From Eledone cirrhosa (taxonomy: Eukaryota): a stretch of DNA of 64,000 nt. Below the pieces are notes generated by a model that was given only the letters and a program-made list of their open reading frames with translations, searched no databases and had not been told where the DNA came from. The stretch is taken from assembly GCA_964016885.1 (NCBI GenBank), contig CAXHJY010000406.1:1-64000 (forward strand), written 5' to 3'. The first letter of the stretch is position 1, and each line of letters opens with the position of its first letter. The translations under genes and the position numbers were made by a program. Positions 1-64,000 of this stretch are shown piece by piece.

Positions 1-13554: not shown

Positions 13555-16500
13555 ACCAAGTGCAGAGGGACCAGTGGACAACTGTTCAAAGGAAGAACAG
13601 AAAGCACCGAGACACTGGGAGCAAAAAAAAACAAGTAATGTGCAAGGTTTTCAAGAACGGGACTTGCTGGCATGGAGACAGGGATGGGATGCAGATTCGC
13701 CCACCCCAGGTCTCAAATGAACTATGCCCATCCTACTCGCGAAACATGCCCCAGCCAAAGCCGAAATAAGCCGCTCCAGAAGTATGCTGATGTCGCGCGT
13801 GCTGCACCAGCAAGGAGAAGGCATGCACATGCCGACAAGATACAGATGGCAGCAGCAGAGCAGAAAAATTTTTTGGTGATGGCAGAGAAGATTGTGGGAC
13901 AGCTGACCTAGCTGCATCGTTTCCAGAGCCAGGGTCACCCACACCAGCACTCAAGACCACCACAGCTAAGGGACCCAGAGTGGCCGCTGCTGACACCAGA
14001 CCAGGTGTCATACCGACAGCCATTACTGGCACCCAAAAGTCACACCAGTGCTGCTGCTGAATGTCAGAGGCCTGGTGAAACTCAGTAACATGAGTAAAAT
14101 TTCTACCTGGGAGACTTAGCCATAAGCAATCAAGCACTATGCATGGCACTAACCGAAACGCACCTGACAAGCAGTATAGCAGATGCAGAAATATACTGTA
14201 TTTCGTTTGGACAGGAAGGAGAGAACTCATGGTGGGGTTGCTTTGTATATCCGTGAAGATGTCACACCAATTGTACTGTTGACACATTCAAACTCAGTCT
14301 GTGACACATTCAAACTCAGTCTGTGACACACATAGTACATATGAAGCAACTACAGACAGTAATATGCGTGTCACATATCGGCCACCCGATGCCCCCAGTC
14401 ATGAGGGTAAATTTGAGGATAGCCTAAGTAGGATAGAAGGGGTCCTTGACAAACTGGACCAGGGTCTCAACATCCTACAAAGGTCAAATGGCCTGAGGGC
14501 CACCTCCTCCCTGGAATGACGTCAATAGAACAGAGACAGACGGAATCCCTGCTGGCCCTCACACACAGGCTGTTCATGGAGCAAGCAATACTCCTCCCAA
14601 CAAGAGGCGAAAATGTCCTGGACCTCTGTTTTACAAACAATGAAGTGCTCATCCACAATGTAAAGGTGACACCAACAATTCTCTCGGATCATAACTTAGT
14701 AGAGCTAATGATATGTGGTCCAAGAGAACCAACAGAGACAAAACTACCAAGAAGCTCCGGGACGCTATCCAACCTTAACTTCTACAAGGCTAACTGGAAA
14801 AAGATTAAGTGTGAAATCCGGAAGCAAACATGGAGTGAAAACATCGCCACACAAGACACTAACACACAATTTCAACACTTCATGACAACGATACACACCA
14901 TATGCAAAAAGTGTGTCCCGGAGAAAGAGGCAAACAGACACAAAAATCTTATTCCCAGAGATAGGAAAATCCTTATGAGACGTAGAACTAAACTCTCAAA
15001 CCAGTTGAATAGTCAACAAAACCAAAACAAGAAGGAATCCTATTTGAAACGTGCACTACTTGACACCGAGATTGCACTCAAACTTTCCCATGAAAATGAG
15101 AGGGCAAAGAAAGAGAACAGGGCCATAGAAAATATTAAAACAAACCCTAAAGCCTTCTTTAAATTTGCAAAAGAAACTGCCTCAGTACACTGCAAGATTG
15201 GGCCACTCGTCCATACGGACGGTTCATTAACCGAAAAACCCCAAGAGATATGTGAAATACTGAACGAACAGTACAAAAGTGTCTTCACATGTCCCCTGAG
15301 GCACATGCAAATAACGAAGCCAGAGGAGTTCTTTGATGCCAACACTACATGAAGAAATGGCGACCATTAACCACATAGACATAACGGAGGAGGATGTGGT
15401 GTACGCCATAGATGAAATTAGAACAGACTCAGCTGCTGGACCTGATGGATTCCCAGCAGTTCTCTTAAAAACATGTAAGCGGGCCTTAGCAACTCCACTG
15501 AAGATGCTCTTCAGAAGCTCCTTGGCTAGCGGTGTACTACCCAGGGAGCTGAAAGAAGGCACAATATGCCCTATCCATAAAGGGGGTAGAAGAGCGGAGG
15601 CCAAAAACTATAGGCCAGTCTCCCTGACGTCGCATATCAGTAAGGTCATGGAGCGAGTCGTAAGAAAGAAACTAATCACTTTCCTCGATGAAAATGACTG
15701 CCTGACTAGCACGCAACATGGCTTCCGCCCAGGAAGAAGCTGCCTTACACAGCTGCTACATCACTACGACTGGGTACTGAAACAACTACTAGACAGCTCA
15801 CATGTGAACGTGATATATCTTGACTTTGCGAAGGCCTTTGACAAGGTCGACTACGGAATGATATGTCACAAACTACACGGACTCGGCATAACTTCCTAAA
15901 GGACAGAAGCCAGACAGTCGCAGCAAATGGGGCCCTCTCAAAGGAAACACCAATAACAAGTGGGGTGCCCCAGGGGACAGTCCTGGGACCACGACTGTTT
16001 TTGGTGGCCCTCTCAGACATGCCCTCTGTAGTACATACAACAAGATCCCTCACTAGCTATGCTGATGACACTAAGGTAGCGCAGGCAATCAAAAACCTGG
16101 CTGACGATGCGCTTTAACAACAAGATCTGGAGGCCATACACAAATGGGCGGAAGAAAACAACATGCAGTTTAATGCTGGCAAATTCCAAGCCTTACAATA
16201 CAAAACTCCAAACAAACCTGCAAACACAAATATAGTACAACACAACTACACAGGACCAGGAGGGACCGATATCCCCGTGTCAAAATCGATACAAGATCTG
16301 GGCATAGACATGAGCGATGATGCATCTTTTTCCTCACACATGAAAGTGGCGACAATGTGCAGACGACTCACTGGCTGAATCTTGAGGACTTTCCTTACAA
16401 GAGACCGAGACACCATGTTGACACATGGAGGACATTTGTCCTAAGCCCCCTGGACTACTGCTCCCAGTTGTGGTCACCCCATAGTGTCAAACTAACCATG

Positions 16501-17027
16501 GAGCTTGAGGCAATCCAGCGAAGCTACATCAAGAGGATTGCCACAATGAAGGAGACGAGCTACTGGAAGAGGCTAAAAGAATTGAACCTCTACTGCTTGG
16601 AACGAAGACGGGAGAGATACGCAGTGATCTACATGTGGAAAATCCTGAAGGGACTAGCACCAAACTTTGGCATTGGGAGCTGGATCAACTGTCGAACAGG
16701 ACGTCACAGACGACACATCTAGAATATGGAGCAGGTATTGCAATAGCCTAGGATTCAAGGGTCCTCAACTCTTCAACAAGCTGCCGATAGATCTGAGAGA
16801 CTTGCATGATGTAGAGGTGGATGTCAAGAAACATCTCGACACCTTGCTATCCAGGATCCTGCATGAGCCCACAGCAAGGCACAAGGGAAACCTAAGGGTA
16901 GCAGCAACAAACTCCCTCTTACACCAGTGGCCACTCCTGGCTGGAGATAAAATGTGTAGCAACAAGGATGGTGCCCCAGCATGGCCTCAGCCGTATGGCT
17001 GAAACAGGTAAAAGAGTAAAAGAGTAA
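13555..17027 (+). mobile_element. CR1-group LINE, 5'-truncated, multiple frameshifts (same family as 56.8-61.1 kb)
   Basis: Fragmented APE and RT ORFs near-identical to the intact copy; 3' tail GTAAAAGAGTAAAAGAG. Confidence 0.92.
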
Positions 17028-17051
17028 ATATATATATATAAATATATATAG

Positions 17052-17100
<49 letters not shown>

Positions 17101-17103
17101 AAT

Positions 17104-17152
<49 letters not shown>

Positions 17153-17393
17153 AATATATATATTTATATAAATATATATATTTATATAAATATATATATA
17201 TATAAATATATATATTTATATAAATATATATATATAAATATATATATTTATATAAATATACATATTTATATAAATATATATATATAAATATATATATATA
17301 TAAATATATATATATAAATATATATATTTATATAAATATATATATAAATATATATATTTATATAAATATATATATAAATATATATATATATAA

Positions 17394-17426
<33 letters not shown>

Positions 17427-17429
17427 AAT

Positions 17430-17474
<45 letters not shown>

Positions 17475-17495
17475 TATATATAAATATATATATAA

Positions 17496-17526
<31 letters not shown>

Positions 17527-17955
17527 AATATATATATATAAATAAATACAATATCGGTGAAAGCTTTTTAGCGATACTCCGGCCAAATTCCAACTCACTC
17601 AAGAAACATTAGGAAACAAGTGATTATATTCGCAATTATGCGTTCGGGGTGCAAACTAAAAATATTGCGTGGAAAATTGGCTGTATTATTTCATATGAGA
17701 CATATATATATAAATATATATATATAAATATATGAATAATAATAAATTTATATATAAATATATATATATATATATATAAATATATTAATAATAATAAATT
17801 TATATATATATATATAAATATATTAATAATAATAAATTTATATATAAATATATATATAAATATATATAATATATAGCGGCGATATATAGCAGTGAGTGTG
17901 TTCTGTTATTAATTCTGGCAATATTACGCAAATATGACCCTCCCCAAGTATAACA

Positions 17956-17992
<37 letters not shown>

Positions 17993-18053
17993 TATTAATA
18001 ATAATATATTTATTTATAAATATATATATATATAAAAATATAAATATATAAAT

Positions 18054-18110
<57 letters not shown>

Positions 18111-18179
18111 AATATATATATAAATATAAATATATATATAAATATAAATAAATATATATATAAATATATATATATAAAT

Positions 18180-18673
18180 ATCTATCTATCTGAGGCAGGT
18201 AAAATTCCCGAGATCCATGGACGAGTTCTCTCCAGCGGTCTCTGTCCCTCATTAACGCTGCCATGTCCTGCGTCTCCAACAGACCAGTGTCTGTCCTTAG
18301 GGCATCAACATACGTTAACCTTGGTCTTCCTCTTCTAGTGATTCCATGTAGGGGCTCCCACAGGAGCACTGAGTGCAATGTCAACTCTGGATGTCGGTGA
18401 GCATGTCCAGCTAACCTCAGTCTCCTCTGTGTCACTTTTGAGCTGACTTTTGGGATGCTCCCATACAGCTCTGAGTTTTTCATCCTCAGTGTATACTGAT
18501 TAATGTTCAGCGCCATCCTCAGCATTCTTGTGTAGCACCCATCCAAAGCTTGAGATCGGTGTGAAAGTCGGACCTTCGTAGAGACCTGAAGGTCCGTCTC
18601 TTCACTGCTGTAGTGGAGTCTGTGCTGCTGTATGGGGCTGAGACTTGGACACTGACTAAGAAACTCACTCAGA
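18180..18673 (-). mobile_element. RTE-like LINE 3' fragment with 5' inversion
   Basis: Minus-strand [13 protein letters not shown]...RRGRPRLTY with (GATA)n tail; 18547-18673 is the adjacent upstream segment in the opposite orientation (compare 51455-52042). Confidence 0.85.
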
Positions 18674-19221
18674 TAAAAATATATATATAAATATATATAT
18701 ATAAATGTATATAAATCTAAATATATATAAATAAATATATATAAATATATATAAATATATATAAATAAATATATATAAATATATATAAATAAATATATAT
18801 AAATATAAATATATAAATATAAATATAAATATATAAATATAAATATAAATATATATAAATATATATATATATATCTAAATATATATATATTTATATATAT
18901 TTATATTTATATATATATTTATATTTATATATATTTATATTTATATATATTTATATATATTTATTTATATATATTTAGATTTATATACATTTATATATAT
19001 ATATTTATATATATATTTTTATCGGAGTGAGTTTCTTAGTCAGTGTCCAAGTCTCAGCCCCATACAGATATATATATATATTTATATATATATATTTATA
19101 TATATATATATATATATATTTAGATATATATTTAGATATTTAGATATATATATATATTTAGATATATATATATATATATCTATATATATATCTAAATATA
19201 TATATATATATCTAAATATAT

Positions 19222-19478
<257 letters not shown>

Positions 19479-19495
19479 AATATATATATATAAAT

Positions 19496-19744
<249 letters not shown>

Positions 19745-19909
19745 GATATATATATAGATATATATATATATTTAGATATATATATATCTAAATATATATA
19801 TATATATAAATATCAAAATATATATCTAAATATATATATATATATATATCTATATATATATCTAAATATATATATATATCTAAATATCTAAATATATATC
19901 TAAATATAT

Positions 19910-19944
<35 letters not shown>

Positions 19945-20229
19945 AATATATATATATATCTGTATGGGGCTGAGACTTGGACACTGACTAAGAAACTCAC
20001 TCCGATAAAAATATATATATAAATATATATATATAAATGTATATAAATCTAAATATATATAAATAAATATATATAAATATATATAAATATAAATATATAT
20101 AAATATAAATATATATATAAATATAAATATATATATATATTTAGATATATATATATATATTTATATATATTTATATATATTAGAATTGGAGCTCTGAAAT
20201 AGCAATTATATATATGGATGTATATATAC

Positions 20230-20508
20230 TGTATTTTGCAATACACTTTATGCTTAATTAAAAGCATTTTGAAGACCGTAAGCTATTGTTTTAAAGTAGT
20301 GACAAATTCACTTACTTTGATCTCAGCAAATGATCTCGGTAGACAGTAGTTAGCCTTGATAAGCTTCAACAAAAGCGAAACAAGGCCTTGTCGGCTTATC
20401 TCCCCTGTTTGCTGAGATCAAAGTAAGTGAATTTGTCATTACATTAAAACAATAGCTTACGGTCTTCAAAATGCTTTTAATTAAGCATAAAGTGTATTGC
20501 AAAATACA
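20230..20508 (+). mobile_element. Fold-back element (~100 bp arms) with an HHR in the loop
   Basis: Arms 20230-20330 and 20408-20508 are reverse complements. Confidence 0.8.
20352..20396 (+). ncRNA. Type I hammerhead ribozyme, U3-A8 core variant
   Basis: AGCC-UUGAUAA-GCUU caacaa AAGC-GAAA-CAAGGCCUUG-UC-GGCU. Confidence 0.8.
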
Positions 20509-20517
20509 TTATAATAT

Positions 20518-20576
<59 letters not shown>

Positions 20577-20645
20577 AATATATATATAAATATATAAATA
20601 TATATATAAATATATATATAAATATATATATAAATATATATATAA

Positions 20646-20727
<82 letters not shown>

Positions 20728-20802
20728 TATATATATATTTATATATTTATATATATATTTATATATTTATATATATATTTATATATATATATATATATTT
20801 AG

Positions 20803-20833
<31 letters not shown>

Positions 20834-20969
20834 AATATATATATTTATATGTGCGTGGTTTTGTATACCCATGGTAAGGTTTTGCGTATGCTTGTGTATG
20901 TACGTATCTGTTTGCGCGTATGTATTTATTTGTTTCTATTACTTCTGTATTGTATTTATTTACTTTGTT

Positions 20970-21500
20970 CTTAACTCTGTAGCGGAGATTCATTGGTCTC
21001 CTAGTTAGAATTTTAGTCTACGATTTCTGCTATACCATTTACGTGGTTTTGTCTTTGCGTGCTATTGTTCTCCACGCTCCACATATGACTTATTATCTTC
21101 GTTTTTTCGTTCATTGCCAGAGAACGTCTCTATGCACCACCTAAGAGAACATTAGTCTACAAACTCTTTTATACCATAAACGTGGTTTTGTCTTTGCGCG
21201 TAATTGTTTTTCACCGCTCCTATTAATGACGTATTATTCGTTTTTTCCCCGTTCTTTGCCAGCGAATGTTACCACGAACCAAAGTATCGTCTTCCTGTCT
21301 TCCTCCGGTTGCAACGTTTTTTGAAATATCCAGTTCTGCGTTTACAGATTGACTTTGTTAGTTTCAGAAGATCCCGTTAAGGGTGAAAGCAGCGATTCTT
21401 TGCTTAAACTTTAATCTGTTATTTTAATAAATATTTGCTCTACGGTTCTTATATATTTGATATATATTTTCCTTATCGAGCCCTCTTTGGATTTTAGTCT
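20970..21500 (+). mobile_element. PLE-like terminal fragment, family C (internal ~140 bp diverged duplication)
   Basis: Homologous copies on the minus strand at ~46290-46600 and ~48910-49185; contains an HHR-like motif. Confidence 0.6.
21360..21410 (+). ncRNA. Hammerhead-like motif with CAGAAGA core (family C)
   Basis: AGUUU-CAGAAGA-UCCC guuaa GGGU-GAAA-GCAG cgauucu UUGC-UU-AAACU. Confidence 0.6.
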
Positions 21501-21524
21501 TCAATTTTATTATTACTATATATA

Positions 21525-21556
<32 letters not shown>

Positions 21557-21577
21557 AATATATATAAATATAAATAT

Positions 21578-21608
<31 letters not shown>

Positions 21609-21673
21609 AATATAAATATATATATAAATATAAATATAAATATATATATAAATATAAATATATATATAAATAT

Positions 21674-21760
<87 letters not shown>

Positions 21761-21857
21761 AATATAAATATAAATATATAAATATATATATATATATAAA
21801 TATAAATATAAATATATATATAAATATAAATATAAATATATATATAAATATAAATAT

Positions 21858-21888
<31 letters not shown>

Positions 21889-21919
21889 AATATATATAGA
21901 AATATAAATAAATATAAAT

Positions 21920-21952
<33 letters not shown>

Positions 21953-21986
21953 AATATATATATAAATATAAATAAATATAAATATA

Positions 21987-22020
<34 letters not shown>

Positions 22021-22070
22021 AATATATATATAAATATAAATAAATATAAATATATAAATATATATATATA

Positions 22071-22108
<38 letters not shown>

Positions 22109-22162
22109 AATATATAAATATATATATATATATATATAAATATAAATAAATATATATATATA

Positions 22163-22228
<66 letters not shown>

Positions 22229-22229
<1 letters not shown>

Positions 22230-22525
22230 TATTGTTATATTTGGGGAGGGTCATATTTGCGTAATATTGCCAGAATTAATAACAGAACACACTCACTGTT
22301 TGGTTGGTTTTCGCTTCTCGCTGTCTTTTATATATGAGTAAGTTAGATCGCAGATATATATATATAAAAGACAGCGAGAAGCGAAAACCAACCAAACAGT
22401 GAGTGTGTTCTGTTATTAATTCTGGCAATATTACGCAAATATGACCCTCCCCAAATATAACAATATCTGTTTCGACACACGATTTCATATAAAAAACCTC
22501 GCAAAACTAATTCATCGCCGCTATA
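22229..22525. repeat. Fold-back inverted repeat (~107 bp arms) of an unknown short element
   Basis: Arms 22229-22335 and 22360-22466; a partial copy lies at ~17872-17960. Confidence 0.85.
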
Positions 22526-22634
22526 TAAATATAAATAAATATAAATATATATATATAAATATATATAAATATAAATATAAATGTATATATATAAATATAT
22601 ATATACATATATAAATATATATATATAAAGAAAT

Positions 22635-22693
<59 letters not shown>

Positions 22694-22700
22694 AAGAAAT

Positions 22701-22733
<33 letters not shown>

Positions 22734-22738
22734 AAGAA

Positions 22739-22771
<33 letters not shown>

Positions 22772-22878
22772 AATATATATATATATAAATATATATAAAT
22801 ATAAATATATATATATATAAATATATATATAAATATATATATATATAAATATATATATATATAAATATATATATAAAT

Positions 22879-22959
<81 letters not shown>

Positions 22960-22976
22960 TATATAAATATATATAA

Positions 22977-23013
<37 letters not shown>

Positions 23014-23016
23014 AAT

Positions 23017-23127
<111 letters not shown>

Positions 23128-23282
23128 AATATATATATATAATATATATATATAAATATATATATATAAATATATATATATAATATATATAAATATATAT
23201 ATATAATATATATAAATATATATATATAATATATATAAATATATATATATAATATATATAAATATATATATATAAATATATA

Positions 23283-23970
23283 TCATCATCATCATCAACG
23301 TTTAACGTCCGTGTTCCATGCTTGCATGGGTTTGGACGGGGGTAGTCCCACTTGAGGCAAGAGTGATTGTCTTGCTCGCATAGGACTGTCTGGCAGGTTT
23401 TCTACAGTTGGATGCCCTTCCTAACACCAACCACATTTACAGTGTGGGTCTGGGAGGTTTTTACCGTGTTGCCTACACGGCCACATTACAGCGTGGACTG
23501 TGTGTTTTTTTGTCGTGACACCTACACGATCTCATTTGTTTCGGCCTCGATGGCGCGGCACCAACATAACTTTACATAGAACGGGGTGGTGTGGATCGGG
23601 TGGGGGTGGTGGTGGTGGACGGGGTGTATTTTGTTAGAGATGCCTACTGGCTGGAGTAGGTTTTACTATATATTTAGGTAAGGCGGGTCTTCTCTGTTAC
23701 TGAGTACCGCCAAAGGTCTCGGTCCAGTGACATTGTCTTGGAGAGGTGTAAGTGTGTGATGTCGGAGTTTATCAGCTCGTCCCAGGTTTTCTAGGTCTGC
23801 CTATTCCGTGACTACCGTCTATCTTTATTGCCCTGCACTTTGTTATACAGCTATCGACTTTCATGCGCATCACGTGTCCATACCAACGTAGCCTTCTCTC
23901 GAGTAAACAACATCTGATCCCTCTTATCTCTAATTTTTTCCTTAGTTCGTTTATGCTTTGCCGTTCACGT
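23283..23970 (-). mobile_element. RTE LINE 3' fragment (same family as 2661-5030)
   Basis: (CAT)n tail plus a 3'UTR nearly identical to 2661-3140. Confidence 0.88.
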
Positions 23971-24122
23971 ATATATAAATATATATATATATATAAATAT
24001 ATATAAATATATATATATAAATATATATAAATATATATATATAAATATATATATATATTTACATATATATATATATATATATAAATATATTTACATATAT
24101 ATATATATATATTTACATATAT

Positions 24123-24159
<37 letters not shown>

Positions 24160-24168
24160 TACATATAT

Positions 24169-24226
<58 letters not shown>

Positions 24227-24272
24227 GTAAATATATATATATATATATAAATATATATATATATATGTAAAT

Positions 24273-24304
<32 letters not shown>

Positions 24305-24310
24305 GTAAAT

Positions 24311-24344
<34 letters not shown>

Positions 24345-24354
24345 GTAAATATAT

Positions 24355-24413
<59 letters not shown>

Positions 24414-24432
24414 AATATATATATATATAAAT

Positions 24433-24487
<55 letters not shown>

Positions 24488-24490
24488 AAT

Positions 24491-24557
<67 letters not shown>

Positions 24558-24706
24558 AATATATATATAAATATATGGAAAGTTATATTTAAATTGTTGG
24601 GTTAACAACGAGTAAATATTTATAACTGATATAAAAGCACTCAACAAGTATTTGGAGTATATTTATGATATTAAATAAATGGAAACTATATTTATAAAAC
24701 CATATT

Positions 24707-24772
24707 TATTTCATTATATATATTTCAGGGATATCATATTAACAATATGTTATGCCTTCATCAGACAAAATA
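24707..24772 (-). ncRNA. Type I hammerhead ribozyme (family D)
   Basis: Minus strand: UAUUUUGU-CUGAUGA-AGG...CCU-GAAA-UAUAUA-UA-AUGAAAUA. Confidence 0.78.
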
Positions 24773-24995
24773 CAATATAAACAGTTTTATAAGTAAATAG
24801 ATATGACATACCTTTCAATCGACTTGCATTTGGGAAGTTGATTTGGCAGTAAAATATATATTTATATATATAAATATATATATATAAATATAAATATATA
24901 TATATAAATATAAATATATATATATAAATATATATATATAAATATAAATATATATATATAAATACATATATATAAATACATATATATAAATATAT

Positions 24996-25028
<33 letters not shown>

Positions 25029-25388
25029 TAAATATATAAATATAAATATATAAATATATATATATAAATATATAAATATAAATATATAAATATAAATATA
25101 TAAATATATATATATATAAATATAAATATATATAAATATGTATATATAAATATATATATATAAATATATATATATAAATATATATATATAAATATAAATA
25201 TATAAATATATAAATATAAATATATATATATAAATATATATAAATATATATAACGAAGGAAATGTGGTAAGGAACCAGGTGGACCATAACGCACCAAAGT
25301 ACTCAATACTTGAGGTAGTAGAGTGGGTAATAGGAACCAGTAAGACCCCGACAGCTGAGCTCAAGCCGTTTCGACGGAGTTCCATGTA

Positions 25389-25453
25389 TTTTATTATGCG
25401 CATTTCAAAAACAAACATCATCATGCAATAATATTTGTTTTCATCAGATAAAA
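25389..25453 (-). ncRNA. Type I hammerhead ribozyme (family E, sense to the PLE ORF)
   Basis: Reverse-complement partner of the motif at 26813-26879. Confidence 0.8.
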
Positions 25454-26812
25454 CAGGAGAACATGATATGAAGGCTAAAAAACACTTGTGGATAGTGCAG
25501 TTTTAAATCAACATATGAAAAGTGGTTTTAGATTGATGTGTGATATTGGGAAAAATATTTTATTTAGAGAGGGGAGGGGGTGGAAAGGATGAAAAAGGGG
25601 AGGAGATGAGAGGGAGAGATGGGTGATAGAGAGAAACAGATAGTTTTTATAACTGAGAGGTGATATATTGTTTTACATAGAGAGGTTGAAAACCGTTGGA
25701 AGATAATGTATAAATTAAAAAAATTTGAAAATTAACGAAAGGAGGATATGTGCGAGGAAAAAGTATTTTATTTAGGGAGGGGGGGTGGAAAGGATGAAAA
25801 AAAGGGGGAGGAGATGAGAGTGAAGGTGGAGAGAGAGAGATGGGTGATGGAGAGAGAGAGATGGGTGATAGAGAGAAAGAGATAGTTTTTATAACAGGGA
25901 GAAAGATATATTGTTTACATAGAGAGGTTGAGAACCGTTGGAAGATAATGTATAAATTAAAGGAATTTGAAAATTAACGAAGGGAATTTATGTATGAAGA
26001 TAGAGAGAAGAAATAATAATTGTGGATGAATATTCTAACGGGTATGTTGATAAGTATTGTGCAATTTCAAAATTAACGAAGAGAAAAATTATTAAGGTTT
26101 GTGTGTAGAAGGATTTGAGAAAAATAATGTGAAGTTAAAGTTTGTATATTGGAGGAATTGATAATATATGCGAATAAAGAGTTAATATGTATTAAGAATG
26201 AGTTTGTTGATGGGGAGAAAAAATAATAAATTAAGGATGAAATTGAGATTAAAAAGATTTATGATAGAGAGAAAAAAATAATGATTGCGGATGAATATTC
26301 TAACGTCAAAAAACAGATGTATATGTTATGAAGGATTTTACAAGGTGAAGATAGAATGAGGGTAATGAGTAAACAAGTATTATAGAGTGTATAATGCCCT
26401 TTAAAGTATGGTAGGAAGATGGGTATATTTTAAAGAGGTGTATGTATATGTGCCTTTGAGAAAAGATTCTAAATTGATAAAGAATTGAATATTAACTGTA
26501 TACTTTGTGAAAAGTTCTATGGAATTTATGCAGGCAGATAGAAAACAAATCTGTACGTCTATTTATTATAGAATCTAGGTTAGAGATAATGGTAAATTTT
26601 TCATTTAGGCAGAGATTACAGATTTTAGATAGAGCTGTTCAAGTATGAGGATGCAGAAGAAACCTTCTTCCAAAAGATGGTATATTTAATGTTTTTGTCT
26701 TTTAAGGACCATATGAGTTCTGAGAGAGCAGTGTTCGTTCTTTTAAGTTTGTATTTGATTTAAAACTGCACTATCCACAAGTGTTTTTTAGCCTTCATAT
26801 CATGTTCTCCTG

Positions 26813-26879
26813 TTTTATCTGATGAAAACACAAATATTATTGCATGATGATGTTTGTTTTTGAAATGCGCATAATAAAA
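26813..26879 (+). ncRNA. Type I hammerhead ribozyme (family E, inverted arm)
   Basis: UUUUAU-CUGAUGA-long stem II-GAAA-UGCGCA-UA-AUAAAA. Confidence 0.8.
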
Positions 26880-27007
26880 TGCATGGAACTCCTTTAACCA
26901 TCTTTTGATCTTATATTATGTATACTCCAGTCCTACAAACTGTAGAGTGCTTCTTATCCGATATCTGCATTGCTTTATTGTACTACAATAAAACTCACCT
27001 CCTACAT

Positions 27008-27577
27008 TATATATATATATATATACATATATACACATACATATATACACATATACATACACACATACATACATAGAGACACATACATATACATATATAA
27101 ATATATAGACACACATACAAACACACATATATATATATACACATATATTCACAACACACATACATATATACACATATATGTATACACACATACACACACA
27201 TAAATATATATATACATACATACATACAGACACATATATATACACACATATATACATACACACACATATATATATACACACACACAACACACACACATAC
27301 ATATACGTATATATACACACACATACACATGTATGTATATACACATACAACCACACGCTCACACAACTCAGACATACGTAAATAAAGAGATATACATACA
27401 CACATATACACATATATATATATATATATATGCATATATATATATATATATACACATACATAAATATATATACACACACACAAATATACATACACTCACA
27501 CACAAATATACATACACTCACACACAAATATACATACACTCACACACAAATATACATACACTCACACATACACATAC

Positions 27578-27608
<31 letters not shown>

Positions 27609-27655
27609 TATAAAAAAAAAATAAATAAATAAATACACACAGTCAGACAATTATG

Positions 27656-27699
<44 letters not shown>

Positions 27700-27740
27700 C
27701 ACACATCTCTACAAATATATATACACACTATATATATACA
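27008..27740. repeat. (TA)/(CA) mixed microsatellite
   Basis: Direct reading. Confidence 0.9.
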
Positions 27741-28069
27741 CACTGTATATGCGCGTGTGGGGGTGAATGTATATATATGTGTGTATATAGAAATCTATAT
27801 ATGTTTATATGCGTATGTGTATTTTATCTGTAGATTATAAACATACAGAGACATTAGCCCTGAATTTTTGTATTTACATACATTTTTTCGACATGCGTAT
27901 GCATGTGAACATATATCTTTATGCATATCTGTGAACGAAGTTACTTACATATATACACACACCTAACTGTATTTTCTTGATATATTTTTGTGTATTTCAT
28001 TGGTCAATTTGAACTCTGTTCCCAAACAGACCTGTAATTTTGAATTGTTGTTATTATCAATAAATATAT

Positions 28070-28222
28070 TTCATTATTTCTGAAGACGGCATATGTATGT
28101 GTTGGTATGTATATTATATTTGATAATTTGTATAATTTTGTATAATTTTGTACATAGATCTGTTAAATATGCATACCAATTCTAACACATATATGTCCTA
28201 GAAACGATCGTTAAATAATGAA
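28070..28222 (+). ncRNA. Type I hammerhead ribozyme with extended stem II (family F)
   Basis: 10-bp stem I UUCAUUAUUU/AAAUAAUGAA; CUGAAGA; ~115 nt stem II; GAAA-CGAUCG-UU. Confidence 0.7.
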
Positions 28223-28419
28223 CTTTTTTTGTTTAATATAAGGAACTGTTTCATTGTTTTATTCATTATTTTTTTAATATTTTATCTTGACTCTGTCTTC
28301 CGTTTATCATTCACCGAAAGTGATTTTTGAATGCATCTCTTCTTTCCATGATATCCGGATTACATTGAGTTCTTCATACGGATTGGACACTACCGTAAAC
28401 TCTTGGTAGATTTATCTAC

Positions 28420-30110
<1,691 letters not shown>

Positions 30111-30111
30111 T

Positions 30112-32390
30112 CATCATCACCATCATCATCACCGTTTTACGTCCGTTCTTCCACGCTAGCATGGGTTAGACGGGTTGTCCTGTTGTGGGCAGTGTCTGGT
30201 CGGCTGACCATGCCTTGCTCATACAGGAACTGATCTGGCTTGATTTCTACAGCTGGATGCCCTTCCTAACACCAACCTCATTTACAGTGAGTGCTGGGTG
30301 CTTTTTCGTGGCGCCTACACGTCCACTTTACAGTGTGGGCTGGGTGCTTTTTTGCCGTGGCACCTCCACGGCCACCTTGCGGTGGGGGGGGGGGGGCATA
30401 TTGTTTATATGCTTCAGCATGTACCCATGGGAGGTCGGGTACCCTGTATTACTGCGTGACGCCAGAAGTCACGGTCGTGTGTCATTGACTTTGAGAGGTG
30501 TAGTTGGGTAAGGTCGGCTTTTATCACCTGATCCCAAGTCATCTTGGGTCTCCCCACTCCGCGGTTTCCATCAACTTCTAGTGCTCTGCACCTTTTTATG
30601 CAGCTGTCATCCTTCATACGCATCACATGTCCATACCAGCGTAACCGCCTCTCCTGCAAGCAGCATTTGATTCCTCTTATGCTCAGTCTCTCTCTCAATT
30701 CCTTTATGCTTTGTCGTTCACGTATATTACTGTTACACATCCATCGGAGCATGCAGGCTTCGTTTCTCTCTAATCTACGTAAGTCTTCCACCTTCAGCGC
30801 CCAGGTCTCACTACCATGCAACATCGCTGTTCGGATACACGCATCATACAGTCTGCCTTTCATTCTGAGGGAGAAGCCTTTTGCAGCTAGCAGTGGTAGT
30901 AGTTCCCTAAACTTCTTCCATCCCGTTCTTACCCTAGTTATTGTACTTTCTGAGCACCCACCTCTGTTGCTAATTCGGTCACCTAGGTAGCAGAAGCTGT
31001 CTACTGTTTCTACAGGGCCCTCCCAGAGATTGGTGGTACTTGTTTCCTGTGGCTGTTTGCTTGCTGTTTCAGCACAGCTGCTGCATGTGAATCCTACATT
31101 CTTAATTAAGCTTCCTGAGATCCCGCTACATCTCTTGTGTACCCATTGTTTGCATTTGGGGCAGAGAATGGAGTTCCTACCTACACCTTTCCTACATACT
31201 GAGCAAGGCCATTTCCCTGAGGGGATCTGGGTTCTGTTTTCTCGTCTACTTACAAGGACCTTAGTCTTTGTCATATTGACTTTGAGGCCCTTTCTCTCTA
31301 GTCCCTGCTTCCAGGTTTGGAATTTATTCTCTAGTTCTACCATAGATTCAGCTATGAGTGCGAGGTCATCAGCATACAGGAGTTCCCATGGGCATCCGGT
31401 CTTAAACTCCTCCGTTATTGCCTGCAGGACTATGATGAACAGGAGAGGGCTAAGAACAGAGCCCTGGTGGACCCCAACCTGTACGCTAAATTCCTCGCTA
31501 TACTCATTGCCAATCCTAACTTTGCTGACTGCTCCCCTATACATGGCTTGTACCGCTTTCACAAGCCATTCATCTACTCCTAGTTTTCTAAGCGCCCACC
31601 AGATTACTGCACGTGGAACTCTGTCAAAGGCTTTCTCAAGGTCGACAAATGCCAAGTAGAGTGGCTTACTTTTAGCTAGGTACTTTTCCTGTAATTGCCT
31701 CACAAGGAAGAGGGCATCAGTGGTGCCTTTCCCTGGTACAAACCCAAATTGCATCTCGTCTATATTCACCCGGTCCCTAATCAGCTGTGCTATAACTCTT
31801 TCTGTTACTTTCATGACCTGGTCCATCAACTTTATACCTCTATAGTTTCCTCTATCTAGTGCATCGCCTTTACCTTTGTAGCAGTTGACAATGATGCTAC
31901 TGCACCAATCTTTTGGTATGGCCCCCTCTAGTATTACCTGGTTAACGATACGTGTGGTTATAGTGTGACCTACAGACCCAGATGCCTTCAGCATCTCGGC
32001 AGCTATACCCGATGGACCGGTTGCCTTCCCTATCTTCATATCTCTGATTGCCTTACTTACTACGCTGCCGCTGACTTGTACTGCTGGTCCCTCTATAGGG
32101 TCTACGTGGGGTAGGGTCTCTTCTTCCCATGCATTCTCCTCATTTAGTAATCTATCATAATGACTCTTCCATGCATCTTTCTTCTCAGCACTTGTGAGGG
32201 CAAGCTCACCTTTATCATTCCGGATACACTTCTCTCCAATGACATCACAACTATCTCTGACACACTGCCTCGCAATCTTGAATACCTCCTGTTTCTGGTC
32301 CTCACGTTGTAAAACATGCTTGAATTTTCTATCCTCTGCTTCCCTCCTAGCTAAGTATACTTGTCGCCTAGCTTCCCTCTTGGTCTCTAT
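30112..32390 (-). mobile_element. RTE-clade LINE, 5'-truncated, RT frame open
   Basis: The non-IY part of ORF 30414-33365 (from ETKREARRQ) has intact RT motifs including LLYADD, the Cys-rich insert and [12 protein letters not shown]; (GAT)n tail. Confidence 0.95.
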
Positions 32391-32649
32391 GTAATATATA
32401 TATATATATAAATATATATATATAAATATATATATATATAAATATATATAAATAAAATATATATATATAAATATATATAAATATAAATATATATAAATAT
32501 ATATATATATAAATATATATATATATAAATATATATAAATAAATATATATATAAATAAATATATAAATATAAATATAAATATATATAAATAAATATATAT
32601 ATATAAATATATATATAAATATATATATATATATAAATATATATATATA

Positions 32650-32681
<32 letters not shown>

Positions 32682-33224
32682 AATATATATATATAAATAT
32701 ATATATAAATATATATATATAAATATATATATATAAATATATATATATAAATATATATATATAAATATATATATATAAATATATATATATAAATATATAT
32801 ATATAAATATATATATATAAATATATATATATAAATATATATATATAAATATATATATATATAAATATATATATATAAATATATATATATATTTATATAT
32901 ACATATAAATATATATATATATTTATATATACATATAAATATATATATATAAATATATATATATATAAATATAAATATATAAATATATATATATAAATAT
33001 AAATATATATAGATATATATATAAATAGATATATATATATAAATATAAATATATATAGATATATAAATATAGATATATAGATATATAAATATATATATAT
33101 AGATATATAAATATATATATATAGATATATAAATATATAGATATAGATATATAAATATATATATATAGATATATAAATATATATATATAGATATATAAAT
33201 ATATATATATAGATATATAAATAT

Positions 33225-33257
<33 letters not shown>

Positions 33258-33356
33258 AATATAAATATATATATATATATTTATATATAAATAAATATAT
33301 ATATATAAATGTATATAAATTATAGAATAATCAAAACTATGTTCAAAACATTTCAT

Positions 33357-33403
33357 TGCTGACAATTGTTTCTTCCAAACTTTCGTTTGGCATCATCGGA
33401 ACA
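33357..33403 (-). ncRNA. Hammerhead-like motif with CCGAUGA core (family B relative)
   Basis: Minus strand: UGUU-CCGAUGA-UGCCAAAC gaaa GUUUGGAA-GAAA-CAAUUG-UC-AGCA; downstream sequence resembles that after 13375. Confidence 0.6.
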
Positions 33404-33901
33404 CTAGCAAAGATTAGACATAATTAACGTCCTATTTCACAGAACAATTGCAAAGATACATAGATATTAGTGTTGTCATTAACAGTGTCATGTTTAAAGA
33501 GTGAAGATGATGTGGTCAGTATCAGTGGGTGTGACAAATATTATAAAAGAATAATACAACAATGCTCAGTGATTCATTGGCCTGATTTGCACATTAGCAG
33601 ACTGGCTGATCAGTCAGATCTGCATATTAGCAGATCCACTGATCAGCCAGATTTGCATATCAGCAGACTGGCCAGTCAGTTTCCTGTACTCGAGCGATAA
33701 ATGGCCGGCTTTGTTGGCATATGAACAGAACTGCACCCAGAAACATTAGTGTCTGCAGTTCTGTTCACATGCCAACACAAGAGCAAGAATGAAGGGTTCA
33801 TTCTTCTGACATGGCTATAAAATTGTAAAATTGAGGCTTGTTTGCATAATTGCAAAGGAATCGAATGTTATTATTAATATTCGAAAAGTTCAGATTACAA
33901 T

Positions 33902-33938
<37 letters not shown>

Positions 33939-34259
33939 ACCCATGTCGGATGGTCTGTATCTCTCGTCCATGAATTCACCAAGCTTAAGCTTATAGATAT
34001 CATGTACTTGTCTCTTCCTATCTTTCCGTTGCAATACCATCTTCGTTTGTTTACATGTCTCGCTCGCTTCACCCTATTTTACTTGTCCCAATAACTGTAT
34101 TTAGTTATTGCTAACACCAACCAGAGGTATATGATTTTTAAAGCAATGAAATACCAATGAAGGTTGGAAGATCACTGATGAAGGACTAATTTTATTCATA
34201 TGTAACCCATGTGCAACCACGCAGCACTCCATTTTTCTTTATATATATATAAATATATG

Positions 34260-34722
34260 TTGAAATCGATACGAGACTGGGTATAGACATGAGCGACGAG
34301 TCATCTTTTCCCTCACACATCATGAAAATGGCAACAATGTGCAGACGACTCGCTGGCTTGGTCTTGAGGACTTTCCAGACAAGAGAACGCGAGACCATGT
34401 TGACACTATGGAGGATATTTGTCCTAAGCCACCTGGACTATTGCTCCCAGCTGTGGTCATCCCATAGTGTCAAACTAACCACGGAGCTTGAGGCAATCCA
34501 GCGAAGCTACACCAAGAGGATTGCGATGATGAAGGAGATAAGCTACTGAGAGAAGCTAAAAGGAATGAACCTCTACTCCTTGGAACGAAGATGGTAGAGA
34601 TACGCAGTGATCTACATGTGGAAAATCCTGAAGGGACTAGCACCAAACTTTGGCATTGGGAGCTGGACCAACCCCACCGAACAGGACGTCACTGTGTAGT
34701 GCCAAAGGTCCTGTCTTCCACA
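34260..34722 (+). mobile_element. CR1-group LINE ORF2 3' fragment
   Basis: MSDESSFPSHIMK...LDYCSQLWS matches the C-terminal part of the 56.9 kb ORF2. Confidence 0.85.
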
Positions 34723-35460
34723 TACAGCACTTTATTCACCGCATGCAGTTCTCTGGTTATAACCAAAGAGACAGGATCAGGGTGTACAAAGGAGCTATGG
34801 CTAAATTCAAAACCACTATGGAGAATGATATGAATGGGATTTTCCCACGATACAGGAGCAAATCATGCAATAGCATAGAAAGGACTAAGAAAAAGATAGG
34901 TAAGGCCAGCTCATGGTATAACAGCCAAAATTATCAGAGTGTCATGTTCGTCGATGCTATCCCTAGAGGCAAACTAGCGTTTCACTTCGGAAGAGCTTTA
35001 GAAAAAATGAACCTTTGGATTAAAGTAGAAAAACCAAAAGCTCCCATAAAATCCAGGATCAGTAGGACATACCTCTTTAAGAAAAAACACTGTAGTGATA
35101 TAAACTGTATAGTCTGTAAGATAAGCACAGAGATAAACTGTAAAACTAGAAATGTAATCTCTAGGATATGATGTACAGAGGGACAATGTATAAAGATAAT
35201 GACATACATAGGAGAGGTAGCCTGATTAAAGAAACACTGGTGAGAATTTAAGGAGGAGAAAAGCTCATCAGAACTATACCAACATGCAAAACTAGAACAC
35301 AAAGTCTCAATAGATAACATAGAAATAAAGATCTATCCATACATAGACTGACGCAACTCTCAGACAAATTACAGAAATTACTCATAATAAAAGATAGTCG
35401 TAGCCTGAAGAGAAAACACTAGTGGAATAGTAACAACTACCAACATGATGACTGAAGACA
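34723..35460 (+). mobile_element. Penelope-like ORF remnant (post-RT linker, Cys cluster, degenerate GIY-YIG)
   Basis: RMQFSGY...SVMFVDAIP...CSDINCIVC...NCKTRNV...C...TYIGE pattern. Confidence 0.65.
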
Positions 35461-35810
35461 GAATAAAGTCACAAACAAGAAAAAAAAACAGACATTAAAA
35501 CAGCAAATGATACAAAGTCACACAGACATGACAAACAAAAACACACACACAGACACAAACACATGCACGGACACAAAACACAAAAAAAAATGCACCACAA
35601 AACAAAGACAAGATGGAGTAGAAGTTTAAGATCAGGAAAAAAAAGGAAGCACAAAACATAACCATTGAGGGGGTCACAGAATGCGTGACAAAAGAACTTT
35701 GATAAACACATAAATAACGAACAATAAAGATACAGTGAAAATTATATGGTGCATGTGTTTCTTTCTATTGGCAATATGATCACACACCCCCCCCCCCCCC
35801 CAAATATAAC

Positions 35811-35841
<31 letters not shown>

Positions 35842-36749
35842 GTTAAAAAAATGAAATGAATCCAGAGATGAAGCAAAATCCAAAAGGACAAGTAAGGTTT
35901 TTTTTAATTTTTTTTTTATTTCAAAGCCATTTTTAAACAATGATAATTATAATAGGTGAAAATGATTTTCAAAAGGAAGTCTGATCTTGTAAACCATAAT
36001 TAAAGTTTTTTGTGTTTTTTTTAGTGTTTTACTTTCTAAAAAAGGCAAAGCTAGTTTTTCTATTGTGCTGTTTTTATAAACAACATGACAAGAGACAATC
36101 ATGGTAAAGTTTGAAATAAATAAAAATGAAGAGCAAAACCACTTGGCAAGGGAAGGAGGCTAATTTGTAACATAAATAATTAACAAAATTAGAATTAATT
36201 AAATCTGTTAAGTTGGTTTGGATTTATTGGACAATTTGTAAGTCACTGAAAAACCCAAACTCAAATCATGCTGTACATTAATATTTTCCAAAGTTGGTTC
36301 AAAGGAATGCCAGTGTTCTATGAGATAAGGTGTCTTTCAATAAAATTTTATTTAAAAAAAAATTATGAAACCTTTTTTTCATATGAATAAGGTGATGGGG
36401 ATGGTCTATTGGTCTATAAAAAAAAGTATGGTTCTGCATGACAAAATAAACTTAGGAATCACTGGCCTACAACATCAGGTGAATGCAGGTTGCACCAATT
36501 TATACAGAAGAAATGAGTTAACCTGAAAAATACATTCTTGAATCACAAATACATAGCCACTTTGCAGCACAATGTAGTAATACAAAATTCTACTGTTTCT
36601 ACCTTACTCAAAATAATTGCCAAAGATGATCTTTCTCAATGTGAAATGCTCAGATTCCATGAAATAGGGCATCTTTTAATAAAACTTGATAAAAATCTAT
36701 CATGATTTTGATATGAATAAATAATCCTCTCTCTAAAACAATATTGAAT

Positions 36750-38960
36750 TGATGGGCGTGACGAGTAGTGTCAATATGCCAGTGAAGGACAAAAGCGGTA
36801 AGACATTGACCACTGGAGCAGAACAAGACCAGAGATTGATGGAGCACTTCCGGGAGACGCTGAACCAACCAGCTCCATTCACCCTGAGAGACTCCAACAA
36901 TCACTGCAGTACTCAAAGTCTGCAAGGACCAAATCACCAAGCACGAGACGAGAGATGCAATCAACAACTTAAAGAACAGCAAAGCGTGCAGATGAGATCT
37001 GCACACAGTTCCTCAAATTTGGTGAAGATAGCATAACAGCATTGACAAACTTGATAAACTGCTGCAGGAGGGTCGGTCAAGTTCCTCTTGAGTGGCAGTG
37101 TGGTTTCATCGTCAAACTGCGAAAGAAGGGAAACCTGGCCGACTGCAACAACTGGTGTGGCATCACATTGCTGTCAGTCTCAGGCAAGACTTTCTGCACT
37201 GTCGACTCTGACAAGCTGTCGACTGTGCTCCTGGAAAAATAAGCTGGATTCCAAAACAACCGATCTTGCACTGAACAGTCCTTCACACTACACAACATCC
37301 TTGCACTGAACAGTCCTTCATACTACACAACATCCTTGAACAGTGTTGAACTCCAGCAACTTTTGGCAGTCAACTTCATTGATTTCCAGAAGGCGTTTGA
37401 CAGAATGCACCAGGAATTGCCAAAAAGACCAAGGTGATGAGAACAGCCAACAACACAGGTCCAGCAATCAGAGTCAACGAACAAGACCTGGAAAAAGTCG
37501 ATCACTTCACATATCTGGGCAGTATCCTGGTAAACAATGGTGATGCAGAGCTCGACATCAACTGTCGGATCGGCAAAGGAGCCGCAGTTTTCCAGCGGTT
37601 GCACCCAGTCTGGTCGTCTTCATGCATCAACACCAGGACTAAACTGCCCCTGTACAACAGCATCGTACTGCCGACAGTGCTTAACATGAGCAAAACCTGG
37701 AAGAGCACGACAAAGATGGAGAGCTGAATGCATTCCACCAGCGGGGCCTGCAAATGATCCTTCGTGTGATGGCGCGACCGAGTGTGAAACGAGGAAATTC
37801 TGTGGAGAGCCGAGTTGTGAATGCTGCAGAGGATGGTCACGGAACACCGATACCACCTGGCTGGCCATATTTAGCGCCTGTCCAACAAACGATACTCGAA
37901 AACGGTGATGAACTGTACTCCCTTGGTGGCAAACGGAAGCGGGGTTGCTCCAGGATCACCTGGTGATGAACTGTACTCCCTTGGTGGCAAACGGAAGCGG
38001 GGTTGCTCCAGGATCACCTGGTGATGAACTGTACTCCCTTGGTGGCAAACGGAAGCGGGGTTGCTCCAGGATCACCTGGTGATGAACTGTACTCCCTTGG
38101 TGGCAAACGGAAGCGGGGTTGCTCCAGGATCACCTGGTGATGAACTGTACTCCCTTGGTGGCAAACGGAAGCGGGGTTGCTCCAGGATCACCTGGTGATG
38201 AACTGTACTCCCTTGGTGGCAAACGGAAGCGGGGTTGCTCCAGGATCACCTGGTGATGAACTGTACTCCCTTGGTGGCAAACGGAAGCGGGGTTGCTCCA
38301 GGATCACCTGGTGATGAACTGTACTCCCTTGGTGGCAAACGGAAGCGGGGTTGCTCCAGGATCACCTGGTGATGAACTGTACTCCCTTGGTGGCAAACGG
38401 AAGCGGGGTTGCTCCAGGATCACCTGGTGATGAACTGTACTCCCTTGGTGGCAAACGGAAGCGGGGTTGCTCCAGGATCACCTGGTGATGAACTGTACTC
38501 CCTTGGTGGCAAACGGAAGCGGGGTTGCTCCAGGATCACCTGGTGATGAACTGTACTCCCTTGGTGGCAAACGGAAGCGGGGTTGCTCCAGGATCACCTG
38601 GTGATGAACTGTACTCCCTTGGTGGCAAACGGAAGCGGGGTTGCTCCAGGATCACCTGGTGATGAACTGTACTCCCTTGGTGGCAAACGGAAGCGGGGTT
38701 GCTCCAGGATCACCTGGTGATGAACTGTACTCCCTTGGTGGCAAACGGAAGCGGGGTTGCCCCAGGATCACCTGGTGATGAACTGTACTCCCTTGGTGGC
38801 AAACGGAAGCAGGGTTGCTCCAGGATCACCTGGTGACGAATGTTCCCAAAAGACCTGATGGCAGTCAACATCACTTGGCACAAACGCGAAAAAGCCACCA
38901 CTGATGTGATTGTTGATGACTACTTACTGCTCAATGCACCGAGGAACCAAAGACTAAGAT
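36750..38960 (+). mobile_element. Old degenerate RTE-clade LINE (second RTE family) containing a tandem array
   Basis: Fragments PVKDKSGKTLT, KKGNLADCNNWCGITLLS, FIDFQKAFD, VDHFTYLGS, GKRKRGCSRITW. Confidence 0.8.
37904..38836 (+). repeat. Tandem array, 16 x 58 bp, almost invariant
   Basis: Unit GGTGATGAACTGTACTCCCTTGGTGGCAAACGGAAGCGGGGTTGCTCCAGGATCACCT; starts at 37904, 37962 ... final GGTGA at 38832. Confidence 0.97.
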
Positions 38961-39885
38961 ATATAGCATTTAACTATTGCTTTCCTTGCTCATGATAGAC
39001 CAAGTCAGTATATAATTGATGTTACAGATACCCGAAACAGACAGGAGCCCTGCATCTTGTTTAAATAGGTGTACATTTTATCACAACCACAACATTTTTG
39101 TAAATTTTCATTGAATCTATCTGTGATTTACACTCCATTGAAATAGATTAAGAGATACTCTAGAGTTCATGTGTTTTGTCAAAACACACATACACAGATA
39201 CACAGATACACACAAACCAACATAAGGTAGTGAATTGTTATGGTTTCGGTTTAAATATGTTGTGGTATTTATTCAGGCTCTGTGCTCTGAGTTCAAATTT
39301 TATGGTGATCAACTTTGTCTTTCATGGCAGTGGAATGGCTGAATTGTTAGCGATGCTTTTTGTATCATTTCAAATATTTTGCATTTGAAATTCAAATAAT
39401 GTACTCAATACAAGGTTTTATTCATTTATTGGTATTACAGAAAGAGACAGAAAGAGATGGACAGAGACGTGGGATGGGGTAAAGGCCTCCACCACCTACA
39501 CATTCAACAAATGGAATATATTCAGTACAAAACAAGTTGAAAGATTTGTGAACTATTGAGGTCACTGAGCTGAAAATAATAGCAGAGACATGACTTTGAC
39601 AATCCCATTTATGAAGTTGTTTGTGGTGGCTCTGTGACTATGATAGTAGCAATGATAGTGGTGGTAGGAGTAGACAAAGTAGTGGCATTGGTGGAGTGGT
39701 GGTTTAAGTATCACTGATAAGATGAAGTGGAGAAGTGGTGGTGGCAGGGATAGTAATCACAATAGCAGTGATTGTATAGTGACTGTGATAGTAATGATAA
39801 TGGTGGCAATAGTAAAGTAGCATTAATATTTTTCAATGAAAGAATCTTTCAGTTACCATCAGAATCAATCAGTTACCAGTGTATT

Positions 39886-39938
<53 letters not shown>

Positions 39939-39939
39939 A

Positions 39940-42265
39940 TGGAAAAATTTGAACAGGGACAAAACAGAGAGGCAGTACAATAAATGTTTATTAATTTCAC
40001 GCTCAGGAGAGTGGGGGGTAGGTGGGGGACGACGTTTCGGGCATAAGCCCTTCCTCAGGTGAGAAGTGTGTGGGAACAGAGTTCAAAAGGTGTGTAGGGG
40101 AGTGGTGGAGAGACATATAGCGAAAGGAAACGGTGCGAATGAAAAATTAACAAATAAAGATAAAAAATAAAAATAAAGCATGATCAAAATACAAGGAATG
40201 AGAAAATTTAAAAATAAAGGCATGATCAAAATAAACTGAAATTAAAAGGGGGGTAAACAGGTGGTGGAAGGGTGTGGGGTGAGTAGGAGTGGTGGCGGGT
40301 GGAGTGGGGAGAGGGAGACGGGGTGTCCGAGCGGGGATGGCTGAAGGTGGTGTGTGTGTGTGTAGGTGTGCGTGTGCGTGTGTGTGTGTGAAAGTAAGGG
40401 TTGGGGGAAGAACGGGGTTGCATGTTCAGGAAGAGGTGTGTGTGGGGAGTGTTTTTGTGGATCGGAGTGTCTGTGCGTGTGTGGATAGGGGGGTGGGGGG
40501 AGAGGAATCAGGAGGCTGAGGGTGTAAATATGTGGTGGGAAGCACGTGTGTGTGGGGTTTAAGCGTGTTGTGGTGTGGGTGGCGTGTGGAGAAAAAAATT
40601 TTTTTGGGATGTGTGTGGGTGAGTTATATAGGTGATGACGTAAAAGGATGGTTGAAAAGTTGGTAAGTTCCAAGGATGTTTGGAGGATTGGTTATAAGTC
40701 AATTTCTGCGTGTGGGTAATCCATGAAGCGGTGGTCGGAAGAGGAGAGATGTGGGGTGCGCGCACAACAGGAAGTGGTCAGCAGTGGGAGTGCTGTGGTC
40801 TGTTGGTGCTGGGAGGTGGTCAGAAGGGCATAGCAGCAGTCGGTGGAATGGTAAGGGGGCGAGGATGGGTAGGTGTGAAAGTTGGAGTGAGGAGGGTGTG
40901 TGTGTGTGTGTGTGTATATTAGTAGGGGTGTTAGTGGGATGAGTGAGTGTGGAGCGGGGGTGTGGGTGGAGCGGGGAGAGAAGGGTGTGTGTGGTTCTAT
41001 GGAGGGAGTGTGGTGTACTGGTGTGTGTGTAGTTTGGTGAAGAGGTGTTAGTGGGTGTTAGTATACGGGAGGTGGGGAGGGGTTGAATGCAGGTGTGAGT
41101 GGGGGTTAGTGGTGGTAGGGTGTGTAGAGTTGGTGGTGTACGAGGGTGTGTGGGTACGTGTGCATGGGGTTGGGGGTGTTAGTGATGTTAGTTGCGTGTG
41201 GGGTGGGTGGTGTAAGTGGGTGCGTGTGTGCGTGTGATAAGGAGGGGGGAGGAGGAGAAGAGGGGAGGGAAGGGATGTTAGTATGTTAGTTGGGGAAGGG
41301 TGGTCAGATGAGGGGAGGAGTGGAGGTGTTAGTATTGTTAGTGTGGGGTGGGCGGTGAAAAGGAGGGGTGTGTTAGTGGTGTTAGTGGGGGATAAGTGTG
41401 TGTGTGGGGGGGGGGTCGAACGCTAAAGGAATAAGGGTGGGGAGTTCAGGCCGGGGGGAGTGTGGGTCTGTAAGATGAAGATAGTGCGTTGTTCGACCGT
41501 AAGGCGATGGGCGGGTGTTCCGTGGCACTGGAGTAGGCCACAGACTGTGAGATGGCGTGCGGAGTGTCCAGGGCCACCAAAGTGGCGGGCGATGGGGGAA
41601 CTGCCCCCGAGACGAATATCCCGGAGGTGCTCCGTGACTCGGTCCGCCAGGCGACATCCCGTCTGTCCGACATAAGTCGCGCTGCACTCCGTGCAACAAA
41701 GTCCGTAGACTAGGTTGGAGGAGGTGCAGCGGAAGGCATGCCGGACCGAGAGAGAGTGGCCGTTGGGACCCTGGAAGGTGGTGGTGTTGGTGATGTGGGG
41801 ACAGGTGTTGCAGCGGGGCCTAGAACAGGGAAAGGAACCGGGGGGGGGGGAACAGAGCGTGGGTTGGGGGGTAGGGAGCTGTGGACGAGGAGGGTGCGGA
41901 GATTGCGTGCGCGTTTGAAGGAGGGGAGTGGTGGGGTTGGGAAGATGTGGGAGGTGGAGGGGTCGGACTGGAGGCGTCAGAAGAGGCGGCGGATGGTGCG
42001 GTGGAGGGGTAAGGTGGAGGGGTGGTAGGTGATGGGGAGACGGTGGGTGGGTGTGCGGTGGCGTGGGGTGAGGGTGGTGGAGCGGGGGATAGCACGGGCG
42101 CAGGTGAGAGCGGTGTAGACGAGAGAGGGGGGGTAACCTCTGCGGATGAAATGGCTGACTAGGGAAAGGGCCTGGGACTCGAAGTCAGCATCACGGCTAC
42201 AGAGGTGGCGGATCCTGAGAAGTTGGGAGTAGGGAATGGAGTGTTTAGTGTGGGAGGTGGGAAGA
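39940..42265 (-). mobile_element. 5'-truncated Penelope-like element (RT thumb + GIY-YIG + long 3' region + HHR)
   Basis: HSIPYSQLLRIRHLCS...RRGYP; NLVYGLCCTECSATYVGQTGCRLADRVTEH...PPGLN (GIY-YIG, stop near 41423); HHR core at 40028-40062. Confidence 0.88.
40028..40062 (-). ncRNA. Minimal hammerhead core in the PLE terminal region
   Basis: CUGAGGA-AGGGC uuau GCCC-GAAA-CGUCG-UC; stem I is poorly paired. Confidence 0.55.
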
Positions 42266-42309
42266 GGTGAAGTCGAGGTAAGAGTGGGAGTCGGTGGGTT
42301 TGCTCTTTC

Positions 42310-43950
42310 TCTCATATAAAACAACTTAAGCTGGGCCACTCATATAAACAACAAAGTTGGCATGTCCTGCAGAATGTGTTCCTGGGTTCTCAGAACTTTC
42401 CAGTGGGGGAATTTCCACACCATTATCCTTCTCTCCTCTACTTTTGCCCCACCTCACCTTGAATATTGTTGTCCACTGTGGTCCCCCCACATGAAACAAA
42501 GTATCATGAAAATTGAAGCTCCTCAAATATCAATCACAAAAAAGATATCTTTCTTTATTTGCCACAGGGGCGTACAAAAATGGGACATTACAAGACATGA
42601 CGGCAGGGGTTTTACATAAAATCTTTAACAATGATAAATAACAATAAACTATATAAAAATAAAACAATTAAAATCCCCATTATAAAACAACCCTCAACAC
42701 CAGGAACACATTTTGTAGGTGTTCCTGTCTTCCCTCTGTTTATCTTCCTCAACTTACAGGTTTATATACAGAGAAGTCCCATTCACTCGGGCCATTTTCG
42801 CCACATTCACCCACCGTTCAGCGAATTTACTGGGGTGTAGCACCTCTCTCTCCACTCTCACCTTCCTTCTGAAGTGGTACTTAAAGAAGGGGATGAGTTG
42901 TTGTCCGGAGAGAAAGGTGTTTGCACTCAGTCCTTTTAACCTCGTCCACCATATTACCTCTTTCGCCATAGCCACCAGACAGAGGCAGACCGCCTCTCCT
43001 TCATTCTTAAATGAAGGCGGTGGGGTGATCCTCACGATGGACTCGGCTGACAACTGGATGCGTCCCACACGTGACAGTAGCTGTTCGACATAATTCCACA
43101 GGTCGGTCACCCCTGGGCACTGAACAATTGCATGCAGAACGGTTTCGATGTCCTGCTTGCACCAAGATCTCTGCCAGGGCATCCGTGCCTGTAGATTTTG
43201 TCTCGAACTGGTAGAGCTCCTCGGTAGCACTACCAGGCCAGAGACCCTTGGAAGTTATCAATAGAACCAGGGTGGAAAGTCCTCCCGAACAGACTGGTCA
43301 GTTCGTCTTCCTCGATGCCTAGAGTTTCCCCGAGAACATCATCGCACTTATCCTCCACTAATCCCCTATAGAATGTCAAAGTGGAGTCTCTGCTGATTGC
43401 CGTTTCTGCTTGGTAGAGGGCTGTGAGCGCCTGAAGGTACTTGAGGTGCCATATAGATGGCATGACAGGCCTTGAATATTGGGGTCAATTAGAAAAGTTC
43501 AACCTTTATTCTCTTCTACGTCGCCGTGAGCACTACATTATCTGCATGATGTGGAAAATATTCCATCAGCATTGCCCAAATGATGTTGGCATCACCTTTA
43601 AACTACACCTAAGGCTCGGGCCCCGTGCTATCCGCCCACAACAAAAATCACACTCGCACATGACAACAATACGACACAATCATTTCACCTCAATTGGCCC
43701 CGTTCTCATTAACATTACACCAAAACACACTAAAACAGAAACAGACTCAATAAAATTAAAAAAAGTCTTTGGACAAATTCCTTCAAGAAATCCCAGATAA
43801 ACCTCCTAAACCTGGATATGTCTCAGTAAACAATAACTCTCTACTTGAGTGGGTCATGGTGTCCAAATCCTGATTTGAAAGACTTCGCCAGGTGGTGCTA
43901 TTGAGTAAGACATGGCCTGGGCCAATACTGGCCAAAACCTATCAAAGGTG
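42310..43950 (+). mobile_element. CR1-group LINE 3' fragment interrupted by an L1/Tx1 insertion
   Basis: PHLEYCCPLWSPH...ITKKI (to ~42548) resumes as IDGMTGLEYW...YSLLRRREHYII at ~43453. Confidence 0.8.
42549..43452 (-). mobile_element. L1/Tx1-clade LINE 3' fragment
   Basis: C-terminal zinc-knuckle region CKQDIETVLHAIVQCPGV..LW; A-rich 3' end at ~42550. Confidence 0.72.
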
Positions 43951-45300
43951 AAAGCCATGCTGAGTGCTAGTTAGACGGTACATTTTCCTCAAAGAACGTG
44001 ATTAGTTTCTTTTTGATGATTTGTCCCATGACCTTACTGATACGTGACGTCAGGGAGACTGGCCTGTAGTTTTTAGCCTCTGGTCCGTTTCCTCCATTAT
44101 GGCTAGGACATATGTCTTCTTTTAACTCACTGGGTAGTTTACCCCTACGTAGCCAGTCAGAGAACCTCTGAAGAGGATCTTCATTGGTCTTGCTAAGGCA
44201 TGCTTGCATGTTTTAATCAGGATTACTGGGAATGCATCAGGTTCAGCAGCTGACTTAGCTCTCATTTCTTCTATGGCAGATATCACATCTTCCTCCATTA
44301 TGTTTATGTGGTTGATGGCAGCCATTTCTTCATGGAGTGCTGTGATATCAAAGAATTCCTCTGGCTTTCTTATATGCATGTGCCTCATTGCGGATGTGAA
44401 AACACTTTTGTATTTTTCATTCAGTATCTCACTTATCCCTTAAGGATCCTCGGTTAATGAACCATTTTTATAGAAAAGTGACCCAACCTTGCAGTGTACC
44501 AAGGCAGTTTCTTTTGTAAATTTAAAGATGGGTTTAGGGTCTGTTTTAATATTTTATATGGCCCTGGCTTCTCTCTCTGCCCTCTCTGTTTCATAGGAAA
44601 GTTTGAGTGCAGTTTCAATTTCAAGCAATGCCTGTTTCAGATAGGGTTCCTTGTTCTTCTGTTGTGCATTTAACAGGTTTGAGATCTTTGTTCTTCATAT
44701 CATAAGGATTTTCCTATCTCTGAGAATAACATTTTTGTCTGTTGGCCTTTGTTTCCAGTACAAACCTACAGCATATAGCTTGTATTGTTGTCGTGAAATG
44801 TTGAAATTGCGCATTAGTGTCTTGTGTGGAGATTTCACTCCAGTTTTACTTCCGGATCTTTTCCAGTTAGCCTTATGAAAGTTTAGGCTGGATAGATTCC
44901 TGGTGCTTCCTATTGGTTGTGTCTCTACTGACTCTCTTCGACAATATATCATTAGTTCAACTATGATCCAAGAAAATCGGTGTCATCTTTACATTGTGGA
45001 TAAGCACTGAGTTATTTGTAAAGCAGAGATCCAGAACATTCTCACCTCTTGTTGGGTGTAGTACTACTTGCTCCATGAACAGATTGTTTGTGAGGTCCAA
45101 AGGGGTCCTGTCTGTTCAAATGTTGTCATTCCTGAGAGGAGGTGGCCTTCAGGTTATTTGACCTTGGGAAGGTTAAAGTCTTCTAGCAGCAGTACATTGG
45201 GACTGATCCAGTTTGTAAAGGACTTCTTCCATCTTTCAGGGGCTATCTTCAAACTTACTTTTATGACTAGGGGCATCTGGTGGACAACATGCGACATTAC
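43951..45300 (-). mobile_element. Diverged CR1-group LINE ORF2 fragment
   Basis: KPEEFFD...SAAEPDAFP...[11 protein letters not shown], homologous to the 56.9 kb ORF2; many frameshifts. Confidence 0.85.
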
Positions 45301-45447
45301 CATTTTCAGTTGCTTTACATATTATATATACACACACATATCTGGTTCCTCAAGCCTCTCAGCAACGGACCACACACACACACATTTACAACATTCTTTG
45401 GTATTGAGAACTTTTTCTCCGTGTTTGCAAATTTCTCAGAGAGGGAG

Positions 45448-45481
<34 letters not shown>

Positions 45482-45766
45482 CACTGAATAAAAGTGATAT
45501 TATTCTATGCATTGAAGCATTGAGTACTTAACTTTGTATCTATACATAAGACACATTCTCAGAAACAAACATGCAGGATTATATCTACACACACACATTA
45601 TATACATATCCATATCAGAACAATGTGACTATATAAGTACATTGATTACCTTCAATATAGGTTGAATGTTTAATATATAAGTCAGCATGTGGGAAGGTGT
45701 ATAGAGATATGCATTGTGTAGGTGGACAAAACACAATCTCTGCCAGTTATTATTATTTACATATAT

Positions 45767-46250
45767 ATCATCATCATCACTGTTTTACATCCATTCTTCC
45801 ACGCTAACATGGGTTAGATGGGTTGTCCTGTTGTGGGCAATGCCAGGTCAAGTGATCATGTCTCGTTCATATGGAACTGATTTTGGTTTGATTTCTACAG
45901 CTGGATGCCCTTCCTAACACCAACCTCATTTAGAGTGAGTGCTGGGTACTTTTTTACCGTGGTGCCGACACGACCACTTTACAGTATAGATTGGGTGATT
46001 TTTGCCGTGACACCTACACGATCACTTTACAGTGGGACAGTTTGGGAGCATACTGTCTATATGCTTCAGCTTCGGCTTGTACCCATGGGAAGTCGGATCT
46101 TCTGTATTACTGCGTAACGCCAGAGGTCTCGGTCCTGGGTCATCGCCTTTGAGAGGTGCAATTCGGCAAGATCAGTTTTTATCACCTCATCCCAGGTCTT
46201 GGGTTGCCCCACCCAAGGCTTCAATCGACTTTTAGTGCTATGCAGCTTTC
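45767..46250 (-). mobile_element. RTE LINE 3' fragment
   Basis: (CAT)n tail plus GGATGCCCTTCCTAACACCAACC 3'UTR, shared with 30112-30540. Confidence 0.82.
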
Positions 46251-46252
46251 GT

Positions 46253-46291
<39 letters not shown>

Positions 46292-46297
<6 letters not shown>

Positions 46298-46705
46298 TAA
46301 AATAACAGATTAAAGTTTAAGCAAAGAATCGCTGCTTTTACCCTTAACGGGATCTTCTGAAACTAACAAAGTCAATCTGTAAACGCAGAATTGGATATTT
46401 CAAAAAACGTTGCAACCGGAGGAAGACAGGAAGATGATACTTTGGTTCGTGGAAACGTTCCCTGGCAAAGAGCGGGAAAAAAAACGAATATAATACGTCA
46501 TTAATAGAAGCGGTGAAAAACAATTACGCGCAAAGACAGAACCACGTTTATGGTATGAAAGAAGTCGTAGACTAATGTTCTCTTAGGTGGTTCGTACAGA
46601 CGTTCTTTGCCGAGGAACGTTTCCACGAACCAAAGTATCGTCTTCCTGTCTTCCTCCAGTTGCAACGTTTTTTGAAATATCCACTTCTGCGTTTACAGAT
46701 TGACT
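46292..46705 (-). mobile_element. Family C PLE-like fragment with fold-back (arms ~46370-46474 and 46601-46705); HHR-like motif at 46314-46364 has GAAA>UAAA
   Basis: Reverse complement of 21130-21430 plus an internal inverted duplication. Confidence 0.7.
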
Positions 46706-47300
46706 GGCAATAGCAGGCAAAAACAAAAACACTACAGGGAGCCTCACCCCAGAAAGAATTCTATAGACTTCTGACTGAAGAATGCTCTCAGAACTGACCA
46801 ATAGGAAGTTTGACACCTTTTTTTGTTATTTTGTTCCTTTAACACCTTGTCCCTTCTACCATTTTATCAATTTTTAAGCTAACTCCAACAATAACAACAC
46901 TTAGAATGAGGAATGTTCTAATAACTGACCAATGAGAGGAGAAGGGGACCTTTGATACTGAAATTCGTTTGTTTGAATTCATATGACTCCAGTTCCTCAG
47001 TGAATTAACAACCCAACAAGGAACTGGGCATATCAGAGTATTGACAATATTATACACCTAAACAACATATGTACTTGTCTATACCATACTAATTCAAACT
47101 GCCTGAAGAGGTCACAGCCAAAGATGGCTGTCACTGAAATATATATAGCAGTAATAAACGAAGCTAAATTTTAATCATTTGACTTTTATTTAACTTTATT
47201 TTACACTACTCCGGAGTAACCAAACCAACCTGCGCACTTCGTCGAGCGCTCCAGCCTGCATACTGAGGTGTTGGTATACAACCAACATAAACTCAAAATC
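46706..47300 (+). mobile_element. Family A PLE-like terminal fragment, longer non-inverted copy
   Basis: 47056-47300 matches 5682-5927. Confidence 0.72.
47098..47152 (+). ncRNA. Type I hammerhead ribozyme (family A)
   Basis: ACUGC-CUGAAGA-G-GUCACAGCC aaagau GGCUGUCAC-U-GAAA-UAUAUA-UA-GCAGU. Confidence 0.8.
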
Positions 47301-47307
47301 TATATAC

Positions 47308-47338
<31 letters not shown>

Positions 47339-47945
47339 CATACACATATACATACATATACATATATATACATATACATATACATACATATACATATATA
47401 TAGATATATATACATACATATACATATATATACATATACATACATATACATATATATACATATACATATATATACATATACATATATATACATATACATA
47501 TATATACATATACATATATATACATATACATATATATACATATACATATATATACATATACATATATATACATATACATATATATACATACACATATATA
47601 TACATACACATATATACACATATATATACATACACATATATATACATACACATATATACCTACACATATACATATATATACATATACATACATATATATA
47701 CATATATATACATATACATACATATACATATATATATATACATATATATAGACATATACATATATAGACATATACATATATAGACATATACATATATAGA
47801 CATATACATATATAGACATATACATATATATAGACATAGACATATACATATATAGACATATACATATATAGACATATACATATATAGACATATACATATA
47901 TAGACATATACATATACACATATATACATATATATAGACATATAC

Positions 47946-47980
<35 letters not shown>

Positions 47981-47989
47981 GTCATATAC

Positions 47990-48020
<31 letters not shown>

Positions 48021-48909
48021 CATATATATCCGGTGGAGACATCGGTCAAAAAAATTTTCAAATCGACCCACGCCAAGTGCAAAAATCAAATTTGTAATGT
48101 ATTGATTCTTCAGTTCAAATGTATAAATAGAGATGAGAGACGAGTTATTTCCCTTTTATGGCGTCATTTGCTTATCTATTTATGTGACGAATAAACTACG
48201 CGTGCAAAAATACGCGAACAGTTTTCGGGCCTGCAAAATTCATGAGTTCGAAGTTTCAACATTAAGCTTCCATGTTGCTTCATTTCCATTAAAAAGTCTT
48301 TTAAAACAATATTTCAGCGCATCACCGTCGCCATCACCCGAGGCAACGCTGCGAGTGTGCTGGCTTGCCTCAAAATTAGAGGTTGCCCAGTACTCACGAC
48401 GTTGCTGACTTTTGCTCTGGTGTTGGCTCCGTTGTTCACCCCTTCTTTACATTTTCTTTAATATTGTAGTTTATGTATATATTTAAAATATATGTTATGT
48501 TATTCTACTGTAAATTTATTTATATGCTCTGTTTATACCCTCAAAAATCTATGAAACTATATAGATGTTGCAACTCTCTCTCTATATATATATCACACAC
48601 ACACACATATTCATATATATCTAAAGAGAGAAAGAGGGAGATGTAGAGAGAGAGTGAGATAGGTCGTTATTCAGAGAGAGGTACAAGATAATCAGATGGA
48701 GAGACAGAGAGAGAGAGAGAGAGAATGGCGACGAACGCTGGTTCACACACACACAAACACATACATATAAAGACAGAGAGAGAGATCTACGCGTTCTTTA
48801 TTGTTCTCCATTCTGCAGGAGGAAGAGAGAGAGAGGGGGTATGAGTGAGTGAGAGAGAGAAAGAGAGAGAGAGGGTTTGAGAAAAAAGGGAGAGGGGTTG
48901 AGAAAGAAA

Positions 48910-49185
48910 GAAAGTTTATGCAAAGAATCGCTGCTTTCAACATTAACGGGATCTTCTGAAACTAAAAAATTCTATCTGTGAACGCAGAATTAAATATTTT
49001 GAGAAACGTTGCAACCGAAGGAAATCAGGAAGACGATATTTTGGTTCGTGAAGACGTTCCCTGGTAATGAATGGAAAAAAAGCAAGGATAATACGTCGTT
49101 ATGTGGACCGAGAAGAACAATTTCATGCAAAGACAAGACCAAGTTTATGGTGTAAATGGAGTCATTAGACTAATATTCTCTTTAA
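48910..49185 (-). mobile_element. Diverged family C fragment with degenerate HHR-like motif (48913-48963)
   Basis: Similar to 46310-46585. Confidence 0.6.
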
Positions 49186-49274
49186 AATAACCGAATGATT
49201 TCCAGCCTCGGAGTTTAAGAATGATGTAAATAAATTTGTAAACGAAAATGACAGGTGATTAAAATAGTTGTTTC

Positions 49275-49378
49275 TACTTTTGGCACAAGGCCAGCAATTA
49301 CCCAGTACATTACTGGTACTTTATTTTATTGACTCCGTATGGATGAAAGGCAAAGTTAACCTCGACGGGATTTTAACT
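49275..49378 (-). mobile_element. SINE core fragment
   Basis: TGGTACTTTATTTTATTGACTCCGTATGGATGAAAGGCAAAGTTAACCTCGACGGGATTTTAAC resembles a conserved SINE body read on the minus strand. Confidence 0.55.
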
Positions 49379-49504
49379 TTGCCTTAAAATAGTAAAAGTA
49401 AATAGTGAAGATTTAGGCCAGTACATACATATGCGCCGACGAACATACACATATATATACATACGCACACACAAATACATACACACACACACACGTGCGC
49501 GTGA

Positions 49505-49942
49505 GTGTTAGTAAACCTCATGCATTTCTACAATATTTTCACCAAACTTAAGACATAGGTTACTTATGTACTCCAGATGGTCATGGGCACTTTCATTTTT
49601 CCAGATATTGATTATAGGGCCTCCCGGCAGATAACCCCTTTAACCACTTCCTTGGAGTCGACTGAAGCACTGCAGTGCAATGAAACAAAACGTCATAACT
49701 TCTGGAGTTCGCAACCGATTTTCACAAAACTTGACACATGGGCTACGTTTGTCCTACAGATGAATGTGAACTCTCAGAATTAGCACATATTGAGTAGGGG
49801 ACCCCTGGGGGCAGGAACCCCTTTTTGGAAAAAGCCGATGATTTTGTAAAAGTATAGTTTTCGAAGCAGCACTGAAGTATTGACAAAAATGGTATACATA
49901 ACTGCTATTTAATACCCGAGCAACGCCAGGTACCTCTGCTAC
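49505..49942 (+). mobile_element. Non-autonomous Helitron-like element
   Basis: 3' GC hairpin TACCCGAGCAACGCCAGGTA followed ~8 nt later by CTAC (degenerate CTAG); internal repeats of ATTTTCAC-AAACTT. Confidence 0.5.
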
Positions 49943-50136
49943 TACATTATAAAGAAACAGAGTTAAGCCTCTTACAAGCGAGATATTAATACCTCCTCCG
50001 CCATTTGTGGTATTTTTCTCTTGGTTGTAAGAGGCTTAACTCTGTTTCTTGACCGGTGTATCACTGGATAAGTTCCCCCTCCGCCTTTCCGGGATTCTCT
50101 CTCACGCCTTGCGGACATGTTTTGAAACTTTAATGA

Positions 50137-50236
50137 GGTATTCTCTTGATAAGTTGGCAAGCCTCACAAAAATACTGCATCTCTATGATGTAATGTTTTT
50201 GCATAGTAGCCAGGAAACTGCGCAGTCGAGGATGTT
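50137..50236 (+). ncRNA. Type I hammerhead motif, U3-A8 variant, long stem II (family G)
   Basis: GGUAUUCUC-UUGAUAA-~60 nt-GAAA-CUGCGCAG-UC-GAGGAUGUU; base of stem II is imperfect. Confidence 0.65.
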
Positions 50237-50300
50237 GAAGAATATTGGGTATATATATATTTTTTTATTTATGTCTAATGTTTCTTCTTTCTTTATAATG

Positions 50301-50337
<37 letters not shown>

Positions 50338-50685
50338 GTGACATTTTCTCTTTAAATGTATTATTCCCTGTATTTTAAAAATACAAACCACAACGAATCT
50401 TTACACAATTTAAATTAAAACTAAATAAATAAAATAAAGATTTTTTTCTCTTGGAAGCAAATGGCTAAATAAGTAATTGGTGTGGGAGGTAGAAAAGTAA
50501 GTCAGTGTCAGTTTTAGAGGGAAAATGGACATTGTTATAAAACTGACCTACTTCGCTTACAGTTATATATAGCATGAAAATAGAACTATGGTGATGGTGA
50601 TTATAAACTTGTTTTAAAACTGATTATTAGCATATTATAGAAATTATGTATGGACCTTAACTCCTGGTGGAAAGGTAAGGACGCC

Positions 50686-50744
<59 letters not shown>

Positions 50745-50751
50745 AGAAATA

Positions 50752-50801
50752 GCTTCTACAGGACTAGAACTGTTTCATTCGAAGGAAATCATCAGGAAAG
50801 C
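50752..50801 (-). ncRNA. Type I hammerhead motif (family H)
   Basis: Minus strand: GCUUUC-CUGAUGA-UUUC cuuc GAAU-GAAA-CAG uucuaguc CUG-UA-GAAGC. Confidence 0.6.
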
Positions 50802-50895
50802 CCCTGAAGATGTATATCTGTGTGTGTGTATATATATATATACATACATATACATACCCATATATATACATATATATATACATATATATATACAT

Positions 50896-51022
50896 ATACT
50901 GGATTTGTAAACACCTCATCAATGGTCCGTAGATGTCCTCCTCCTGTGTTTTTCTGACAACGTTTACATCATGTGGGCATGTGATCTCCACAACAGAACA
51001 CGTTTTCAATGTGTGGTCCCCA
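50896..51022 (-). mobile_element. Fragment of a restriction-like endonuclease domain of an R4/Dong-type non-LTR element
   Basis: KTCSVVEITCPHDVNVVRKTQEEDIYGPL resembles the E-x-x-C-P ... K...Y motif; short, so uncertain. Confidence 0.4.
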
Positions 51023-51046
51023 ACATATATATATATATATATATGT

Positions 51047-51215
51047 CATCATCATCATTTCATTTTACGTCTGCTTTTTCCCTGCTTGCAAGGGTGGGAC
51101 GGGAACTGTTTATGGCTTGATTTCTACAGCTGGATGCCCTTCCTAACACCAACCTCATTTACAGTGAGTGCTGGGTGATTTTTTTTGCCGTGGCACCTCC
51201 ACGACCACTTTGCAG
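51047..51215 (-). mobile_element. RTE 3'UTR fragment
   Basis: (CAT)n plus CCCTGCTTGCAAGGGTGGGACGGG (matches 12733-12770) and GGATGCCCTTCCTAACACCAACC. Confidence 0.75.
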
Positions 51216-51244
51216 TGGAATGATAGGGACCCAGTCCCTATCAT

Positions 51245-51388
51245 CTCATTTCTACAGCTGAGTAAACTGGAGCAATGTGAAATAAAGTGTCTTGCTCAAG
51301 GAAACAACACATCATCCGGTCTGAGAATTGAACTCACGACCTTTCGATTGCAAGGCCAATGCTCTAACCACTAAGCCATGTGCCTTCA
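51245..51388 (-). mobile_element. tRNA-derived SINE
   Basis: Minus strand: GAAGGCACATGGCTTAGTGGTTAGAGC...GAGTTCAATTC...CCTTGAGCAAGACACTTTATTTCAC. Confidence 0.8.
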
Positions 51389-51392
51389 TATG

Positions 51393-51430
<38 letters not shown>

Positions 51431-51454
51431 TATATATATATATGTGTATATATC

Positions 51455-52042
51455 TATCTATCTATCTAAGGCGGGTAAAATTCCCGAGATCCATGGACGA
51501 GTTCTCTCCAGCGGTCTCTGTCCCTCATTATCGCTGCCATGTCCTGCGTCTCCAATAGACCAGTGTCTGTCCTTAGGGCATCAACATACGTTAATCTTGG
51601 TCTTCCTCTTCTAGTGTGTCCATGTAGGGGCACCCAAAGGAGCACTGAGTGCAATGTCAACTCTGGATGTCGGTGAGCATGTCCATCTAACCTCAGTCTC
51701 CTGTGTGTCACTTTTGAGCTGACTTTTGGGATGCTCCCATACAGCTCTGAGTTTTTCATCCTCAGTGTATACTGATTAATGTTCAGAGCCATCCTCAGCA
51801 TTCTCGTGTAGCACCCATCCACCATCTGAGTGAGTTTCTTGGTCAGTGTCCAAGTCTCAGACCCATACAGCAGCACAGACTCCACTACAGCAATGAAGAG
51901 GCGGATTTTCAGGTCTCTACGAAGGTCCGACTTCCACACCGATCTCAAGCTGTGACACGCCGCCCAGGCCTTGCTCTTCCTCTCAACCACATCATCTTCC
52001 GTATTTCCAATCTTTGCTCCCAAATACAGGAAGCCCCCAACC
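51455..52042 (-). mobile_element. RTE-like LINE 3' fragment (same family as 18180-18673)
   Basis: FLYLGA...[14 protein letters not shown]...RRGRPRLTY; (GATA)n tail. Confidence 0.88.
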
Positions 52043-52044
52043 AA

Positions 52045-56794
<4,750 letters not shown>

Positions 56795-56868
56795 CTCTTT
56801 TACTCTTTTACCTGTTTCAGCTATCCGGCTGAGGCCATGCTGGGGCACCGCCCTTGTTGCTACACATT

Positions 56869-59800
56869 TTATCTCCAGCCTGTATAGGTTGGCCACTGGT
56901 GTAGGAGGGAGTTTGTTGCTGCTGCCCTTAGGTTTCCCTCGTGTCTTGCTGTGGGCTCATCCGCGATCCTGGATAACAAGGTGTCGAGATGTTTCTTAAA
57001 GACATCCACCTCCACGTCATGCAAGTCTCGCAGATGCCTCGGCAGCCTGTTGAAGAGTTGAGGGTCCTTGAATCCCAGGCTATTGCAATACCTGCTCCTT
57101 ATTCTAGATGTGGAAGACGGGACCTTTGGCACCACACAGTGACGTCCTGTTCGACGGTTGGTCCAGCTCCCAATGCCAAAGTTTGGTGCTAGTCCCTCCA
57201 GGATTTTCCACATGTAGATCACTGCGTATCTCTCCCGTCTTCGCTCCAAGGAGTAGAGGTTCAGTTCCTTCAGCCTCTCCCAGTAGCTTGTCTCCCTCAT
57301 CTTGGCAATCCTCTTGGTGTAGCTTCGCTGGATTGCCTCAAGCTCTGTGGTTAGTTTGACACTATGGGGTGACCACAGCTGGGAGCAGTAGTCCAGGCGG
57401 CTTAGGACAAAAGTCCTCCACAGTGTCAACATGGTGTCTCGATCTCTTGTAAGGAAAGTCCTCAAGATCCAGCCAGCGAATCGTCTACATGCTGTCGCCA
57501 CCTTCATGATATGTGAAGAAAAAGATGCATCATCGCTCATGTCTATGCCCAGGTCTCGTATCGATTTTGACACGGGGATATCGGTCCCTCCTGGTCCTGT
57601 GTAGCTGTGTTCCGCTATATTTGTGTTTGTGTTTGCAGGTTTGTATTGTAGGGCTTGGAATTTGCCAGCATTAAACTGCATGTTGTTTTCTTCCGCCCAT
57701 CTGTATATGGCATCCAGATCCTGCTGTAAGAGGGCAGCGTCAGCCGGGTTTTTGATTGCCTGTGCTACCTTAGTGTCATCAGCATAGCTAGTGAGGGATG
57801 TTGTTGCATGCACCACAGAGGGCATGTCCGAGAGAGCCACCAAAAACAGTAGTGGTCCCACGACTGTCCCCTGAGGCACCCCACTTGTTATCGGTGTTTC
57901 CCTCGAGAGGGCCCCATTTGCTGCGACTGCCTGGCTTCTGTCCCTCAGGAAGCCATGCAGCCACTCACCTACTTTTCCAGTTATGCCGAGTCCGTGTAGT
58001 TTGTGACATATCATTCCGTGGTCGACCTTGTCAAAGGCCTTCGCAAAGTCAAGATATATCACGTCTACATGTGAGCTGTCTAGTAGCTGTCTCAGTACCC
58101 AGTCGTAGTGATGTAGCAGCTGTGTAAGGCAGCTTCTTCCTGGGCGGAAGCCATGTTGCGTGCTAGTCAGGCGGTCATTTTCTTCGAGGAAAGTGATTAG
58201 TTTCTTTCTGACGACTCGCTCCATGACCTTACTGATATGCGACGTCAGGGAGACTGGCCTATAGTTCTTGGCCTCCGCTCTACTACCTCCTTTATGGATA
58301 GGGCATATTGTGCCTTCTTTCAGCTCCCTGGGTAGTACACCACTAGCCAAGGAGCTTCTGAAGAGCATCTTCAGTGGAGTTGCTAAGGCCCGCTTACATA
58401 TTTTTAGGAGAACTGCTGGGAATCCATCAGGTCCAGCAGCCGAGTCTGTTCTAATTTCATCAATGGCGTACACCACATCCTCCTCCGTTATGTCTATGTG
58501 GTTGATGGTTGCCATTTCTTGATGTAGTGTTGTGGCATCAAAGAACTCCTCTGGCTTCGTTATTTGCATGTGCCTCAGTGGACATGTGAAGACACTCTTG
58601 TACTGTTCGTTCAGTATTTCACATATCTCTTGGGGATTTTCGGTTAATGAACCGTCCGTGTGGAAGAGTGGTCCAATCTTGCAGTGTACTGAGGCAGTTT
58701 CTTTTGCAAATTTAAAGAAGGCCTTAGGGTTTGTTTTAATGTTTTCTATGGCCCTGTTCTCTTTCCTTGCCCTCTCATTCTCATGTGAAAGCTTGAGTGC
58801 AATCTCGGTGTCAAGTAGTGCACGTTTCAAATAGGATTCCTTCTTGTTTTGGTTTTGTTGACTATTCAACTGGTTTGAGAGTTTAGTTCTACGTCTCATA
58901 AGGATTTTCCTATCTCTGGGAATAAGATTTTTGTGTCTGTTTGCCTCTTTCTCCGGGACACACTTTTTGCATATGGTGTGTATCGTTGTCATGAAGTGTT
59001 GAAATTGTGTGTTAGTGTCTTGTGTGGCGATGTTTGCACTCCATGTTTGCTTCCGGATTTCACTCTTAATCTTCTTCCAGTCAGCCCCGTAGAAGTTAAG
59101 GCTGGATAGCGTCCCGGAGCTTCTTGGTTGTTTTGTCTCTGTTGGTTCTCTTGGACCACATATCATTAGCTCTACCAAGTTATGATCCGAGAGAATTGTT
59201 GGTGTCACCTTTACATTGTGGATGAGCACTTCGTTGTTTGTAAAACAGAGGTCCAGGACATTTTCGCCTCTTGTTGGGAGGAGTATTGCTTGCTCCATGA
59301 ACAGCCTGTGTGTGAGGGCCAGCAGGGATTCCGTCTGTCTCTGTTCTATTGACGTCATTCCAGGGAGGAGGTGGCCCTCAGGCCATTTGACCTTTGGTAG
59401 GTTGAAGTCTCCCAGCAGTAGGATGTTGAGACCCTGGTCCAGTTTGTCAAGGACCTCTTCTATCCTACTTAGGCTATCCTCAAATTTACCCTCATGACTG
59501 GGGGCATCGGGCGGCCGATATGTGACACATATTACCGTCTGTAGTTGCTTCATATGTATTATCAGTGTGTCACAGACTGAGTTTGAATGTGTCAACAGAA
59601 CAATTGGTGTGACATCTTCACGGATATACAGAGCAACCCCACCATGAGTTCTCTCCTTCCTGTCCGAACGAAATACAGTATATTTCGGTATATGTATTTC
59701 TGCATCTGCTATACTGCTTGTCAGGTGCGTTTCGGTTAGTGCCATGCATAGTGCTTGATTGCTTATGGCTAAGTCTCCCAGGTAGGAAATTTTACTCATG

Positions 59801-59910
59801 TTGCTGAGTTTCACCAGGCCCCTGACATTCAGCAGCAGCACTGGTGTGACTTTTGGGGTGCCAGTAATGGCTGTCGGTATGACACCTGGTCTGGTGTCAG
59901 CAGCGGCCAC
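56869..59910 (-). CDS. LINE ORF2: APE endonuclease + reverse transcriptase (1013 aa)
   Basis: [28 protein letters not shown] (APE); [31 protein letters not shown] (RT); SLERRRERY. Confidence 0.95.
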
Positions 59911-60785
59911 TCTGGGTCCCTTAACTGCGGTGGTCTCGAGTGCTGGTGTGGATGACCCTGGCTCTGGAGACGATGCAGCCAGGTCAGCTGTCCCACAATC
60001 TTCTCTGCCATCACTAAAAAATTTTTCTGATCTGCTGCTGCCATCTGTATCTCGTCGGCATGTGCGTGCCTTCTCCTTGCTGGTGCAGCACGCGCGACAT
60101 CAGCATACTTCTGGAGCGGCTTATTTCGGCTTTGGCATGTTGCGCGAGTATGATGGGCATAGTTCGTTTGAGACCTAGGGTGGGCGAATCTGCATCCCAT
60201 CCCTGTCTCTCCATACCAGCATGTCCCGTTCTTGAAAAACTTGCACATTACTTGGTGTTTTTTGCTCCCAGTGTCTCGGTGCTTTCTGTTCTTTCTTTGA
60301 ACAGTTGTCCACTGGTCCCTCTGCGCTTGGTTCTCCTTCGGAAGGTGATTTCGCTTTTCACCTTTGCCCTTAGCTTGTTGGTTGCCCGGCCTGCCTTCCC
60401 TGCCTGTAGCGGAGGGTATATCAGTTTCTTTCAGGTCCGTGCTTGTGCTCTCCTCCTTTTCTTTTTCCCTTTCCTTTTCCTCTTCCTTTTCCCTCTCCTT
60501 CTCCTCATCCCTCCCTTCGGTTTTCTCCTCCCTGAGGACACGGCTTAGCATCGCCATATGAGGCGCTATGAGGACATACGCCTTCTCAATTTCTTTTCTC
60601 TTTCTCTCTATCTGTACCAGGGTCCTCATAAACCCATGGCTCTTCAGGTTCTCCGCCATCTTTTTGCTTGGTGGAGACCCATCAGCCATAGTCCACCCCT
60701 TGATCAAAACCGCTAGTTCAATCTTCGACCAGTTTCGCTGACTCCTGATTTCACATTTTTCCCATTTTTCCTGCATGCAGTCCAT
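59829..60785 (-). CDS. LINE ORF1 (318 aa): Myb/trihelix-like N-terminus, charged linker, CCCH zinc finger
   Basis: WSKIELAVLIKGW...MAENLKSHGFMRTLVQIERKRKEIEKAY; CKFFKNGTCWYGETGMGCRFAHP. Confidence 0.75.
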   Translation of the reverse strand: MDCMQEKWEKCEIRSQRNWSKIELAVLIKGWTMADGSPPSKKMAENLKSHGFMRTLVQIERKRKEIEKAYVLIAPHMAMLSRVLREEKTEGRDEEKEREKEEEKEREKEKEESTSTDLKETDIPSATGREGRPGNQQAKGKGEKRNHLPKENQAQRDQWTTVQRKNRKHRDTGSKKHQVMCKFFKNGTCWYGETGMGCRFAHPRSQTNYAHHTRATCQSRNKPLQKYADVARAAPARRRHAHADEIQMAAADQKNFLVMAEKIVGQLTWLHRLQSQGHPHQHSRPPQLRDPEWPLLTPDQVSYRQPLLAPQKSHQCCC

Positions 60786-61667
60786 TTCGCTGTGGAGAGG
60801 AGAAAGAGGGACAGTGGGAGGTGTAGAGTAGAGGTTAGAGAGGGACAGAGTGAGGGAGGGAGATAGAGATATAACTCCAGCGAGAGAAAAAGAGAAACAG
60901 AAGAAAAGAAAAGAAAAGGGGGAGACAGAAGAGGGGAGCGAGAGAGATAGCGGGAAGAGTGGGGGGGGTCAGAGGGAGAGAGAGAAGATAGATAGAGAGA
61001 GAGAGAGAGAGAGAGCTCGTTGATCTAGAGAGAGGGAGAAAGAGAGCTCGTTGATCGAGAGAGAGAGAGGGGGAGAGAGAGAGAGAGAGAGAGAGGAAGG
61101 AGAGAGATAGTGAGAGCGTGAGCAACTGCAGTTCATAAATATAAAAATAAATTTTTAAATCTAAATTTAAATTAATGAATGGGAGAAACCGGAAACAGAG
61201 ATATAGAAACACGATGTAAATGTCTGTTTACAAATATACGGAGTTATTGTAATATCAGCATATCATACAAGAAACGACGAAATCGGGTCAAATACAGATA
61301 AGATTATACAAAATCAAACAAGATTATATCAAATTAAATTATGTTACTCAGAAATATCAAAATTAATACAAAATTGCTTAAGCTAAACCAAAATGCTCTG
61401 TATGAAACAAAAATAGAAAGCACGTGTGTGTGTTGTCTCCCATGAATGAATCATACAGTGAAAATAAACATGTTCAAAACGGTAATATATGTAAAATATA
61501 CTTCAAAATAATTGCGTCAAGGCACAAAAACTTATCTTTTTTGTATGTTTTCCTTGTCCTCTGAAGAATTAAAACCATACATAAATCCGATTACTGTCGA
61601 TTTAAAATATTAAAATTTCAAATCCGGAGAGACGACAATCCACGTCTTATACCAACAAGTGCCAAGC

Positions 61668-64000
<2,333 letters not shown>

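What the first reader, a model, noticed from the sequence alone, without database searches (positions are those of the whole stretch)
20230..20508. Hairpin element presenting a compact U3-A8 hammerhead in its loop
Seen: ~100 bp inverted arms enclose a 77-nt loop holding a well-formed 45-nt HHR (AGCC-UUGAUAA-GCUU/AAGC-GAAA-CAAGGCCUUG-UC-GGCU). Established: C3-G8 is a tertiary pair and the U3-A8 swap is a compensatory change, which supports a real ribozyme. Here the ribozyme is not sequestered by the arms, so the RNA could be a self-cleaving long hairpin. It is MITE-like in shape but probably PLE-derived (inference).
Basis: partly seen in the sequence, partly recalled or inferred. Interest (0 to 1): 0.75.

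Follow-up and report, generated by a model that had tools for sequence, protein, structure and literature searches.

The report
Two-armed insertion of a Penelope-type retrozyme
This hairpin is one short copy of a 316-base repeat that carries a hammerhead-ribozyme motif and occurs over 1,500 times in the genome; its two arms likely arose when a Penelope-type retrotransposon enzyme copied the repeat into both sides of one cut, so it is likely an ordinary insertion by-product and not a purpose-built self-cutting hairpin.

Summary
The hairpin (101-bp arms, 77-nt loop) and the U3-A8 type I hammerhead (20352-20396) are real. The hairpin is not a unit. The element is larger (about 20179-20533) and consists of two overlapping pieces of a ~316-nt tandem monomer, joined head to head with both 3' ends facing out into (TA)n. 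The monomer has 1,537 exact 26-mer matches and a >=20-kb array. In 47 insertions taken in chromosome order, 30 are two-armed; 27 of 30 pair a short end with an end 26 nt longer, and inner breakpoints fit a uniform spread. The window's junction occurs once in the genome. Autonomous Neptune-type Penelope-like elements here show the same build. The ribozyme is conserved with compensatory changes, but its palindromic helix III is predicted to favour a dimer, and this lone copy has lost 7 nt of helix I and is predicted to misfold. Verdict: new member of the non-LTR retrozymes with the known PLE insertion signature; not a MITE; self-cleavage of this hairpin unlikely and untested.

The parts
20179..20330 (-). 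Inverted, 5'-truncated arm of the retrozyme monomer (monomer positions m166 to m16; m1 = first base after the predicted cut); 3' end faces left
   Evidence: BLAST to a natural monomer, 96% (BLAST runs on to 20174 through TA flank); junction m16/m248 with 2-nt overlap
20179..20204 (-). 26-nt 'tail' (m141-m166), present on this arm only: the long-end type
   Evidence: Sequence against the monomer; one long plus one short end in 27 of 30 two-armed insertions
20331..20533 (+). Sense, 5'-truncated arm (m248 through the ribozyme cut site to the short end, m120-m140; right limit 20520-20533 is blurred by TA repeats)
20352..20396 (+). Type I hammerhead motif: 4-bp helix I, U3-A8 core, 4-bp helix II, 10-nt palindromic helix III; predicted cut after C20392
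   Evidence: conservation and covariation
20331..20346 (+). Remnant 5' strand of the extended helix I, with a 7-nt deletion at about 20345 relative to its closest relatives (L002, L004, L009); its partner 20404-20419 is taken by the left arm in the hairpin
   Evidence: alignment A1; folds
20230..20508 (.).
20010..20178 (.). Left (TA)n-rich target flank
20534..20848 (.). Right (TA)n-rich target flank; no target-site duplication can be read

Best explanation
The hairpin is one short, unique insertion of a ~316-nt non-coding tandem repeat with a U3-A8 hammerhead motif (a non-LTR retrozyme), built of two overlapping truncated copies joined head to head, likely made by the reverse transcriptase-endonuclease of a Penelope-like element (PLE). 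Shown: monomer, copy number, 3'-out geometry, one long and one short end, variable junction, (TA)n target. Inferred from the PLE literature: the enzyme cuts both strands of (TA)n DNA and starts reverse transcription on each side at one of two fixed internal RNA sites (about m140 and m166); the two cDNAs stop at random and are joined, often by microhomology. The template ran through the ribozyme cut site, so it was uncut multimer or re-ligated circle. The ribozyme's likely job is in tandem copies, as a dimer, to release and circularise monomers. In this copy the ribozyme lies in the loop only because one arm stopped before it and the other after it; it is predicted to cleave poorly.
For: All 27 distinct top hits of the hairpin map on one tandem monomer. 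926+611 exact matches of a 26-mer, control 0; array of 316/304-nt units over >=20 kb. Positional sample of 47 insertions: 30 two-armed, all minus-then-plus, 16 one-armed, 1 complex; 27 of 30 with one short and one long end, 0 with two alike (3 with another end); 76 inner breakpoints compatible with uniform (KS p 0.21); junction overlap >=2 nt in 21 of 30 against 18% in a simulation of exact matches; lengths 364-2092 nt. 69 of 76 arms cross the cut site, 2 of 76 stop within 4 nt of it, 1.9 expected. Window junction found once, itself. RT + GIY-YIG elements of this genome show two-armed insertions in (TA)n with two end types, +82/+143 from their own cut site. Core UUGAUAA in 66 of 69 parsed copies; two-sided changes in helices I-III; sister family has C3-G8. 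Dimer fold costs 4.3 against 12.0 kcal/mol for two monomer folds in a natural two-unit stretch. Literature: PMC8557442, PMC11167929, PMC4209133, PMC7229834.
Against: No autonomous PLE sharing the monomer sequence was found in 51 GIY-YIG loci (10,596 candidates exist), so the enzyme is inferred from geometry. One top hit has two short ends (L014). The tail is 26 nt, against 30-40 nt in print. Fold energies ignore tertiary contacts and protein help, and intact copies also score 1.2-8.3 kcal/mol against the hammerhead fold, so the prediction of poor cleavage is weak. Circle versus uncut multimer is not settled: units within L102 and L107 differ by 8-20 changes.
Confidence: 0.9

Rival explanations
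1. The hairpin is a functional self-cleaving long dsRNA kept or spread as a unit, for example a small-RNA precursor opened by its own ribozyme.
For: All core bases are intact and lie outside the arms; any read-through transcript would fold to a -174 kcal/mol hairpin; in 16 of 30 two-armed insertions the arms hold unequal numbers of hammerheads, so a free one is common; several top hits join within the helix I extension, which keeps helix I closed.
Against: Junction unique; 7-nt deletion in helix I extension; hammerhead fold probability about 1e-7 in the hairpin against about 1e-3 without the left arm; only one hammerhead although helix III favours a duplex (-19.5 kcal/mol) over a hairpin (0.0); it lies in a (TA)n field among retroelement debris.
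Confidence: 0.05
2. A single sense copy inserted first and the hairpin arose later by local inverted duplication or fold-back repair, without a two-sided retrotransposition step.
For: Arms of one insertion are more alike than arms of different insertions (1.8 against 4.8 differences, 33 loci; 2.1% against 4.2%, 27 of 30 loci); one-armed copies exist (16 of 47).
Against: The left arm carries 26 nt that the right arm lacks, so it cannot be a copy of it; orientation is always 3'-out and end types are complementary in 27 of 30; the same holds for unrelated autonomous elements.
Confidence: 0.04
3. It is a MITE: a DNA transposon with long terminal inverted repeats that captured a hammerhead.
For: Inverted arms, small size, TA-rich target, high copy number of the arm sequence.
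Against: Ends are asymmetric, inner junctions vary, arms run on into tandem monomers (38 of 60 arms longer than one unit), one-armed copies and a large direct-repeat array exist; no second copy of this junction.
Confidence: 0.01

Closest known systems
Non-LTR retrozymes of animals (Cervera and de la Pena 2020, PMC7229834; Li, Clavereau and Pollet 2026, bioRxiv 10.64898/2026.07.22.740005)
   Same: About 300-nt non-coding monomer, one type I hammerhead per unit, dimers to long arrays, dispersed copies, co-occurrence with PLEs.
   Different: U3-A8 core fixed in the family; most dispersed copies are head-to-head two-armed insertions with a PLE tail (the word 'inverted' has 0 hits in PMC7229834); circular RNA and cleavage not tested here.
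EN+ Penelope-like elements, Neptune type, and their insertion structure (Craig et al. 2021, PMC8557442; Frangieh et al. 2024, PMC11167929)
   Same: Inverted 5'-truncated copy next to the sense copy, tail at one end only, (TA)n target, fixed ends 120-170 nt downstream of the hammerhead cut site.
   Different: No ORF; tail 26 nt; no sequence match to the autonomous families tested beyond the last 7 bases of the long end.
PLE hammerheads with U3-A8 core (Schistosoma Cercyon, about 1,300 hits; Cervera and de la Pena 2014, PMC4209133)
   Same: U3-A8 covariation, short helix I, palindromic helix III, pairs of motifs on opposite strands 100-700 bp apart.
   Different: Here helix III is longer (9-10 nt), helix II is 4 bp, and helix I continues past an internal loop into a 16-bp extension.
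MITEs (recalled from general knowledge)
   Same: Short, inverted ends, many copies.
   Different: No fixed unit, no symmetric termini, tandem monomers.

Membership tests
Type I hammerhead ribozyme | Core bases with a 3-8 pair, GAAA and NUH site | tested here: met
   UUGAUAA, GAAA, GUC in the window; 66 of 69 parsed copies UUGAUAA, 24 of 93 hits not parsed; sister family CUGAUGA
Type I hammerhead ribozyme | Helices I-III supported by compensatory change | tested here: met
   98% of cells paired, 5 pairs with two-sided change, slid controls 0-1 (43 hand-picked rows of 93, related sequences); four helix II and several palindromic helix III variants in older subfamilies
Type I hammerhead ribozyme | Rfam gathering score | tested here: not met
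   HH9 22.1 bits against 52; that model has C3-G8 and a different helix I, so this lowers only membership of RF02275
Type I hammerhead ribozyme | Site-specific self-cleavage | not testable with these tools
   Only fold predictions
Non-LTR retrozyme | Short tandem monomer (about 300 nt) with one type I hammerhead per unit, dimers to multimers | tested here: met
   315-323-nt units in dispersed copies, 316/304 in the array
Non-LTR retrozyme | Non-autonomous (no RT ORF) | tested here: met
   The whole unit is 316 nt and repeats directly
Non-LTR retrozyme | Expressed as linear and circular monomer RNA | not testable with these tools
PLE-mobilised element | Inverted 5'-truncated copy and tail at one end only | tested here: met
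   30 of 47 two-armed; 27 of 30 with one long and one short end
PLE-mobilised element | Microsatellite (TA)n target | tested here: met
   Flanks (read by eye, not counted against a control)
PLE-mobilised element | Homology to the pLTR of an autonomous PLE | tested here: inconclusive
   None in 51 loci of 10,596 GIY-YIG candidates
MITE | Fixed unit with symmetric terminal inverted repeats, copied as a whole | tested here: not met
MITE | Target-site duplication | tested here: inconclusive
   Both flanks are (TA)n

The most novel reading that the evidence does not exclude
Each two-armed insertion is the footprint of one PLE enzyme dimer working on one circular retrozyme RNA: the two subunits start at two sites 26 nt apart, roll through the ligated ribozyme site for up to six or more laps, and meet. 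The family would then be a genomic record that animal retrozymes move by rolling-circle, double-primed PLE retrotransposition and are not only amplified locally. Support: strict long/short end pairing, arms crossing the cut site, six near-identical units in L126, four private variants shared by both arms.
Probability: 0.3. Interest if true: 0.6.

Novelty: new member of a known kind. Interest (0 to 1): 0.28.

Why it matters
The hairpin itself is ordinary: hairpins with a ribozyme in the loop are an expected by-product of PLE-type insertion and should not be read as designed RNAs or MITEs. The family has some value as a test bed. How retrozymes are mobilised is stated as open in the 2026 preprint (parts 1-3 of 5 read), and how PLEs make inverted structures is stated as open in PMC8557442 (passages read). 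A young family with over 1,500 copies, two fixed ends and strict end pairing makes both questions countable and gives a small RNA substrate for an in vitro PLE assay.

Tried and rejected
Rfam scan of the whole window failed; only 20150-20600 was scanned. The repeat finder was swamped by (TA)n. No RNA holder listed, so expression and cleavage were not examined. Runs X1-X3 (one sample, one study, kind unknown, contigs only, possibly the source of the assembly) hold the family deeply but no piece spans the element; X4-X6 hold 2, 12 and 1 contigs at low depth: no conclusion drawn. Search for the autonomous partner: BLAST and local alignment of the monomer against 51 GIY-YIG loci gave only separate retrozyme insertions. 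A same-strand pair 2,451 nt apart (L125) was a local duplication, not an ORF between pLTRs. Idea that arms end at the ribozyme cut site: rejected, 2 of 76. Idea of a junction hot spot in the helix I extension: seen in about 9 of 27 top hits, but these were selected by likeness to the query; the marker pattern proved to be a subfamily variant (0 of 30 loci were junctions) and a stricter pattern, which fits one subfamily only, gave 1 match; left open. The near-constant loop size among the top hits is a selection effect of the query length. Earlier scan notes: nothing found. Paper searches found no description of this family; subscription journals, Repbase and Dfam were not searched, and no supplements were read, so the family may be catalogued there.

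Full report
Observation. The stretch 20230-20508 has 101-bp inverted arms with one A.A mismatch and one G.T pair, enclosing 77 nt. It folds at -174 kcal/mol, z -26.5. The loop holds a type I hammerhead motif at 20352-20396 with U3 (20356), A8 (20361) and a predicted cut after C20392. Rfam finds Hammerhead_HH9 at E 0.0042 but below the curated score.

The thing is larger than the hairpin. A search of the 3.0-Gb own genome gave 1,338 candidates, 40 scored. The 30 loci returned are 27 distinct places, the window included. All map on one tandem monomer of 315-318 nt, numbered here from the base after the predicted cut (m1). The window element is an inverted piece m166 to m16 (20179-20330) joined to a sense piece from m248 through the ribozyme to m120-m140 (20331 to 20520-20533). 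The 101-bp arms are just the overlap of the two pieces. The left piece carries a 26-nt tail that the right lacks. Both flanks are (TA)n.

Family size. An exact 26-mer (m1-26) matches 926 + 611 times, reversed control 0. An arm pattern shared with a sister family matches 5,152 times. One locus is a direct array of alternating 316- and 304-nt units that fills the whole 20 kb fetched.

A sample not chosen for hairpins. I took the first 100 of the 1,537 matches, all on contig C1, which form 47 clusters. A local duplicate in L125 was counted once, a 31-nt extra hit in L056 was dropped, and L063 was set aside as complex. Thirty are two-armed, all with 3' ends outward; 16 are one-armed. Of the 30, 27 have one end at m137-142 and the other at m164-178; none has two alike; three have another end. 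Among the 27 top hits, one (L014) has two short ends. The 76 inner breakpoints fit a uniform spread (KS p 0.21). Junction overlaps of 2 nt or more occur in 21 of 30, against 18% in a simulation of exact matches; six junctions have inserted bases; the overlaps come from BLAST limits and may include mismatches. Total lengths run from 364 to 2,092 nt, so the window copy (about 355 nt) sits at the short end. Its junction occurs once in the genome. The sample favours young copies with m1-26 intact.

Template. 69 of 76 arms cross the cut site, 38 of 60 arms of two-armed copies exceed one unit, and only 2 of 76 stop within 4 nt of the cut, 1.9 expected. A cut linear monomer cannot be the usual template; it was uncut multimer or circle (inference). 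L126 has six units differing by 0-1 change, and by 6 from the nearest other insertion sampled; but units in L102 and L107 differ by 8-20. Arms of one insertion are closer than arms of different ones, and four private variants sit on both arms of four insertions; in only 4 of 27 was no other insertion as close, so subfamily structure explains part of this.

The ribozyme. The core is UUGAUAA in 66 of 69 parsed copies; 24 of 93 hits did not fit the strict pattern. On 43 rows picked by hand from those 93 (36 distinct), 98% of cells pair and five pairs change on both sides, in helix I and its extension, helix II and helix III; slid controls give 0-1. The rows are related, so this counts sequences, not events. 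Older subfamilies add further helix II and palindromic helix III variants. A sister family, about 78% alike over m2-171 and with the same two ends, has C3-G8, so the 3-8 pair does covary. The motif has been under selection in the family. In this copy, however, 7 nt of the helix I extension are deleted, the left arm takes the other strand of that extension, and the fold model prefers a pairing between the helix I/core bases and helix III: the hammerhead fold costs 9.8 kcal/mol in the hairpin, 4.3 without the left arm, 7.0 in an intact copy of the same variant, 1.2-8.3 across variants. Helix III forms a -19.5 kcal/mol self-duplex and no hairpin alone; in a natural two-unit stretch the dimer fold costs 4.3 against 12.0 for two monomer folds. 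These are nearest-neighbour predictions without tertiary contacts.

The likely enzyme. The genome has 10,596 GIY-YIG candidates. Long frames carry RT and C-terminal GIY-YIG (4 of 5 with both Pfam hits); the 938-aa frame of L160 has the DKG motif and a CxxxCxxC linker, which PMC8557442 gives for Neptune and Nematis; I call it Neptune-type without a tree. That family has its own U3-A8 hammerhead, two end types (+82 and +143 from its cut) and two-armed insertions in (TA)n with one end of each kind (L165, L169, L171, L179); a second family shows the same (L173). None of 51 loci shares sequence with the monomer beyond the last 7 bases of the long end, so the exact partner is not identified.

What is in print. 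PMC8557442 (passages): PLE insertions often have an inverted 5'-truncated copy and a 30-40-bp tail at one end, with (TA)n targets. PMC11167929 (main text read whole; passages): a purified PLE protein cuts and extends both strands of AT-rich DNA, starts at two internal RNA sites that bound the tail, is predicted to dimerise, and its hammerhead cleaves only with protein. PMC4209133 (parts 1-2 of 4): U3-A8 hammerheads in Schistosoma PLEs, palindromic helix III, dimer action, opposite-strand pairs. PMC7229834 (passages): about 300-bp tandem retrozymes expressed as circles. bioRxiv 10.64898/2026.07.22.740005 (parts 1-3 of 5): retrozymes as non-autonomous PLE derivatives, mechanism open, 1 of 9 dimers cleaved in vitro. 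Four searches (listings only for the other papers) found no account of this family; no supplements were read. The MITE comparison rests on recall.

Verdict. A real hammerhead in a real hairpin, but the hairpin is a one-off product of a known insertion pattern. New member of a known kind; interest 0.28. The family's strict end pairing and multi-lap arms are the part worth following.

Noticed in passing
L006:1828-2345; L180-L204: Sister retrozyme family (about 78% alike over m2-171, same two ends, 1,498 candidates) with a C3-G8 hammerhead, a GUU site and a different extended helix I.
   Followed up: partly
L160:2773-7961 (G000:C1:145,870,772-145,875,960, minus strand); L161, L165, L168, L169, L171: Young autonomous Neptune-type PLE family: 938-aa open frame between two pLTRs 4,979 nt apart, U3-A8 hammerhead, 61-nt tail, two-armed insertions with one long and one short end.
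   Followed up: partly
L154; L163, L164, L167, L173; L139; L170: Further PLE families with their own hammerheads; one (L154) has the same UUGAUAA core as the retrozyme but no other similarity found.
   Followed up: partly
L061, L062 (G000:C2:207,689,000-207,708,999): Retrozyme satellite array of at least 20 kb with alternating 316/304-nt units and a recurring ~184-nt insertion at m115; ends not reached.
   Followed up: partly
window 5646(-)/5729(+), 9631(-)/9714(+), 47103(+), 24764(-), 25447(-), 26819(+): Eight more hammerhead motifs (C3-G8, long helix II, palindromic helix III) of three other families, two as close opposite-strand pairs like the finding.
   Followed up: no
window 3047-4987(-), 10798-12531(+), 30414-32380(-), 14450-15899(+), 56869-60099(-), 41423-42184(-): LINE-type RT frames (RTE-like and CR1/L2-like by eye, recalled labels), one of 1,076 aa, and a GIY-YIG remnant, all set in long (TA)n tracts.
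   Followed up: no
L003, L005, L007, L009, L010, L011, L013, L015, L018 near 1590-1690: Two-armed copies joined in register inside the helix I extension (15-21-nt overlap), which leaves a hammerhead at the tip of a long perfect stem; frequency not established.
   Followed up: partly
L094, L097: Junctions with 13- and 23-nt overlaps at the monomer's internal palindrome around m95-m118.
   Followed up: no
L125 (G000:C1:52,356,396-52,359,499): A two-armed insertion duplicated with its flanks at a 2,451-nt period.
   Followed up: no
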